Assembly: GCA_047973205.1 (NCBI GenBank) | Contig: JBKEBO010000016.1 | Coordinates: 2,973-66,972, forward strand | Source of the DNA: Alphaproteobacteria bacterium | GTDB lineage: Bacteria; Pseudomonadota; Alphaproteobacteria; JBKEAR01 | DNA length: 64,000 bases | Reading direction: 5' to 3' | Shown: piece after piece, positions 1-64,000 of the stretch | Layout of the letters: each line of letters starts with the position of its first letter | Numbering within the stretch: position 1 is the stretch's first letter | Program-made: the position numbers and the translations under genes | The notes under the pieces: generated by a model | Seen by the model: only the letters and a program-made list of their open reading frames with translations | Database searches by the model: none | What the model was told of the DNA's origin: nothing

Positions 1-1830
1 GGTGTTTCGACTGAGGTAACACTTACGCAAGCTGGAAGCTCAGAAAAATTATCCAATATATGGCCTGCTCCACAAAGCTTTATGGTAGGCCCTTTAGAGG
101 GTTGGGGCTATGAGGATTATGTGATTATCCCGATGGTTTTTCCGAATAATATGGACCCTTACTTACCTTATAAGCTTGATATTACAGGACAAATTTGTAA
201 AGAAGTGTGTATACCTTTTGAGATTAGTGATGATATTATGCCCAATGGGCAAAATTTAGATACAGATGCTCAAAAACTCACACAAGCGGCATCTAATATT
301 CCATTGCCTGCCGCATCCGATATTCAGGCTCATGGGGTTTTTGAAATGGATGTGACAAATGCCGATAAGGCCCTTTTGGAGATTACGGTTAGTAATCCAA
401 ATGGCTTTAAAAATCCAAAAATTTTTGAAAGCAGCAGAAGAAATTTAGGCTATACAAGTAAGGATGTTTTTTTACAAGACAATAATAAAACAGCAATATT
501 TATTTTAGAAACCAGTGGCTTAAAGTTTGAGCCTGATGCCTTAACGCAAGGAGAACTTAAACTTACAATTGTTGATGGCAAAAGCTCTTATTATCTTTCA
601 GCAACCGCTAAAAAAGGAATTGTAAAAGCCAAAAAAACACCACCACTTTCGCTTATTATTATTGCCCAAGCCTTACTTGTGGGACTTATTTTTAATATCA
701 TGCCATGTGTATTGCCTGTGTTGGGGATTAAGCTAGGAAGCATTGTTGGACTTGCTGGAGCTGAAAAAACAGAAGTCCGTTTAAGATTTATGCTCACCGC
801 TCTTGGTATTCTTATTGCCTTTATAGCACTTGCAGTTATGATTGCTAGTGCTAAATTATTAGGGGTTTATATGGGCTGGGGGACACATTTTCAGCAGCCT
901 TTATTTATCATTGCCATGATATTTATTGTGAGTATATTTGCCGCCTCTCTCTTTGGTTTATGGACGTTAATGCAGCCATCTGTCACAACAAAGACAACAA
1001 AAACAAGCCTTTTAAGTGAAGTTGGCTCAGGTATTTTAGCAACGATTTTGGCGACACCCTGTACCGTACCTTTTATGGCTCCTGTAGCAGCTTTTGCCTT
1101 TGCTGGAAGCCTGTTGCAGCTATTTATAATATTCCTTTGCATTGGGCTTGGTATGGCTTTACCGTGGCTTTTGGTGGCTCTGTTTCCCCAAGCCGTCTCA
1201 CTATTGCCAAAGCCTGGTATGTGGATGGTCTATGTTAAACGCTTTTTTGGTATACTTCTACTTGCAACAAATATTTGGCTTTTATGGGTGTTGCATAATC
1301 AGATAACCATGTTGGCGTGGCTTGCCGTAATTTTAGCTATATTATTGATATTTACTGTGTTTATTATAACACGTCATTCCTTATCAACACTAAAATGGCT
1401 ATGGATATTGCTCATAGCGGCAGCAACATTAGCCATGGCTGCTTTTATGCCAATTGCTAAAGATAACAGTAGCTTACAAGAAGGACAAAAGGGCGCTTTA
1501 GCGTTTGAAAACTTCTCTTATCAAAGGCTTACAGAAGTTTTACAAAATGGACAACAAGCTTTGGTTATTGGTACAGCTGATTGGTGTATTACTTGTAAGG
1601 TGAATGAACGGCGGGTTTTTAGCCATGAAAAAGTGGCAAAAAGGATTAAAGAACATGATATTATCGTGTTACTGGCTGATATGACAAATGATAACCCCGA
1701 GGGTAAAAAATGGATGCAAGAGCTTGACCGTTACGGCTTACCACTAACAGTCTTTTACCGCAGTTTAACTGACTTTGATATATTACCAACATTCCTATCG
1801 GAAAAAGATATATTTGATCGCTTAAAATAG
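1..1830 (+). CDS. dsbD: Thiol:disulfide interchange protein, DsbD/ScsB family (5' end probably outside window)
   Basis: Frame 1 has no stop from base 1 to the listed ATG at 82, so the gene likely starts upstream. It has a polytopic membrane core with Cys motifs MPCVLPV and TPCTVPF, and a C-terminal thioredoxin fold with WCITCK (CxxC). Confidence 0.75.
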   Translation, partial: GVSTEVTLTQAGSSEKLSNIWPAPQSFMVGPLEGWGYEDYVIIPMVFPNNMDPYLPYKLDITGQICKEVCIPFEISDDIMPNGQNLDTDAQKLTQAASNIPLPAASDIQAHGVFEMDVTNADKALLEITVSNPNGFKNPKIFESSRRNLGYTSKDVFLQDNNKTAIFILETSGLKFEPDALTQGELKLTIVDGKSSYYLSATAKKGIVKAKKTPPLSLIIIAQALLVGLIFNIMPCVLPVLGIKLGSIVGLAGAEKTEVRLRFMLTALGILIAFIALAVMIASAKLLGVYMGWGTHFQQPLFIIAMIFIVSIFAASLFGLWTLMQPSVTTKTTKTSLLSEVGSGILATILATPCTVPFMAPVAAFAFAGSLLQLFIIFLCIGLGMALPWLLVALFPQAVSLLPKPGMWMVYVKRFFGILLLATNIWLLWVLHNQITMLAWLAVILAILLIFTVFIITRHSLSTLKWLWILLIAAATLAMAAFMPIAKDNSSLQEGQKGALAFENFSYQRLTEVLQNGQQALVIGTADWCITCKVNERRVFSHEKVAKRIKEHDIIVLLADMTNDNPEGKKWMQELDRYGLPLTVFYRSLTDFDILPTFLSEKDIFDRLK

Positions 1831-1904
1831 ATATTCGTAATATGGACTTAAAAGATAGATAAATTGGAACAAATTTTACCTTATAAATAGCTCATCCCCT
1901 TATA

Positions 1905-1935
1905 AAAGCAAACCCCCGATAAATCGGGGGTTCTG
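1905..1935 (-). terminator. Rho-independent terminator downstream of rpoH (possibly bidirectional with dsbD)
   Basis: Stem CCCCCGA (1913-1919), loop TAAA, stem TCGGGGG (1924-1930). On the minus strand the hairpin is followed by TTTGCTTTTAT. Confidence 0.6.
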
Positions 1936-1964
1936 AGCTACCTAGAGAGAAGAGGGGTATGAGA

Positions 1965-2837
1965 CTATAGGGTATATTCGTAGGTAGCTTTCTCTTGGGC
2001 GTATTTTTTCACTTTTTGAAATGCTTGCATCTCAACTTGACGAATACGCTCGCGACTGACACCGTAAGTTTTTGATAAACTATCTAAAGTTGTTGCAGAT
2101 GTTTTCAAGCGGCGTTGAATAAAAATATCTCTTTCACGTTTATTTAATCTTCTTAAAGCATCTTTAAGTAAGCCAACTCGAGCTAAGAATTCTTGGTGAT
2201 CAGCATAGTCATCTTCATGATTTTGATTATCATCCACAAGCCAATCTTGCCATGAACTTGTACCATCATGAGAAATCTCGGCATTTAAAGAATAATCAGG
2301 GCCAGATAAACGTTCGTTCATGCTGATAACATCTTTTTCGGGTACACCAAGCTCTTCAGCAATAGCAGATACAAAATTACTAGAAAGTTCAGTATCTTCA
2401 CTAATTTCTAAACGAGATTTTAGTTTACGAAGATTAAAGAATAGCTTCTTTTGAGCCACAGTTGTACCAATTTTTACCAAGGACCAAGAATGAAGAACAT
2501 ATTCTTGAATATTGGCTTTAATCCACCACATAGCATATGTTGCCAAACGATAACCTTTAGAAGGGTCAAAGCGGTTAACAGCTTGCACAAGACCAACATT
2601 ACCCTCTGAGATAAGTTCCGCAATAGGAAGGCCGTAACCTCTAAAGCCCATAGCAATATTAACCACAAGGCGTAAATGTGTTGATACGAGCTTTTCTGCA
2701 GCTTTTTTATCTTGCTTCTCAATAAGATTTTTAGCAAGTTCTTGCTCTTCTTCAAAAGAAAGCATAGGAAAACTTTTGACTTTTTGCAAATAGCTGCTTA
2801 AATCGTAAACAGGTTGTGTATATTTTACCATAGACAT
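1965..2837 (-). CDS. rpoH: RNA polymerase sigma-32 (heat-shock sigma factor RpoH)
   Basis: 290 aa sigma-70 family protein. Region 2 reads GNVGLVQAVNRFDPSKGYRLATYAMWWIKA. An RpoH-box-like segment follows (QKKLFFNLRKLK), and region 4 reads YGVSRERIRQVE. Confidence 0.9.
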   Translation of the reverse strand: MSMVKYTQPVYDLSSYLQKVKSFPMLSFEEEQELAKNLIEKQDKKAAEKLVSTHLRLVVNIAMGFRGYGLPIAELISEGNVGLVQAVNRFDPSKGYRLATYAMWWIKANIQEYVLHSWSLVKIGTTVAQKKLFFNLRKLKSRLEISEDTELSSNFVSAIAEELGVPEKDVISMNERLSGPDYSLNAEISHDGTSSWQDWLVDDNQNHEDDYADHQEFLARVGLLKDALRRLNKRERDIFIQRRLKTSATTLDSLSKTYGVSRERIRQVEMQAFQKVKKYAQEKATYEYTL

Positions 2838-2924
2838 TTTCGTAATCCCTCAATCTAAAAGTATCTGTCTATATATAAGCAAATTCTATGCCAAAATTAT
2901 AAAAGGTAACAAATTTTTTAAAAA

Positions 2925-3899
2925 TTAATATCGAGAAAGTTCAAGAGCTTGTTGTAAATCGAGCATATCCGTAGGAAGAGGAGACTTGAAAAACATCTCC
3001 TCATTGCTTATAGGATGTATGAAACCCAAAGTTGCAGCATGGAGAGCCTGACGAGGGAAGTTCTTTGCTTTTTGCCAACTTTCCTCCTCAAGACCATGTT
3101 TTTGCGGATTACGAAAACCATAGAGTTTATCACCAATAATAGGGTGGCCTTTATCGCACATATGAACCCTAATTTGATGGGTACGTCCTGTTGCAAGGCG
3201 GCACTCTACTTTGGCAGCCGCCATATCGCCATAGCTTGTAATTGTTTTATAATAGGTCAGAGCATAGCGACCACGATCATCTTTAAGAACCGTCATTTTT
3301 AGCCTATTTTTAGGATGCCTTCCGATATTTCCCTCAACTTGCCCTACACTCGGAACAGCTACTCCCCAAATAAATGCAAAATAGGAGCGAACATTTTCGC
3401 GATTTGCAAATTGCGAAGCTAAATGCATATGGGCTTGGTTTGATTTTGCAATAACCATCACACCTGAGGTATCAGCATCAAGCCTATGAACAATACCAGG
3501 ACGTTCCACACCACCAATCCCCGAAAGACTCCCCTTGCAGTGGTAAAGCAAGGCATTGACTAATGTTCCATCATAATTGCCTGCTCCAGGATGCACCACA
3601 AGCCCTGCTTGCTTGTTAATCACAATAATATCCGAATCCTCATAAAGAACATCTAGTGGAATATCTTGAGCCTCAGGAGTAGCCGCCTTAGGCTCGGGAA
3701 TAGTAAGTAAATATTCTTCACCCTCTTTTGTTTTGGTTTTGGCAATATTAACAATCTTTCCATCACGGCTTAGGCAATCTTCCTCAATAAGTTGAACAAT
3801 TTTAGAGCGAGAAATATCGCTCACCTCAAGGGATACAGCCTTATCAATGCGAAGCCCTGCTTTAATAGAGTCAATTTTAATGATAAAAGATTGCGACAT
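2925..3899 (-). CDS. rluD: 23S rRNA pseudouridine synthase, RluD family
   Basis: N-terminal S4 domain plus catalytic motif HRLDADTSGVMVIAK, with GRTHQIRVH further on. I prefer the ATG at 3899 (MSQSFIIK); the 22-codon extension in the ORF track has no homology logic. Confidence 0.85.
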   Translation of the reverse strand: MSQSFIIKIDSIKAGLRIDKAVSLEVSDISRSKIVQLIEEDCLSRDGKIVNIAKTKTKEGEEYLLTIPEPKAATPEAQDIPLDVLYEDSDIIVINKQAGLVVHPGAGNYDGTLVNALLYHCKGSLSGIGGVERPGIVHRLDADTSGVMVIAKSNQAHMHLASQFANRENVRSYFAFIWGVAVPSVGQVEGNIGRHPKNRLKMTVLKDDRGRYALTYYKTITSYGDMAAAKVECRLATGRTHQIRVHMCDKGHPIIGDKLYGFRNPQKHGLEEESWQKAKNFPRQALHAATLGFIHPISNEEMFFKSPLPTDMLDLQQALELSRY

Positions 3900-3952
3900 G
3901 TTCCGTAACTTTCTATAATAACCAAAAATATATCTTAACATAAGGGGAAAGC

Positions 3953-4285
3953 ATGAAGCTAGCAATCTTAAAATTAATTGTTTATTTTATGGGAATGTTA
4001 TTGGTTGGGTTACTTTTATTTTTGGGTTATGCCATTTATAAAAAAGTAAACTATCCCGATTGGAACCCACTAAAACCTCAACCAACACAACAAGTTACAC
4101 AGGCTCAAAAGCAAAGCCAAGAACAACCCATATGGTCATCGCAATGTTTAGCTGATAAAGAAGTTCAGCTAAATAATAATCGCATTGTTGCTTGGAGTAA
4201 AGCATGTGATTTCTTTGATATTTTTGATAGCAACGGACGCTTTATTTACCGTGTAAAATTAGGAGAGCAAGCCAGTGGTCAATAA
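3953..4285 (+). CDS. Hypothetical small membrane-anchored protein
   Basis: 110 aa ORF with one N-terminal hydrophobic helix (LIVYFMGMLLVGLLLFLGYAIY). No recognisable domain. It fills the gap between rluD and ltaE. Confidence 0.45.
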   Translation: MKLAILKLIVYFMGMLLVGLLLFLGYAIYKKVNYPDWNPLKPQPTQQVTQAQKQSQEQPIWSSQCLADKEVQLNNNRIVAWSKACDFFDIFDSNGRFIYRVKLGEQASGQ

Positions 4286-5315
4286 GAATTTTATGAGTGA
4301 TAATGTTTGGGGTGTACATCCTAATGTTATGGCGGCTCTTAACGAGGCTCATGCGGGAGCTGATAATGCCTATGGTGATGATACTTATACCCAAAAACTT
4401 CGCAATCAGATGAATATATTATTCGAAAAACAAGTTACATGCCTACCTGTGCAATCGGGTACAGGAGCAAATGGATTATCTTTAAGCCTATGTGCGGGAG
4501 CAGTAAACAGAATCCTTTGTCATAAGGAGGCTCACCTATGGGAATCCGAATGTGGAGCAATTGAAAATTACACAGGTGGAGCTGCTTTAGAATTTGTGGC
4601 AGGAGAATATGGTAAGGTTGAGCCTAAGGCTTTGAAACGCCTGCTTAGTCGAGACAGCCATGGTTTCCATCGACAAGAACCTTCCGTGCTTTCTATTGCT
4701 CAAACAACAGAAGTAGGTACTGTCTATACGCCCGATGAAATAAAATCTTTATCGGATATATGTAAGGAATATGGGCTTTATCTGCATATGGATGGAGCAA
4801 GGCTCGCTAATGCCGCAGCTCTGTATCCTCAGCTTTGTTTAAGTGAATTAACGTGGAAGTTGGGGGTAGATATACTCTCATTTGGTTTTACCAAAAATGG
4901 AGCGATGGGTGCTGAGGCAGTTATTGTTTTTGATGCTGCTCTTACAAAAGAACTCCATTATAGAGCCAAAAGAGCAGGACTTATTGCCTCAAAAATGCGT
5001 TTTGTTTCCGTACAAATTTTGGCAATGCTTCAAGATGATTTATGGCGAAGTTTAGGGAAAAAAGCCAACGAACAAGCAAAGATACTTTATCAAGGATTAA
5101 CAGAGCTTTCATCGGTAAGTGAGGCCATACCCTTTGAAAGTAATCAGTTATTTATCAATATGAAAAAAGAACTTAAAGAAGCATTACAAGCTCAAGGCTT
5201 TCTTTTTTACGATTGGCCATCACTGGGAGAAAATGCTTATCGTCTGATTTGCTCATCGGAAATTGATACCGCTTGGGTTGAAGAGTTTGTTAAAGCAGCA
5301 AAAGAGCTAAGCTAA
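4275..5315 (+). CDS. ltaE: Low-specificity L-threonine aldolase / beta-eliminating lyase family, PLP-dependent
   Basis: N-terminus F-SDN--G-HP-V--AL is typical of alphaproteobacterial threonine aldolases. GTGANGLSL and the FGFTKNG PLP-lysine region are present. GTG 4275 has AGGAGA 9 nt upstream; ATG 4293 is an alternative start. Confidence 0.75.
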   Translation: MVNKNFMSDNVWGVHPNVMAALNEAHAGADNAYGDDTYTQKLRNQMNILFEKQVTCLPVQSGTGANGLSLSLCAGAVNRILCHKEAHLWESECGAIENYTGGAALEFVAGEYGKVEPKALKRLLSRDSHGFHRQEPSVLSIAQTTEVGTVYTPDEIKSLSDICKEYGLYLHMDGARLANAAALYPQLCLSELTWKLGVDILSFGFTKNGAMGAEAVIVFDAALTKELHYRAKRAGLIASKMRFVSVQILAMLQDDLWRSLGKKANEQAKILYQGLTELSSVSEAIPFESNQLFINMKKELKEALQAQGFLFYDWPSLGENAYRLICSSEIDTAWVEEFVKAAKELS

Positions 5316-5338
5316 CCTCCTTGGGCTAGGCTCTTTTT
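5304..5338 (+). terminator. Putative rho-independent terminator of ltaE
   Basis: GAGCTAAGC (5304-5312) pairs with GCTAGGCTC (5325-5333), with one mismatch and one G-U, followed by TTTTT (5334-5338). The stem overlaps the stop codon. Confidence 0.5.
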
Positions 5339-5416
5339 ACACCCCGCAGGCCGCACCCTTAGACTTACCAAAGTGGCATTATCATCATTATCCTTGTTGC
5401 TTATTTATTGATTTAT

Positions 5417-6883
5417 CTATGTATTTATACCTAATGCAATATCAACATCTTTCATATTTCCCTCACTCTCGACCAAAATAACAAGCGTATCATGCTCCTC
5501 TATAATTGTAATCCCCTTGGGACGGATATATTGGCCGTCACGCTTAATCATTGTAATAAAAGCTGTTTTAGGAAAATCAAGGTCAACAATTCGTTGCCCC
5601 ACCGCAGGACACTGAGGCAAAATCGGTACAAGTTTCATTTTAGACATCGGTAAATCAAGGGCATCACGCTCATCTTCCTGTGGCTCTTTTGTCTCTTCAG
5701 GTAAAGCAATATCGAGCCATTTTGCCACTAAAGATAGGGTTGTTCCTTGCAAAAGAACAGAGGTTACTGAGATGAAAAATACGATATTAAACATCATACT
5801 AGCCTGACTAATCCCTGCTAAAAGTGGATAGGTCGCAAACACAATCGGTACTGCTCCACGTAAGCCAACCCACGATATATAAATTCGCCTTTTTATAGGC
5901 ATCCGAAAAAATGATAGGCTTAAAAAAACTGCAAATGGTCGAGCCAAAAAAATAAGAGCCATTGAGATAAGCAGTCCAATAGCGGCAACCTCCATAATTT
6001 CGCTAGGAAAAACAAGGAGTCCCAAGGTTAAAAAGAGGATAATCTGCATCAGCCATGCCAAGCCATCAAACATCTTAAGGATTGTCTGTTTATGAATTAA
6101 ATTCTGGTTTCCAAGATAAACGGCACAAATATAAATAGCTAAAAATCCATTGCCTCCAACAAAATCTGTGGCTGAAAAAGTAAGGAACATCAAAGCGATA
6201 ACTAAAATCGGATAAAGCCCCTCAAAGTCCAGATTAATTCTATTGATAAAAAATGTACTCATATAACCGAACGCAAAACCTGCAATTGCACCAATAATCA
6301 TCTGCTGGAGGAATATGGGCACCATGGAGACTAAACCTAAATCTTGATGTATTACAAGGTTTAAGAAGGCAATGGTAAGCACATAAGCCATGGGATCGTT
6401 ACTCCCACTCTCAAACTCTAAGGTTGAGCGTAGGTTGGATTTTAGGGCCAAATTCTTTGAACGTAGAATAGAGAAAACCGCCGCCGCATCGGTTGATGAG
6501 ACAATCGAGCCTAAAAGCAGGCTTTCATAAATAGTAAAATTTGTAACTAACCAAATGAATGTACCAAGGAATAAAGCCGTGAGAAGCACCCCGATAGTCG
6601 ATAAGCTAAGTCCTTCTTTTAAAATAGGTTTTACTCGCTCCCAGTCGGTGTCTAGCCCACCAGAAAACATTATAAAGTTAAAGGATACCACACCGATAAA
6701 TCGTGCGAGCTTAGGGTCATCAAAATGAATACCACCAATCCCCTCAGAGCCTGCAAGCATACCGATTACCAAAAAGAGCAATAAGGTTGGTACCCCATAT
6801 TTAAAGGCTCTTTTGGCCAAGATGATACTCACCAAAAGCATCAAGGAGCCAACCAGTAATATATTTTCGATTGTAATATTCAT
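5417..6883 (-). CDS. K+/H+ (cation:proton) antiporter, CPA1 NhaP2/CvrA-like, with C-terminal TrkA_C domain
   Basis: 488 aa with about 12 hydrophobic segments. It carries the Na_H exchanger signature (SIVSSTDAAAVFSIL, FESGSNDPMAY) and a soluble C-terminal domain (AVGQRIVDLDFP...TLVILVE). Confidence 0.8.
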   Translation of the reverse strand: MNITIENILLVGSLMLLVSIILAKRAFKYGVPTLLLFLVIGMLAGSEGIGGIHFDDPKLARFIGVVSFNFIMFSGGLDTDWERVKPILKEGLSLSTIGVLLTALFLGTFIWLVTNFTIYESLLLGSIVSSTDAAAVFSILRSKNLALKSNLRSTLEFESGSNDPMAYVLTIAFLNLVIHQDLGLVSMVPIFLQQMIIGAIAGFAFGYMSTFFINRINLDFEGLYPILVIALMFLTFSATDFVGGNGFLAIYICAVYLGNQNLIHKQTILKMFDGLAWLMQIILFLTLGLLVFPSEIMEVAAIGLLISMALIFLARPFAVFLSLSFFRMPIKRRIYISWVGLRGAVPIVFATYPLLAGISQASMMFNIVFFISVTSVLLQGTTLSLVAKWLDIALPEETKEPQEDERDALDLPMSKMKLVPILPQCPAVGQRIVDLDFPKTAFITMIKRDGQYIRPKGITIIEEHDTLVILVESEGNMKDVDIALGINT

Positions 6884-6957
6884 ATTGGCCCTAACCCTTT
6901 ATTCTCAATCATCTTTTTAGGTTATATGATGATGCTATCAAAGTCACTATTTTTCAA

Positions 6958-6990
6958 CAAAAAAACCACCCAATATTGGGTGGCTTTTCA
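6958..6990 (-). terminator. Rho-independent terminator of rpsD
   Basis: CCACCCA (6966-6972), loop ATAT, TGGGTGG (6977-6983). On the minus strand the hairpin is followed by a run of 8 T. Confidence 0.75.
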
Positions 6991-7014
6991 ATTTTGTTAT
7001 TTGCTTTAAGGCTC

Positions 7015-7632
7015 TTAACGCGAGTAGAATTCCACCACAAGGTTGGGTTCCATCTGTACTGGGTAAGGTACATCGGCTAAGCCTGGAATACTGATATATT
7101 TACCGCTACGCTTATCTAAATCCACATCCATATAATCAGGAACATCACGCTCTGGCGATTGTACGGCGGCGATAACCATCGGAATTTGACGAGATTTTTC
7201 ACGCACTTCAACCACATCACCTGCCTTAACACGGTATGAGGGGATGTTCACTTTTTGACCATTCACAAAAATATGGCCATGGTTGATAAACTGGCGTGAT
7301 GCAAATACAGTTGGTACGAATTTCATACGGTAAACCACTGCATCTAAACGGGTTTCTAAAATACCAATCAGATTTTCGGATGTATCACCTGGGCGACGAG
7401 CGGCCTCGGCATAATAACGACGAAACTGCTTTTCTGTAATGTTGCCGTAATAGCCTTTTAGCTTCTGCTTTGCAGCAAGCTGAATACCATAATCTGAGAG
7501 TTTACCACGGCGGTTTTGGCCATGTTGACCTGGCCCGTAAGGGCGTGTATTTACTGGAGATTTTGCACGACCCCAAAGGTTAACACCAAAGCGGCGGTCG
7601 ATTTTGTATTTGGTTTGAATACGTCTTGTCAT
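7015..7632 (-). CDS. rpsD: 30S ribosomal protein S4
   Basis: 205 aa. The sequence [22 protein letters not shown]...[10 protein letters not shown]...S4 domain...NLVVEFYSR is unmistakable uS4. Confidence 0.97.
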
Positions 7633-7828
7633 AAAATTTTAATCCTTGCACATGTTTAGCTTTTGGAGATTCTCTCCATTGGCCGTCAGTTGTTATTTTT
7701 GTTCCAATTATCCGTTATAAAACAGAGGGATATACAATTACTCCATGGAGTTTTGCAATCCACTTTCTCGGACGTAGCGGTGATTATCATTAAAAATGGC
7801 CAATATGTCAATATCTTATTACTTTTAT

Positions 7829-8030
7829 GACCATAAAAATCCATTTTTATCCATTTTTGTCCATTTTTATCCGTAAAATATCCTCTTTAAACCAATTTAA
7901 GCCAAAAAAATCCTCCCATATACAACCAGCATCCTCATACTTTTAAGGGCAAGAAGTGTCATTTAAGGGATATTTTTTGTATTTTTATGGATAAAAATGG
8001 ACGAAAACGGGCAAATTTTGGCTAAATATG
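7829..8030. repeat. Phased-repeat inverted element, copy A (10-bp TCCATTTTTAT units)
   Basis: CC(A/G)T occurs at 7831, 7841, 7851, 7861 and 7871, with degenerate units continuing to 7911, in an exact 10-bp register. The inverse array has ATGG, ATGG and ACGG at 7987, 7997 and 8007. The architecture matches 32833-33115 and 49243-49458. Confidence 0.8.
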
Positions 8031-8660
8031 CCTTAAAATGAACTGTATACTCCCCTCTAATACCTCAGGAGCAATCATGTGTCCCATGCCTGTGACCATA
8101 TGATTTTCAGCTTCAATAGAAACTCTTTTAAGTTGAGAAACGGCTTGACCAAGAGCATCAGGAGTAATCGCCTCATCAGCCGTTCCATGCCATAATTGCA
8201 CAGGAGGATGTTGCTTAACTCCCTCATCGGCTATGTAAAGACCCGACCAGCCCACAATTGCTGCAGGAGCTTCACTTAAGCGTAATCCTGTATAAAGAGA
8301 CATCATACAACCCTGAGAAAATCCTGCAATAACAAGCTTTTGAGCGGGCATATCATATTTTTTAAGCTGCTCTTCAATATAGGATTTTAATATAGGATAA
8401 GCCGATTGAGCCCCTTGTAATAAGGCTTCAGGCGTACGTTCTAAAAGGCTAAACCACTGGCGATAACCCTCACCCATATCAATCTCGCATATTTGTGGAG
8501 CATCTGGAGCGAGAATAATAATATCTTCCCCCAAACGAGATTTAAAAAAATGTTTTAATCCAAAGAGATCCGCACCATTTGCTCCATAACCATGAAGCAG
8601 AATTAACATCATTTTTGCTTGGCCTTCAGGCTTATATTCATGGCTTATCAGTTCAGTCAT
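8022..8660 (-). CDS. Phospholipase/carboxylesterase family alpha/beta hydrolase
   Basis: 212 aa with LLHGYGANGADL, the nucleophile elbow GFSQG, and a late HGTADEAI...GHM segment. This is the typical YpfH/Est family layout. Confidence 0.8.
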   Translation of the reverse strand: MTELISHEYKPEGQAKMMLILLHGYGANGADLFGLKHFFKSRLGEDIIILAPDAPQICEIDMGEGYRQWFSLLERTPEALLQGAQSAYPILKSYIEEQLKKYDMPAQKLVIAGFSQGCMMSLYTGLRLSEAPAAIVGWSGLYIADEGVKQHPPVQLWHGTADEAITPDALGQAVSQLKRVSIEAENHMVTGMGHMIAPEVLEGSIQFILRHI

Positions 8661-8704
8661 TTTTTCGATTCCTTGTTGATATATAATATGTTAAGCTAGC
8701 TTTT

Positions 8705-9634
8705 ATGCATATTAAAGTCAATACTCGCTTTGCTCCCTCACCCACAGGTCATCTCCATTTAGGCCATGCTTATTCGGCTTTTTTTGCCTATGAGCTTGCA
8801 AATGCCACTAGGGGAAATTTTATCTTACGTATAGAAGATATTGATATTACACGGAAAAAAGATAATCTTATTCAGGATATTTATACAGATTTACATTGGC
8901 TCGGCTTAAAATGGCAACAGCCTGTAAGGTTACAATCAAAATATTTTGAAGATTACACGCAACAGCTTGATAAACTAAAGAAATTAGGTGTTATCTATCC
9001 TTGTTATTGCAGTCGAAAACAGATTGCTCAAAAGCGAGATACCATGTTGCATGCCCCCCATGGCGTTCGTGGAAATATCTATCCACAAACATGTAAAAAC
9101 CGCAATATTGATGAAATCAAAGACCTTGAAAATCAAGGAATTATTCCTGCTTATCGCCTTGATTTTGAAAAAAGCCTCTCTCTATTATCCGAACCTCTTC
9201 CAAATTTTTGGAATGACTTATTGATGGGCAAACAACCCCTTGATTTATCAACAATTGGTGATGTTATTTTGGCTCGTCGTGATATTCAAACAAGCTATCA
9301 TATGGCAGTAACTTATGATGATAATCTGCAAGATATATCTCTGATTACTCGTGGGGTTGACCTTATGGAACAAACACCATTACATATGCTATTACAAAGA
9401 CTTATAGGCTATAACACCCCCTATTATGCCCATCATGATTTGCTTTGTGATAAAGCGGGCAATCGTTTGGCTAAAAGCCATGGAGCAATAAGTCTTAAAC
9501 AGCTCCGCAAGCAAGGCATAAGCCCAGAGCAAATCCGCAAGCAAATGGGCATTGGCAGCCCTGAATGGTATAAGAAGATTGAGCAAATTGTAGGCATGCT
9601 TCACCTTCCAACAAGCTTGAGGGAGCGGTATTAA
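8705..9634 (+). CDS. gluQ: tRNA glutamyl-Q(34) synthetase (GluQRS)
   Basis: 309 aa truncated GluRS catalytic domain lacking an anticodon-binding domain. It has RFAPSPTGHLHLGHAYSA (HIGH motif) and LAKSHG (KMSKS-like). Confidence 0.85.
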   Translation: MHIKVNTRFAPSPTGHLHLGHAYSAFFAYELANATRGNFILRIEDIDITRKKDNLIQDIYTDLHWLGLKWQQPVRLQSKYFEDYTQQLDKLKKLGVIYPCYCSRKQIAQKRDTMLHAPHGVRGNIYPQTCKNRNIDEIKDLENQGIIPAYRLDFEKSLSLLSEPLPNFWNDLLMGKQPLDLSTIGDVILARRDIQTSYHMAVTYDDNLQDISLITRGVDLMEQTPLHMLLQRLIGYNTPYYAHHDLLCDKAGNRLAKSHGAISLKQLRKQGISPEQIRKQMGIGSPEWYKKIEQIVGMLHLPTSLRERY

Positions 9635-9706
9635 GGAGCGGGAGAATAAAGCTTTTATGGTCAAGCAGAACGCTTGTAGATAATATGACAAACCCCCATT
9701 AATATA

Positions 9707-9736
9707 GAAAAAACCTGCATAGATATACTATGCAGG
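9707..9736 (-). terminator. Rho-independent terminator of the outer-membrane protein gene
   Basis: 9-bp stem CCTGCATAG (9714-9722) / CTATGCAGG (9728-9736) with a 5-nt loop. The minus strand continues with TTTTTTC. Confidence 0.65.
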
Positions 9737-9786
9737 CCATCAAGTTGTCTCTCTCTTGAAAAGGAGAAGTCAACAAGAGAGGATTT

Positions 9787-10371
9787 TTAAAAATGTCTCA
9801 TAATACCAATACTTACATTATTTTTGGAACGTTTTACAGTATAATCTTTAAACACATCATTATTATCAGTTGCCCACTCATAGGCATATTCAGCCCGAAG
9901 TGTCCAGCTCTCGTTGAGAATATACTCCGCACCCAATCCTGTTTCTATAGAAGAATATGAGCTATTTTTACCAAAGTCATAATCGATGTAATTTTGTTTT
10001 ACACCTGCTTTACCATAAAGAAGAACGGCGTTTCCGAACCACCAACCTGCACGGCCATAAATACCTGCAGAAAATGAGCGATTATCGCCATTAAAACCAA
10101 CAGTATCTGCATGGTCAAAACCAACTTCTAACTCACCTTCAACCCCAATATAACTGCCCTTTGTGCCGTTCCATGCAATACCCGCAACCGCTCCAAAGTT
10201 CCATTCATTACCACTTAAATCATATGATGTATTATTATGTTTTGCATCAACATCTTGTGTTGTCCATGCTTGTCCTACCGTAAAGCCAATATAACGATCG
10301 CCAGGAAAGGCATGAGCCATTTGTGTGCCTAATAGGCCAACAGCCAAAATAGATGGAAATAAAATTTTCAT
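9787..10371 (-). CDS. Outer-membrane beta-barrel protein (Omp25/OmpW-like small porin family)
   Basis: Signal peptide MKILFPSILAVGLLGTQMAHA, alternating amphipathic beta strands rich in G/Y/W, and a C-terminal aromatic residue (MRHF). Confidence 0.7.
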   Translation of the reverse strand: MKILFPSILAVGLLGTQMAHAFPGDRYIGFTVGQAWTTQDVDAKHNNTSYDLSGNEWNFGAVAGIAWNGTKGSYIGVEGELEVGFDHADTVGFNGDNRSFSAGIYGRAGWWFGNAVLLYGKAGVKQNYIDYDFGKNSSYSSIETGLGAEYILNESWTLRAEYAYEWATDNNDVFKDYTVKRSKNNVSIGIMRHF

Positions 10372-10384
10372 TACAATATACTCC

Positions 10385-10418
10385 TTAAAATATAAAGATA
10401 TTTAAAATATAAAGATAT
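10385..10418. repeat. Perfect 2 x 17 bp tandem repeat in the 5' region of the OMP gene
   Basis: TTAAAATATAAAGATAT occurs at 10385-10401 and again at 10402-10418, directly upstream (minus sense) of the GGAG Shine-Dalgarno. Confidence 0.9.
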
Positions 10419-10470
10419 TAAGGATAGTCTAGCAAGCAAATATAAAAGAATGGTTAACTTTTTCAGGTAA

Positions 10471-11880
10471 TTATATCATATACACCAAGATGAAAATCAT
10501 AAGAATAACCCGCAAAATATCTACCATAATAAAAGGGAGTATTCCTTTATAAATATGGCGAATAGACATATTCGGCCTTATGGATTGCATCACAAATAAG
10601 TTCATCCCCACAGGCGGTGTTATTAGCCCTATTTCGATAATAACAACATTAATAATACCCCACCAAATAGGATCATAACCAAGGCTAATAACAAGCGGAA
10701 AAGTAAAGGGTATTGTAATAACCATCGCCGCTAAACTATCAAAAACTGCTCCTAATAAAATATAAAGTAAAACAATGATAAATAAAGTAAATATGGGTGT
10801 TATCTTAAGGCCAGAAACCCATGAGACTGTTTCTTCGGGCAAACCACTTAAAGTGAGAAAATATTTATAAATGCCAGCTCCAATAAGGATAAAATAAAGA
10901 GCGGAAATTTGCCCTGCTGATTGCAGCAATGTATCTTTAAGCTCTTGTAAAGTAAAATAATTTTTACCAAAGTAGCGAAATCCAGCCCAAATAACAGTAA
11001 GTACAAGCCCAAATGTTGCGGCCTCTGTAATTGTAAATAAGCTCGCATAAATTCCACCAAAAACCAGCAGTAAAATAAGGAGAGCTGGTATGGCCTTAAC
11101 AAAGATATACCATTGTTCTTTAGAAGATAATTTTTGTGATTTTGGAGCTTGCTTCGGGTATTTTTTGCCCATATAAATAGCTGTTAAGACATAAAGAATA
11201 ATAGCGATTACTGCAGGAATAAAGGCGGCTCGGAATAAATCTATAATATTTTGCTCCGTAAGTCCTGCATAGATAATCATCACCATGGATGGAGGAACAA
11301 GGCTGCCTAAAGTCCCTCCTCCTGCTAATGCCCCTGCGATAATCATATCGCTATAGCCTCGATTTTTCATCTCTGGATAGGCCACTTGGCTCATGGTTGC
11401 TGTTGTGGCAACCGAAGAGCCACAAACGGCTCCAAAGCCTGCACTCGCTATAATAGATGAAACTCCTAACCCATTGGTTCTATGGCCAATAAGAGCCGCA
11501 GCAAGGCGAAAAATATCTGCAGATAGGCCTGATATTTGAGCAAATGCTCCCATCAGGATAAAAAGTGGAATGACTAAGAGGTCTAAGGAGGATAATGCCT
11601 CAGTGAACTCCAGCGAAGCAATTGCAAAAGCTGCTGATATATCACCAACAATCGAAAAATAGCCCAAAATCCCCACCATAGCCATGGCAATAGCTACAGG
11701 CGTTTTGCTAAAAATTAGCAACTGTAAAATAATAAATCCAATAATTCCAATGACTAATGGGCTAATAATTAACTTTTCTCCTTTGCAAAAAAGAGCATAA
11801 AAATCTGAATAATAAAGGCAAACCAGAGCATAAAAGAAGTAAAGCCCCATAAAGGCCATATGGGCAAATGAATCCCCCAA
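10471..11880 (-). CDS. dctM: TRAP transporter large permease subunit DctM (start uncertain)
   Basis: Polytopic permease following dctQ and dctP. The homologous DctM N-terminus begins near LIISPLVIGIIG (~11769). No ATG/GTG/TTG is present there; ATT overlaps the dctQ TAA. The ORF-track start at 11880 overlaps dctQ by 112 nt. Confidence 0.85.
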   Translation of the reverse strand: MGDSFAHMAFMGLYFFYALVCLYYSDFYALFCKGEKLIISPLVIGIIGFIILQLLIFSKTPVAIAMAMVGILGYFSIVGDISAAFAIASLEFTEALSSLDLLVIPLFILMGAFAQISGLSADIFRLAAALIGHRTNGLGVSSIIASAGFGAVCGSSVATTATMSQVAYPEMKNRGYSDMIIAGALAGGGTLGSLVPPSMVMIIYAGLTEQNIIDLFRAAFIPAVIAIILYVLTAIYMGKKYPKQAPKSQKLSSKEQWYIFVKAIPALLILLLVFGGIYASLFTITEAATFGLVLTVIWAGFRYFGKNYFTLQELKDTLLQSAGQISALYFILIGAGIYKYFLTLSGLPEETVSWVSGLKITPIFTLFIIVLLYILLGAVFDSLAAMVITIPFTFPLVISLGYDPIWWGIINVVIIEIGLITPPVGMNLFVMQSIRPNMSIRHIYKGILPFIMVDILRVILMIFILVYMI

Positions 11881-12239
11881 GTGGTTACACTATTTTGCAT
11901 TTGCTCCAAGCTATAAAAGCTCATCTGTAGTGCTAAAATCCCTAAAAAGATAGCCAAAAAAGTACCACCAATAAAATCGACTGTTTTTATGGCTCTTGGG
12001 CTTAAAAAACTATCAACAAGTCGCACTATAATTGACGATTTTTTTAAAACCATTATGGGAGCCGTTGCGGCGATGCTAAAAACACTCAACATCAATAAAA
12101 TATCGTTAAGTCCTTGAGTATAAATATTCAAAAACTTTCGTAACAAAGCATTACAAACCATCATAAAGCTAATAAAGATAAGTGATGCCAAGCCTAAAAT
12201 TGCAAAAAAATTCGCTGCTTTTTTTATAAATTTAAACAT
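11769..12239 (-). CDS. dctQ: TRAP transporter small permease subunit DctQ
   Basis: 156 aa with four hydrophobic helices, located between dctP and dctM. Its start overlaps the dctP stop by 1 nt. Confidence 0.8.
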   Translation of the reverse strand: MFKFIKKAANFFAILGLASLIFISFMMVCNALLRKFLNIYTQGLNDILLMLSVFSIAATAPIMVLKKSSIIVRLVDSFLSPRAIKTVDFIGGTFLAIFLGILALQMSFYSLEQMQNSVTTWGIHLPIWPLWGFTSFMLWFAFIIQIFMLFFAKEKS

Positions 12240-13240
12240 TATTGTTGCGTCTTTTTATAGTTCATAACTGCATCATATAATTTATGATTTTCGGAGGTTT
12301 TTATCCGCCATTCATCTTGATAGGCTTGTAGAATGATTTCTGCTTTTTCTAAGTCTCGGGGTGAAAGCATTACAAAATGGTGGCCTCCTTCGGCTTTCAT
12401 TTTTGCATAAGCCTCCTGCGACTGCTTAAGTGTCTCTTTACCTATAAGCTCCGTAAACCAACCTTGAGAAACCTGCTCCAATGCTTGTTGGGATTTTTTT
12501 GAAAGCTGAGAAAACTTCTTTTTTGTCATAGGAAAAACAATTGCATTTCCACCCAAATAAAGATTTACCACATGATATTTGGTTACATCATTCATCTTAA
12601 AATTATAAACATTTCCCATATCCATTAAAGCCCCATCAATAACACCGCGATGGAGATTTTCTGCAATTTGAGGTGCTGTAATATTACTGACAGGAATGCC
12701 CCCAAGTCGACGAATGATTTCTGATTGTGCTGCACCCACAACACGGAATTTTAGACCTCTAATATCATCAAGCTTTTCTATTTTTTTTGCCGAATGGATA
12801 ATATAAGGGCCAACCTCCTGATAACCAAGAACTTTAAACTTATCAAGCCCTTTAACGAGTCCTTGATCACCTAAATACTGAGCTATTTTAGCACCTTCTA
12901 ACTCGTTAGAGAATAGATAGGGAAGCTCTAAAACATCCAGCCCTCGCACTCGTCCTGGTGTATAAGGAGTAACAACTTCTGCAATATCCAGAACAGCTTT
13001 TTCGATTAAATCTAGCTGAATTTTACCCCCTGAGCCTAATATCCCCCCAGGATAGTGTTTAACCTTAAGTTGCCCATCAGAAAGCTCTGCAACTTTTTCG
13101 ATGAAAGTTGGAATAATCACACGATTAGTTACCGTGGTTGCAGGTAAAAAATCTCCAAATTTTAGTGTATTTTCCTTTGCATAAGATATTAATGAAAAAA
13201 GTAATAAAAAGCAAAATGTTATACATTTTTTTAGATACAC
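12239..13240 (-). CDS. dctP: TRAP transporter periplasmic solute-binding subunit DctP family
   Basis: 333 aa with a signal peptide (FCFLLLFSLISYA). It has DctP-like motifs and is the first gene of the dctPQM order. Confidence 0.8.
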   Translation of the reverse strand: MYLKKCITFCFLLLFSLISYAKENTLKFGDFLPATTVTNRVIIPTFIEKVAELSDGQLKVKHYPGGILGSGGKIQLDLIEKAVLDIAEVVTPYTPGRVRGLDVLELPYLFSNELEGAKIAQYLGDQGLVKGLDKFKVLGYQEVGPYIIHSAKKIEKLDDIRGLKFRVVGAAQSEIIRRLGGIPVSNITAPQIAENLHRGVIDGALMDMGNVYNFKMNDVTKYHVVNLYLGGNAIVFPMTKKKFSQLSKKSQQALEQVSQGWFTELIGKETLKQSQEAYAKMKAEGGHHFVMLSPRDLEKAEIILQAYQDEWRIKTSENHKLYDAVMNYKKTQQ

Positions 13241-13275
13241 AATATTGTCCTTTATATATAATTACTATATGAAAA

Positions 13276-13325
13276 CTTATATATTTGATGCTCCAATATA
13301 CTTATATATTTGATGCTCCAATATA
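13276..13325. repeat. Perfect 2 x 25 bp tandem repeat upstream of dctP
   Basis: CTTATATATTTGATGCTCCAATATA occurs at 13276-13300 and 13301-13325, 36-85 bp upstream of the dctP start (minus strand). Confidence 0.9.
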
Positions 13326-13408
13326 ATATACTTGCTGTATAAATCAAGTTTCTTTTTATATAGGAATAAACAGTCTTTTTTGCTTACAAACAAGGAAAAT
13401 CAAGCCAT

Positions 13409-13660
13409 TTATTCTGTCTCAAGATAGAGCTCTACCGCATGTAATCCTTGATTAAAAAATGGGCTTAGAATTTCATTAACCATACGCTGGCGATTAACTT
13501 TACTTAAGCCTTCAAATTTTTCACTTATAATATAGACTCTTAAGTGACTAGCCTCTTTAACATGATCGCCATGGCCTAAATGTTCGCCTGAAAAATCCAT
13601 GAGCTTAATTTCACCATTTTCAAATTTTTCTTGGAGTGCGTTATAGATATCTTTAATCAT
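13409..13660 (-). CDS. bolA: BolA family protein
   Basis: 83 aa. The run FSGEHLGHGDH...SHLRVYIISEKFEGLSKVNRQRMV...LHAV matches the BolA fold signature. Confidence 0.8.
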   Translation of the reverse strand: MIKDIYNALQEKFENGEIKLMDFSGEHLGHGDHVKEASHLRVYIISEKFEGLSKVNRQRMVNEILSPFFNQGLHAVELYLETE

Positions 13661-13803
13661 TTTTTTCCCTTTATGTTAAATTTTAGAGATTAATTATAAG
13701 GGTAAAAATAAAAAAATTCTATAACATACATGATGATTTTTAAAATATTTCATGTTAATATCACCATAAAGCTGTTGTAGATAGATTAAAAGTTGAACGA
13801 ATC

Positions 13804-14619
13804 TTGGATAAATTTGTTATACGCCTGATTAAAATTATTTTATGGTTTCGATATAGAATCTCTGTTTCTGGCCTAGATGAAATCAAACAAGATTCTCGCC
13901 CTATTTTATTTGTTGCCAATCATCCATCCTTAAGTGATCCTCTTATTGTTATTCAGCTTTTATGGCATAAGTTTCATCCTAAAGCTTTGGTGAGAGACTT
14001 ACAAATCAACCGTCCGATTATTGGGGCTTGCATCCGTAGTTTTGAGCCCATATCCATGCCTGATATGCGTAAAGATGCTAAAAAAAAGGCAAGCTGGGCT
14101 CGTCAGTCTATTGAACTTACTAAGGAAGCTCTTGGCGATGGCCATAATATTCTTATTTGGCCTGCAGGTAAGCTTAGCCGCGATGGTTACGACTACTTTA
14201 TTCAGCGAAGTTCAACCCATCAGGTTTTTAAAAGCCGTAGTGATTGCCGCATTGTTGCTTTACGTTCCACAGGCATATGGGGAAGTCGTTCGAGCTGGTA
14301 TAATGGTCCAGACACACCTATTTGGAAAATTGGACTTATGGGGCTAATATTTATTCCACTAAACTTATTTTTCTTTATGCCCAAAAGACACATACATTAT
14401 GAAGTTCAGGAACTTAAAGAGCTAGAAGGATTAGAGCGAACTGCATTTAATACCCGCTTGCAAAATTATTTTAATGCCAAACCTCAGCCTGCACAAATCA
14501 CACCGCTCATGTGGTGGCATAAGGTAAGGTTCTCCCCTGCAAAAACTCCAAAAACAGCCGAAGAACTCTTACAAAAAGAAGAAAAACAACCGCCTCAAAA
14601 ACAAAAAGGAATATCTTAA
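13804..14619 (+). CDS. Lysophospholipid/glycerolipid acyltransferase (PlsC family), paralog 1
   Basis: TTG start. HX4D catalytic motif (NHPSLSDP) and a later PAGKLSRDG block. It shares the same architecture and many conserved blocks with the next ORF. Confidence 0.7.
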   Translation: MDKFVIRLIKIILWFRYRISVSGLDEIKQDSRPILFVANHPSLSDPLIVIQLLWHKFHPKALVRDLQINRPIIGACIRSFEPISMPDMRKDAKKKASWARQSIELTKEALGDGHNILIWPAGKLSRDGYDYFIQRSSTHQVFKSRSDCRIVALRSTGIWGSRSSWYNGPDTPIWKIGLMGLIFIPLNLFFFMPKRHIHYEVQELKELEGLERTAFNTRLQNYFNAKPQPAQITPLMWWHKVRFSPAKTPKTAEELLQKEEKQPPQKQKGIS

Positions 14620-14622
14620 AAT

Positions 14623-15441
14623 ATGAGAGAAATTATTCGTCAAATCTTACGTTTTATTGCTTTTTTTATTGTTCCCTTACGCTATCGGGTCAATATAATT
14701 GGCAAAGATAAGATTGATGCTCCCAATGAGAATGATACACGACCTATCTTATTTTTATCGACCCATCCTTGCTTTGCTGACCCCGTATTAACGATGCAGT
14801 CTTTATGGCCAAAATATCGCCCTAAACCTTTGGCTTCTTCTACCCAGACTGAGCGTATTGGCATTGGTTCACTTTTAAAGTTGTGGGACCCTGTAGAAAT
14901 TCCTAATATTTGGGTTCAAGGGCGGGACCGTGTTCAACAAACCCGTGATGCGATTGAAAGTATCGGCCAAGCTTTAGCCGATGGAAGCAATGTTTTGCTT
15001 TACCCTGCAGGACGTTTTCCTCGTAATGGCTATGAGGATTTAGGTGCTCGTTCTTCTGTTACCAGCATTTTGAGCCACCGCCCCGATGCTCGTATTGTTC
15101 TGATACGCCATGTGGGCTTATGGGGAAGCCGTACGGGGCGACAACCATGGAATGATGTTCCTCCGCTGCATATTGTTGCTATGCAAGCTATTGTGGCTCT
15201 TATTGCTAATCTTATTGTGTTTATGCCAAAACGCAACGTTAAAATCGTTATGGAAGAAGTTACTGATTTTCCTGTAGATGGTAGCCGTTTAGAAGTGAAT
15301 AACTATCTGGAGAGTTACTTTAATGCCGAATATCAACCCTTAGTCAAAACCCCCTTATTCTTTTGGCAAAAGGTACAGGTTTTACCAAATATTGAGCCTC
15401 CAAAACCTATTGGTTGGGATAAGCTTAAAAAGCCTGAATAA
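14623..15441 (+). CDS. Lysophospholipid/glycerolipid acyltransferase (PlsC family), paralog 2
   Basis: HX4D motif (THPCFADP), a PAGRFPRNG block, and GLWGSR and FMPKR blocks shared with paralog 1. It starts 3 nt after the paralog 1 stop. Confidence 0.7.
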   Translation: MREIIRQILRFIAFFIVPLRYRVNIIGKDKIDAPNENDTRPILFLSTHPCFADPVLTMQSLWPKYRPKPLASSTQTERIGIGSLLKLWDPVEIPNIWVQGRDRVQQTRDAIESIGQALADGSNVLLYPAGRFPRNGYEDLGARSSVTSILSHRPDARIVLIRHVGLWGSRTGRQPWNDVPPLHIVAMQAIVALIANLIVFMPKRNVKIVMEEVTDFPVDGSRLEVNNYLESYFNAEYQPLVKTPLFFWQKVQVLPNIEPPKPIGWDKLKKPE

Positions 15442-15468
15442 AATAATTTCACTAAAATGGAGGATGTG

Positions 15469-16491
15469 ATGATTAAAGAATTTTTATGGGCTAAACATCA
15501 AGATAAAGATATTTTTCAATATCATTTAACCAATGGACAATATAAAGCTGTTATAAGTAATTATGGGGCTTTGCTCACTCATTTATATGCTCCTGATAAA
15601 AATGGCAATATGGCCGATATCGTCTTAGGCTTTGATGATTTTGAAGATTATTTAACCTTAAGCCCTTATTTTGGAGCAACTATTGGTCGCTTTGGTAATC
15701 GCATAAAGAATGCCAAATTCACCTTAAATGATACAATTTATCAGCTCACCAAAAATGAGGGGGAAAACCAGCTCCATGGAGGATTTTATGGCTTTGACAA
15801 ACAAATTTGGGATGTTCAGCTTGATAATAAAAATACAAGCATTGAACTCACTTATGTAAGCCCAGATGGCGAAGAAGGCTTTCCTGGTAATCTCACAACC
15901 AAGGTTACCTATCAGCTCAAAGAAGATGGAAGCCTTATCTATAAAGTCGAAGCAACAAGCGATAAAGATACCATATGTTCCATTGTTAATCATAGCTACT
16001 TTAACCTTGCGGGTTCTGGAGATACTCTTAAGCATCGCCTTTGGGTTGATGCAGACGCTTATACGGAAGTCGATGATACGCTTATTCCTACAGGAAAGCT
16101 TCTTTCTACTGGTGGCACAGGCTTAGACTTTAGCTCACCTCGTCTTCTTGGAGAAGCCATGAAACAAATGAATAGCCATGTTTATGACCATAATTTAGCC
16201 CTTAACGGCAATATTGGAAGCTTACGTAAAGTGGCAATATTAAGCGATGATGTTTCAAAACGAAGCCTAGAGGTTTCAACCACATTACCAGGGCTTCAAA
16301 TTTATAATAGTGCTGTTATGCAAGGTGCAAATATTAAGAGTAAAGATGGTACAACCTATCCAAACTTTGCAGGATTTTGCTTAGAGACTCAGTATTTCCC
16401 CGATAGCCCTAATATTTCTAGCTTTGCACAACCGATTCTAAAAGCGGGTGAGCTGTGGCAACATTGTACAATATTTAAGCTTGGCTGCTAG
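15469..16491 (+). CDS. galM: Aldose 1-epimerase (galactose mutarotase)
   Basis: GRFGNRI, LHGG, the FPG block and NHSYFNL motifs are present. ATG 15469 lies 5 nt after GGAGG (15459-15463); the ORF-track ATG at 15457 contains that SD. Confidence 0.85.
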   Translation: MIKEFLWAKHQDKDIFQYHLTNGQYKAVISNYGALLTHLYAPDKNGNMADIVLGFDDFEDYLTLSPYFGATIGRFGNRIKNAKFTLNDTIYQLTKNEGENQLHGGFYGFDKQIWDVQLDNKNTSIELTYVSPDGEEGFPGNLTTKVTYQLKEDGSLIYKVEATSDKDTICSIVNHSYFNLAGSGDTLKHRLWVDADAYTEVDDTLIPTGKLLSTGGTGLDFSSPRLLGEAMKQMNSHVYDHNLALNGNIGSLRKVAILSDDVSKRSLEVSTTLPGLQIYNSAVMQGANIKSKDGTTYPNFAGFCLETQYFPDSPNISSFAQPILKAGELWQHCTIFKLGC

Positions 16492-16578
16492 AAATATCTA
16501 CTTTTTTATAAAAAATAAAAAATCATTATTGACAATAAGAGCAGATAACGATAAAAGTATCCTCAATGTTTTTAAGTA

Positions 16579-16665
16579 GCGGGCGTGGTGGAATTGGTAG
16601 ACACGCAAGACTTAAAATCTTGTTCCCGATTGGGAGTGCCGGTTCGATTCCGGCCGCCCGCACCA
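16579..16665 (+). tRNA. tRNA-Leu (anticodon UAA), CCA encoded
   Basis: Acceptor stem GCGGGCG/CGCCCGC. Anticodon stem-loop CAAGA-CTTAAAA-TCTTG. It has a long variable arm, a T-arm GGTTCGATTCC, and a 3' ACCA. Confidence 0.93.
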
Positions 16666-16670
16666 CTAGC

Positions 16671-16700
16671 AAAAAAACTCCCTTATGGGAGTTTTTGTTG
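16671..16700 (+). terminator. Bidirectional rho-independent terminator (tRNA-Leu / folB)
   Basis: AAAAAAACTCCC-TTAT-GGGAGTTTTT. The A-run and T-run flank the stem, so it can work in both directions. Confidence 0.7.
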
Positions 16701-16725
16701 TATAAACTGGCTATAAGTAACCATT

Positions 16726-17088
16726 CTAAATCCGAATAATTGCAGCTGCAGCCGCTGGAATAGCATGGGGTTTCTCTAATGTAATGTAAAGATTTTGCAT
16801 CTTTGGATAAGCTTCTAATAAAGCTTCCTTAATATGAATGGCCGCTGCTTCTAAAAGTTTAAACTTACCCTTTGTTAAAATATCAATAATAACCTCTTTA
16901 GGCCCATCATAATCCAATGTGGAAGCTAAATTATCCTGAGCAACTAAAGCATCTGCCTCATACTCGCATTCTAAGGTAACATAGACAGGCTGGGGTTTTT
17001 CATGTTCCCAATCATACCAACCAATATAGCAATCTACTAAAAGACGCTCAATTTTTATATAAAAAAGATAGGAATTCTTGTTATTCAT
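16726..17088 (-). CDS. folB: Dihydroneopterin aldolase family protein (FolB)
   Basis: 120 aa with GWYDWEHEKPQP, LDYDG, KLLEAAA and LEKPHAIP blocks in FolB order. It is divergent from folE. Confidence 0.7.
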   Translation of the reverse strand: MNNKNSYLFYIKIERLLVDCYIGWYDWEHEKPQPVYVTLECEYEADALVAQDNLASTLDYDGPKEVIIDILTKGKFKLLEAAAIHIKEALLEAYPKMQNLYITLEKPHAIPAAAAAIIRI

Positions 17089-17131
17089 TGCTATATAATC
17101 CTATGATGATAATTTATAGGGTTATAATATT

Positions 17132-17689
17132 ATGAACAAAAATGCAATAGAGCAAGCAATAAAACAATTACTTATTGCCATTGGAGAAGATACTGAACGT
17201 GAGGGACTTAAAGATACACCTGCACGCGTTGGCCGTATGTATGCAGATATTTTTGCAGGAATATCCCAACAAAGCGAAGATATTCTAAAGGTTCGTTTTA
17301 AAAGTGAAAATTATAATAATATCATCTTTGTTGCCGATATTCCCTTTTACTCTATGTGTGAGCATCATTTATTACCTTTTTTTGGTACTGCTGATGTTGC
17401 TTATATTGCAGGAGAAAACGGCGTATTAGGGCTTTCTAAATTGGCTCGACTTGTTGATATTTATGCAAAACGCCCCCAAATGCAAGAACGCCTTACTCAA
17501 CAAATTGCAACAGACCTTATTGAAGTTGCAGGAGCTAAAGGAGCTTTTTGTCGCCTTAAGGCAAGACATTTTTGTATGGAAATGCGTGGTGTCCAAAAAG
17601 CAGGAGCAACAACAACAACCCAATGTTTTTTAGGGCAAATGCAAGAAGAATTCCGCAAGGAAGAAATCACAACTCTTTTAGCAAAGTAA
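17132..17689 (+). CDS. folE: GTP cyclohydrolase I
   Basis: 185 aa with [19 protein letters not shown] and RPQMQERLT motifs. Confidence 0.93.
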
Positions 17690-17693
17690 TATT

Positions 17694-18398
17694 ATGAAAA
17701 CCTTAAGAATTTTATCCATCATCATTACTATCATTGGCATTTTATCCCTTGGCTTTTTGTATATGCAAATGGATAAGCCTAAGCCTGTACGTCTTAATAA
17801 AGGCAAAGAAACTGTAGCCTCTGTTATTGCTAAAATAGATAGCCCTGCTTATAAACGTTGGCAGCCTGAGTTTCAGCGTTTAAATATTAATGTTAATGAT
17901 ATTACTTACCTAAAATTTATCGCTCTTAAGCAAGAAAAAATATTTGAAATTTGGGTAAGAGCCAATAATCAATGGATGAAGCTTCGTCAAATGCCCATCT
18001 TAGGAGCATCAGGCGGTATGGGTCATAAGCTCAAACAAGGTGATTGGCAAGTTCCTGAGGGGTTATACAAGTTAGACTATTTTAACCCCAATTCTCAAGC
18101 TCATTTAAGCTTGCATATTAATTACCCTAATGCCGATGATAAAGCTTGGGCAGCTTCCGAAGGGCGGCGTAACTTAGGTGGTGACATTATGGTTCATGGT
18201 AGTCGTTTTTCTATTGGTTGCCTTGCTATGGGTAATGTGGGGGCTGAAGATATATTTTGGCTTGTTTATAAAGTGGGTTTAAAAAACAACGATATCATCA
18301 TTAGCCCCTATGATATGCGAAAAAAAATTCTCCCCTTCCCTAAAGGAAGATTAGGCGAACGTTATCAAAAAATCAAAACTGCTTTAGAAAATTTTTAA
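17694..18398 (+). CDS. L,D-transpeptidase catalytic-domain protein (YkuD/YafK-like)
   Basis: N-terminal membrane anchor. Active-site-like motif MVHGSRFSIGCLAMGN (His...Gly-Cys). Confidence 0.6.
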   Translation: MKTLRILSIIITIIGILSLGFLYMQMDKPKPVRLNKGKETVASVIAKIDSPAYKRWQPEFQRLNINVNDITYLKFIALKQEKIFEIWVRANNQWMKLRQMPILGASGGMGHKLKQGDWQVPEGLYKLDYFNPNSQAHLSLHINYPNADDKAWAASEGRRNLGGDIMVHGSRFSIGCLAMGNVGAEDIFWLVYKVGLKNNDIIISPYDMRKKILPFPKGRLGERYQKIKTALENF

Positions 18399-18457
18399 TT
18401 TTATCAAAGTGATGTGCTATGATAACCTTATCAATTTAAAATAAGGAATAAAGAAGC

Positions 18458-20308
18458 ATGCCTTTACGCATATTGCCTGACCATCTTGTAAACCAGATTG
18501 CTGCTGGTGAGGTTATCGAACGCCCCTCTGCTGCTGTTAAAGAATTGGTTGAAAATGCAATTGATGCCAAAGCAACACAAATAGAAATTCGTATTCGTGA
18601 TGGTGGACGCAGCCTTATTTCTGTAAGCGATGATGGCAAGGGTATGACCTCCGATGAGCTTTCTTTAGCCATTCAGCGGCATGCAACTTCTAAGTTAGAC
18701 AATGAAGATTTACTCCATATTCAAACTATGGGTTTTCGAGGTGAGGCCTTACCCTCAATTGCTTCTGTGGCAAGGCTTAAAATTATCTCTCGGACTTCTG
18801 ATAGCGAAAATGCTTGGGAGATTAATGTCAATGCAGGGCAATCTAGCGGTGTTCAGCCCTCTGCTCGTAGTCAAGGAACCTTAGTAGAAGTGAGCGATTT
18901 ATTTTATGCTACTCCTGCTCGTTTAAAATTTCTCAAAACAACAAGAGCCGAATCCATGGCTATTAGCGATATTATCCAAAGACTTGCCATGGCAAACCCC
19001 TATGTTAGTTTTCGTCTTCATAACGAGGCTAAGCAGCTGCTCTATTATCCTGCTGCAACCGAAAGTGAGTTATCACAGGCGAGACTCACCAGACTAAAAT
19101 CTGTTTTAGGTAAAGAATTTGCCGAAAATGCAACCCCTGTTGATACAATGCGTGATGATGCTCGTCTTTCAGGATGGGTAAGCCTACCCACATTTAATCG
19201 GGCAACTGCCGACAAACAATTTTTATTTATTAATAACCGTAGCGTGAGAGACCGCCTTCTCCATGGGGCTATTCGTGGGGGATATCAGGGCTGGATTGCC
19301 GATGGTCGTCATGCTTTATGTGCTCTTTATATCGATATGCCCTATGATGGTGTAGATGTTAATGTGCATCCTGCAAAAACCGAAGTTCGTTTTCGTGATG
19401 CCGCTGGTATTCGCTCTTTACTTGTGGGTGGAATTCGTCAGGCGATTACTGGCAGTGGCTTTCAGGCTTCATCAACAACAAGCCACCAAGCTTTAGACTA
19501 TCTAAAAGTTGGCGGAGCAGAGCAACCCAATAAATCTTATGAACTTTTTCGCAATGAGGCTCATGAGAGCAGCTCCCCTTTTAAAAATCTTCCTCATATG
19601 CAAGCAAGCCACCCTAGCTATAGCCAAAATGTTCTTAATCAGGCTTTACACCAAAATGTTCAAGATTATGCCCATTCAGCTCAAGTCATTGCTGAGGAAA
19701 CTCCAACCAATAGTGAAGCAATGAGCCAATTTCCCCTTGGTTTAGCACGAGCTCAACTTCATGAAAATTATATTGTTGCCCAAACAAACAACTCAATTAT
19801 TTTGGTAGACCAGCACGCTGCTCACGAGCGAATTACCCATCAAAAAATTGAGGCTGATTTGGCTAAAAATGGTGTGATGAGTCAATCTTTATTACTTCCT
19901 GAAGTCATGAATTTATCCCCCCAAGAGGCTCATATTTTATTAGAACGTCAAAGTGAATTAGAAGAATTAGGGCTTATTATTGAAAGCTTTGGTGAAGATG
20001 CTATTTTAGTGCGTGCAACCCCTGCTCTTTTAGGTGAATGCGATGTGGAAGGGCTTATAAAAGATTTAGCCTCGGAGCTTTTAACTTATGATGAGGCAAC
20101 CAGTTTAAAATCTAAACTTTCTCATATTTGTGCAACAATGGCTTGTCATGGCTCTATCCGCTCAGGGCGACGCTTAAATGCTGAGGAGATGAACCATCTG
20201 CTTAGGCAAATTGAAACCACCCCTGGAGCAGGACAATGCTCCCATGGCCGCCCTACTTGGGTGGAGCTTAAGCTTCATGATATAGAGAAACTTTTTGGCC
20301 GTAGATAA
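18458..20308 (+). CDS. mutL: DNA mismatch repair protein MutL
   Basis: GHKL ATPase N-terminus (IAAGEVIERPSAAVKELVENAIDA, DDGKGM, GFRGEALPSI). The C-terminal endonuclease-type domain carries DQHAAHER and the ACHGSIRSG region. Confidence 0.95.
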   Translation: MPLRILPDHLVNQIAAGEVIERPSAAVKELVENAIDAKATQIEIRIRDGGRSLISVSDDGKGMTSDELSLAIQRHATSKLDNEDLLHIQTMGFRGEALPSIASVARLKIISRTSDSENAWEINVNAGQSSGVQPSARSQGTLVEVSDLFYATPARLKFLKTTRAESMAISDIIQRLAMANPYVSFRLHNEAKQLLYYPAATESELSQARLTRLKSVLGKEFAENATPVDTMRDDARLSGWVSLPTFNRATADKQFLFINNRSVRDRLLHGAIRGGYQGWIADGRHALCALYIDMPYDGVDVNVHPAKTEVRFRDAAGIRSLLVGGIRQAITGSGFQASSTTSHQALDYLKVGGAEQPNKSYELFRNEAHESSSPFKNLPHMQASHPSYSQNVLNQALHQNVQDYAHSAQVIAEETPTNSEAMSQFPLGLARAQLHENYIVAQTNNSIILVDQHAAHERITHQKIEADLAKNGVMSQSLLLPEVMNLSPQEAHILLERQSELEELGLIIESFGEDAILVRATPALLGECDVEGLIKDLASELLTYDEATSLKSKLSHICATMACHGSIRSGRRLNAEEMNHLLRQIETTPGAGQCSHGRPTWVELKLHDIEKLFGRR

Positions 20309-20311
20309 TAT

Positions 20312-21223
20312 TCACATCTTCAATGCAATTTGCGTTGCCAAACGTGCATTATTGAACACAAGTTCAATATTCGAATTTAAACTACTTCCACCTGTAAGTT
20401 CTGCAACACGTCCAAGCATAAATGGGGTTGCCTCTTTACCCTTAACTCCTTGAGTTTCCATTTCGCTCAAAGCCTGAGTAATGGCCGTATCAATCTTATT
20501 TTTATCCATAGCATATTCTTGAGGGATGGGATTAGCTATCACCACACCACCATCTAGGCCCATAGCCCATTTGGCTTTTAAAGCTTCGGCAATTTCTGCT
20601 GGTGTATCAAGGCGATAATCAAGCTCAAAACCACTTTCTCTTGTATAAAAAGCAGGTAAATTTTTGGTTTTATAACCAATAATCGGTACGCCTTGGGTTT
20701 CGAGATACTCTTTAGTTAGCCCCAAATCTAAAATAGACTTTGCCCCTGCACAGATAACTGCCACATTGGTATGGGCAAGCTCTTGTAAATCGGCTGAAAT
20801 ATCAAATGTTTCTTGAGCCCCACGATGAACACCACCAATACCACCTGTAGCAAAAATTTTAATGCCCGCCATAGCCGCTAAAATCATTGTTGCCGCCACA
20901 GTGGTTGCCCCATCTTTTTTACCTGCAACCATAAAAGGAATATCACGGCGTGAAACTTTAGTAACTTTTTCGCCCTCTTTACCAATATATTCAATCTCTT
21001 CTTTAGAAAGCCCTACTTTAAGTCGCCCTTGAATAAGAGCTATTGTTGCAGGAATTGCACCACCATCACGAATAACTTGTTCCACCTTAAGGGCTGTCTC
21101 AACATTTTGCGGATAAGGCATACCATGAGAAATTATTGTGGATTCTAAAGCAACTACGGCTTTATTTGTCGCTAGAGCCTGCTGAACTTCTGGATGGATA
21201 TCAATATATTTATTAAGTGTCAT
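20312..21223 (-). CDS. psuG: Pseudouridine-5'-phosphate glycosidase
   Basis: VALESTIISHGMPYPQN and IFATGGIGGVHRG motifs of the IndA/PsuG family. ATG 21223 overlaps the psuK stop (ATGA). The longer TTG-started ORF is rejected. Confidence 0.9.
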   Translation of the reverse strand: MTLNKYIDIHPEVQQALATNKAVVALESTIISHGMPYPQNVETALKVEQVIRDGGAIPATIALIQGRLKVGLSKEEIEYIGKEGEKVTKVSRRDIPFMVAGKKDGATTVAATMILAAMAGIKIFATGGIGGVHRGAQETFDISADLQELAHTNVAVICAGAKSILDLGLTKEYLETQGVPIIGYKTKNLPAFYTRESGFELDYRLDTPAEIAEALKAKWAMGLDGGVVIANPIPQEYAMDKNKIDTAITQALSEMETQGVKGKEATPFMLGRVAELTGGSSLNSNIELVFNNARLATQIALKM

Positions 21224-22146
21224 AGGGACTCCATTTTTTCTACAATCATTTTTTCTGTTATATTGGGATTTATTGTGGTTGAAGATGAAGCTGTAATATA
21301 AGCTGCCATCATCGCAAATTGTCCGATTCTTTCCCAAGACCAGCCTTTTATATAACCGTGAGCAATGGCTGCCATTGTGGCATCACCCGCACCTGTTACA
21401 TTTTTAACATCTTGTTTTATTATAGGAAAACACTTCAGATAATCTTTATGGCTCATATAAGCCCCTTTTTCACCACGGCTTAAGAAAATATACTCAACGC
21501 CTTGATTATGGAGCTTTTTAAGAGCTAAATTTTGACTCTCTTCATCTTCAACGATCTGTCCTGCTAAAATTGCCAACTCATGATGGTTCGGCTTTATTAA
21601 CTTTATTTGATTAAGATAGGGCAATAAACGCTTTGCTTTTATGACTGAGACAGGGTCAACAAAAACACAATCATGATTTAAACTAAAGATATAGGCTAGG
21701 GCCTGCTCAGATAAATTTGCATCAATCATTACAATATGAGCCTGTTGTATTAATGCTTTATGATGCTTAAGATAAGATGGGCTAAGCTCATCAACTATAG
21801 TCATATCGTTAATGGCAACCTTCATCTCGCCACTTGGTTGATGAACCGAGAGATAAGTAGACGTTTGCCGATTTTGTAAGCTTAAACAATATTTAGTTTC
21901 TACCCCTGCTTCTTTGGTTTGTTTAATAAGGGTTTTTCCCCAAATGTCATCACCCACTACTGAAAGCAAAAAGACTTTTGAGCCAAATCGTGCTAAATTT
22001 TCTGCAATATTACGAACAACACCACCTGCACTAAAGCCTAGCTTGCCAATATTAGAATCCTCTAAAATAAGAGGCTCATGACTTTGGGCATATAAATCCA
22101 TATTGGCTCCACCAATGGCGACGATATAGTTATCTTTTATGCTCAC
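21220..22146 (-). CDS. psuK: PfkB-family sugar kinase, probable pseudouridine kinase
   Basis: PfkB signatures GGVVRNIA and VTGAGDATMAAIAHG. It is translationally coupled to psuG. Confidence 0.8.
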   Translation of the reverse strand: MSIKDNYIVAIGGANMDLYAQSHEPLILEDSNIGKLGFSAGGVVRNIAENLARFGSKVFLLSVVGDDIWGKTLIKQTKEAGVETKYCLSLQNRQTSTYLSVHQPSGEMKVAINDMTIVDELSPSYLKHHKALIQQAHIVMIDANLSEQALAYIFSLNHDCVFVDPVSVIKAKRLLPYLNQIKLIKPNHHELAILAGQIVEDEESQNLALKKLHNQGVEYIFLSRGEKGAYMSHKDYLKCFPIIKQDVKNVTGAGDATMAAIAHGYIKGWSWERIGQFAMMAAYITASSSTTINPNITEKMIVEKMESL

Positions 22147-22154
22147 TGGGTTAT

Positions 22155-23714
22155 TTAATCCTTTGGAATATTGAGGTTAAGAGTTTGGAAAGTTTTAGGA
22201 AAAGCTGTTTCAATCCATGCAATTGCCTCACCTGTAGCTACTGAAACTTCACAACGGTGGCTATCTGAAGAATTATCTTCCGTATCAGCCTTGCCCTCAT
22301 CACGGCAATCTTCGAGCTGATTAACTAAGATATTAGGCTTGAGTAAGAAACCTTTTTTATCATAGAGACGATAAGGGAGTCGCAACGGTATATTGCTATC
22401 ATCGCCATAATATTTTGGGTTGGTATTTAGCCCCAAAGCTAAAGGATTAAACGTCACCTTACGGCGGCCATCAGAAAATACAAGAGCACCATTATTTTCA
22501 TCATAGACATTAATTGCCATCTCTAAAGGATATTGTAATTTTACAGGCTTATCTGTCGGTATATTCTCAGGCAAAATAAGCTCGCCATCCCATGCAAGGT
22601 CATGGTCTTCACCTTCTATATCTGCGTAAATAGAATTGAGTGATGGGGGAAGCTCTATCTTATAGCTATTCTTATCTTTATGCAATTTTACTTTCTTTGT
22701 GATATCCTCTAAATTATAATAGCTGGGATGATAAAATGGGTTTTCTCCCATATAAATATACGAAGGTTTCCCTTTGATTTCCACCCATGGAATAGAAGCA
22801 CTTGCCTCTGTCTTTCCATTATAACTTTTTATATAAATATCACTAATATTTCCACTAGCAATAACTGCATAATATTTACCATCTTGCCAAATATTATCTT
22901 CATCTTCCACAATAATATCTCGCAAATATTGCCTTGATTTTAAAGGTATGGAGTTTCCCGCTTTATTTAAACGCTTTTTAATGGCAAGCGGTGTAATTTC
23001 AATATCAAGTGTATTTAATTTACGCCCCTGCTTATCTAAGAGAATAAGCTCGTGATTAGTATAGCCAATATCTTCTGTAAGTTCTCTCCATTCAACTTCA
23101 GCATAATTATTTTGTAGCTTTCGTAAAATTGCGATATTATTGGTATTATCGGTTGTTTGTTGAGGTTTATTGATATTCTTTTTATTTAAGATAGTTATAG
23201 AACAATTTTTGGGATAAGAAACTTCTAAATTACGATAAATATTTTTTGCTACATTCTTTTTATGACGCTTTTTAGGCTGCTTTTTGGGTATATGCCCACG
23301 GGGCATAATTTCTACTTTAGTAAGCTCTATACCTTGTGTTCCATCTTGCCGAATCCCATTAACAAAAGTTAGTTTATTATATTCTGGTTTTTCAGAACCA
23401 TCTTGCCAACTGAGTGTTGTATCATTTCCCCATGGGGATTCAAAAGGTTGAGTTGGGTCCTTGGCTATCTGAAATAAAGCCGCACGCATATCATTTTCAA
23501 TGGACTTTTCATCAGGACACAAAAAATAGTCTTCCATGCTATAATTATGCTCACCTGAAAATTCCTTACCCTCCATACGAGCTTCACTCAATTGCTTCAC
23601 ATAGCGATCAATTAACTGATCGGCTTTAGCTATTTCTTCTGGCTCAGTTTTTGTTGGTACTTCTGCCCAAAGATTCACATTGAATAACATCAAAAATAAT
23701 ATAAATTTTCTCAT
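22155..23714 (-). CDS. Hypothetical secreted protein (519 aa)
   Basis: Signal peptide MRKFILFLMLFNVNLWA and a basic patch PKKQPKKRHKKNVAK. I recognise no domain. It is packed 8 nt upstream of psuK and 12 nt downstream of rsmD. Confidence 0.6.
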   Translation of the reverse strand: MRKFILFLMLFNVNLWAEVPTKTEPEEIAKADQLIDRYVKQLSEARMEGKEFSGEHNYSMEDYFLCPDEKSIENDMRAALFQIAKDPTQPFESPWGNDTTLSWQDGSEKPEYNKLTFVNGIRQDGTQGIELTKVEIMPRGHIPKKQPKKRHKKNVAKNIYRNLEVSYPKNCSITILNKKNINKPQQTTDNTNNIAILRKLQNNYAEVEWRELTEDIGYTNHELILLDKQGRKLNTLDIEITPLAIKKRLNKAGNSIPLKSRQYLRDIIVEDEDNIWQDGKYYAVIASGNISDIYIKSYNGKTEASASIPWVEIKGKPSYIYMGENPFYHPSYYNLEDITKKVKLHKDKNSYKIELPPSLNSIYADIEGEDHDLAWDGELILPENIPTDKPVKLQYPLEMAINVYDENNGALVFSDGRRKVTFNPLALGLNTNPKYYGDDSNIPLRLPYRLYDKKGFLLKPNILVNQLEDCRDEGKADTEDNSSDSHRCEVSVATGEAIAWIETAFPKTFQTLNLNIPKD

Positions 23715-23726
23715 TTTTACATCTTT

Positions 23727-24308
23727 TTACCTTATTAAACAATCATCTTTCACCTGCATTATAATAGCCTTAGATGCTCCAGCTTTCAACTCTCTTGTGA
23801 TAAAAAATGGTGTAGGTGCTTCAAAAATAAGCTTTTCTGGGATTTTTGCTATCACCCAAACATTATCTGCAAGCCATTTTCCCTCATAAAGACTTTCCAT
23901 ACTTGCCCTTGTGAGTTCTAATGCTTGCGGAAAAGGTGCATCCATGAGTACTAATTCTACTGCATTTTCATATATAGATGGAGCTTTTTTTAATTTTGTT
24001 GCATCACTATGGATAACTTCCGATTGGCTCTTTGCCGATAAATGCTCGATATTCGCTTTTATGAGCCGTATAGAAGTCATAGAATTTTCAACAAAAATAC
24101 ATTTTTCGGCCCCACGAGATAAAGCCTCGAGTCCCATCGCTCCTGTACCTGCAAAAATATCCATAATTAAAAGATCTTCAATACCTAAATCACTATGAAT
24201 AAGAACATTAAATAGATTTTCTCTTAAGCGATCTGAAGTTGGCCTGATTGAATTATCGTCAGGTGTTTTTAGCTTCCTGCCCTTATATTTCCCACTAATT
24301 ATCCGCAT
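23727..24308 (-). CDS. rsmD: 16S rRNA (guanine966-N2)-methyltransferase RsmD
   Basis: RIISGKYKGRKL, RPTSDRLRENLFN, SAM motif DIFAGTGAMGLEALSRGA, and a DAPF catalytic motif. Confidence 0.88.
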   Translation of the reverse strand: MRIISGKYKGRKLKTPDDNSIRPTSDRLRENLFNVLIHSDLGIEDLLIMDIFAGTGAMGLEALSRGAEKCIFVENSMTSIRLIKANIEHLSAKSQSEVIHSDATKLKKAPSIYENAVELVLMDAPFPQALELTRASMESLYEGKWLADNVWVIAKIPEKLIFEAPTPFFITRELKAGASKAIIMQVKDDCLIR

Positions 24309-25044
24309 TTTTATTCCATGCTCCTAATTGTTCTTTCATCATTTTGCCGCTTATTTCTTCTATATGTCCTGCTTGGAGTTTTGCCAAGCGAAAAGCTCCA
24401 AAAGACAGACGAATAAGTCGGCTCACTTCACAACCATAATGGGCGAATATTTTGCGTATCTCTCTGTTTTTACCTTCTTTTAAAGTAACCTCAGCCCAAA
24501 AGTTTCTCCCTTGCTCCGATGATATTTTAACATCTACTGAGCCATATTGAATACCATCAATCTTTATACCTTTTTTAAGCTCTGCAATATTTTTTTCTGT
24601 CAATCTTCCAAAGGCTCTCACTTTATATTTTCTGGTCCAGCCTGTTGAGGGAAGTTCTAAATGCCGTGCAAGCTCACCATCATTGGTAAGTAGCAATAGC
24701 CCTTCCGAATTTAAATCTAATCTTCCAACAGAAATAACCCGTCCTAATTCTTTAGGAAGCTCATCAAAAACTGTTTTACGACCCTTTTCATCCCTATGGG
24801 AAACAACCAACCCACGTGGTTTATAATAACGATAAAGCTTGGTTTCTTTTTTTGCTCCTAAAACTTGGTTATCAAAGCTAATCTCATCAGCCTCACTTAC
24901 CTTAAAGGCTGCTGTATTTAATATTTTACCATTAACTTTTATTCGTCCTTCTTCAATGAGCTTTTCTGCTCCTCGTCTGGAGGCAACCCCTAACCTTGCC
25001 AAATATTTGGCAATACGCTCACCCTGCTGTTTTTCTTCTGTCAT
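24295..25044 (-). CDS. rRNA pseudouridine synthase, RsuA/RluB family, with S4 domain
   Basis: S4 domain (RIAKYLARLGVASRRGAEKLI) and catalytic GRLDLNSEGLLLLTNDG. Preferred start is ATG 25044 (MTEEKQQ). Confidence 0.85.
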   Translation of the reverse strand: MTEEKQQGERIAKYLARLGVASRRGAEKLIEEGRIKVNGKILNTAAFKVSEADEISFDNQVLGAKKETKLYRYYKPRGLVVSHRDEKGRKTVFDELPKELGRVISVGRLDLNSEGLLLLTNDGELARHLELPSTGWTRKYKVRAFGRLTEKNIAELKKGIKIDGIQYGSVDVKISSEQGRNFWAEVTLKEGKNREIRKIFAHYGCEVSRLIRLSFGAFRLAKLQAGHIEEISGKMMKEQLGAWNKNADN

Positions 25045-25089
25045 AAAAAATCCTTGTAATTTATAGCAATAACATTCACTGTAATTATT

Positions 25090-25536
25090 ATGTTTACACA
25101 ATATATGAAAATCGCATTAAACCAAGCAAAAAAAGCATCCTTACTTGGAGAAGTTCCTGTAGGAGCTGTTATAGTGGATAAAAATGGCGAAATTATCGCT
25201 CAATCCCATAATCGATGCGAGCAAGATTTTGATATATCGGCTCATGCTGAAATTTTAGCCATAAAAGAAGCGGCTCAAAAGCGACAAACAACTCGCCTTA
25301 TTGATTGCGACTTATGGGTCACCCTAGAGCCTTGTGCTATGTGTGCTACGGCCATATCTTTTGCTCGGATTAAACGCCTTTATTTTGGAGCATATGATAC
25401 AAAAAGTGGCGGGATTTTTTCAGGCCCTAAAATTTATACCCATCAAACAATCCACCACAAACCTGAGGTCTATGGTGGAATTATGGAAGATAATTGCAAA
25501 GAACTTATGCAAGACTTCTTTAAGCTTAAGCGGTAA
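25090..25536 (+). CDS. tadA: tRNA adenosine(34) deaminase
   Basis: CDA-fold zinc motifs HAEILAI and PCAMCATA. 148 aa. An internal ATG at codon 6 is an alternative start. Confidence 0.9.
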   Translation: MFTQYMKIALNQAKKASLLGEVPVGAVIVDKNGEIIAQSHNRCEQDFDISAHAEILAIKEAAQKRQTTRLIDCDLWVTLEPCAMCATAISFARIKRLYFGAYDTKSGGIFSGPKIYTHQTIHHKPEVYGGIMEDNCKELMQDFFKLKR

Positions 25537-27841
25537 TTTGCTTAATATCATCCTTGGTAATTTTAGGAAAATCAGGGTCTATATCAAAGACTAAACCTTC
25601 GCCTGACTTATCAACTTTAATGGTTACGATACCACCTTTTTTAAGTTCACCAAACAAAATCTCCGAAGCCAATGGCTTTTTGATTTTTTCTTGAATAAGC
25701 CGCATCATTGGTCTTGCACCATAATTTTCATCAAAGCCATGTTCTGCAAGCCATAACCGTGCTTTGCTTTGAAGTTTGATACGAATATTTTTTTCTTCCA
25801 ACTGCAACTCTAGCTCTGCAATAAATTTATCGACAATACGAACAATGGAGTCTTTTTCTAAATGCTCAAAAGTGATAATGGCATCGGTACGATTTCTAAA
25901 TTCAGGAGAGAATATCTTTTTAATAGCTTCATCTCCTGTGCCTGAGCGTCCTCTTTTACCAAAGCCAAAACCTTGTTCTGTCGCATAAGCAGCCCCTGCA
26001 TTAGAAGTCATGATTAAGATAACATTTCTAAAGTCAATTGTCCGCCCTGTGCTATCGGTTAACTTGCCGTAATCCATAATAGAAAGCAACAAATTATAAA
26101 CATCAGGATGAGCTTTTTCCATCTCATCAAGCAAAAGAACCGCATGGGGATTTTTGCGTATGGCTTCTGTGAGTTGGCCTGCATCATCATGACCAACATA
26201 ACCAGGAGGAGCCCCTATAAGTCTTGCGACCGAATGGGATTCTTGATACTCACTCATATCAAAGCGAATGAGCTTTAAGCCCAGCGATAAGGCCAACTGT
26301 TTCGCAATTTCTGTTTTACCCACACCTGTTGGGCCTGAGAAAAGGTAATTGCCCACTGTTTTATCTGCTGCTCTTAAGCCTGCTCTTGAAACATGGATTG
26401 CCGACGTTAAAGCCTCAATAGCTTTATCTTGCCCATAAACCATTCGCTTGAGGTTATCATTAAGCATTTTCAGCACCTTAGAATCGTCCTTACTTAGGCT
26501 ACGGCTTGGTACTTCTGAGATTAAGGCAACAACATCTTCAATCTCTTTACGATCAATTGCCGTGCGTTTTTTCACTTGCCCTGCACGTCTACGAGCTCCT
26601 GCTTCATCCATCACGTCAATGGCTTTATCGGGTAAAAAGCGTTCATGGATATAACGACTTGACAATTCAACAGCCGAAACCACAGCTTCATCAGAATAAC
26701 GCACATTATGCCAATCTTCGTAAGCTTCTTTAAGGCCTCGTAAAATCTCAACAGCTTCTTCCTTTGAAGGCTCATCAACGGCAATATGTTGAAAACGCCG
26801 TACCAAGGCTTGGTCTTTTTCAAAGTTTGTCCGAAACTCTTTCCATGTAGTTGCCCCTACGACTTGAATATCGCCTTTACTCAATAAAGGCTTTAGCATA
26901 TTAGCGGCATCCATAGCACCCTGCCCTGTAGCTCCTGCTCCAATAAGTGTATGAATTTCATCAATAAACAAGATAATATTTTCAGCCTTTTCTAGCTCTT
27001 TTAAAAGCTTTTTGATACGTTCTTCAAAATCACCTCTAAATTTTGTTCCTGCAAGTAGGCTTGGTAAATCTAAGCTCCAAATCGTTGCATCCTTAATAAT
27101 ATCAGGTACTTTTTTCTGTTGAATGGCGAGGGCTAAACCTTCCACAATTGCGGTTTTACCAACACCTGGCTCACCCACTAATAAAGGATTACGTCTTGTA
27201 CGGCGACATAATATTTGTATGCTCCGCTCAATTTCTTTGCTACGACCAATAAGAGGGTCTATCTTGCCTGCCGCCGCTTTATCATTAAGGTTAACGCACC
27301 AATTTTCTAAAGGAGAATCCTCTGCTGCAATCTCTTCTTCAATATCATTTTCTAATGAGGCTTCCTCAGTATTTGCCTCGTTATGCTCTTGAACTCCATG
27401 GGATAAGTAGCGTAGGATTTTAAAACGTTCAACCTCATATTTATTTAAAAGCCATACAGCCCAAGCTTCTTCTTCCGCATACATAGCCGATAGAATATGC
27501 CCTCCGTGGATTTCATCTAAGCCTGCAGATTGTCCGTGGATAACCGCTCGTTGAATAACACGTTGTACGGCGGAGCTTGGCTGAGGCGTTCCATCCCAAA
27601 AACCTCTATTCACCTCCTCAAGCTCATTTTTTAGATAATGCTCTAGCTCAATCGTCATTTGTTTTACATTTGCTCCTGCCGCTCTCATGGCTGCTAAAGC
27701 ATCACTATCTTGACATAAAGCCAGCAACAAATGCTCCAATGTGATTACCTCATGGCGATAATCTTCGGCATATCCCACCATACAGCTTAAGCTTGTTTGT
27801 AAATTATCCGATAACAATGTAACTTCCTTTCCTACTTTCAA
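25526..27841 (-). CDS. clpA: ATP-dependent Clp protease ATP-binding subunit ClpA
   Basis: Two AAA+ modules (GEPGVGKTA and GPTGVGKTE Walker A) plus a Clp N-domain. It lies immediately downstream of clpS. The TTG start overlaps the clpS stop; the exact start is uncertain. Confidence 0.95.
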   Translation of the reverse strand: MKVGKEVTLLSDNLQTSLSCMVGYAEDYRHEVITLEHLLLALCQDSDALAAMRAAGANVKQMTIELEHYLKNELEEVNRGFWDGTPQPSSAVQRVIQRAVIHGQSAGLDEIHGGHILSAMYAEEEAWAVWLLNKYEVERFKILRYLSHGVQEHNEANTEEASLENDIEEEIAAEDSPLENWCVNLNDKAAAGKIDPLIGRSKEIERSIQILCRRTRRNPLLVGEPGVGKTAIVEGLALAIQQKKVPDIIKDATIWSLDLPSLLAGTKFRGDFEERIKKLLKELEKAENIILFIDEIHTLIGAGATGQGAMDAANMLKPLLSKGDIQVVGATTWKEFRTNFEKDQALVRRFQHIAVDEPSKEEAVEILRGLKEAYEDWHNVRYSDEAVVSAVELSSRYIHERFLPDKAIDVMDEAGARRRAGQVKKRTAIDRKEIEDVVALISEVPSRSLSKDDSKVLKMLNDNLKRMVYGQDKAIEALTSAIHVSRAGLRAADKTVGNYLFSGPTGVGKTEIAKQLALSLGLKLIRFDMSEYQESHSVARLIGAPPGYVGHDDAGQLTEAIRKNPHAVLLLDEMEKAHPDVYNLLLSIMDYGKLTDSTGRTIDFRNVILIMTSNAGAAYATEQGFGFGKRGRSGTGDEAIKKIFSPEFRNRTDAIITFEHLEKDSIVRIVDKFIAELELQLEEKNIRIKLQSKARLWLAEHGFDENYGARPMMRLIQEKIKKPLASEILFGELKKGGIVTIKVDKSGEGLVFDIDPDFPKITKDDIKQITA

Positions 27842-28146
27842 GGCTCTATGACTGCTTGTAAAGGATACTCTTTTTGAGCAGCTAAATACAATACCTTATC
27901 CACCTTGGTTTCTGCAACCTCCCAACTATAAGCTCCAACAATGGCTCTACCCTTGTGATGAACCTCTAGCATAATGGCAATGGCATTTTCTTGCGTATGA
28001 TGAAAAATAGACGTTAGAACATTCACAACAAATTCCATCGGTGTGAAATCATCGTTCAAAAAAACAACTTTCCACTTTTTAGGCTTTTCGTCTTGTCTTT
28101 CTCTTTCTACAATAGTATCAGGGCTTTTTTGTGTTCTTGCCGTCAT
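27838..28146 (-). CDS. clpS: ATP-dependent Clp protease adaptor ClpS
   Basis: 102 aa. WKVVFLNDDFTPMEFVVNVL...AIAIMLEVHHKGRA is the canonical ClpS core. Confidence 0.95.
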   Translation of the reverse strand: MTARTQKSPDTIVERERQDEKPKKWKVVFLNDDFTPMEFVVNVLTSIFHHTQENAIAIMLEVHHKGRAIVGAYSWEVAETKVDKVLYLAAQKEYPLQAVIEP

Positions 28147-28328
28147 ACAAATTTCCTTTTCATACCTTTAATATAGATAAGTAGCTATAAGCAAAAGTGC
28201 AAAGTTTTTATGATAAGTTTTTAGATTTTTTTACCTTTTTTTATCTATTTCATGCCATAAACAAATTATAACAAAGAATTCGTTATAAAAAAAATTATTT
28301 TTTTTAAGCTTGAAAAGAGTTTTTAAAT

Positions 28329-29708
28329 ATGTTGAATTATGGCATGAATAAAAAATTATTATCTATTATAAGTTGCTTAATCTTATTCGTTACAGCACAA
28401 AATACATTGGCGAATGAACGCCCTGATGCAACAATTGTTGTTGATGCTTTTTCGGGAAAAGTTCTTTCAGCCGTTGCTGCTGATTCCCCACGTTTTCCTG
28501 CATCACTCACCAAGATGATGACTCTTTATCTTCTTTTTGATGAGCTTAAAGCAGGACGCTATACAATGAATAGCCGTCTTAAGGTATCATCCCATGCCTC
28601 TAAAGCAGAACCCTCTCGATTAGGCTTAAAGCCTGGTCAAACCATTACGGTCAAAGAGGCTATTTATGCTCTTATTACCAAGTCGGCTAATGATGTTGCT
28701 ATTGTTGTTGGTGAAAATATTGCAGGCTCTGAGGCTAAATTCGCCGCTCGTATGACCAAAAAGGCTCGAGCTATTGGCATGAGTCGCACGACATTTAAAA
28801 ATGCCTCTGGCCTTCCAGATCCATCACAAAAAACAACAGCTCGTGATATGGCAACCTTAGGGCGTATGTTGATTATTAATCATGGTAACTATTACCATAT
28901 GTTTGGAGCAAAATCTTATAATATCAAAGGTGTATCCTATAAAAATCATAATGGACTTTTAGGAAAATATGCAGGTATTGACGGTATTAAAACAGGTTAT
29001 ATTCGTGCTGCTGGCTTTAACTTAGTGGCTTCGGCACAACGTGGTGATATGCGTCTTGTTGGGGTTGTTATTGGTGGTGAAACCTCAGCTTCACGAAACT
29101 CTATGATGACCAAACTTTTAGATAGAGGCTTTATCCAACTTGCTTCTAAACGAAAAAATTGGGTGAACCCAAAAGCTAAACCACAAAATATGCTCCGTGT
29201 TGCAAACTCAAGCCCAACACAAGAGACTCCAACACAACAAGTTGCTACTAACGATACACAGACAACCACAGAGCCTGATACTTCTGTTATCAACGACCTT
29301 TTAGCAGGCAACAGCACCGCAAGCAGTAAGGCCTTAACTATCGTCCCTCCTCCTGCCCGCCCTTTTGATACAGCTCAAGCCTCACAAAGCACAGCACAAT
29401 CTCAGCCTAATGCAAAAACCAACCCTTCTGGCCAATATGCTATTATTTTAGCCTCACAATCAACCTATGAGCAGGCCGAAGAAAAGGCTCACATTGTTTA
29501 TGATAGCATCAAAAATATTATCCCCGAAGGTCATGCAAAAATATATCCATTAGCGACTAGTGATAATCAATTTACTTATGAGCCAATGATACAAGGGCTT
29601 AATAGTACTGATGCTCTAACAGCTTGTCAGCTTGTAAAAAATATGGGTGAGAGCTGCAATATTTCCTCAGCAAATCAAAACCTTGCAACCCAAAATCAGT
29701 CTTCATAA
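28329..29708 (+). CDS. D-alanyl-D-alanine carboxypeptidase (S11, PBP5/6-like) with Q/T/P-rich linker and SPOR-like C-terminal domain
   Basis: Signal peptide. Motifs SLTKMMT (SxxK), SANDVA (SxN) and KTGY (KTG). A low-complexity linker follows, then a C-terminal ~80 aa segment (GQYAIILASQSTYEQAEEKA...) resembling SPOR. Confidence 0.85.
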   Translation: MLNYGMNKKLLSIISCLILFVTAQNTLANERPDATIVVDAFSGKVLSAVAADSPRFPASLTKMMTLYLLFDELKAGRYTMNSRLKVSSHASKAEPSRLGLKPGQTITVKEAIYALITKSANDVAIVVGENIAGSEAKFAARMTKKARAIGMSRTTFKNASGLPDPSQKTTARDMATLGRMLIINHGNYYHMFGAKSYNIKGVSYKNHNGLLGKYAGIDGIKTGYIRAAGFNLVASAQRGDMRLVGVVIGGETSASRNSMMTKLLDRGFIQLASKRKNWVNPKAKPQNMLRVANSSPTQETPTQQVATNDTQTTTEPDTSVINDLLAGNSTASSKALTIVPPPARPFDTAQASQSTAQSQPNAKTNPSGQYAIILASQSTYEQAEEKAHIVYDSIKNIIPEGHAKIYPLATSDNQFTYEPMIQGLNSTDALTACQLVKNMGESCNISSANQNLATQNQSS

Positions 29709-29834
29709 GTTTTTTGTGATTATATTCTGTAGCCTATAAATGGGGCTTTGCTCTGTCATACTAAAAGCATGTTATCAACATGGCATTTCCCTATGCTTTA
29801 TTCTGAAATATCTTAGAATAACAACCCAATCTTA

Positions 29835-29984
29835 TTTTTGCGGCCACACCCCGCACCCGTTAGTCGCTTATGCTCCTTCAACCCTTTTTGCGGCCACACC
29901 CCGCACCCGTTAGTCGCTTATGCTCCTTCAACCCTTTTTGCGGCCACACCCCGCACCCGTTAGTCGCTTATGCTCCTTCAACCC
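29835..29984. repeat. Perfect 3 x 50 bp GC-rich tandem repeat
   Basis: TTTTTGCGGCCACACCCCGCACCCGTTAGTCGCTTATGCTCCTTCAACCC occurs at 29835-29884, 29885-29934 and 29935-29984, with no mismatches. Confidence 0.97.
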
Positions 29985-30109
29985 TTAAGCGGGAGAGTCA
30001 ATACTATAAAATAAGTCTTGTTGCTTTTTGATACAAAGTTTATTATTATTCTAAAAGATTTAGATAACAATATAGAATTATAATATATTCGTACAGGAGG
30101 AATACCTAA

Positions 30110-32770
30110 ATGGTTACCAATAAAGAATTGAAATCAAACCTTAATGTCAATGGTAAAGACTATACAATCTTTTCTCTAAAAGATGCCCAAAATAAGCTTG
30201 GTATAAACTTAAATAAGCTTCCTTTTAGCCTAAAGATTCTAGCTGAAAATTTACTGCGTAACTTAGACGAACGCACTGTAACTGCTGAGGATATTAAAGC
30301 TTTAGAAGAATGGATTAAGAACGGCCATGTAAACCGTGAGATTGCTTACCGCCCTGCTCGTGTACTCATGCAAGATTTTACAGGTGTTCCAGCCGTAGTC
30401 GACCTAGCAGCTATGCGGCAAGCTATTTTTGATAAAGGGGGCGATGCAGATAAAATCAATCCTCTTTCTCCAGTAGATTTGGTTATTGACCATTCTATCA
30501 TGATTGACTTTTTTGGTGATGGAAGCTCTTTGGATAAAAACGAAAAACTTGAGTTTGAGCGTAACTTCGAACGCTATGCTTTTTTACGTTGGGGGCAAAA
30601 AGCCTTTAATAACTTTAGAGTCGTGCCTCCTGGAACAGGGATTTGTCACCAAGTTAATCTTGAATATTTAGCCAAAACCGTTTGGACAAAAGAAGAAGAT
30701 GGTCAAACCTTTGCTTATCCTGATACATTAGTGGGTACAGATAGCCATACCACAATGATTAACGGCCTTGGTGTTCTTGGTTGGGGTGTTGGTGGTATTG
30801 AGGCCGAGGCCGCTATGCTTGGCCAGCCTATATCTATGCTTATTCCTGATGTGATTGGCTTTGAACTTACAGGTAAACTTTCGGAAGGTGCTACGGCAAC
30901 CGATTTAGTCTTGCGTGTAGTCGAAATGCTTCGTCAAAAGGGCGTTGTGGGTAAGTTCGTTGAATTTTATGGCGAAGGTTTAAGAGAGCTTCCACTAACA
31001 GACCGTGCAACCATTGCTAATATGGCTCCTGAATATGGGGCGACATGTGGTATCTTCCCTATTGATAATGAAACACTCAACTACTTACGTTTTTCGGGGC
31101 GTGATGCTGATACTGTTGCTCTTGTTGAAGCCTATGCTAAAGAGCAAGGTATGTGGCGTGAAGATATGGAAACTCCTGTTTTCTCCGATACGCTTTCTTT
31201 AGATTTATCAACTGTAAAACCAGCTATTGCAGGGCCTAAACGTCCACAAGACCGTATTGATTTAGACCAAGCCAAAACATCATTTTTTGGTACTTTAAAG
31301 CAAGATGGCGGCCGTGATGCTCTAAAAGCTGTTGCTGTAAAAAATGCTGATTATGAACTCAATGATGGTAGCGTAATGATTGCCGCAATTACAAGCTGTA
31401 CCAATACGTCTAACCCATCAGTACTGATTGCCGCAGGGCTTGTTGCTAAAAAAGCTCACGCTCTTGGCTTAACCTCAAAACCTTGGGTAAAAACAAGCCT
31501 AGCCCCTGGCTCTTTAGTGGTTCGGGATTATTTAGCCGCTGCAGGATTACAAGAACATCTTGATGCTCTTGGTTTTAATATTGCGGGCTTTGGTTGTACC
31601 ACATGTATTGGTAACTCTGGACCTTTAGCCGATGAGTTGGTTGAGGCCATTAATGAGGGTGAGCTTTTTGTTTCGGCCGTTCTTTCGGGTAATAGAAACT
31701 TTGAGGGTCGTGTAAGTCCTCATACAAAAGCCAATTACTTAGCCTCTCCTCCTTTAGTTGTTGCCTATGCGATTGCAGGCTCAACGGCTGTAGATATCAC
31801 CACTGAAAGTCTTGGTAATGATAAAGATGGCAATCCTGTTTATCTTAAAGATATTTGGCCAACAAGTGATGAAATTAAAGCTATTTTATCCGAGGTTCTC
31901 AAACCAGAAATGTTTGCTAAAAGCTATGGAAGCGTATTTGAAGGTACAGCTGCATGGCAGAATATTGCGGCTCCTCAGGGCCAAGTTTTCGAATGGGATA
32001 ACAGCTCAACCTATATTCGTTTACCTTCCTTTTTTGAGGGTGAGCAAGGTGGCGAAGCCAAAAATATCACGGCAGCTCGTCCATTAGCTCTTTTAGGCGA
32101 TAGTATCACAACCGACCATATCTCTCCTGCTGGTGCGATTAAAGCCGATAGTCCTGCAGGTCGTTACCTCCAAGAAAATGGCGTAAGCCCTAAAGATTTT
32201 AACTCTTACGGTTCTCGCCGTGGTAACCATGAGGTCATGATGCGGGGTACATTTGCCAATATTCGTATCCGTAACGAAATGGCTCCTGGTACTGAGGGCG
32301 GTGTTACCAAGCATCAACCAACAGGCGAAGTTATGTCTATTTACGATGCCGCAATGCTCTATAAGGCTGAGGCTACACCACTTATTGTTATTGGCGGTAA
32401 GGAATATGGTACAGGCTCTTCTCGCGACTGGGCCGCTAAAGGGACTAATCTTTTAGGTGTAAGTGCTGTGATTGTGGAAAGCTTTGAGCGTATCCACCGT
32501 AGTAACCTTGTGGGTATGGGTATTCTTCCTTTACAATTTAAGGAAGGAACTGATCGTAAAACATTAAAGCTTGATGGCACAGAAACATTTGATATCAAAG
32601 GTTTAGAAAATGGTCTTAAGCCTGCTATGGATGTAAGCTTAACTATTCACCGTACCGATGGCTCATCAGAGGAAGTCTCTCTTCTTTGCCGTATCGATAC
32701 ACTCGATGAGATTGACTATTACCTAGCTGGTGGTATCTTGCAGCATGTTCTTGGTAACTTAGCTGGATAA
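30110..32770 (+). CDS. acnA: Aconitate hydratase A
   Basis: 886 aa. Fe-S ligand regions ([20 protein letters not shown]) and a swivel domain with the DHISPAG region. AGGAGG lies 8 nt upstream of the ATG. Confidence 0.96.
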
Positions 32771-32796
32771 TATTTTTAAGGCTTTAAACTAAGAAT

Positions 32797-32827
32797 AAAA
32801 GAGCTCCAATTTTGGGGCTCTTTTTTA
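32797..32827 (+). terminator. Rho-independent terminator of acnA
   Basis: GAGCTCC (32801-32807) / GGGGCTC (32814-32820) followed by TTTTTT. Confidence 0.7.
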
Positions 32828-32832
32828 TGCTC

Positions 32833-33115
32833 GCCCCTAGACTATTCTGATTAATATTTTATGCAAAATAAGTACTCCATATATATTTTTTAATACCCAA
32901 TTTTTACAAATTTTACCCATTTTAACCCATTTTTGACCATATTAGTCCATATTTATCCAATTTAAAGCATATTTTGCCAACTCATTTCATCAAGTTTCTT
33001 GCTTTCAACACCCTCACCATTTGCCATTATTTGGATTTTTATGGCCAATAAATGGATAAATATGGACTAATATGGACTAATATGGACAAAAATGGGCAAA
33101 GCCCCATTAATATTA
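32833..33115. repeat. Phased-repeat inverted element, copy B (best-preserved inverted repeat)
   Basis: Left arm has CCAT/CCAA at 32917, 32927, 32937, 32947, 32957... in an exact 10-bp register. Right arm has ATGG at 33052, 33062, 33072, 33082 and 33092. Left CCCATTTTTGACCATATTAGTCCATATTTATCCA matches the reverse complement of the right arm, apart from 2 mismatches and one 10-bp unit. Confidence 0.85.
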
Positions 33116-33125
33116 CAGATATCTA

Positions 33126-33971
33126 TCACCTCAATAAGCTATTGGGGTTTTTGGGGTTTATGCGATGATAAATCATTTTTCCTGATAATGCTCCTTTAAA
33201 TGCGGCATAAATCATTTGGTCTTTTTCACTATAGCGAGAACGCACATAATTTCCTTTGATATTTAATCGAGCCAAACTTCTATATTTTCTATAAAAATCA
33301 TCAACTTCTTTCGCTGTTAAAGGCCATAAATCAAAGTTTCTTGTGGCAAAGCTCGGATAGACTTTAATTAATTTTTCTGAGATTACTTTAAGTGGTGCTA
33401 TCAGTAAACTCTTAGGGTCAAATTTATCTACTCTTTTAATAGCAACACTATCCTTATTTTGCTTATTTATCAAAGTAATCTCAAGGTAATCTCCTAGATC
33501 TTTAATATCTCTAATCATAATATATTTATCTTGAGACGTATATTCATAAAACCCTTGAACATCATCTGATGTTAAAGGATTTTCGGCAAAATCTCGCCCC
33601 GAAAATATCGCTAAATCTCCTTTATATTCACTCAGCTCTTCATTCAAAACAACTGTATTTATAAGGGTTTGAGGCTCTTTAGGGTCAATTTGATGATGGA
33701 AAATTTCACCATCGCTTAACCGCTGTAAACTTAGCTTAAACATACCATCCTTGGGATAAATGGATTGCAGCCCTAATTCACCAATATTATCTTGTTGTTC
33801 TGTAAGCCAAATTTCATAAAAGTTTTCAATATCACCCATTGTGAGAGGTTTCTGATTAAAATCTCGTCCCTCTTCAAAGTAACTCTTAATATCAACTTCG
33901 GCATAAGCTATTGAAAAACTTAATAAATATATGATAATTGCATATAAGATATTTTTTGACATTTGAAGCAT
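33126..33971 (-). CDS. Hypothetical secreted protein with three internal ~85-aa repeats
   Basis: Signal peptide (IIIYLLSFSIAYA). Three repeats each begin with (R/G)(D/N)F---PLT--D(I/V)--FY and end with a (I/V)(D/N)P/DPK-P--L segment. No known domain recognised. Confidence 0.6.
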   Translation of the reverse strand: MLQMSKNILYAIIIYLLSFSIAYAEVDIKSYFEEGRDFNQKPLTMGDIENFYEIWLTEQQDNIGELGLQSIYPKDGMFKLSLQRLSDGEIFHHQIDPKEPQTLINTVVLNEELSEYKGDLAIFSGRDFAENPLTSDDVQGFYEYTSQDKYIMIRDIKDLGDYLEITLINKQNKDSVAIKRVDKFDPKSLLIAPLKVISEKLIKVYPSFATRNFDLWPLTAKEVDDFYRKYRSLARLNIKGNYVRSRYSEKDQMIYAAFKGALSGKMIYHRINPKNPNSLLR

Positions 33972-34027
33972 TACTCTCTTTTTAAGAGTGTATAATAATC
34001 AATCTTGCCTTAAAGATAAAGAGAATA

Positions 34028-34906
34028 TTATTTGCGTAATGCTTTGATAATATTGATATACTCATGATGTTCTGGAGTAATAATATTATGGCGAATAAAA
34101 AAGTCAATAATCACCATAGCTGAATTGGCTTTAAAATCTTTAGTATTTTGAACAATATCAGCAACATCCCTATAATGCATTAAGGTAAAGCTCTCCACTT
34201 CACCATCATTAGGAATAGGGGTAAAATCCTCAGGTAATTCAAGGTCGTAGATGAACATCTCATCACGGTGCAAACCATCCCAATTAACATTATAGGTAAT
34301 GGCTGAAACGGCTTGAGCTTGAATGGCAAGCTCATAGGGAATATTGGCTTCTTCCTTAGCTTCTTTAATAATATTTTCAAAGGGTGATAAATCCGCAGGT
34401 TGGCCACCACCAACAATTTGATCCAGCTTAGATGGCCATGAGGGCTTGTTTTTAGAACGTTTTGCCACCCAAATATAAAGACCCTCAGGTTTTTTAACAT
34501 AGCCATTAATAAATACGCCCCAAGCCTTAAGGCCAAAATGGGCAACTGCTCCACGTTCTAGGTGAAACTCAGCATCTTCATAAAAATCAACACTTGCCCG
34601 AAAATTTTCATTTCGCCATTTGGGAAAAAGTTGATGTTTTTTTTGAATATCTTGGAGAGTATGTTGAATAGCCTTTGTTCGTTTATCAAAGCTATCAAGC
34701 CTATGATGCAATGCTATATGATAGGGTTGAGAACCAACAAAAACATCGCCATAATCACTTAAGAGCCTGTCTATAAAGCTTTTTTCGGGGCGAGCCAAAA
34801 GCCGCTTCTTATGGTCATAAAAGTAACCATAATCATCATCATTATAACGATTACATTCTACGATACGCTCCAAGTAACTCAATTTAGTCTTTTCCTGCTT
34901 TGACAT
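34028..34906 (-). CDS. NUDIX hydrolase with N-terminal DUF4743-like extension
   Basis: Nudix box GGGQPADLSPFENIIKEAKEEANI (GX5EX7REUXEEXGU pattern). 292 aa. It overlaps the gcrA stop by 23 nt. Confidence 0.75.
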   Translation of the reverse strand: MSKQEKTKLSYLERIVECNRYNDDDYGYFYDHKKRLLARPEKSFIDRLLSDYGDVFVGSQPYHIALHHRLDSFDKRTKAIQHTLQDIQKKHQLFPKWRNENFRASVDFYEDAEFHLERGAVAHFGLKAWGVFINGYVKKPEGLYIWVAKRSKNKPSWPSKLDQIVGGGQPADLSPFENIIKEAKEEANIPYELAIQAQAVSAITYNVNWDGLHRDEMFIYDLELPEDFTPIPNDGEVESFTLMHYRDVADIVQNTKDFKANSAMVIIDFFIRHNIITPEHHEYINIIKALRK

Positions 34907-35237
34907 AGGCTTGTTTGCAGTGATCTAAGCAATATGGTTTGCTTGGGATTGATGGTTTTCCACAAAAGTGGAAATCATCATCATTAGGATCTCCTGAGGG
35001 CCAACAACACATGCCATGCTCTAAATTTTCTAGACGGATAAGGTCTAATTTAGGTTTGGGCTTTTTGGCAATTTTTTTGATGGGCGACTGCCTTTTAGGT
35101 AGGCCTAAACGGTGAGCCTTACCCACAACCGCATTTTTGGTAATGCCCAGCATACGGCCAATCTCCGCCGTTGATAACTCTTGCGACCATAATTTTGTGA
35201 GTTCTGCAATACGCTCTTCTGTCCATTCTAAGGCCAT
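34884..35237 (-). CDS. gcrA: Cell-cycle transcriptional regulator GcrA (short form, 117 aa)
   Basis: The N-terminus W-T-EERIAELTKLW-...S-AEIGRMLG-TKNAV-GKAHRLGL and the C-terminal C-WP-GDP...F-FCG...PYC--H are the two conserved GcrA modules. Confidence 0.88.
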   Translation of the reverse strand: MALEWTEERIAELTKLWSQELSTAEIGRMLGITKNAVVGKAHRLGLPKRQSPIKKIAKKPKPKLDLIRLENLEHGMCCWPSGDPNDDDFHFCGKPSIPSKPYCLDHCKQAYVKAGKD

Positions 35238-35242
35238 AACCC

Positions 35243-36841
35243 CTATACTCCTTTATTTAAATCTTCGCCCTTAATAATACGGGCAATTAAATTTTTACTA
35301 TTTTCAAGGCCATAAAGAGCAAAAAAGCTCCCCATTCTTGGCCCTTGTGATTGCCCAAGTAAAATCTCGTAAAGAGCTTTGAACCAATCACGTAAATTCT
35401 CATATTCAAATTCTTTGCCTGTGGCATAAACCATATTTTGCAGCTCACTCCCTTGAGTTTGCTCATCAGCCGTATTGAGCTTTTCTAATAATGAAATCAA
35501 GGCCTTTTTTTCAGCATCTGTTGGCATACGGTAAGTAATCGTTGGCTTAATACGGTCTTTATAATAAAGCACTGCATGCTGACAAAGCCTATCGAGTAAT
35601 GGGTTATTTTGTGCATTTAAGCTACTATCATAAGTTTTGATAAAGCCCCATAAAATATCTTTATCTTGAGCATGAACAACCGAAGCCAAATTCAACAACA
35701 TACTAAAAGAAACAGGCAATGATATCTGCGGCACATCGCCATTATAAGTATGCCATACAGGATTGTTCATCTGCTTTGTTAAATCACTTTGCTGATGATA
35801 AGCCTCCACTTGGCTAACCCATTCATCCACATGTTTAGGAATAACATCAAAATATAATCGTTTGGCGGTTGTTGGCTTTAAAAACATATAATAGGCAAGG
35901 CTTTCTTCTGGCCCATAACGCAACCATTCATCCATGGTTAACCCATTGCCTTTAGACTTCGAAATCTTAGAGCCTTCCTCATCTAAAAATAGCTCATATG
36001 CTAAATTTTGCGGTGGCTCACCACCTAATACTCGGCAAATTTTTGCTCCTAAAGTATAGCTATCGATAAGGTCTTTGCCATGCATTTCATAATCCACATC
36101 AAGAGCAGCCCAACGCATTGCCCAATCAACTTTCCACTGGAGCTTCACATTGCCATCAAAAATTGATACGGTTTTTGATTGCCCATCGGCATCCGTAAAA
36201 GTAATTGTTCCAGCTTTTGCATCAACCTCTTGCATTGGTACTTGGAGAACCTCGCCCGTTGTTGGCGATATAGGTAAAAATGGACTATAAGTTGCCTGAC
36301 GTTCTTCACCTAAGGACGGTAGCATAATCTTCATTATTTTATCATAATTTTCAGCCACTTTTGTTAGAGTCTCATTAAAGCGACCAGACTTATATTGTTC
36401 GGTTGCCGAATAAAGCTCATACTCAAAGCCAAATTGATCTAAAAATTCTTTAAGCATATTATTATTATGCTCACCAAAACTATTAAATTTACCATAAGGA
36501 TCAGGGACTTTTGTTAAGGGAAGATTTAAATTTTGTTGTAAAAGCTCCTGATTTGGCACATTGGATGGAACTTTTCTTAACCCATCCATATCGTCCGAAA
36601 AGCAAATCAGCTTGGTAGGAATTTTATTTTCTGTAAGGATTTTAAAGGCATGAATAACCATAGATGTACGGGCATTTTCACCAAATGTTCCGATATGGGG
36701 CAAGCCTGATGGTCCGTAACCCGATTGAAATAACACATATCCCTTAGCTGGTGTTTGTCCCTTAATACGCTTAATAATCTTTTTGGCTTCTGCAAAAGGC
36801 CAAGCGTTACTTTTAAGGGCGGCACCAACAATATCTGTCAT
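35243..36841 (-). CDS. lysK: Lysine--tRNA ligase, class I
   Basis: Class I LysRS N-terminus (NAWPF-EA), GPSGLPHIGTFGE (HIGH-like) and KISKSKGNG (KMSKS). ATG 36841 is preceded by AAAGAAAGGA. The 40-codon upstream extension is rejected. Confidence 0.92.
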   Translation of the reverse strand: MTDIVGAALKSNAWPFAEAKKIIKRIKGQTPAKGYVLFQSGYGPSGLPHIGTFGENARTSMVIHAFKILTENKIPTKLICFSDDMDGLRKVPSNVPNQELLQQNLNLPLTKVPDPYGKFNSFGEHNNNMLKEFLDQFGFEYELYSATEQYKSGRFNETLTKVAENYDKIMKIMLPSLGEERQATYSPFLPISPTTGEVLQVPMQEVDAKAGTITFTDADGQSKTVSIFDGNVKLQWKVDWAMRWAALDVDYEMHGKDLIDSYTLGAKICRVLGGEPPQNLAYELFLDEEGSKISKSKGNGLTMDEWLRYGPEESLAYYMFLKPTTAKRLYFDVIPKHVDEWVSQVEAYHQQSDLTKQMNNPVWHTYNGDVPQISLPVSFSMLLNLASVVHAQDKDILWGFIKTYDSSLNAQNNPLLDRLCQHAVLYYKDRIKPTITYRMPTDAEKKALISLLEKLNTADEQTQGSELQNMVYATGKEFEYENLRDWFKALYEILLGQSQGPRMGSFFALYGLENSKNLIARIIKGEDLNKGV

Positions 36842-37071
36842 TTCAATTATCCTTTCTTTTTTACTGTATATAAGAAAAATAAAATGAACTTTATTAGATG
36901 AAGAGTCAAGTATTTTACGAATCGATATTTCTTTAATGGAAAAATCAAGCATCCTAGCCAACGACTCGGATGTTTTTTATGGAACAAAAAAAACTCCTTG
37001 AAGTCTTTGATAATATCGCTTACATATATACATATAAATATTTGTTTATATGTCTTGAGGAAAAGATTCCA

Positions 37072-38001
37072 ATGCCCCATACCCATTATCATTCCCATGC
37101 TCGTATTTCTACAGCTTCCCATGAGAATGAGCGTAAAGTATTTTTATCATTTCTTCTGATTACCTCTTTTATGATTATTGAGGTTATTGGTGGCATGCTC
37201 TCAGGCTCACTTGCCCTTATTGCCGATGCAGGCCATATGCTTACCGATGCAACTGCTTTGGCATTATCATTTATAGCTTTTCGTTTAGGCCGTCGCCCTG
37301 CAGATTCTAACCATACATTTGGCCATACACGTTTTGAGGTTTTGGCAAGCTTTATGAATGCCCTTGCCATGTGTGCTATTGCTTTATGGATTATCTATGA
37401 GGCTTGGATTCGCTTTAATCAGCCCTCACCCATTTTAGCAGGCCCTATGATGATTGTTGCCATTATGGGATTGATTGTTAACATTATTGTTTTTCGGATA
37501 TTAAGCCGTGGCAGCCATGAACATATAAGCATCAAGGCCGCCTCAGTGAATGTTTTAGGCGACTTATTAGGTTCTGTAGCCGCCATTTTAGCCGCAACTA
37601 TTATTTACTTTACAGGCTGGCTACTGATTGACCCCATATTATCGGTACTTGTATCCTTGCTGATTATCCGCTGTGCTTGGGGTATTCTAACACAATCAGC
37701 CCATATCTTGCTTGAGGGAGCTCCCGAAAATGCTGAGCCTCATCAAATAAGAACTTATTTACTAAAAGCCATACCAGAGCTCTCCAATGTGGACCATATC
37801 CATGTTTGGACCATCACTTCAGGTCACGTTATTGCAACCCTACATATTCATCTTAAAGATGATAACAATGCAAAAGATGTTGTTAAAAAAGTCAAACAAG
37901 AGCTTCACTCTCATTTCAATATCGAAAACACAACCGTTGCCGTTGACTGGAACGAGGAGCAGCCATCATATAATCCAAGCTCTTACGCTCATAGCCATTA
38001 A
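37072..38001 (+). CDS. Cation diffusion facilitator (CzcD/ZitB-like) metal efflux transporter, paralog 1
   Basis: His-rich N-terminus MPHTHYHSH, TM2 motif LALIADAGHMLTDA and TM5 NVLGDLLGS, plus a C-terminal cytoplasmic domain. Start chosen at ATG 37072. Confidence 0.88.
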   Translation: MPHTHYHSHARISTASHENERKVFLSFLLITSFMIIEVIGGMLSGSLALIADAGHMLTDATALALSFIAFRLGRRPADSNHTFGHTRFEVLASFMNALAMCAIALWIIYEAWIRFNQPSPILAGPMMIVAIMGLIVNIIVFRILSRGSHEHISIKAASVNVLGDLLGSVAAILAATIIYFTGWLLIDPILSVLVSLLIIRCAWGILTQSAHILLEGAPENAEPHQIRTYLLKAIPELSNVDHIHVWTITSGHVIATLHIHLKDDNNAKDVVKKVKQELHSHFNIENTTVAVDWNEEQPSYNPSSYAHSH

Positions 38002-38014
38002 GGAAAGATTATTG

Positions 38015-38329
38015 ATGAAAACAACAAACTCTCCGCCATTCCACGATATTACAATTTTAGCTGAAACATTCCATCTTTTGGGTGATCCAACTCGACTGCG
38101 TATTTTGTTTTTTTGCTTATCTGAGCCTCAATCTGTAGGAGACATTGCCGAAAATTTAGAGCTTTCTCAGGCTTTAGTCAGCCACCATTTGCGTCTTTTA
38201 CGTGGAGCAAGGCTTGTAACAGGCACGCGAAAATCTAAGCAGATTTTTTACCAAGTTACCGATGAGCATGTTCATCAAATTCTCACCGATATGGCTATTC
38301 ATATTACCGAAGAACAAGAGGAAGATTAG
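38015..38329 (+). CDS. ArsR/SmtB family metalloregulator
   Basis: 104 aa with LLGDPTRLRILFFC, a wHTH (SVGDIAENLELSQALVSHHLRLL) and the GTRKSKQIFY wing. ATG 38015 lies 13 nt after the czcD-1 stop. Confidence 0.85.
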   Translation: MKTTNSPPFHDITILAETFHLLGDPTRLRILFFCLSEPQSVGDIAENLELSQALVSHHLRLLRGARLVTGTRKSKQIFYQVTDEHVHQILTDMAIHITEEQEED

Positions 38330-38336
38330 GCTTATA

Positions 38337-39278
38337 ATGTCCCATTCTCACCCCCATAATCATACCCACACACATAACCATGATATCTCACAACATAATG
38401 AACGTAAGATGTTATTTTCGCTTATCCTTATTGCCTCTTTTATGTTTGTGGAAATTACTGGTGGTATTTTATCAAGCTCACTAGCTTTAATTGCCGATGC
38501 GGGCCATATGCTTACCGATGCTGCAGCTTTGGCACTTTCTTACACCGCTTTTCGTTTAAGCCGAAGACAGCCCAATTCTCAACATACATTTGGCTATACA
38601 CGTTTTGAAGTCGTTGCAGGCTTTATCAACGCATTAGCTATGTTTGCTATTGTGGCATGGATATTATTTGAGGCTATTGAACGCTTTTTTAGCCCGCAAC
38701 AAGTTTTAGCTACCCCGATGATGATTGTCGCTATTTTTGGACTTATCGTAAATATTGTTGTCTTTTGGATATTAAGCCAAGGCGATAAAGACCATGTGAA
38801 TATTAAAGGAGCTGCTATCCATGTAATGGGAGACCTTTTAGGCTCTGTTGGGGCCATTTTAGCAGGAATTATCATCTACTTTACAGGCTGGATGCCCATT
38901 GACCCTATTTTATCAGTACTTGTATCTCTGCTTATCTTACGCAGTGCTTGGAATTTGCTCAAAGAAACAACCTATATTCTGCTTGAGGCTTCCCCAAAAT
39001 ATGCTCAACCCGAACAAGTAAAAGAGCATTTAATGCAGACTATAACTGAGCTTGCTAATGTTCACCATATTCATATTTGGACTCTTACATCAGGACGTAT
39101 TTTAGCAACCTTACATATTCAGCTTAATGACAACACAAAGGCAAAATCTGTTGTAAAGAAGGTGGAAGAAGAACTTCATCATATTTTTAACATTGAACAT
39201 TGCACCATTGCCATTGACTGGGATAACCACCCCCACTTATGTAGTATGCACCAAGCTAAAAAACCCCATATTCATTGA
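38337..39278 (+). CDS. Cation diffusion facilitator (CzcD/ZitB-like) metal efflux transporter, paralog 2
   Basis: His-rich N-terminus MSHSHPHNHTHTHNH. LALIADAGHMLTDA is identical to paralog 1, HVMGDLLGS is near-identical, and the two are collinear throughout. Confidence 0.88.
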   Translation: MSHSHPHNHTHTHNHDISQHNERKMLFSLILIASFMFVEITGGILSSSLALIADAGHMLTDAAALALSYTAFRLSRRQPNSQHTFGYTRFEVVAGFINALAMFAIVAWILFEAIERFFSPQQVLATPMMIVAIFGLIVNIVVFWILSQGDKDHVNIKGAAIHVMGDLLGSVGAILAGIIIYFTGWMPIDPILSVLVSLLILRSAWNLLKETTYILLEASPKYAQPEQVKEHLMQTITELANVHHIHIWTLTSGRILATLHIQLNDNTKAKSVVKKVEEELHHIFNIEHCTIAIDWDNHPHLCSMHQAKKPHIH

Positions 39279-39411
39279 TGAAAAAATATTCTAAAGCTCT
39301 ATTTTATGCATCTTTCTTCAATATCATTAACAATATTGCTATCTTCTACTCCTAGCCTAAAAAGGATTATATATTCCTTCCTAACTAACTGACCTTTCAT
39401 CCATAAACAGA

Positions 39412-40944
39412 CTATTTCCGCCAGATATTTTTACCACTTACAGGTAAGCCAAGCTCGTCCCACAGGTTATCGATACGCTCAATGACCTCATCATCCATAC
39501 GAATTTTTATGCCCCATTCACGGCTTGTTTCTGCTCCAACTTTAGCCGTTGCATCAATACCCATTTTAGAGCCTAAACCCGAAACAGGTGAAGCAAAATC
39601 TAGATAGTCAATAGGTGTATTTTCTATCATTACTGTATCTCGTGCAGGATCAACATTGGTTGAGATTGCCCATATCACATCATCCCAGATACGAATATTG
39701 TAATCATCATCTACCACAACCACAAATTTCGTATACATGAATTGCCGCAAAAACGACCACACTCCCATCATCACCCGCTTGGCATGGCCTGCATAGGCTT
39801 TTTTGATACTAACGACCGCCATACGATAAGAACATGCCTCAGGTGGTAGATAAAAATCTTCAATTTCAGGGAATTGTTGAATAAGCATCGGTATTAAAAC
39901 CTCATTTAAGGCTTCCCCTAAAATTGCAGGCTCATCGGGCGGGCGACCTGTAAATGTGGAAAGATAAATCGGCTCTTTACGCATGGTTATGGCTGAGGCT
40001 TCAAAAATAGGAAACTCATCCACCTGATTATAAAAGCCCGTATGGTCGCCATAAGGCCCTTCTGGAGCTGTTTCATCGGCTAAAATATGCCCTTCGAGTA
40101 CAATTTCAGCTTCTGCTGGAACTTTAAGTGGAACTGTTTTACATTGCACAAGCTCCACACGCTCCCCACGTAGCAACCCTGCAAAGCGATATTCCGAAAG
40201 AGTATCAGGTACAGGAGTTACCGCCGCCACAATCGTAGCAGGGTCAGCCCCTAAAACAATAGCTATGGGCATGGGTTTATCTGGATTTTGTAACTTCCAT
40301 CTTGCAAATTGCTGAGCCCCTCCCCTTGCCTTAAGCCACCGCATAATGGTACGATTTTTGCCCAAAAGCTGCATGCGATAAATTCCTAAGTTAAAATCAT
40401 CTTGGGGCGATTTCTTTCCTTTTTGGTAAGCAGATGGCCCTTGAGTAACCACAATAGGCCAAGTAATCAGTGGTGCAGGCTCATTTGGCCAACATCCTTG
40501 AATAGGAAGCTTTGTTAAGTCAATATCATCACCTGTTAGCACAACTTCTTGGCAAGCTCCTGATTTTTTAACTCGTGGTCTTGAAGCTAAAGCTTGCTTT
40601 AATATGGGAAGCTTCTTCATGGCCTCCCGAAAGCTTGTTGGCGGTTCAGGCTGGCGAAAAAATGCCAATAGCTCACCAACTTCTCTCAGCTCATTTTTGT
40701 TTCTTCCCATGGCCTTAGCCACTCTTTGGGTTGTTCCAAAAAGATTAACAAGCACAGGCATTGAGCCATCACTTCCATCGGGATTTTTAGGGTTCTCAAA
40801 AATAAGAGCAGGCCCTTTTTCGGCTAAAAGACGGGTTTGAATTTCTGTCATTTCCAAATGCGTACTTACTGCTACTTTGGTTCTGAGCAATTCGCCTTCT
40901 TTTTCTAACTGTTCAATAAAATCTCTGAGTGATTTATAAGCCAT
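39412..40944 (-). CDS. ubiD: 4-hydroxy-3-polyprenylbenzoate decarboxylase UbiD
   Basis: 510 aa. The N-terminus [15 protein letters not shown] and internal blocks ([17 protein letters not shown]) are typical of UbiD. It is adjacent to ubiA. Confidence 0.9.
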
Positions 40945-40947
40945 TGA

Positions 40948-41856
40948 TTAACCTAACAATATACCTAAAAGTAAAATCCAACCCGCATAACGTGACTGTT
41001 TAAATGAACGTAAACATTGGGAAGCATCATTAATATCTAGCCTTATCAGCTGAAGCCCATGAAAGCCCACCATGACCAAAAGTGCCATATAATAAAATAT
41101 ATTCATATGAGCCAAAATACCTGCAATCATAAATGATATTCCCATACATAAGCTAATAAATAAGGCCGCAGCTTGGGTTTTATCTCCCAATGTTAAAGCT
41201 GTTGATTTTAAGCCAAGTTTTGCATCATCTTCCTTATCTTGATGGGCATAAATCGTATCGTAAATGAGTGTCCAAAAAACGCCCCCAATCCACAACCAAA
41301 ATGCAGGCCATGCTAAATCGTTGCGAATAGCGGCCCACCCCAGTAAAGCTCCCCAATTAAAAGTAAAACCTAAAACAAGCTGCGGCCAATTGGTAAATCT
41401 TTTGGCTAAAGGGTATAAGGATACAGGAATAAGCGAAAGCAGTGCTAATATTTTTGCCACAGGTGATAAAATGAGAAATATCAAAAAGCTTAAAAACAAC
41501 AATATAAACAAGAAGATAAAAGCTTGCCTCATATTGAGTTCACCCGAAGCTAGGGGGCGATGTTTGGTTCGCTCAACGGCTGCATCAAATTTTTTATCCC
41601 ACATATCATTGATAACACATCCTGCTGCACGCATCAAAAAAGCCCCGATAATAAAGAGGATGTAAATCATGATTGTATAGCCCCATCCTCTTGTTGTAAT
41701 GGGACGAGCCATAGCAATGGACCATAGACATGGAAGCAGCAAAAGCCATGTTCCAATAGGTCTATCTAGTCGTGATAGTAAGCCATATGGTTTTGCCCAT
41801 TGAGGAAGCTTTCCGATAATACCATGGCGATTAATATCCGTATGGGGTTGAGACAT
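40948..41856 (-). CDS. ubiA: 4-hydroxybenzoate polyprenyltransferase UbiA
   Basis: Polytopic protein with the NDMWDKKFD (NDxxDxxxD) and YAHQDKEDD Asp-rich motifs. Confidence 0.9.
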   Translation of the reverse strand: MSQPHTDINRHGIIGKLPQWAKPYGLLSRLDRPIGTWLLLLPCLWSIAMARPITTRGWGYTIMIYILFIIGAFLMRAAGCVINDMWDKKFDAAVERTKHRPLASGELNMRQAFIFLFILLFLSFLIFLILSPVAKILALLSLIPVSLYPLAKRFTNWPQLVLGFTFNWGALLGWAAIRNDLAWPAFWLWIGGVFWTLIYDTIYAHQDKEDDAKLGLKSTALTLGDKTQAAALFISLCMGISFMIAGILAHMNIFYYMALLVMVGFHGLQLIRLDINDASQCLRSFKQSRYAGWILLLGILLG

Positions 41857-41939
41857 TAGGTATAAAATCTTTCTTTTGTTCTTATTATTTTTCAGTTACA
41901 TTAGTCTAGCTGATTTTATAATAAGAAAATAGGGAAAAA

Positions 41940-42701
41940 ATGAAAATACGTGCAAGAATTTTTGTTGATGAGCCTCTTTTTAAAGATGCCCATATTGAAG
42001 CCCCTGCTCATATAGCCCATTATCTAAATGGCGTTATGCGGTTAAAAAATGGTGAGTATATCACTCTATTTAACGGTAAAGATGGCTTATGGTTAGCTGA
42101 GTTTTCTTCAACTTCTCGCCGTAGTTGCAGCCTATATATCTTAGAGCAAATTCAAACACAACCCGCTGATACTCCATCAATAACCCTCAATTTCGCCCTT
42201 TTAAAAAAGACACCAACAGATTTTCTTATTCAAAAAGCTACAGAACTTGGTGCTACTCATTTTCAGCCCATTATTACTGAGCGAACTCAAAGCGATAAAA
42301 TTAAAATTGAGCGAATAAAAGACCAGATTATCGAAGCCTCCGAACAATGTGAGCGTTTGGATATTGCAACCATTGCTGAGCCTATACTTCTTAATAGTCT
42401 CCTTGGTAGTCTAAATAAGCAAACCCCACTTATTTACGGTAACGAGACAGGGCAAGGTGTTCCTATTTCTCAGCTTTTAACAACAGATAAGTCCTTTAAG
42501 GATATTTACTTTTTAATAGGCCCTGAGGGAGGATTTTCACCTCAAGAGCTTGAAATTTTAAAAGCACATAACTATACTACTTCAGTAGGATTAGGTCCAC
42601 GCATCTTACGAGCCGAAACCGCTGCTATTACCATGCTCACGGCTTTTCAGCTTTACCAAGGTGACTGGAGTCAAATGCCTAAATGGTCACTTACATCTTA
42701 A
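41940..42701 (+). CDS. rsmE: 16S rRNA (uracil1498-N3)-methyltransferase RsmE
   Basis: 253 aa SPOUT fold. It has the C-terminal GPEGGFSPQELE and LGPRILRAETA motifs. Confidence 0.85.
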   Translation: MKIRARIFVDEPLFKDAHIEAPAHIAHYLNGVMRLKNGEYITLFNGKDGLWLAEFSSTSRRSCSLYILEQIQTQPADTPSITLNFALLKKTPTDFLIQKATELGATHFQPIITERTQSDKIKIERIKDQIIEASEQCERLDIATIAEPILLNSLLGSLNKQTPLIYGNETGQGVPISQLLTTDKSFKDIYFLIGPEGGFSPQELEILKAHNYTTSVGLGPRILRAETAAITMLTAFQLYQGDWSQMPKWSLTS

Positions 42702-42729
42702 AAACCAAAATATTAACAAGGAGATATTC

Positions 42730-44073
42730 ATGTTCACCAAAATGCAACTCGTCGAAAGTTTAGCCAAAGGGTGTAAACCCAAGGAAAAATGGCGTATTGG
42801 CTGTGAGCATGAAAAATTTGTTTATCATAAGGATGATTTCTCTCCACTGCTTTACAAAGATAAAGATGGTCGTGCAGGTATTTATGATATTTTACAAAAG
42901 TTTAGCGAAGCTGGCTGGCAGCCTATCGAGGAAGACGGCAATCTTATTGCCCTTAAAGATGATAGCGGAGCTTCTGTAACTTTAGAGCCTGCAGGACAGT
43001 TTGAACTTTCTGGAGCTCCTTTAGAAAATGTTCACCAAGTTTGCCGTGAAACAAGCCTTCATCTTAAGCTTGCTCGTAGTATTGGCAACGAGCTAGGTAT
43101 TGCCTTTTTAGGCCTTGGTTATCAACCGATTATCAGCCGTCAAAATCTTCCATGGATGCCTAAATCTCGCTATAATATCATGAAGAATTATATGCCTAAA
43201 GTCGGCCGCCTTGGCCTTGATATGATGCAAGCAACATGTACGGTGCAAGTTAATCTTGACTTTGATAGCGAAGCCACCATGATTAAGATGTTTCGCACAT
43301 CGCTTGCTTTACAACCAATTGCCACCGCTCTTTGGGCAAATTCGCCTTTTAAAGATGGTAAACCCTCAGGCTATTTAAGTTATAGAGCCCGTATTTGGCA
43401 AGATACTGATAACGACCGCTGCGGACTTTTACCCTTTGTTTTTGAAGATGATTTTAGCTTTGAGCGTTATGTGGACTATCTTTTAGATGTTCCTATGTAT
43501 TTTATCTATCGCGAGGGTCAATATATTGATGCTACAGGCTATAGTTTCAAACAATTTTTAGAGGGTAATCATCCAAATTTAAAAGCCTATGAGCCAAGCC
43601 TTAAAGATTTTGAAGACCATGCGACAACTGTTTTTCCTGAGGTTCGTCTAAAAACATTTTTAGAGATGCGAGGAGCTGACGGCTCATCTTGGCATCGCAT
43701 ATGTGCTTTGCCTGCTTTTTGGGTGGGGCTGCTTTATGATGAGCAATCCTTAAATACGGCCTATGATATGATAAGCGATTGGACCCTTAATGAGCTTTCT
43801 TATCTTCGAGAAACCACACCCAAGCTCGCCCTGAATACACCTTTTAGAGGACAAACTTTACAAAAATATGCCCTTGATATTCTTAAGCTTTCCCATAATG
43901 GTTTGGCTCGCCGTGGTATTTTAAATAAAAGTGGCTCTGATGAGACTGTTCATCTTGCCCCTCTTATGCTCACTGCTGAGAGTGGCATTACCCCTGCTGA
44001 AGCTAAGCTTTATGCCTATGAAAATTTTTGGAACCACGACCTAACTCGTATTTATCGTGAGCTGGCCTATTAA
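42730..44073 (+). CDS. gshA: Glutamate--cysteine ligase, plant/alphaproteobacterial type (GCS2)
   Basis: RIGCEHEKF, LEPAGQFELSG, VQVNLDF and FPEVRLK blocks. ATG 42730 is preceded by AAGGAGA. Confidence 0.88.
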   Translation: MFTKMQLVESLAKGCKPKEKWRIGCEHEKFVYHKDDFSPLLYKDKDGRAGIYDILQKFSEAGWQPIEEDGNLIALKDDSGASVTLEPAGQFELSGAPLENVHQVCRETSLHLKLARSIGNELGIAFLGLGYQPIISRQNLPWMPKSRYNIMKNYMPKVGRLGLDMMQATCTVQVNLDFDSEATMIKMFRTSLALQPIATALWANSPFKDGKPSGYLSYRARIWQDTDNDRCGLLPFVFEDDFSFERYVDYLLDVPMYFIYREGQYIDATGYSFKQFLEGNHPNLKAYEPSLKDFEDHATTVFPEVRLKTFLEMRGADGSSWHRICALPAFWVGLLYDEQSLNTAYDMISDWTLNELSYLRETTPKLALNTPFRGQTLQKYALDILKLSHNGLARRGILNKSGSDETVHLAPLMLTAESGITPAEAKLYAYENFWNHDLTRIYRELAY

Positions 44074-44089
44074 CATTTTTGCATAATAT

Positions 44090-44126
44090 AAAAAAGCCTC
44101 CCATAATGGGAGGCTCTTTACTTTTT
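44090..44126. terminator. Bidirectional rho-independent terminator (gshA / pntB)
   Basis: AAAAAA-GCCTCCCA-TAA-TGGGAGGC-TCTTTACTTTTT. It has an 8-bp GC-rich stem between convergent genes. Confidence 0.8.
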
Positions 44127-44137
44127 AAGTCTATGCT

Positions 44138-45544
44138 CTAAACTCTATCAAGAGCTTGAACAATCTCTTCAGTCATAGCCTTAGCATCACCAAAGAGCAT
44201 GGTTGTGTTATCACGGAAGAAAAGTTCATTTTCGATACCCGCATAACCAGCCCCCATGGAACGTTTGTTAAAGAACACCATTTTTGCTTTTTCAACATCC
44301 AATATTGGCATACCGTAAATATTTGATGTTGGGTCTGTTTTAGCCGCAGGATTGGTTACATCATTCGCACCAATCACATAAACCACATCAGCCGTTGCAA
44401 ATTCATGGTTGATTTCTTCTAGCTCAAAAACTTCGTCATAAGGAACATTCGCTTCCGCTAAAAGTACATTCATATGACCAGGCATACGCCCTGCTACAGG
44501 ATGGATAGCATAGGCAACATCCACACCTTTTTCTTTAAGTTTATCAGCCATTTCACGTAAAGCATGCTGAGCCTGAGCTACCGCCATACCATAACCTGGT
44601 ACAATAATAACTTTTTCGGCATTTGCCATAAAGAAAGCCGCATCATCAGCTGCACCTGATTTTACAGGCTTATCCGAATGGCTTGCTGCAGCAGCTCCGC
44701 CTGCGGCAACCTCGGTACCAAAGCCTCCAAGAAGTACGTTAAAGATACTACGGTTCATTCCTTTACACATAATATACGATAGAATAGCACCTGAGGCCCC
44801 CACTAAAGCTCCTACAATCACCAAAGCAGGATTGTGTAGGGTAAAGCCGATACCAGCAGCTGCCCACCCCGAATAAGAGTTTAGCATAGATACAACCACA
44901 GGCATATCTGCACCACCAATGGGAATAATAAGCAAAAAGCCAATGGCAAAGCTAAGTAATGTGAGTAACCAAAAGACAAAAGCACTATTGGTTGTTACCA
45001 ACATAACAATCAGCAGAACAATCACACCACCAATAACAGCATTAAGAAGATGCTGATTTTTAAAGGTAATCGGGTTACCACTCATTAATCCTTGCAATTT
45101 AGCAAAAGCAATCACAGAGCCTGAAAATGTAATCGCACCAATAGAGACACCTAAGCTCATCTCAACAAGGCTAATGGCCTTAATATCACCAAATGTACCA
45201 ATATGAAAAGCATCGGGGTTGTAAAATGTAGCCACCGCCACACAAACGGCAGCTAAGCCCACAAGTGAGTGAAAAGCCGCCACAAGCTGCGGAAGTTGCG
45301 TCATATCAATCTTACGGGCAATAAACAAGCCCGCACTTCCCCCAACAATGATACCTGCTATAATCAAGACAATCCAACCAAGGGATAACCCACCAAAAAG
45401 TAATGTTGTCAACACTGCAACAAGCATACCAATCATACCAAATTGGTTACCTTTACGAGATGTTGCAGGCGAGCTTAGCCCTTTGAGAGCCATAATAAAG
45501 AAGACAGCCGCAACGAGATATAATAAACCTTGTAAATTTTCCAT
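44138..45544 (-). CDS. pntB: NAD(P) transhydrogenase subunit beta
   Basis: 468 aa with a membrane domain plus the C-terminal dIII NADP(H)-binding domain (PGYGMAVAQAQH, VIGANDV). Confidence 0.95.
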   Translation of the reverse strand: MENLQGLLYLVAAVFFIMALKGLSSPATSRKGNQFGMIGMLVAVLTTLLFGGLSLGWIVLIIAGIIVGGSAGLFIARKIDMTQLPQLVAAFHSLVGLAAVCVAVATFYNPDAFHIGTFGDIKAISLVEMSLGVSIGAITFSGSVIAFAKLQGLMSGNPITFKNQHLLNAVIGGVIVLLIVMLVTTNSAFVFWLLTLLSFAIGFLLIIPIGGADMPVVVSMLNSYSGWAAAGIGFTLHNPALVIVGALVGASGAILSYIMCKGMNRSIFNVLLGGFGTEVAAGGAAAASHSDKPVKSGAADDAAFFMANAEKVIIVPGYGMAVAQAQHALREMADKLKEKGVDVAYAIHPVAGRMPGHMNVLLAEANVPYDEVFELEEINHEFATADVVYVIGANDVTNPAAKTDPTSNIYGMPILDVEKAKMVFFNKRSMGAGYAGIENELFFRDNTTMLFGDAKAMTEEIVQALDRV

Positions 45545-45555
45545 TTATATTCTCC

Positions 45556-45981
45556 CTAACCCTTCTTCTTAAACATGGCAAGCATACGTTCTGTAACGGC
45601 AAAACCACCAAAAATATTTACCGAAGCCAATACCACACCAATAAAGGCTGCAAATTTAGAGATAAATCCGCCAGATGCGACACCTAAGGCAATCATTGCC
45701 CCAACGATAATCACCGATGATATGGCATTCGTCACACTCATTAGAGGTGAGTGTAACGCAGGTGTTACGCTCCAAACTACATAAAAGCCAACAAAACAGG
45801 CCATAACAAAAATCATAAATAATGGCAAGAAACCCATTTGATTACTTGCGGCGGCGGCGTGGGAAGCTGCCGTAGTTACGCTATCGGAAACATTGCCACC
45901 TAAGGCATTAATCTGATCGCTCAACTGGTCTCTTAAACGAGAAAGTTCAGTAATAGTTGTTTGAACATCAGCCATTTGCAT
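45556..45981 (-). CDS. NAD(P) transhydrogenase subunit alpha part 2 (membrane part)
   Basis: 141 aa with hydrophobic helices and the [14 protein letters not shown] motif. It lies between pntAA and pntB, the three-gene layout of alphaproteobacteria. Confidence 0.88.
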
Positions 45982-47215
45982 CCTCCTTCTTATCTTCTTT
46001 AGTCGACTTTGATTTTACAGTAATCGTTGGTTTTTCTTCCTTAACAGCAGCTTCTTCTGCAGGCTCTTCTTGCTGAGCAGGCTCTGCAAGCGAATGCCAT
46101 GGAAGTTCACGAGCTATTTGACCATCTTTGGTTACACAAGTTCCTGTAACTGTTTCATCTTCAAAGTCAAACTCTAGTTTACCTTCATGAATATGAGGGG
46201 TCACAAAATTTAAAATATTTTTAGCAAATAAAGCCGAGGCATCATTTGGAAGACGGCCTGCTACATTCAAGTGGCCAACAATTTTAACACCATGCTTTTC
46301 AACAACTTTTCCTGCTTCTGCCCCTTCAACATTACCCCCTGCTTCAACGGCTAAATCAACCAAAACCGCACCAGGTTTCATCTGTTGTAAGGCCTCATCT
46401 TTCACCAAAATTGGGGCTTTTTTCCCAGGGATTAAAGCCGTAGTAATGACCATATCTTGCTTAGCAATATGGCTTTGGAGAACTTCTTGCTCTTTTTTCT
46501 TATATTCTTCAGACATTTCTTTAGCATAACCGCCTGAAGTTTCGGCATCTTTCATGGCTTCTTCATCCACCACAACAAATTTGCCCCCTAAGGATTCCAC
46601 TTGCTCTTTCGTTGCAGGGCGTACGTCATAAGCCGTAACCACCGCCCCCAAACGTTTTGCCGTTGCGATAGCCTGCAAGCCTGCGACCCCTGCTCCCATA
46701 ATAAATACTTTTGCAGGAGGAATTGTTCCTGCGGCTGTCATCATCATCGGAAAGGCCGAGCCAAATTCTGCTGCACCGTCAAGCACCGCTTTATAGCCTG
46801 CAAGGTTCGACTGCGAAGATAAAATATCCATACTCTGAGCCCGTGTAATACGTGGCATTAATTCCATAGCAAAGGCCGTTATCTTTTTATCTTTCAAACG
46901 ATTAACCGCATCACTATCGGTCAGTGCATTCAATGAGGCAATAACAATAGCCCCTTCTTTAATCTTTTGAACTTCACTTTGTTGAGGAGCTTTTATTTTT
47001 AAGATAATATCAGCGTTATCATAGACTTCATCAGCATTAGCAGCAATGGTTGCTCCTGCAGCTGTTAAGTCTTCATCACGCATGCCCGAAAGCCACCCTG
47101 CACCAGCTTCGACAACAACATCAAGCCCAAAAGAGCTATATTTTTTTATCGCATCTGGTGAGATAGCCACACGAGTCTCATTATCTGAAATCTCACGAGG
47201 TATCGCTATTTTCAT
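45968..47215 (-). CDS. NAD(P) transhydrogenase subunit alpha part 1 (dI) with acidic/lysine-rich C-terminal tail
   Basis: Alanine dehydrogenase/PNT N-terminal and NAD-binding domains ([12 protein letters not shown]). It carries an extra ~40 aa E/K/P-rich tail. Confidence 0.92.
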
Positions 47216-47413
47216 CAGTTTCTATCCTTTTTCCATGACTTTCTTCAATAAGTAGAAAGATTACTCTTTCTCTTAGAAAATTCCTATATACAATAATCTA
47301 ATTTTTATGATAAGAAAAGAGCTAGCTCACATTTTTTTATTGTTATTTTTTATAGAAACAATTTATTTATGAGATGAGTATCTAAAATCAACGAGTAATA
47401 AGGCTTTGAAAAA

Positions 47414-49216
47414 TTGGCACAAGCAGTAATCAGCTTAAATGATATTATGATTGATTTAGGAGATAAAAAGCTATTTTCTAACTTGAGTATCACCCTAAAT
47501 CAAGGGGAAAAATTAACCCTCTTAGGACGCAATGGAAGCGGAAAATCAACCCTACTTAAGATCATGGCTGGTCTTGTTGAGGTCGATGGTGGCGAAGTTT
47601 CTAAAAGTATTGATGCCGTTTTTAGCTATCTTCCACAAAATCCTGAAATAACCGATAAGAATCAAAGCATTTTAGATTATTGTATCCATGGCAATGCGGA
47701 GGCTTGGCGATGCCAAACCCTATTGCAAGAGCTTAATTTAGATGAAAACACACCCGTTGGAAATCTTTCTGGAGGAGAGTTTCGTAAGGCCGCTATGATA
47801 CGCTGCTTAGCCAAAGACAGTGATGTACTGCTCCTTGATGAGCCAACAAACCACTTAGATATCAGCACTATAGAATGGCTTGAGAGCAAGCTCAAAAGCT
47901 TTAAAGGAACAGTGATTGTTATTTCTCACGACCGCCGCTTTGCCGAAAATATCACCTCAGCTTGCCTATGGTTAGAGCGTGGCCAACTTCACCGTGTAGC
48001 CGCTCCTTTGGCCGAATTTAACGATTGGCAAAATGCCTTTTTTGAAAAAGAAGATACGGAGCGAGCCAAGCTTGATAAATATATTGCCGAAGAAACACGT
48101 TGGTCTCACCAAGGCATTACCGCACGCAGAAAGCGTAATCAGGGGCGGTTGCGGCGGTTATATACTCTAAGGGACGAACGCCGCAAAATGATTGAGCGTA
48201 CAGGCCAAGCCAAGCTTAAAATTAATGAGGCTCAAAAATCGGGCAAAGAGGTCATAAAGGCCGAAAATATAAGCTATATTTGGGATGATAACTTTGTGGC
48301 TGTTAAGGATTTTTCTATCCGCATTACCCGCAAGGAACGTATTGGCATTGTTGGCCCTAATGGCGTTGGGAAAACCACCTTTTTACGACTACTTACAGGC
48401 GAGCTTACCCCCACATCAGGAAGCATCAAATATGGCACACAAATTGAGCCTTTATGGATTGACCAAAGCCGCAGCCAACTCCCTTTAGATAAAAGCATTT
48501 GGGAGGTTTTGGCCCCCACATCGGACCATATTGTTATTGGTGGGCAAAGCCGTCACGTGGCTTCTTATGCGGAAGATTTTTTGTTTAGTTCTGCTCAGCT
48601 TCGCTCCCCTATACGCTCACTTTCTGGAGGTGAAAAAAATCGCCTTAGCCTTGCTCTATCTCTTATAAAGCCAAGCAATTTCATTATCTTAGATGAACCT
48701 ACTAATGATCTTGATATGGAAACATTAGAGCTTTTACAAGAGATACTCTCGGAGTTTGAAGGCACACTTCTTATTGTTTCTCATGATAGAGATTTTCTTG
48801 ATGGGCTTGTGGATAGCTGCTTATTTTTTGAGGGTGAAGGCCGCATAACCCAATATGCAGGTGGCTGGAGTGATGCCATAGCTCAAGGGGCTTCATTAAG
48901 TCCTAAAAATCAAGTAAAAAGCAAAGAAAAATCTTCAAAAACATCAATAAAAACAGAGGCTAAGCAACCCTCAACTAAGCTTTCTTATAAGCATAAATAT
49001 GCCTTAGAAAACCTCCCTCAAGAGATTGAAGCTTTGAGCCTTGAGATAACAAAGACGGAAGAAACATTGTCCGACAGTGACTTGTTCATGAAAAAACCCG
49101 AAGAATTCCAACAGCTTACAGAAAATCTTCACAAGCTACAAAGTGAACTCACCCAAAAAGAAGATGAACTTTTAGAGGCCGAAATTCTCCTAGAGGAAAT
49201 CAATGAGCAATCTTAA
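47414..49216 (+). CDS. ABC-F family ATPase (Uup-like, no transmembrane domain)
   Basis: Two ABC cassettes (GRNGSGKST / LSGGEFRK and GPNGVGKTT / LSGGEKNR) and a C-terminal coiled-coil tail. TTG start. Confidence 0.88.
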   Translation: MAQAVISLNDIMIDLGDKKLFSNLSITLNQGEKLTLLGRNGSGKSTLLKIMAGLVEVDGGEVSKSIDAVFSYLPQNPEITDKNQSILDYCIHGNAEAWRCQTLLQELNLDENTPVGNLSGGEFRKAAMIRCLAKDSDVLLLDEPTNHLDISTIEWLESKLKSFKGTVIVISHDRRFAENITSACLWLERGQLHRVAAPLAEFNDWQNAFFEKEDTERAKLDKYIAEETRWSHQGITARRKRNQGRLRRLYTLRDERRKMIERTGQAKLKINEAQKSGKEVIKAENISYIWDDNFVAVKDFSIRITRKERIGIVGPNGVGKTTFLRLLTGELTPTSGSIKYGTQIEPLWIDQSRSQLPLDKSIWEVLAPTSDHIVIGGQSRHVASYAEDFLFSSAQLRSPIRSLSGGEKNRLSLALSLIKPSNFIILDEPTNDLDMETLELLQEILSEFEGTLLIVSHDRDFLDGLVDSCLFFEGEGRITQYAGGWSDAIAQGASLSPKNQVKSKEKSSKTSIKTEAKQPSTKLSYKHKYALENLPQEIEALSLEITKTEETLSDSDLFMKKPEEFQQLTENLHKLQSELTQKEDELLEAEILLEEINEQS

Positions 49217-49242
49217 AAAGAAATATATATAGGAAAATATTC

Positions 49243-49458
49243 CACCCATATTTATCCATTTTTATCCGTATTTATCCACTTTAAGTCCATTTCTATCCAA
49301 ATTTAACCATTTTTTGGCAAGAATTGATAAATCAATTTGATTAAAAAATAAATTTTGATTAATTAAATTTTGCAAATTTTTGGCTATTTGTGGTTATAAA
49401 TAGCCTCAAGCTGGATAAATATGGACAAATTCGGACAAAATATGTTCATTTATGGCTA
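49243..49458. repeat. Phased-repeat inverted element, copy C
   Basis: Left arm: CCAT 49246, CCAT 49256, CCGT 49266, CCAC 49276, then CCAT 49287, CCAA 49297 and CCAT 49307. Right arm: CTGG 49411, ATGG 49421, TCGG 49431 and ATGG 49452. The arm ends on the TAG of the FkbM gene. Confidence 0.8.
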
Positions 49459-50286
49459 ATCAGATACCCTAAGAGAGAAGGATAAATTATTCCCTTCTCG
49501 CTCAAATGAAATATGCCGTCCATGGGATGGATGCTGAACAAAAATATCGCCATCTAATCTCTTGAAATCATCATAACCCAAAGATGTTAAAAAGTCTTTG
49601 GTTTTCTCAGCTTTTTCCTTATACCAATCACGCCCTTTCCAAAGCTCAAACATAATCGGTGGATAGTTATTTTTCTTTAATGTCTCTACCGCCCCTTTAA
49701 AGAATTCAAGCTCAAGCCCTTCAACATCTACCTTAATAAAGGCAACATTTTCAAAGAGTTCAAAGCTATCTAAAGTTTGCATCGATACTTTAAAAGGTGT
49801 GCTATCTTGAAGTTCAACATTATAAAGAACACCTGCTTCTTCATAGGCTTTCTTAAGATTTTCTCTAACGGACGGATCAACCGAAAAAGCTCCGATATGG
49901 CCACTTTTTGCAAAATCCATCTCTGGGATTTCTATGATTGAATTCTCCTCACCTAAAGCAATATTATGGGTATAGACATTATCAAGTTGGTTAATGAATA
50001 TATTTGCACAAAGCTGTTGAAAAACAATACGTTGAGGCTCAAAACTGAAAATTTTTCCTTTTCTACCCATCAAATGTTGAGCTATAGGAATGGTAAAACT
50101 GCCTAAATTTGCCCCTGCATCAATAACAATAGCTGCCTCTGTTTTATGGAGAAATGCTTGACAAATTTGATGTTCCACATTCCCCCAACGTCCCCTTTGC
50201 TTAATCGTATTTGAGAGTAAGTCCGAGCCATTTATTAATAGCCAAGTTGTTTCTTTTTCACGAATAATATCAACACGGGGTAACAC
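49456..50286 (-). CDS. FkbM-family SAM-dependent methyltransferase
   Basis: SAM motif I VIDAGANLGSFT and an FkbM-type core (FEPQ...IKVDVEGLE). 276 aa. Confidence 0.75.
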   Translation of the reverse strand: MLPRVDIIREKETTWLLINGSDLLSNTIKQRGRWGNVEHQICQAFLHKTEAAIVIDAGANLGSFTIPIAQHLMGRKGKIFSFEPQRIVFQQLCANIFINQLDNVYTHNIALGEENSIIEIPEMDFAKSGHIGAFSVDPSVRENLKKAYEEAGVLYNVELQDSTPFKVSMQTLDSFELFENVAFIKVDVEGLELEFFKGAVETLKKNNYPPIMFELWKGRDWYKEKAEKTKDFLTSLGYDDFKRLDGDIFVQHPSHGRHISFEREGNNLSFSLRVSD

Positions 50287-50364
50287 CTTATTTCTCCTAT
50301 CATTATTAATTATGCGTACAACTATACTACATGTTTAACAACTATTTTCAACAAAAATTATGAC

Positions 50365-52128
50365 TTAGGCTAAAGCTTCCAACTCATCAATAAATTCTGC
50401 TATCATATTCAAGCCCTTATCCCAAAAGTCCGCTTTTGTAGCATCAAGGCCAAACGGGGCTAAAAGCTCCTTATGATGCTTTGTTCCACCCGCTTTTAGC
50501 ATCTTGATATATTTTTCTTCAAAACCTTTGGGATTTTCTGTATAAGCTGAATAAAGTGAGTTGACTAAACAATCACCAAATGCATAGGCATAAACATAAA
50601 ATGGTGCATGGAAAAAGTGGCTCACATAGCCCCACCAAGTCTCATAATCGTCATCAAATTCAATAGCTTCTCCAAGAGATTCCCTTTGAACTTCCATCCA
50701 TATTTTACGAATATCTTCAGCTGATAACTCCCCTGCTTTACGCTTTTGGTGGACTTGCGTTTCAAAATGATGAAAAGCAATTTGCCTAACCACCGTATTG
50801 AGCATATCCTCCACCTTAGAAGCAAGAAGTAACTCTTTGGTTTTATTATCTTTTACCTCGCTTAAAAGCTGCCTAAAAGTGAGCATTTCACCAAAGACTG
50901 AGGCCGTTTCGGCCAAAGTTAAGGGCGTATCGGCCATCAATGCTCCTTGCTCTGCTGCAAGTAATTGATGCACCCCATGGCCTAACTCATGGGCTAAGGT
51001 CATCAAATCACGGTCTTTTCCGAACCAATTCACCAGCACATAAGGGTGGTGACTTGGTGCTGACGAATGGGCAAAAGCTCCCGAATATTTTCCTGCTTTC
51101 GCCTCCGCATCAATCCAGCCATTATCGAAAAATTTCTTAGCAAGTTCAGCAACTTTTGGTGAAAAGCCGCCATAGGCTTTAAGAATAAAATCCTTCGCCT
51201 CATCAAAGCTCCAATCGGCTTCTTTTTGATTAGGATATGGAGCATTTCTATCCCAATATTTGAGCTTATCCACACCAAATTTTTTGGCCTTATAAGCATA
51301 GTAACGATGAGATAAGTGTTTGTAATTCCTCTTAACTGCAGCCGCAAGAGCTTCCACAACCTCATCTTCAATATCATTTTCTAAATTCATAGATGATATA
51401 GGAGCCTTAAATCCTCGCCAATTATCTTCCATGGCTTTATCGGCAATGATGGTATTATATACACGTAAAACTAAGTCTTCATTTTCCTGCAATCCTTGAG
51501 ATAATGCCTTGGCTGCCTTTTGTCTTAGAGCTGAAGTTGGAGCTGAAAGAGCATTTAAAATCTCTGATATTCCTACTTTTTTTCCATCCATATTAAAGCG
51601 ATAAGCCGCAAAAGTCTCATCATATAATCGCACCCAAGCTGATGAACTCGTATTGCTTTTTTCCATCAAAACTTGTTCAACATCATCTGATAGTTGATAA
51701 GGTTTTTGTTTGCGAATATCCTTAATCCAAGATTGGTAATGGCTGATTTTATCATCTGCAAGCCATTTTTTTATCGTGCTATCTTCTTGTTTATTAATCT
51801 CTAATGTATAAAAAATAGAATGAGTAACAATTTGTGTAACCCTTTCTCTTAAACCCTGCCAAAAGCGGCTAACCTGTGCATCATCTTGCTTTTGGGCATG
51901 AATGAGTGAGCCATAGGTCATAATGCGACTAAGCCTATCGGAAAGAGCCTCATAAGTCTTTATTGAGCTGAATATTTCACCAACCGAAGCTTGGCTAAGC
52001 TTACCTTGATACTGAGCAGCAAACTGCTTTATTTCCTTTTCAATGTCATCTAAATCTTTGAAAATATTAGCATCCTCAATATCTGAATAAAGTTCCGATA
52101 AATCCCAACTCGGTAAATTTTTACACAT
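50365..52128 (-). CDS. pepF: Oligoendopeptidase F family (M3B) metallopeptidase
   Basis: 587 aa with zinc motif HELGHGVH and the downstream E of the M3 family. Confidence 0.85.
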   Translation of the reverse strand: MCKNLPSWDLSELYSDIEDANIFKDLDDIEKEIKQFAAQYQGKLSQASVGEIFSSIKTYEALSDRLSRIMTYGSLIHAQKQDDAQVSRFWQGLRERVTQIVTHSIFYTLEINKQEDSTIKKWLADDKISHYQSWIKDIRKQKPYQLSDDVEQVLMEKSNTSSSAWVRLYDETFAAYRFNMDGKKVGISEILNALSAPTSALRQKAAKALSQGLQENEDLVLRVYNTIIADKAMEDNWRGFKAPISSMNLENDIEDEVVEALAAAVKRNYKHLSHRYYAYKAKKFGVDKLKYWDRNAPYPNQKEADWSFDEAKDFILKAYGGFSPKVAELAKKFFDNGWIDAEAKAGKYSGAFAHSSAPSHHPYVLVNWFGKDRDLMTLAHELGHGVHQLLAAEQGALMADTPLTLAETASVFGEMLTFRQLLSEVKDNKTKELLLASKVEDMLNTVVRQIAFHHFETQVHQKRKAGELSAEDIRKIWMEVQRESLGEAIEFDDDYETWWGYVSHFFHAPFYVYAYAFGDCLVNSLYSAYTENPKGFEEKYIKMLKAGGTKHHKELLAPFGLDATKADFWDKGLNMIAEFIDELEALA

Positions 52129-52228
52129 AAATTATTCTCTCTTTTTGACTGTTTATTTAAAATCATATATTCTAATATTGTAATTATATAGTTTAAAATC
52201 AAAAAAATAAAAAGGGGGAAAGGCAATA

Positions 52229-54016
52229 ATGACGAAAAAACAGCTACAAGATATTCCATGGAGTAACTTGGTTGAAATGTTTTTTGACCAAGCCAAAAAA
52301 GGTAAAAGAAAAACCTTTTTACATCAACGCTCTAATGACGGATGGAAGGCAATCTCTTGGCAACAAGCCGCTAAACAAGTTGAAGATATAGCCAAAAGTC
52401 TCTATCATTTGGGCATTCAGCCTGGTGATCGTGTGGCTATAGTCTCCGAAAATCGCTATGAGTGGGGCTTGATTGACCTTGCGATTATGGCCATGGGTGG
52501 TATTACTGTTCCTGCTTATACCACCAATACCACAGGCGACCACCGCCATATTATTGAAGATAGCGGAGCAAATATTGCTTTTATCAGTAATCAGGCTTTG
52601 CTTAAAACTTTTCTTCCTGCAGCAATTGATGCCCCAAAAATGCGGCATATTATTACCCTAGATAGCGTTAAGTTTCAACAAAATCCCGATCTTAATCTTT
52701 ATCGCTTGGGTAATACTCCTTTAGATGAAGATAAAGAAGAGTTTGATATTAAACAACATATCAGCAAAATTAAGCATGATGATATCGCTTGCCTTATCTA
52801 TACATCAGGTACAGGCGGGGCTCCTAAAGGCGTAATGCTTGAGCATAAGGCTTTGCTCAGCAACTGCCAAGGGGTTGAATTTATCTACCACCAAATTAAA
52901 AAATTCTCATTTTTTTCCATCCTCCCCCTATCCCATGCCTTTGAGCATACGGTTGGTTTCCTAGCCCCTATCTATTATAATGGCGAGGTTTACTATCCGA
53001 ATGGTATCGAAAATCTTCTTTCGGGATTAACCGAGTCTAACCCTGGTGTTTTACTCGCAGTTCCACGAATTTACGAGGTTTTTAAAAGCCGTATCGAAGG
53101 CCAGCTCCGAAAAGCTCCTGCTCGTAAAAAGGCTATTTATAACAAGGCTCTCGCTCTTGGGCTTAAGCGGGTGAATGATGAAACATTCTCTTTTATTGAG
53201 AAATATCAATATGCTCTTTTGCGTAAACTCGTTCAAAAAAAGATACAAAAAACCTTTGGCAATGTTCAGCTTTTTGTCAGCGGTGGAGCTCCTTTAGACC
53301 CCGAGCTAGGTAAATGGCTTATGGCTATGGAATTTCCTATCATTCAAGGATATGGCCAAACAGAGGCCTCCCCTATGGTTTCAGCTAATTATCCTAAAAG
53401 TAAAAAATATTATACAGTAGGCCCTAAGCTAGAAAATATCGAAGTGAAGCTCAGTGCTGACAATGAGCTTTTGGTTAAGGGCGAGCTTTTAATGCGAGGC
53501 TATTGGAACAACCGCCGCTCAACTGCCGAAACCTTGGTTAACGGCTGGCTACATACAGGTGATATTGCCTCTATTGATGACGAAGGTCACCTTATGATTA
53601 CAGGACGCAAAAAGGATATTATTATCCTTACAGGTGGCGATAATATCTCCCCTACTCGCTTGGAAAGTCTGATGTCTTTGGAAGAAGAGATTGGTCAAGC
53701 TATTCTTTATGGCGATAAGCGTAACTACTTGGTTGCTCTGGTTAATCCTGATGCTGACTGGCTTGAGATATGGGCAAAAGAAAATGGTAAAGAAAATAAT
53801 CTAGAAGAATTATGTAACGATAAAGAGCTTAAATCTGTACTCGCTGGAGTTATTAAGCAGCTCAATAAACGTACGACTGTTGCCGAAAATATTCGCAAAT
53901 TCATTATTGCTCCAGAATATTTTACTATCGAAAATAGCTTTTTAACCCCAACCATGAAGCTCCGCCGTCAACTCATTATCGAAAAATATAAACCACAACT
54001 TGACGAACTCTACTAA
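52229..54016 (+). CDS. Long-chain-fatty-acid--CoA ligase (AMP-dependent synthetase)
   Basis: AMP-binding motif YTSGTGGAPKGV plus GYGQTE, TGD and GRKKD blocks. 595 aa. Confidence 0.85.
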   Translation: MTKKQLQDIPWSNLVEMFFDQAKKGKRKTFLHQRSNDGWKAISWQQAAKQVEDIAKSLYHLGIQPGDRVAIVSENRYEWGLIDLAIMAMGGITVPAYTTNTTGDHRHIIEDSGANIAFISNQALLKTFLPAAIDAPKMRHIITLDSVKFQQNPDLNLYRLGNTPLDEDKEEFDIKQHISKIKHDDIACLIYTSGTGGAPKGVMLEHKALLSNCQGVEFIYHQIKKFSFFSILPLSHAFEHTVGFLAPIYYNGEVYYPNGIENLLSGLTESNPGVLLAVPRIYEVFKSRIEGQLRKAPARKKAIYNKALALGLKRVNDETFSFIEKYQYALLRKLVQKKIQKTFGNVQLFVSGGAPLDPELGKWLMAMEFPIIQGYGQTEASPMVSANYPKSKKYYTVGPKLENIEVKLSADNELLVKGELLMRGYWNNRRSTAETLVNGWLHTGDIASIDDEGHLMITGRKKDIIILTGGDNISPTRLESLMSLEEEIGQAILYGDKRNYLVALVNPDADWLEIWAKENGKENNLEELCNDKELKSVLAGVIKQLNKRTTVAENIRKFIIAPEYFTIENSFLTPTMKLRRQLIIEKYKPQLDELY

Positions 54017-54019
54017 CAC

Positions 54020-54140
54020 ACTGCGTGTGGGCATAATATTAATGGGGCTTTGCCCCCGCAGGCTCTCCACCCGATAGGATATAATACTGCGTGTGGGCAT
54101 AATATTAATGGGGCTTTGCCCCTATGCTTTATTCTGAAAA
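54020..54140. repeat. Mosaic intergenic repeat: 2 x 37 bp direct repeat, GC-rich module and Y module
   Basis: ACTGCGTGTGGGCATAATATTAATGGGGCTTTGCCCC occurs at 54020-54056 and 54086-54122. The 29-bp segment between them resembles the GC module at 5342-5365. CTATGCTTTATTCTGAAA (54122-54139) recurs at 29791-29808. Confidence 0.9.
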
Positions 54141-54196
54141 ACTCCCCTCTAAAAAGAAGGGAGTTCTCGTAAGATAATCTTAAAAAAGAAGCTTGA

Positions 54197-55609
54197 TTAT
54201 TCAACCTCAACAATACGTAAAGAGTTGGTGCTTCCTGGCGTTCCAATAGGAACACCTGCGACAACGACAATCTTATCGCCTTTAACGGTAATATCTTTTT
54301 CTTTAGTAATATCAAGCCCCTGCTCGACAATAGCCGAAAATGAATCCACAAGTTCACATGTTACAGGCGTAACACCCCACACCAAGTTAAGGCGGCGTGC
54401 GGTTTCTAAACGTGTAGAGGCCGAAACAATTCGCGTACGAGGACGCTCACGAGCGACACGCAATGTTGTTGAGCCTGTATCAGTAAATGACACAATGGCA
54501 CGGCTTCCTAAAATATGAGAAATTCGTGTAGAGGCTGCAGCGACAGCATCTCCAATCGTTGTTTCAGCTTCTTGGTCAAGCAATCTGGCAAGCTTCTCAT
54601 AATATGGATCAGACTCAACTTGCTTGATAATTTTAGACATCATCTCAACAGTAATAAACGGATATTTACCAATGGTTGTTTCACCCGAAAGCATCACTGC
54701 ATCCGCACCATCATACACCGCATTGGCCACATCCGAAGCTTCAGCACGTGTAGGTGTTGGTGTGTTAATCATGCTATCGAGCATTTGCGTGGCAACCACA
54801 ACAGGTTTCCCCGCCTTACGGCAAGCACGAATGACACGCTTTTGTATCGCAGGAACTTGTTCTGCAGGAATTTCCACACCAAGGTCACCACGAGCCACCA
54901 TACACGCATCTGTAAGCTCCACAATGGCATGAAGGTTTTCGATAGCACTTGGCTTTTCTAATTTAGAAATAATCCAAGCTCTATCACCAATAATCTCTCT
55001 GGCTTCAGCGACATCTTCTGCACGTTGCACAAAAGAAAGAGCAATCCAATCCACACCTAGGCTAAGGGCAAAGTCTAAATCTTTGCGATCTTTTTCGGTT
55101 AAAGCCGAGATTTTAAGAACCGCATTAGGAACATTAACCCCTTTTCTATCCGAGATAAATCCACCAACTTCCACACGTGTATCAGCCCAATCTTTGCCAA
55201 AATCAGTAACAACAAGCTTAACTTTACCATCATCAACCAAAAGTTCTGTACCTTTTTCCATGGCTTCAAAAATTTGCGGATGAGGTAAATAGGCTCGTGT
55301 TGCATCACCAGGTTTATCAACTAAATCAAGGCGGAAAGTTTCACCTTCTTTAAGTAATTCTTTCTCATTGGCAAATGTACCCACACGGAGTTTTGGCCCT
55401 TGGAGGTCAGCTAAAATAGCAATGGGTTGTTGGTATTTTTCTTCGACTTTTCTGATATTATCATAACGACCTTTATGTGTTTCATGATCGGCATGAGAAA
55501 AGTTTAGACGAAAGACATCTGTACCCGCTAAAAATAAGCGTTCAATATCTTCTAAACTCTCCGTTTCTGGACCTAATGTTGCAATAATTTTAACCTTACG
55601 ATCTCGCAT
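54197..55609 (-). CDS. pyk: Pyruvate kinase
   Basis: 470 aa with KIIATLGP, NFSH, the MVARGDLGVEIP signature, and the ATQML and SGET blocks. Confidence 0.96.
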   Translation of the reverse strand: MRDRKVKIIATLGPETESLEDIERLFLAGTDVFRLNFSHADHETHKGRYDNIRKVEEKYQQPIAILADLQGPKLRVGTFANEKELLKEGETFRLDLVDKPGDATRAYLPHPQIFEAMEKGTELLVDDGKVKLVVTDFGKDWADTRVEVGGFISDRKGVNVPNAVLKISALTEKDRKDLDFALSLGVDWIALSFVQRAEDVAEAREIIGDRAWIISKLEKPSAIENLHAIVELTDACMVARGDLGVEIPAEQVPAIQKRVIRACRKAGKPVVVATQMLDSMINTPTPTRAEASDVANAVYDGADAVMLSGETTIGKYPFITVEMMSKIIKQVESDPYYEKLARLLDQEAETTIGDAVAAASTRISHILGSRAIVSFTDTGSTTLRVARERPRTRIVSASTRLETARRLNLVWGVTPVTCELVDSFSAIVEQGLDITKEKDITVKGDKIVVVAGVPIGTPGSTNSLRIVEVE

Positions 55610-55709
55610 AAATAAAAACCTTTTTTTCCTAATTTCATCAATGACATATAAATATTATTTAAATATTATTTACGTTACTAATATAAGTAAATATTTTCAT
55701 ATGTCCAAT

Positions 55710-58355
55710 TTATAATCTTGCTTTGATAGCATCTAATGCCGCTTTGGCTTTAGATGCATCAGGTCCCCCTGCTTGGGCCATGTCAGCTCTGCCGCCGCCT
55801 CCTTTGCCACCAAGGGCAATAGAGCCAACCTTGACTAAGTCAACCGCATTCCACTGATCGGTTTTATTTTTATTGACCCCTACTACAATAGAGGCTTTGC
55901 CGTCATTAATGGCAATTAATGCTGTAACATCAACATCTTCACTGCCATGAATTTCATCCACCATGCCTTTAAGTTCTTTGGCGGGAATATCATTATAAAC
56001 TTCACCTACAAAGCTTACGCCATTAATGTCTTCAATTTCATTAGATGAGAGCGAGCTTCCACCTGTCGCCATTTTTTTACGTAAGGAGGAGATTTCTTTT
56101 TCCATCGACTTACGTTCACCCACCATTTTTTCAACCCGCTCTGCCACATTGCTTTCTGAGGTATTGAGCATCGCCGCAATATCAGAAAGTAGCTTGCTTT
56201 GAGTCGTCAGCCGATTGACAACCGCTTGTCCTGTAATAGCTTCAATCCGCCGTACGCCTGCAGCAACTGCAGCCTCGGATATAATCTTGAAGCTTCCGAT
56301 ATCACCTGTTTGCTTAACATGAGTACCACCACATAATTCAACAGACCATGCTGATTTTGTTGGTGCTAAACCACCCATAGAAACCACACGGACTTCCTCG
56401 CCATATTTTTCACCAAAAAGAGCCATAGCCCCTTCCTTCTGAGCTGCCTCTGGGCTCATGATACGCGTGGTAACAGGCGTATTTTTACGGATAACCTTAT
56501 TGACAAGATTTTCTACTATTTCTACTTCATCTGCACTTAAGGCTTTTGGATGGCTAATATCAAATCGTAGACGCTCCTCGCTTACCAAAGAGCCTTTTTG
56601 CGTAACATGCTCACCCAATGTTAGCCTTAAAGCCTCATGGAGTAAATGCGTTGCTGAGTGATTACCTCTGATTTGACTACGGCGTTCAGAATCCACCCAC
56701 ATACGAACAGGATTGCCTACGCTAATAGAACCATCAAGGAGTTTAAATTTATGAGCAAAAAGACCATCGGCATATTTTTGTGTGTCGATAATTTCAGCCT
56801 TGCCATTTTCGGTTTCTACAAAGCCAATATCACCAACCTGACCACCTGATTCAGCATAAAATGGGCTTTGATTAACAATTAAATAGCCTTCTTCATTGAC
56901 CTTATCAAAGCTTGTTACTTCCTTTTGTTCGCTATTGAGCAATGTTAAGCTTAAAGCTTCTGCCGTTTCTAGCTCATAGCCTAAAAATTCTGTTGAGCCA
57001 TATTTTTCCTTAAGCTCAAACCAAATAGCTGCCGTTGCAACCTCGCCACTTCCTGACCAATTTTTACGAGCCTCAGCTCTTTGCCGCTGCATTGCTGCAT
57101 CAAAGCCAGCAATATCTACTTCAATCTTATGAGGTTTAAGAGCTTCTTCCGTTAAATCAAGGGGAAAACCATAAGTATCATAAAGCTTAAATGCAACCTC
57201 ACCATCAAGCTCTTTACTTGCTTGCATCTTTTCAACTTCATCATCTAAAAGCTTTAATCCACGCTCTAAAGTTCTCTGAAAACGCTCTTCTTCTAACTTT
57301 ACGGTTTCTGTTATCAGGGCTTCGGCTCGTTTAAGCTCAGGAAAAGCATCCCCCATAAGGTCAATTAAATTTGGTACCATCTTATAAATAGCAGGATCCA
57401 TCATACCCACTAAATAAACATGACGCATTGCCCTACGCATAATTCGCCGCAACACGTAACCACGCCCCTCATTAGAGGGTAAAACACCATCGGCAATTAA
57501 AAAGCTTGTCGAGCGAAGATGGTCTGCAATCACACGATGAGATATTTTATACTCACCATAAGGCTCTGAATTTGTTAGATGAGCGGAATTTTCAATCAGT
57601 GATTTGAACATTTGAATATCGTAATTATCATGCACTCCTTGAAGCACCGCCGTAATACGCTCCAACCCCATACCAGTATCGATACTAGGCTTGGGAAGGT
57701 TCAATCTTTTACCTGGTTCAAGCTGTTCATATTGCATAAAGACAAGATTCCAAATCTCTACCCAGCGATCGCCATCTTCTTCTGGGCTACCTGGAGGTCC
57801 ACCCCATAGATGATCGCCATGGTCCCAAAAAATCTCAGAACATGGCCCACAAGGGCCTGTATCACCCATTTGCCAAAAATTATCCGATGTGGGAATTTTA
57901 ATAATCTTATCGCTAGAAAGTCCTGCAATTTTTTGCCAAAGAGTATAAGCTTCTTCATCTTCGGCATAAACTGTCACCAAAAGACGCTTCTCATCAAGGC
58001 CAAATTCTTTTGTAATCAAGTTCCAAGCATGCTCAATAGCAACATCTTTAAAATAATCACCAAAAGAAAAATTACCCAGCATTTCAAAAAATGTATGATG
58101 TCTTGCCGTACGGCCAACATTTTCTAAATCGTTATGCTTACCGCCTGCACGCACACATTTTTGGGTAGTAACGGCTCGGTTATAATCACGGCTTTCGTTA
58201 CCCGTAAAAACATTTTTAAACTGGTTCATCCCCGCATTGGTGAACATAAGCGTTGGGTCATTATGGGGAACAAGCGGGCTAGATGAGACAATCTCATGAC
58301 CTTGCTGGGCAAAATAGTTTAAAAATTTATTACGAATATCCCTCGTGGTAATCAT
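55710..58355 (-). CDS. alaS: Alanine--tRNA ligase
   Basis: 881 aa with class II motifs ([10 protein letters not shown], the [11 protein letters not shown] region), an editing domain with HSATHLLH and CGGTH, and a C-terminal DHHA1-like domain. Confidence 0.97.
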
Positions 58356-58440
58356 TATAATATTCCATTATCTTATATTTATCTGATAGATGCTTATTAT
58401 TTACCGTTTTTTCCTACAAAAATCCAGTATTTTATTCACT

Positions 58441-58483
58441 TAAACAAAAATGCGAAACCAAAAATAACAAATTTAGTTTCGCA
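58441..58483 (-). terminator. Putative rho-independent terminator of recA
   Basis: TGCGAAAC (58451-58458) / GTTTCGCA (58476-58483) with a 17-nt A/T loop. The minus strand continues TTTTTGTTTA. The large loop lowers confidence. Confidence 0.45.
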
Positions 58484-58535
58484 TCTTTAAGATATTTTGT
58501 TTATTTCTAAAAGCAATTTATCGCAAGAAACAAGA

Positions 58536-59564
58536 CTATTCCTGCTCCTCTTCTTCTTGCTTACTTCCATCAAGTTCATCAAAAATCATTCCTGAGGCTT
58601 CTTTAATTTTTCTTTCGACCTCACGCATTTTTTCAGGATTTTCTTTAAGCCAACGACGGGCATTCTCTTTACCTTGACCTATACGTTCCTCGCCATAAGA
58701 GAACCAAGAGCCTGATTTATCAATCACTCCAGCCTTAACACCAAAATCAATCACCTCGCCTGTTCGGCTGATACCTTCACCATACATAATATCAAATTCA
58801 ACCACTTTAAAAGGTGGGGCAACTTTATTTTTAACAACTTTCACTTTGGTTTGATTACCCACAACTTCTTCTTTATCCTTAACTGAGCCTATACGACGAA
58901 TATCAAGACGTACCGAAGAATAAAACTTAAGAGCATTACCCCCTGTTGTCGTTTCGGGATTACCAAACATGACTCCAATTTTCATCCGAATTTGGTTAAT
59001 AAAAACAACCAGTGTTTTTGAGCGATTAACTGAGCCTGTAAGCTTACGTAAAGCTTGGCTCATAAGGCGGGCTTGCAAGCCTACATGCGTATCTCCCATA
59101 TCGCCCTCTAACTCTGCCTTAGGTACTAAGGCTGCAACCGAATCAATAACCAGAACATCTAAAGCTCCTGAGCGAACAAGAGTATCGGCAATCTCTAAAG
59201 CCTGCTCTCCTGCATCAGGTTGAGAGATTAACAAATTTTCTACATCTACACCTAGTTTTTTAGCATAAGCAGGATCTAGGGCATGTTCTGCATCAATATA
59301 AGCACAAGTTCCTCCTGTTTTTTGAGCCTCGGCAACCACATGCAAAGCCAAAGTGGTTTTACCTGAGCTTTCTGGGCCAAAAATTTCCACAATCCGTCCT
59401 CTGGGTAGTCCTCCAATGCCTAAGGCAATATCTAGGCCAAGTGAGCCTGTAGAGATGCTTTCTATTTGAGCGACTTCTTGTTGCCCCATCTTCATGATGG
59501 AGCCTTTACCAAAGGCACGTTCAATTTGTGATAATGCTGATTCTAATGCTTTATTTTTATCCAT
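58536..59564 (-). CDS. recA: Recombinase RecA
   Basis: Canonical RecA ([28 protein letters not shown], the L1/L2 loops). I prefer ATG 59564 (MDKNKALE); the ORF-track GTG at 59576 is the alternative. Confidence 0.97.
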
Positions 59565-59612
59565 TAATTTTCTCACATAATATTTGGTTGAATTTTGTAT
59601 AAGATATATTTT

Positions 59613-59627
59613 GTACTCTTTTTGTTC
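59613..59627 (-). promoter_or_regulatory. Candidate alphaproteobacterial-type LexA (SOS) box upstream of recA
   Basis: The + strand reads GTAC-TCTTTTT-GTTC, one mismatch from the direct-repeat consensus GTTC-N7-GTTC described for alphaproteobacterial LexA. It lies 49-63 nt upstream of the recA ATG. Confidence 0.45.
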
Positions 59628-59659
59628 TCATTTGCAAGCTTTTTTTTATATTTTTTTAA

Positions 59660-62600
59660 TTATTGAGCTAAGCCTAGAATTTCCTGCACTTTTGCAAGAA
59701 GTTCATTAGGCCTTACAGGCTTTTCCATATAGTAAGCATTTGGATTTTTAATAGAATCTCTTAAACCTCCAATATCACCACTTAAGAACACAATGGGTAA
59801 ATTGGGCATTTTAGCCCAAATATGTGCGGCCATCTCATCACCATGCATGGTAATCATATTCACATCACTCACCACAAGTTTTAGCAAGTTTTTATTCATT
59901 GCATCTAAGGCAAGTTCCAAACCATCTTTTCCATCTTCAGCCTCAAAGACTTCAAAACCTGCTGATTGCAGTTTGCGAGCCATAAATATACGAGCACTTT
60001 CTTCATCATCGGCTAAAATAATCAAAGGCTTTTGTGTTTCATTTTCTTTTATATCATAAAGGCTTGGCAAAGCGACTGCTGGTTTTTGGGGAGGCTTTTG
60101 CGGATCAAGCGGCTGCGTTTTTGTTCCTTGGCTTGCAAATATATCAAAGAGATTACCTTGTTTGTCTTGATTATCTGATGGTTTTTGTCCTACATTATTT
60201 TGTCTTTGCTGCTCTGTTAAGATATCTTTGACCTTAATAACAAGCCCTTCTAAGGTATAAGGCTTGGCTAAAAACGGTACATTGCCTACTTTTTCTAAGT
60301 CCCTATCTAAATCTTCACCCGAATTACCTGAGACAATAAGAACAGGAATATCAGGATAAGTTTCACGAAACTTCTTAATCATCGAAGCTCCATCAAGCCT
60401 TGGCATGGATATATCCGAAACAACTAAGTCAAAATTACCTTTTTCGTTTAAGACAATCTCTAAACCCTCTTGACCATCTAAGGCTTCTAAAACTTCATAA
60501 CCTCGCTGTCTTAAGGCTCTTACAGTATAGCCTCTTGCTCGCTCTTCATCTTCAACAACCAAAATACGCCCCACACCTGATAAATCTGTTGGGATATATT
60601 TTTTTGCTTGCTGCTGTGTTGCTGCGGGCTCTTCTTCAAAGGGAAGCCAAATCTCGAAACATGTGCCTTGCCCCTCTTGAGTCATCACATTCACAAAGCC
60701 ATCTTGGCCACGAACCATTTGCCGTACGCTATCAAGGCCAATACCTGTACCGCTACCTGCTTTTTTGGTGGTAAAACGTTTTTCGAAGATACGCTCTAAA
60801 ATATGTGCTGGAATACCACTACCTGTATCTTGCACCTTAACAACAACCCATTCCCCTAAAGGAATTTCGTCAGGGAAGCCTTGATGGATTTTATTTAAGA
60901 TATGTTTTTCAGCTGATATTGTAACCATTCCGCCTTTACGTTCTTTATTATTTTCATCCATTGCATCACGAGCGTTGGTAATCAAGTTCATCAATATCTG
61001 GTCAAAAGCTGTTTCTTCTACTCTGATCCCATAAACATCATCTCCAGGATTAACTTTTAGCTCATATTGCTTACCTAAAGCCGATTGCAAGGGAGCACGA
61101 GCATTGGTTAGAAGGGAATCTACCTTAAGCCATTTCCGCTCGCCTGTTTCTGAGCGATTCATCCGATTAAGCCATTTGGCAAGTTTATCGGCTCTAAAAG
61201 CAGAATCTAAAATAGTATGAGCATCAGGATAAATGCTATCTTCAGGCTCTACACGTTCCATGATGCTTTCTGCTCCCCCAATAATCGCAGCAAGCATATT
61301 TTTGAAGTCATGGATAATTTTACCTGCAGCTTGGCCAATCATACGATCCTTTTCGACTTCACTCATCTTAGAACGTAAGGCATAAGTCTCGCTAATATCT
61401 TCAGCCGCTAAAAGGATTTCGTTAGGATCTTCCATCGAAGCATTTACTGCATAAAGGCGAACGGAAAGACTGTCCTCGCCACTAAGCCCTTCCAAGGTCA
61501 ATGATTTTGCACCCGCACTCACACGATATAAAAATGTCTGCAGTCTCTCGCTCTCTTTAGGTGAAAATAGTTGGGCAAATGATGTTCCAGCTAAACTATC
61601 TTTATTCTGGTTAAAAAGATGACTAAAAGCATGGCTAACCTGCTTTATATTGCGGTGAGCATCAATCCATATGAGTGGAAGTGGAATATCATCAAAGCGA
61701 ACAGGAATATCGGAGGCTGACAATTGTGATTGTACTATCGAATGAGGTTGTTGTACCATTTGTTGTGCTGTTGCTTGCATGGCTTCTTGCTGCTGAGAAA
61801 TATCTTTAGGCTCTGGAATAATAATAGAATTTGTTGCCTTAAACTCACCTTTTTCATCAAGCTGAGATGTTTGATAAAGCCAAGCCTTAACCGTTTGTCC
61901 ATTATTACGACGACGAATATGAATAATACCGTTCATATTTTGACTTTCTGGCCCTTGGATTAAAGCACTGCTTTCGGAATATTCCATGGGTTTTGCATCA
62001 ATAATATAATCAGATAAATGAAAATCTCCTTTAGATATTTGAGCCTTAGAAGCCCCTACTATCTTTAAGAAACCTTCATTGGCTGAAAGAATAACACCTT
62101 CTTCATTCATCGAAAACCAACCACAAGGCATATCATCAATAATCTCACTACAAGCTTCAGCAACTAAAGTTTGGTTCGCAAAACTTTCAAAATGTGATGA
62201 ATTTTGAGGCTCTTTCTGGCTATAACCTAAAGCCGCAGCCTCTTCTTGCAACTGTGTCACCTGCCATAAAATAGCTTCTTGAGCTTCAATAGGGCTAACA
62301 AAGATATATCGAGATGCAGGCTCACCATTGGGAAGACGAACCATAATCGTCATACGGTCTTCAAAGCCTGTTGTTGCAAGCTGCAGCATACGATAAATAG
62401 CCTCAATATCTTCCTTATTGGCAAGATAAAGCTCCAAGCCCTCCATGATATTACCTCGCTTAATATCAGGTGGTACAACACCAGGAAGCAATATGCGAAA
62501 AGCTCGGTTACACCAAAGGGATTTTCCTGAAACATCCGTAATAATCACCCCTTGAGGTGAATGGTAGAGCCCTTGACCTAAAAGGGTAAAATGCCTTGCA

Positions 62601-62848
62601 ATTTGTTTTCGTCCCATAAGCAAGAAAATATAACATAAAATAATAAGGCCAAGGATAGCCCCTATAATTGCTATAATCTTATTGAGAAAAAGAAAGGATA
62701 TAAGTGATATTCCAAAAAGAAAAATAACCACAAAAACCCACGGCAGCGGGCTGCGGAGGCTTTCCATTCTTTCGTCATCCATCTGAAGAAATGTGAGCAA
62801 TCGTTCACTCTTCGAGGATATATGTCGCTTAAAGTTTTGCTTGGCCAT
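59660..62848 (-). CDS. Hybrid sensor histidine kinase with two C-terminal receiver domains (CckA-like)
   Basis: Two N-terminal TM helices and PAS-like regions. The H-box IGQAAGKIIHDFKNMLAAI resembles CckA (HDFNN). HATPase G-boxes DTGSGIP and GSGTGIGL follow, then REC1 (VVEDEE...VVSDISMPRLDG), a Q/P-rich linker and REC2 (ILADDEE...VVSDVNM). Confidence 0.85.
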   Translation of the reverse strand: MAKQNFKRHISSKSERLLTFLQMDDERMESLRSPLPWVFVVIFLFGISLISFLFLNKIIAIIGAILGLIILCYIFLLMGRKQIARHFTLLGQGLYHSPQGVIITDVSGKSLWCNRAFRILLPGVVPPDIKRGNIMEGLELYLANKEDIEAIYRMLQLATTGFEDRMTIMVRLPNGEPASRYIFVSPIEAQEAILWQVTQLQEEAAALGYSQKEPQNSSHFESFANQTLVAEACSEIIDDMPCGWFSMNEEGVILSANEGFLKIVGASKAQISKGDFHLSDYIIDAKPMEYSESSALIQGPESQNMNGIIHIRRRNNGQTVKAWLYQTSQLDEKGEFKATNSIIIPEPKDISQQQEAMQATAQQMVQQPHSIVQSQLSASDIPVRFDDIPLPLIWIDAHRNIKQVSHAFSHLFNQNKDSLAGTSFAQLFSPKESERLQTFLYRVSAGAKSLTLEGLSGEDSLSVRLYAVNASMEDPNEILLAAEDISETYALRSKMSEVEKDRMIGQAAGKIIHDFKNMLAAIIGGAESIMERVEPEDSIYPDAHTILDSAFRADKLAKWLNRMNRSETGERKWLKVDSLLTNARAPLQSALGKQYELKVNPGDDVYGIRVEETAFDQILMNLITNARDAMDENNKERKGGMVTISAEKHILNKIHQGFPDEIPLGEWVVVKVQDTGSGIPAHILERIFEKRFTTKKAGSGTGIGLDSVRQMVRGQDGFVNVMTQEGQGTCFEIWLPFEEEPAATQQQAKKYIPTDLSGVGRILVVEDEERARGYTVRALRQRGYEVLEALDGQEGLEIVLNEKGNFDLVVSDISMPRLDGASMIKKFRETYPDIPVLIVSGNSGEDLDRDLEKVGNVPFLAKPYTLEGLVIKVKDILTEQQRQNNVGQKPSDNQDKQGNLFDIFASQGTKTQPLDPQKPPQKPAVALPSLYDIKENETQKPLIILADDEESARIFMARKLQSAGFEVFEAEDGKDGLELALDAMNKNLLKLVVSDVNMITMHGDEMAAHIWAKMPNLPIVFLSGDIGGLRDSIKNPNAYYMEKPVRPNELLAKVQEILGLAQ

Positions 62849-62961
62849 GCATTTAATCTTTTAAGGTTACTTACTCTATATCCATCATAGAATGCCTATA
62901 AAAGATTAAAAGGTCAACATTTTTTAGTGTTTTCTTACTGTTTATAAAAGACAGCTCAGTC

Positions 62962-63810
62962 CTATTTAAGCATATTCTCAATAAATGCAGGTAGGCAAAA
63001 GGCCGCTAGATGCACCGATGGTGTGTAGTAAAAAAGCTCACCTAGATTATGTTTTTTATAGCTTTTTGTCAGCTCATCTAAAGAGATATTTGTATAATTT
63101 GCATCTGAGGCAAAAGAGAGCGTCATATGACCACCCGCATAAGTTGGTACGACTGTTGTATAAAAATTCGCATGGTTGAAAATATCACGGTGTTTTTCCC
63201 ATGTTCCTATAAGCTCATCTGCCTGAAAAAATGGTACACCATTTTGTGTAACCAAGATGCCTCCCTCATTTAGGATATTATGGCAATCTTGATAAAATTC
63301 TTGAGAAAATAGAACCGCCGCAGGGCCAATAGGATCTGTCGAATCGACAATAATCACGTCATATTTATCTTGAGTATTTTTAACAAATTCTGCACCATCA
63401 GCAATAACAAGCTCTAACTTTTTATTATCAAAAGCTCCTAAGGAGTGATTGGGTAAGTATTTTTTTGAAAACTCAATAACAGCCCCATCAATTTCTACCA
63501 TAGTAACTTTTTGAATATCATATTTTAAGACTTCACGGATAATACCCCCATCACCACCACCAATAACTAGAATATTTTTTGCGTTACCAAAAGAAAGCAT
63601 TGGAACATGCACCATCATTTCATGATAACAAGCTTCATCGGCTTGTGTTGTTTGGATAACGCCATCAAGAGCTAAAATACGTCCAAATTTTTCATTGTGA
63701 AACAATATCATATCTTGGCAATCGGAGCGATCTTCATATAAAACTTCATCGACTTTAAAGCCTTGGTGATAATAAGGGTAAAGGCTTTCGGTATATTTTT
63801 TTATACTCAT
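62962..63810 (-). CDS. speE: Spermidine synthase
   Basis: 282 aa with the GGGDGG motif, DSTDP, and a typical SpeE N-terminal tetramerisation segment. The start overlaps the speD stop (ATGA). Confidence 0.92.
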
Positions 63811-64000
63811 AGCTCAATCCCACGGCGATGTTCGCTAATAATAATATCTTCTGTCTGAAAATATGCTGCTATCGCAGGAATAGCCTCATAGGGGTCACAT
63901 TCCCCACACATAAAAATATCAATAGCCGCATAACTACGCTCTGGCCATGTATGGATGCTAATATGAGATTCAGCCAAAACAACAACACCAGAAACACCTT
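63807..64000 (-). CDS. speD: S-adenosylmethionine decarboxylase proenzyme, small bacterial type (5' end outside window)
   Basis: It is not in the ORF track because no start lies in the window. The minus-strand translation reads [63 protein letters not shown], with the ES self-cleavage site and the HTWPE motif. Confidence 0.85.

Follow-up and report, generated by a model that had tools for sequence, protein, structure and literature searches.

Three copies of a repeat family, designated A, B and C, are present in the window, the 64,000-nucleotide stretch of DNA that was analysed here, and each is built from two inverted arrays of helically phased 10-bp units. The family is absent from orthologous sites in related species and is dispersed to different loci, and it probably represents a non-autonomous mobile element of the foldback or MITE-like type, the arms of which are arrays of putative transposase binding sites. 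At the level of description, its members are most likely small, non-coding insertion elements carried by one clade of uncultured alphaproteobacteria; we only infer that the arms bind protein, what type of enzyme is involved and how neighbouring genes might be affected. Mobility had not been considered in the preliminary description of this DNA and is now the best-supported reading. The window is alphaproteobacterial core chromosome (GcrA, RecA, AlaRS, aconitase, MutL and others), and no transposase or recombinase domain was found in it or in approximately 170 kb of loci from its relatives, nor was any parent insertion sequence (IS) sharing the ends of the family.

Segmentation of the arms into 32 units yielded the consensus T-R-T-C-C-A-T-W-T-T, in which the CC pair, the A after it and a purine two bases before it are nearly fixed. 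The units are spaced in steps of 10 bp, with a single 11-bp step in most arms located just inside an invariant 14-mer, GTCCATWTTTATCC / GGATAAAWATGGAC. This 14-mer is present in every arm except the left arm of copy C, which carries the one-mismatch variant GTCCATTTCTATCC. All copies possess the same inverted CCAT...ATGG arrangement, with two arms of approximately 70-100 bp around a variable centre, 4-8 decamers per arm and a total length of approximately 180-220 bp, and unit counts vary from copy to copy as well as between the two arms of a single copy. No element wholly contains an open reading frame (ORF) of 50 aa or more, and short spurious frames reach the left end.

The six arms (the left arms of A, B and C and the reverse complements of their right arms) align with an invariant CC pair in each unit, and an nhmmer profile built from this alignment recovers the same six arms with E values of 1e-14 to 1e-21 and nothing further below E 0.3 in the 64-kb window. 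A candidate half-copy at 1838-1890 was rejected, as it scored E 4.1 with the arm profile. Period-10 arrays were detected by TRF at all three sites, and a two-unit 20-mer, allowing up to 3 mismatches, occurs at 5 sites in the window against 0.11 expected from shuffled sequences. An exact-match search for at least three CCAT/ATGG motifs in 10-bp register returned only copies A and B (approximately 0.14 expected in shuffles), and copy C was detected by the mismatch-tolerant scan and TRF. Complementarity between the inverted arms amounts to 74-85% for copies A and B, and the scan that gave these values paired no long arms in copy C. In a Fourier analysis of 10-bp AA/TT periodicity, the top 15 of 6391 sliding windows by power all fall in A, B or C, and other AT-rich spacers thus do not possess such periodicity. 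Predicted intrinsic curvature, calculated with a wedge model, is extreme for the window at the elements and reaches its maximum in the left arm of copy A. The preliminary description had proposed an imperfect inverted repeat of curved DNA that recurs with the same architecture at three sites, and that would stand out in periodicity from shuffled controls and other AT-rich spacers; these points are borne out well above chance levels, the curvature by prediction. It had also failed to recognise the repeat as a described family. Rfam, searched over the whole window at the gathering threshold, matched only one tRNA (16579-16662), and blastn against a plasmid collection returned no match to the element. 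Perfect tandem repeats of other kinds are also present in the window, including a 50-bp GC-rich repeat in 3.0 copies (TRF score 304) at 29835-29986, in the spacer upstream of the aconitase gene, and duplications of 25 bp (13275-13325) and 17 bp (10385-10419).

Copy A occupies approximately 7841-8021 in the intergenic spacer between rpsD and a minus-strand gene for an Abhydrolase_2 esterase (8022-8660). Its left arm (7841-7915, + strand), delimited by the arm alignment, the profile and comparison with four element-free relatives, comprises eight TRTCCATWTT units, with CC at 7841, 7851, 7861, 7871, 7882, 7892, 7902 and 7912; the invariant GTCCATTTTTATCC lies within this arm at 7859-7872. The CC pairs that were originally listed at 7831, 7841, 7851, 7861 and 7871 are present, but the register is not exact over nine units as had been claimed, since the 11-bp step falls between the CC at 7871 and the CC at 7882. 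The inner left arm carries the motif AAGCCAAnnAAATCCTC (about 7899-7916) just left of the variable centre, which has no assigned strand and spans 7916-7955 in the alignments. In the right arm (7956-8021, + strand), ATGG units form the inverse array, which can be followed from about 7966 to 8021 and includes the invariant GGATAAAAATGGAC (7989-8002); the stretch 7981-8030 reads as previously described. The inner array is real, but the outermost units once assigned to the two arms are not part of the element: alignment with the relatives shows that 8022-8030 (esterase coding) and 7829-7836 (rpsD-upstream) are native, and the resemblance of these flanks to units looks to be partly due to chance. 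The left terminus lies at approximately 7837-7841 according to the alignment with the four relatives without the element. The right terminus lies at 8021 (TTTTGG followed by CTA), or at approximately 8011 (AAAACGG) if the last unit is native, and 8012-8021 is possibly native too. In one relative, L090, 33 extra nucleotides follow the esterase stop codon, the first 15 of which match the outermost unit of the copy A right arm. This match would be explained either by a native outermost unit, with copy A ending near 8011, or by the footprint of an old copy in L090. The 33-nt sequence, GCCAAAATTATTTGCATATTATTGCTTAAAATAG (L090 1670-1702), which no other relative has after the esterase stop, looks like three decamer units in decay and may represent such a footprint. 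The native TAG stop codon of the esterase gene (8022-8024, - strand) directly abuts copy A. On the other side, the promoter of the monocistronic rpsD gene (7783-7811, - strand; TTGACA-17-GATAAT, 11/12 matches) is conserved in relatives, and its -35 box lies approximately 25-30 bp from the left end of the element.

Copy B (about 32877-33095, + strand) lies between the convergent genes for aconitase (+) and an orphan 281-aa protein (-). Its arms are the most regular of the family, measuring 51 nt with 84% complementarity, and contain the invariants GTCCATATTTATCC (32945-32958) and GGATAAATATGGAC (33054-33067). The right limit of copy B is marked by a 22-mer of another small hairpin repeat, GGGCAAAGCCCCATTAATATTA (33094-33115, + strand), which is identical to 54034-54055 and 54100-54121 on the opposite strand. 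This 22-mer is the core of a 37-mer, ACTGCGTGTGGGCATAATATTAATGGGGCTTTGCCCC, that occurs twice, 66 bp apart, in 54020-54122 of the window and whose core matches at 22/22 positions, reversed, at the copy B right edge. A degenerate piece (GCCCC...ATTAATATTTTATGC) is present left of copy B at 32834-32866, and this second small repeat family looks REP-like, with a GGGGC-TTT-GCCCC hairpin. Copy C (about 49242-49455, + strand) lies between the stop codons of convergent genes for an ABC-F protein on its left (+, stop 49214-49216) and an FkbM methyltransferase on its right (49456-50286, -, stop 49456-49458), and terminates on the right with TTTATGG followed by CTA.

A terminal pattern of 5'-CCAT(W)4...(W)4NGG-3' can be fitted to copy A (7841...8021), copy B (32877...33095), copy C (49242 or 49246...49455) and also to an element of a related genome, L171. 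The final GG directly precedes the CTA stop codon in A and C, and in L171 a stop codon lies 5 nt further on. No sharp terminal sequence can be defined, the element ends being uncertain by up to one unit. No target-site duplication longer than a chance AAAT was found at the A and C junctions, where boundaries are uncertain by up to 10 bp and the flanks of the relatives have diverged. According to the preliminary description, the right arm meets the stop codon of a minus-strand gene in all three copies; this is the case for A and C, but in B the other small repeat intervenes. Given that relatives have no element at the same sites, insertion into spacers of very small size near gene ends accounts better for the contact.

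At least four related species were recognised from RpsD homologues at 89-92% identity. The esterase-rpsD spacer measures 389 bp in the window and 193-227 bp in four related species with the same flanking genes, and alignment shows that the esterase 3' end and the rpsD promoter are conserved in the four relatives and that copy A is simply missing. At the copy C site, a relative (P5, loci L304/L305) with the same ABC-F and FkbM genes has 7 nt between the two stop codons against 239 in the window, and its FkbM protein is 55% identical over the last 110 residues. Two other relatives (L171 and L172) do not possess FkbM at the ABC-F locus. In L171 a 150-bp element fills the gap between ABC-F and pepF, and in L172, from a third species, only a hairpin terminator is present there, so that the element replaces a terminator and this pair offers no clean empty site. 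The FkbM gene itself is present between ABC-F and pepF in the window and in P5 (L304 5275-5631) and absent in two other relatives, which probably reflects its ancestral presence at this locus and loss from some lineages rather than a recent acquisition. No clean empty-site comparison is available for copy B either, because at the position of copy B, between aconitase and an orphan 279-aa gene, relative L092 has an extra 490-aa ORF (12809-14281) without a Pfam match.

The element in L171 shares the centre motif AAGCCAAnnAAATCCTC with copy A and with an element at L008, which belongs to the same metagenome-assembled genome (MAG) as L171, and does not share it with copy C. The subfamily defined by this motif (subfamily 1), comprising copy A and two copies in one related species, is thus found at three different loci in two species. 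The occurrence of one subfamily at three unrelated loci, along with the empty sites, suggests a dispersed insertion element rather than a fixed host site. In an aconitase tree, the species of the window is first-branching in its clade (support 90/89), and for copy A alone one ancestral loss is therefore as parsimonious as one gain; the case for mobility comes from A, C and the subfamily distribution taken together. The L008 locus, in MAG VLC_093, is syntenic with 39.4-44 kb of the window (ubiD, ubiA) on one side only, and a perfect parS-type palindrome, TGTTTCACGTGAAACA (1785-1800), lies approximately 60 bp from its subfamily-1 element (1830-2030).

Wider searches recovered family members only in the related MAG VLC_093 (L008 and L050), among 77 loci in genome contigs that match the two-unit pattern, a number close to chance. 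In viral contigs, the 14-mer gave 73 chance matches, none of which fit the arm profile, and in JGI metagenomes the two-arm signature, a self-complementary pattern, gave three matches, all by chance. In total, three copies were seen in the 64-kb window and two or three in one relative. The copies are old and diverged, and an arm identity of approximately 60% gives no sign of recent activity. Several short contigs from public runs match the copy A arm with different flanks (compared with window 6500-9500), which suggests further copies in the sample. Contigs of the only public runs that carry this DNA (X1-X4), among which no RNA run was found, end at GATC, break at the element and have chimeric tails, as in a Hi-C/DpnII library. 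Decamer arrays of the ATGGATAAAT/GTCCAT type are also found in a Methanosarcinales archaeon, Lyngbya, a GC-rich Reyranella and an Omnitrophota MAG (L019 2500-2570, L045 4418-4480, L047 6716-6770 and L017 4460-4510), the array of L017 lying directly upstream of two 58-aa HTH_17 (excisionase-like) genes. No transposase adjoins the arrays of these four hosts, which were treated as unrelated.

A mobile element of this kind would work as follows. The conserved CCAT cores would all face the same side of the helix, and bending of the DNA would come from the phased T-tracts. Each decamer would offer a site to a transposase or recombinase acting in trans, which would bind cooperatively along each arm and pair both arms, and the element would have moved into short AT-rich spacers near gene 3' ends without obvious target duplication. 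The pattern of divergence agrees with units that serve as a binding motif. Arm similarity is 0.67-0.77 within an element and 0.54-0.73 between elements, and arms of one element are thus barely more alike than arms of different elements, which argues that complementarity as such is not maintained. The phased CCAT core and the A/T spacer, by comparison, persist through approximately 40% divergence, which points to a putative repeated protein-binding site, and not an RNA or DNA hairpin, as the selected feature.

These observations bear directly on the alternative that the element acts as RNA or single-stranded DNA, being a bidirectional terminator, an insulator or a 3'-end stabiliser like REP/BIME or ERIC, with the phasing as a by-product. 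All three copies do fold as one long hairpin and better than shuffled sequences (z scores of -3.2, -7.0 and -4.8), and their positions would suit such a role: A follows the esterase stop codon, B, C and the L171 element lie between convergent genes, and the last of these occupies the position of the classic hairpin terminator in L172. However, no intrinsic-terminator pattern was detected in any of the three copies, the complementarity of partner arms is no greater than the shared unit consensus gives, and the part that is conserved, the phased CCAT core, is dispensable for a hairpin, so a hairpin function is considered unlikely to account for the family. It is less likely still that a host protein binds the arms to control replication or organise the chromosome, the arms being either low-affinity DnaA sites of the datA, DARS or oriC-like kind or sites for a nucleoid-associated protein. 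In Escherichia coli oriC, low-affinity DnaA sites have a similar layout, with helically phased arrays in two opposite orientations. Strong curvature, as predicted for the elements, would be suited to proteins of this type, and the unit core TTATCCAT matches 7/9 positions of the DnaA box TTATCCACA. The link to the DnaA box drawn in the preliminary description nevertheless proved weak. Only 2 of the 31 window sites within one mismatch of TTATCCACA fall in elements (one in A, one in C and none in B) and neither is perfect, approximately 40% of units have G, not A, at box position 3, and every unit reads TT in place of the conserved CA at box positions 8-9. Moreover, the sites are not conserved in position, given that relatives are without A and C and that the subfamily sits at unrelated loci.

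Two further explanations are each highly improbable. According to one, the elements are remnants of integrative elements whose genes have been lost, and the decamers are arm-type or excisionase sites of a tyrosine-integrase att site comparable to lambda attP. The elements do resemble such a site in their length (approximately 200-240 bp), in having a core flanked by two arms of phased 10-bp repeats, and in their bending, and some decamer arrays in viral contigs adjoin integrase genes (L186, L195). The viral arrays are non-specific, however, since three GTCCAT motifs at 10-bp spacing occur at 28 loci against 37 and 65 for permuted control hexamers, and the genes that adjoin them are heterogeneous. 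These counts also give no support to a widespread system of GTCCAT decamers across phyla. No integrase, tRNA target or flanking core direct repeats were found at any copy, and site-specific integration would not scatter copies across unrelated spacers. According to the other, the arrays have neither mobility nor function and arose by expansion of decamers through replication slippage in AT-rich spacers, their likeness being convergent. The variation of unit number among arms and copies would be expected from slippage, and similar (ATGGATAAAT)n arrays exist in unrelated organisms, including an archaeon. Against this, the copies share the 14-mer, an 11-bp step at the same place, an inner AATTTAACC/TTTTGGC segment and, within the subfamily, the centre motif, and the inverted CCAT...ATGG arrangement is common to all copies. 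Shared non-repetitive features of this sort are not expected from convergence and disfavour slippage.

If the reading as a mobile element is correct, the family would represent a bacterial mobile element consisting almost entirely of a phased 10-bp binding site, arrayed in two inverted arms. Such a build is known from the eukaryotic Foldback transposons and, in part, from the ends of IS607, and no description of it as a bacterial MITE was found in the literature. Such an element would also provide a compact natural substrate on which to study the polymerisation of a transposase on phased sites. Effects on neighbouring genes are conceivable, as copy A places strongly curved DNA, by prediction, upstream of the rpsD -35 box and a potential long hairpin at the 3' end of the esterase mRNA, and both are core genes. 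The bent end of IS5 activates glpFK (PMC2753651), and the element may, by analogy, alter transcription in the same way. In practical terms, elements of this kind break short-read assemblies of these metagenome-derived genomes, and they could be used as presence/absence markers among closely related uncultured lineages.

Among known systems, REP/BIME sequences, which are associated with RAYT transposases, are likewise dispersed extragenic palindromic repeats at gene 3' ends. They differ in being GC-rich palindromes of 20-40 nt with a conserved GTAG-type head and no decamer phasing, whereas the arms described here are AT-rich; the REP-like hairpin repeat in the window that abuts copy B, GGGGCTTTGCCCC, is separate from the family. 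Clusters of DnaA boxes (oriC arrays, datA, DARS) share two opposite, helically phased arrays of 9-mer-like units with a TTATCCA core, but the units of the family are without the CACA end, are not enriched in near-consensus boxes and are not conserved in position. The likeness to bacterial MITEs such as Correia, ERIC, RUP and Nezha is broader. These are also small, non-coding and intergenic, possess inverted arms and fold as hairpins, and they are multicopy, present or absent at orthologous sites and devoid of a transposase of their own. In contrast to their short unique terminal repeats, the arms of the family are 70-100 bp tandem 10-bp arrays with a variable number of units, the centres are unrelated between subfamilies, and no target duplication or parent IS was identified. 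The Rfam and plasmid searches returned no sequence similarity to known MITEs.

Foldback elements, some members of which are MITE-like, characteristically have inverted arms composed of tandem sub-repeats whose number varies (PMC3169594). Drosophila FB, Galileo, Tm1 and FARE resemble the family in their tandem sub-repeat arms, in differences in repeat number between arms and copies and in their variable centres. They are, however, eukaryotic and much longer, and they depend on MULE- or P-type transposases that generate target duplications of 7-9 bp. The host of the family is bacterial, and neither a transposase of this type nor a target duplication was found, so that the resemblance is an architectural analogy only.

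The closest mechanistic precedent in prokaryotes is the IS607 serine transposase, the architecture fitting a group to which the family may belong. TnpA of IS607, a serine recombinase that carries a MerR-like winged helix at its N terminus, binds 9-bp motifs approximately 10 bp apart over 60-80 bp cooperatively, forming a filament that captures the other end (PMC6188088). The ends of IS607 carry short, helically phased direct motifs that are inverted between the two ends, with GG termini and no target duplication (PMC6188088; PMC4058570). In the family, too, both ends possess phased direct motifs in inverted orientation, each with a G/C-containing core and an A/T-rich spacer. The arms of the family have 4-8 units compared with about 2-5 in IS607, and no tnpA or tnpB gene was seen in the window. 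GG termini can be drawn, but this is trivial, since every unit contains GG; with regard to the GG-target rule of IS607, the empty sites in L087 and L304 are without GG and that in L080 has GGG. No report of MITE derivatives of IS607 was found in the literature. A tentative and somewhat doubtful extension of the mobile-element reading is that the family represents the first miniature non-autonomous derivatives to be described of a filament-forming transposase system, either an IS607-type serine enzyme or another winged-helix enzyme, and thereby a prokaryotic counterpart of Foldback elements. The phased-decamer arms would then act, as the motif arrays of IS607 do, as a platform for a cooperative nucleoprotein filament that pairs the two ends.

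Follow-up and report, generated by a model that had tools for sequence, protein, structure and literature searches.

What kind of element is the long inverted repeat that lies between acnA and the gene converging on it, and what might it do there? A preliminary description of the 64,000-nucleotide stretch of DNA analyzed here (the window) had offered three answers: a bidirectional terminator or insulator, a MITE-like relic, or a symmetric protein-binding array. Comparison of the open reading frames with Pfam showed the window to be ordinary chromosomal DNA of an alphaproteobacterium with 39% G+C, containing a GcrA gene, a gene for a class I LysRS and housekeeping genes all along. The cumulative GC skew is monotonic over the entire window, and the single tRNA gene is also the only Rfam match above threshold (Table 1). 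When AcnA was compared with the GTDB species representatives, the best match was 70% identical; thus, there is no close relative among them. Proteins identical to those of the window were found only in Logan assemblies of runs SRR300672xx, which are land-crab gut metagenomes (BioProject PRJNA1141481), identifying the host organism as an uncultured crab-gut alphaproteobacterium. The same crab samples contain sister species, whose AcnA and S4 proteins are 81-88% and 89-92% identical, respectively, to those of the window.

Architecture of the repeat and its family

The repeat next to acnA, which we call copy B, comprises about 210 bp of non-coding DNA (approximately 32897-33105) between the convergent acnA (+) and a gene on the minus strand (33126-33971). 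Its inverted arms (32912-32962 and 33050-33100) are 84% complementary over 51 nt and are separated by 87 nt; in the right arm, four decamers stand in register. The pattern ATGG-N6-ATGG-N6-ATGG occurs seven times in the window, against 0.00 expected from 100 shuffles, and every occurrence falls inside copy B or inside a second copy, A (see below). These results bear out the inverted phased repeat initially described. The arms had also been thought able to pair as a stem, and the folding check agreed: the single-stranded DNA fold has z = -6.9, the RNA fold reaches -70 kcal/mol (z = -5.0), and none of 200 shuffled sequences folded equally well.

Some details had to be revised. Of the CCAT/CCAA positions initially assigned to the left arm, most are correct, but position 32967 reads GCAT and position 32987 reads TCAT. 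The left arm was said to match the right one except for two mismatches and an extra 10-bp unit; the extra unit (ATTAGTCCAT) is indeed present, but there is only one mismatch over 34 nt. Degenerate units had been traced as far back as 32877. However, the segment 32830-32895 aligns with the flank located 3' of the acnA terminator in an element-free relative. This places the left boundary of copy B near 32897 and indicates that the units further out are probably native flank. Nor is the minus-strand neighbor an orphan gene: a relative encodes a 47%-identical homologue, likewise convergent with acnA. The variation in unit number, on the other hand, is evident from a perfect tandem duplication (ATGGACTAAT twice) confined to the right arm, which looks like the footprint of a slippage event.

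Copy B belongs to a family, as the preliminary description had proposed, with at least three copies in the window (A, B and C; 183-217 bp) and one in a relative. Strict pattern matching over the window missed copy C, which was detected by nhmmer when the four arms of copies A and B served as the profile (E = 7e-6 and 1e-3). Copy A is present in identical form in the independent assemblies L082 and L083. Its inverted repeats consist of 33 nt at 85% plus 15 nt at 100%, and those of copy C of 13 nt at 100%. The right end of copy C overlaps the stop codon of the FkbM-type methyltransferase gene.

What all copies have in common is a 13-mer, CCATWTTTATCCA, made of two CCA motifs spaced one helical turn apart. 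It has seven exact matches in the window versus 0.01 expected, and each copy carries one inverted pair (Table 1). The seventh match, at position 25175, is a stray one within a coding region. The consensus of 37 units is TTTRTCCATW, with a spacing of 10 and occasionally 11 bp, and the similarity between units declines outward from the 13-mer core. Copies A, B and C share the same polarity on the plus strand: the left arm is long and terminates in TATCCAATTTAAACCATTTTTTGCCAA, and the right arm, which is shorter, has TGGATAAATATGGACAAA followed by GGGCAAATTTTGGCTAA. Their arms can be aligned (about 70-85% alike), in contrast to the 80-100 bp centers, which cannot. The distance from core to core is also variable (106, 135, 147 and 166 bp among the three window copies and that of the relative L249), and so is the position of the core, which is terminal at the left end of copy A and at both ends in L249 but lies 36-50 bp inside the arm in copy B. 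The persistence of an exact 13-mer pair in every copy, while centers and outer units drift, suggests that the arms are read by something sequence-specific, and it is in this respect that the notion of a symmetric protein-binding array fits. In a core-anchored test for concerted evolution between arms, within-element complementarity was clearly higher in copy B only.

The decamer units are phased T- or A-tracts. In a dinucleotide wedge model, whose output is indicative only, the arms of copies A and B produced the top two peaks of predicted curvature in the window (z about 8), and copy C ranked ninth. None of the copies contains an open reading frame of 60 aa or more, nor is any open reading frame conserved. 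The possibility that the center specifies a conserved peptide or sRNA was rejected, since the centers of A, B and C are unalignable and the small open reading frames in those of A and B are unrelated.

Table 1. Positions in the window of the repeat copies, their parts and nearby features.
Feature	Position	Strand	Remarks
rpsD promoter-like site	7783..7811	-	TTGACA-17-GATAAT, 11/12; about 20 bp past the outer end of the copy A left arm
Copy A	7841..8023		Cores 7841-7853 (+) and 7988-8000 (-); between the last abhydrolase codons and the rpsD promoter region
tRNA	16579-16662		Only tRNA of the window
acnA intrinsic terminator	32797..32826	+	12-bp stem + U6, -16.6 kcal/mol, z = -3.8; upstream of and outside copy B
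Copy B, left arm	32897..32989		About 9 decamer units; CCAT/CCAA at 32897, 32917-32957 and 32977; degeneracy rises outward
Copy B, left invariant 13-mer core	32947..32959	+	CCATATTTATCCA; exact match
Copy B, central spacer	32990..33040		Differs between copies A, B and C in alignment; no Rfam family
Copy B, right arm	33041..33101		6 decamer units ATGGnnnnnn
Copy B, right invariant 13-mer core	33053..33065	-	TGGATAAATATGG on the plus strand; exact match
Perfect tandem duplication	33062..33081	+	ATGGACTAAT x2; no left-arm counterpart
22-mer at copy B	33094..33115	-	Reads TAATATTAATGGGGCTTTGCCC; hairpin 10 nt past the stop of gene 33126-33971, then AUUUUUG
Copy C	49242..49458		Cores 49246-49258 (+) and 49412-49424 (-); between an ABC-F gene (+) and an FkbM-type methyltransferase gene (-)
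37-bp GC-rich hairpin unit	54020-54056, 54086-54122	+	ACTGCGTGTGGGCATAATATTAATGGGGCTTTGCCCC x2, exact; contains the 22-mer; after an AMP-binding gene

Occupancy of the corresponding sites in relatives

The abhydrolase-rpsD gene pair that flanks copy A is syntenic in four relatives (L239, L240, L242 and L246), whose S4 proteins are 89-90% identical to that of the window. The spacer between the two genes measures 193-227 bp in these relatives versus 389 bp in the window. Alignment showed the entire 183-bp copy A to be missing from all four, with the end of the abhydrolase gene, the rpsD -35 hexamer (TTGACA) and the leader conserved and collinear. The insertion point lies within the last abhydrolase codons: the proteins of the relatives end in HIL, that of the window in HI, and the TAG stop codon of the window gene is supplied by the right end of copy A (GGCTAA). 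A candidate target duplication at this site (AAAT or TAA) is AT-rich and, at 3-4 bp, too short to weigh. No consistent flanking duplication was seen at copy B, at copy C or at the L249 copy, and copy A is the only one for which an empty site defines the boundaries. That four relatives cleanly lack this copy in a conserved spacer indicates that the family gains or loses copies, and in this the "MITE-like" label fits.

The other two sites also differ between the window and its relatives. The acnA terminator (Table 1) has a positional equivalent in relatives L234, L236 and L237. Past this terminator, a relative carries a gene for a 490-aa protein and a classic bidirectional terminator, followed by the homologue of the minus-strand gene; in the window, copy B is found instead. 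At site C, synteny extends from PntAB to RecA in both the window and relative L249, whose ABC-F protein is 76% identical. Here, the 154-bp convergent spacer between the ABC-F and PepF genes of L249 contains an abbreviated form of the element (CCATTTTTATCCA ... TGGATAAATATGG), with exact cores at 11799 and 11934 adjoining both stop codons. Between these cores lies a genuine bidirectional terminator, a hairpin with a 12-bp stem (z = -4.1). The window has an additional gene at this site, the FkbM gene, which lies with its own promoter-like sequence between the right arm of copy C and PepF. Altogether, about 200 kb of DNA from relatives yielded one short copy, compared with three in the 64-kb window. 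Since a block with family-type arms was precisely gained or lost in one lineage at site A, and occupancy differs at the other sites, we conclude that the family is copied and lost.

The 22-mer at the right end of copy B

The right end of copy B had been reported to coincide with a 22-mer that recurs at two sites near 54 kb, and the match was taken to link the family to the GC-rich repeats found there. The match is exact. The 22-mer, GGGCAAAGCCCCATTAATATTA, occurs three times in the window, at 33094 (+), 54034 (-) and 54100 (-), versus 0.01 expected. The family link, in contrast, was not supported. At 54 kb the 22-mer forms part of a distinct repeat, a hairpin unit of 37 bp (Table 1) that is absent from relative L249, which has at this position a 53-bp spacer with a canonical terminator. 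The overlap between the 22-mer and the last phased decamer of copy B is limited to GGGCAAA, a position at which copy A has ACGGGCAAAT. The remainder of the 22-mer, GCCCCATTAATATTA, adjoins copy B only; neither copies A and C nor the L249 copy contain it. Both at copy B and at 54 kb, TAATATTAATGGGGCTTTGCCC is found on the coding strand 10-18 nt after a stop codon. Its hairpin (GGGGC/GCCCC) is small and the fold weak (z = -1.1). We read the 22-mer as a module of its own, REP-like or of the mini-terminator kind, that sits against copy B.

REPs are GC-rich imperfect palindromes of 20-40 nt with a conserved 5' tetranucleotide, usually in genomes that have a RAYT gene. The 37-bp unit found near 54 kb resembles repeats of this type, as does the 22-mer next to copy B. 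The phased element shares with the REP/BIME/REPIN and RAYT system an intergenic location after stop codons, inverted hairpin pairs, clade specificity and a dynamic copy number. However, it is AT-rich, has no such palindrome and has arms made of tandem decamers. The identification of the element itself as a REP or REPIN was discarded on these grounds, only the adjoining 22-mer/37-mer being of the hairpin type.

Nature of the element

The reading that we favor, with a probability of roughly 45%, is that the phased-decamer family represents a non-autonomous MITE- or foldback-like element, the arms of which would be curved, multi-site arrays for one DNA-binding protein and would be resized by slippage. 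With the same reservation, the copies would make up a family restricted to this clade, its members being intergenic, non-coding sequences of only 150-220 bp that behave like miniature insertion elements of the foldback type. The arms would expose head-to-tail binding sites on one face of the helix to a single sequence-specific protein. Most simply, this protein would be a transposase or recombinase encoded by an autonomous partner located elsewhere in the genome. Insertions would be directed to AT-rich DNA at the ends of genes, and replication slippage would subsequently lengthen or shorten the arrays, the doubled ATGGACTAAT of copy B providing a presumptive fresh example. Effects on neighboring genes, such as the new stop codons of the abhydrolase and FkbM genes, the curved DNA upstream of the rpsD promoter or a long hairpin in read-through RNA, would then be side effects. 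A phage contig contains an array of the same general kind, with four repeats of ATGGACAAAA and an inverted TTTGTCCAT directly after a PF00589 tyrosine integrase gene; as an analogue only, it indicates that decamer arrays of this kind do act as recombinase binding sites. No transposase or integrase was found among the approximately 55 open reading frames of the window (Pfam) or among the Pfam families listed for the genes of the relatives' loci.

Known MITEs, such as the Neisseria Correia element, RUP and the Nezha/IS630-derived MITEs, are likewise short, non-coding and intergenic, have inverted arms, are present in several copies with presence/absence polymorphism, and can donate stop codons and alter neighboring promoters. 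In known MITEs the terminal inverted repeats are simple (about 15-40 bp), the target duplication is defined (TA, for example), and one copy is nearly identical to the next, interior included. In the present family, the arms are variable numbers of phased decamers, the interiors are unrelated, and no target duplication or partner transposase has been defined. Thus, the copies are like MITEs in being smaller than 600 bp and non-coding, in having inverted repeats and in being present or absent at a given site, but not in forming many near-identical copies (three in 64 kb). The architecture, though only the architecture, recalls that of the foldback (FB) transposons of Drosophila and other eukaryotes, which have long inverted arms of short tandem repeats around an unrelated or absent center, the repeat number varying from copy to copy and from one arm to the other. 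The arms of Drosophila FB elements contain 10-, 20- and 31-bp repeats; these elements are eukaryotic and kilobase-sized, and we know of no prokaryotic counterpart. Until the partner protein is known, the phased-decamer family is best filed with the MITE and intergenic-repeat kind.

Several observations count against the foldback/MITE-like interpretation. Apart from the lack of a transposase or integrase gene in the scanned loci, only one insertion is delimited by an empty site, and its candidate target duplication is too short and AT-rich to count. The copies are not near-identical and thus give no sign of recent bursts. In copy B the cores lie inside the arm, which would be unusual for transposase-bound termini. 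Finally, the L249 copy occupies the orthologous ABC-F site (76% protein identity), which could reflect long vertical retention under selection and would favor a function for the host. The latter possibility leads to the main rival explanation, which we consider somewhat unlikely, namely that the arrays are bound by a host protein and are not selfish DNA, but chromosomal landing pads. Their role would be to organize gene ends, to insulate them or to titrate the protein. Such binding would nucleate on the 13-mer and spread along the phased units, with bridging of the inverted arms. The protein could conceivably be a winged-helix response regulator recognizing tandem decamers, a curved-DNA nucleoid-associated protein or a DnaA-like oligomerizer. 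Exactness of the 13-mer pairs where the rest has diverged, including at the ABC-F site of the relative, is consistent with this explanation, as are the maintenance of helical phasing (10-11 bp) and the strong predicted curvature. The decay of similarity away from the core is what one expects of a nucleation site flanked by weaker sites, a strong promoter of a ribosomal-protein gene is found a short way downstream of copy A, and the unit TTATCCAT resembles the DnaA box TTATCCACA at 7 of 9 positions. On the other hand, binding by a host protein leaves unexplained both the 183-bp family-type block in the abhydrolase-rpsD spacer of one lineage and the rise of new copies. It does not sit well with the variable distance between cores (106-166 bp) or with the convergent setting of two of the three window copies, where there is no promoter that could be regulated. 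Furthermore, only two units come within one mismatch of the DnaA box, there is no inflection of the GC skew, CtrA and GANTC motifs are absent, and no candidate binding protein was identified. The favored mobile-element reading and a host role are partly compatible, since the host could have put a mobile module to its own use.

A further reading, which strikes us as unlikely, is that the family constitutes a novel type of chromosomal nucleoprotein element, built as a symmetric, helically phased and curved array. A host protein would nucleate on CCATWTTTATCCA, polymerize outward and pair the arms. The wrapped complexes so formed at gene ends would insulate transcription units or titrate the protein, while copying would spread the module through the genome and slippage would change its size.

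Arrays with two symmetric phased blocks in which a strong site nucleates binding to weaker neighbors are also found in the DnaA-box clusters of oriC and in the parC iterons of plasmid R1. Here, however, there is no skew switch, there are no dnaA, dnaN or par genes, and three copies are present in 64 kb. An origin of replication or DnaA-box cluster was therefore rejected on the basis of the monotonic skew and of the scarcity of units within one mismatch of TTATCCACA; DnaA-like boxes with up to two mismatches are about 4-fold enriched.

Much less credible is the interpretation of the element as a miniature att-type sequence, that is, a remnant or cis-mobilizable mini-version of an integrative element in which the decamers would be arm-type sites for a tyrosine recombinase. 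The 10-bp direct repeats, the opposite orientation of the arms and the overall length of about 200 bp recall lambda attP or a combination of attL and attR. More generally, lambda-like attP arm sites and the transposon ends bound by TnsB or MuA comprise several direct repeats of about 10-22 bp per side in opposite orientation, with the DNA between the two blocks of sites bent. The phage contig mentioned above has nearly the same decamer array behind its integrase gene, and copies B and C coincide with differences in gene content (the 490-aa gene missing at B, the extra FkbM gene at C). But the likeness to the phage is an analogy, not homology, and neither the window nor the loci of the relatives contain an integrase gene. 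The three targets are unrelated, with no definable common core or flanking direct repeat, and no tRNA or classic attB lies nearby. In addition, and unlike in the attP, TnsB and MuA systems, no adjacent recombinase gene, core-type sites or 5'-TG...CA-3' termini could be identified.

Least probable of all is a primary role as bidirectional terminator or insulator, in which a long AT-rich hairpin formed by the arms would stop or process RNA arriving from either side. This was one of the functions originally put forward, and the strong RNA fold (-70 kcal/mol, z = -5), the location of two copies between convergent genes and the genuine terminator hairpin enclosed by the short copy of the relative speak for it; a 35-50 bp RNA duplex would also be a plausible RNase III substrate. 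Yet acnA already ends at its own canonical, conserved terminator upstream of copy B, and a terminator scan returned no sites in 32600-33400 or in 7500-8200. The stems are AT-rich, the loops measure 87-150 nt and there are no U-tracts. Copy A, moreover, lies not between convergent genes but between genes in tandem, and relatives expressing these two genes do without it. Neither the invariance of the 13-mer nor the 10-bp phasing is needed for termination. Termination as the primary role is therefore not supported. An integron attC site was likewise dismissed, as RYYYAAC and GTTRRRY are absent from copies A and B, with a single chance-like occurrence in the left arm of copy C.

Searches for relatives of the family outside the sampled sister species were negative. 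A permissive E-value search of Rfam with the segment 32750-33150 gave only sub-threshold matches to long-hairpin miRNA models, and a BLAST search with copy B against plasmids and phages gave no match. The paired-core pattern was not found in viral contigs, where the three-unit pattern detected generic tandem decamers only. Scanning metagenomes for ATGGACNAAAANGGGCAAA yielded at least 120 loci, nearly all of them due to chance or located in coding sequence, and no family member. The same scan encountered unrelated 10-bp A-tract arrays in L168, L183, L226 and L149. No match to the family was found in any of the libraries searched. Most repeats found between bacterial genes are either simple palindromes, as in REP and ERIC, or MITEs whose terminal repeats are plain, and we are not aware of any described bacterial family having inverted arms made of phased decamers.

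Arms formed by variable decamer arrays around an invariant 13-bp site would thus represent either a prokaryotic counterpart of foldback elements or a portable module for multi-site protein binding. The copies also have consequences for their surroundings: they have replaced the stop codons of two genes and placed DNA of predicted strong curvature about 20 bp upstream of the rpsD -35 hexamer. They mark positions at which sister species of this uncultured symbiont of the land-crab gut differ in gene content. The family also breaks short-read assemblies and could be used as a strain marker in crab-gut metagenomes. Two contigs, L001 and L248, terminate at the edges of copies of the phased-decamer element.

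Gene content at sites B and C

Two of the three copies of the intergenic element, whose inverted arms are built of 10-bp units, coincide with differences in gene content among sister species. At site B, the interval between positions 32830 and 33125 of the window was compared with L234, a contig from a relative. There, acnA is separated from the homologue of the secreted-protein gene by a 490-aa gene (L234 12809-14281), the product of which has no Pfam match; copy B takes the place of this gene in the window. At site C, the FkbM-family methyltransferase gene adjacent to the element is missing from the syntenic locus of L249, a second contig from a relative. A short stretch adjoining the PepF stop codon in the window, AAAAATTATGACTTA, is similar to AAATATGGCTTA, the right terminus of the L249 element; this likeness hints that the FkbM gene may have been inserted into the element or next to it.

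The secreted-protein gene bordering copy B encodes a 281-aa protein without a Pfam family. The sequence appears to contain internal repeats, with recurring ...NPLT..D...FYE... motifs, and it evolves fast, since the homologue found in one relative is just 47% identical.

Coordinates, strand and setting of individual features in the window
Feature	Position	Strand	Location	Remarks
Single exact 13-mer, CCATTTTTATCCA	25175-25187	-	within tadA-like deaminase gene	
281-aa protein gene	33126-33971	-		N-terminus signal-peptide-like
FkbM-family methyltransferase gene	49456-50364		between copy C and PepF	own SD, promoter-like sequence
Two exact 37-bp GC-rich hairpin units	54020-54122		between AMP-binding gene and pyruvate kinase	REP-like

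Site A, contig ends and polarity of the copies

The closest relative with the spacer that holds copy A, represented by contig L239, carries approximately 40 extra bp exactly at the insertion point (L239 1670-1720). Among them is AAGCCAAAATTATTTGC, similar to the element's right end, AGCCAAAATTTGCC; it may be what a deletion left behind, a proto-site or a product of chance. In the same region, the rpsD leader (approximately 150 nt, window 7633-7782) is well conserved among relatives, in blocks that include CCGAGAAAGTGGA, CATATCCCTCTGTTTTATAA and AATAACAACTGA. The leader matches no Rfam family at the gathering threshold; its conservation suggests a structured leader through which S4 would regulate its own synthesis.

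Two contigs end at sites of the element. An independent short-read contig (L001) stops 2 nt past the stop codon adjoining copy B, and a contig from the closest relative, with a 92% identical S4 (L248), begins exactly where copy A would start. Both ends fit the picture of an assembly that broke at a repeat.

On the plus strand the three copies all share one polarity, and GC skew is negative over the whole window; a replication-strand bias in the insertion or retention of copies is possible, but with n = 3. The 13-mer that forms the invariant, inverted core pair of each copy also occurs once in isolation, with neither partner nor flanking units.

Other repeats, decamer arrays and curvature peaks

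The GC-rich 37-bp hairpin repeat is also restricted to the lineage, since the syntenic spacer of L249 measures only 53 bp and contains a canonical terminator.

Further strong peaks of predicted curvature in the wedge-model profile (window 23712, 17051, 28230, 59631 and 13153) lack the decamer motif and apparently coincide with gene boundaries or promoter regions, or lie close to them. The pattern scan also returned unrelated 10-bp tandem arrays of 6-8 units, AAAACGGGCA/AAAATGGACA, in three metagenome contigs (L168, L226 and L183), each followed by AT-rich low-complexity DNA. On a phage contig (L106 3480-3660), a tyrosine integrase gene is followed by four copies of ATGGACAAAA in 10-bp phase and by inverted copies of TTTGTCCAT, an arrangement resembling a textbook array of arm-type sites, whose decamer is by happenstance nearly the same as that of the element.
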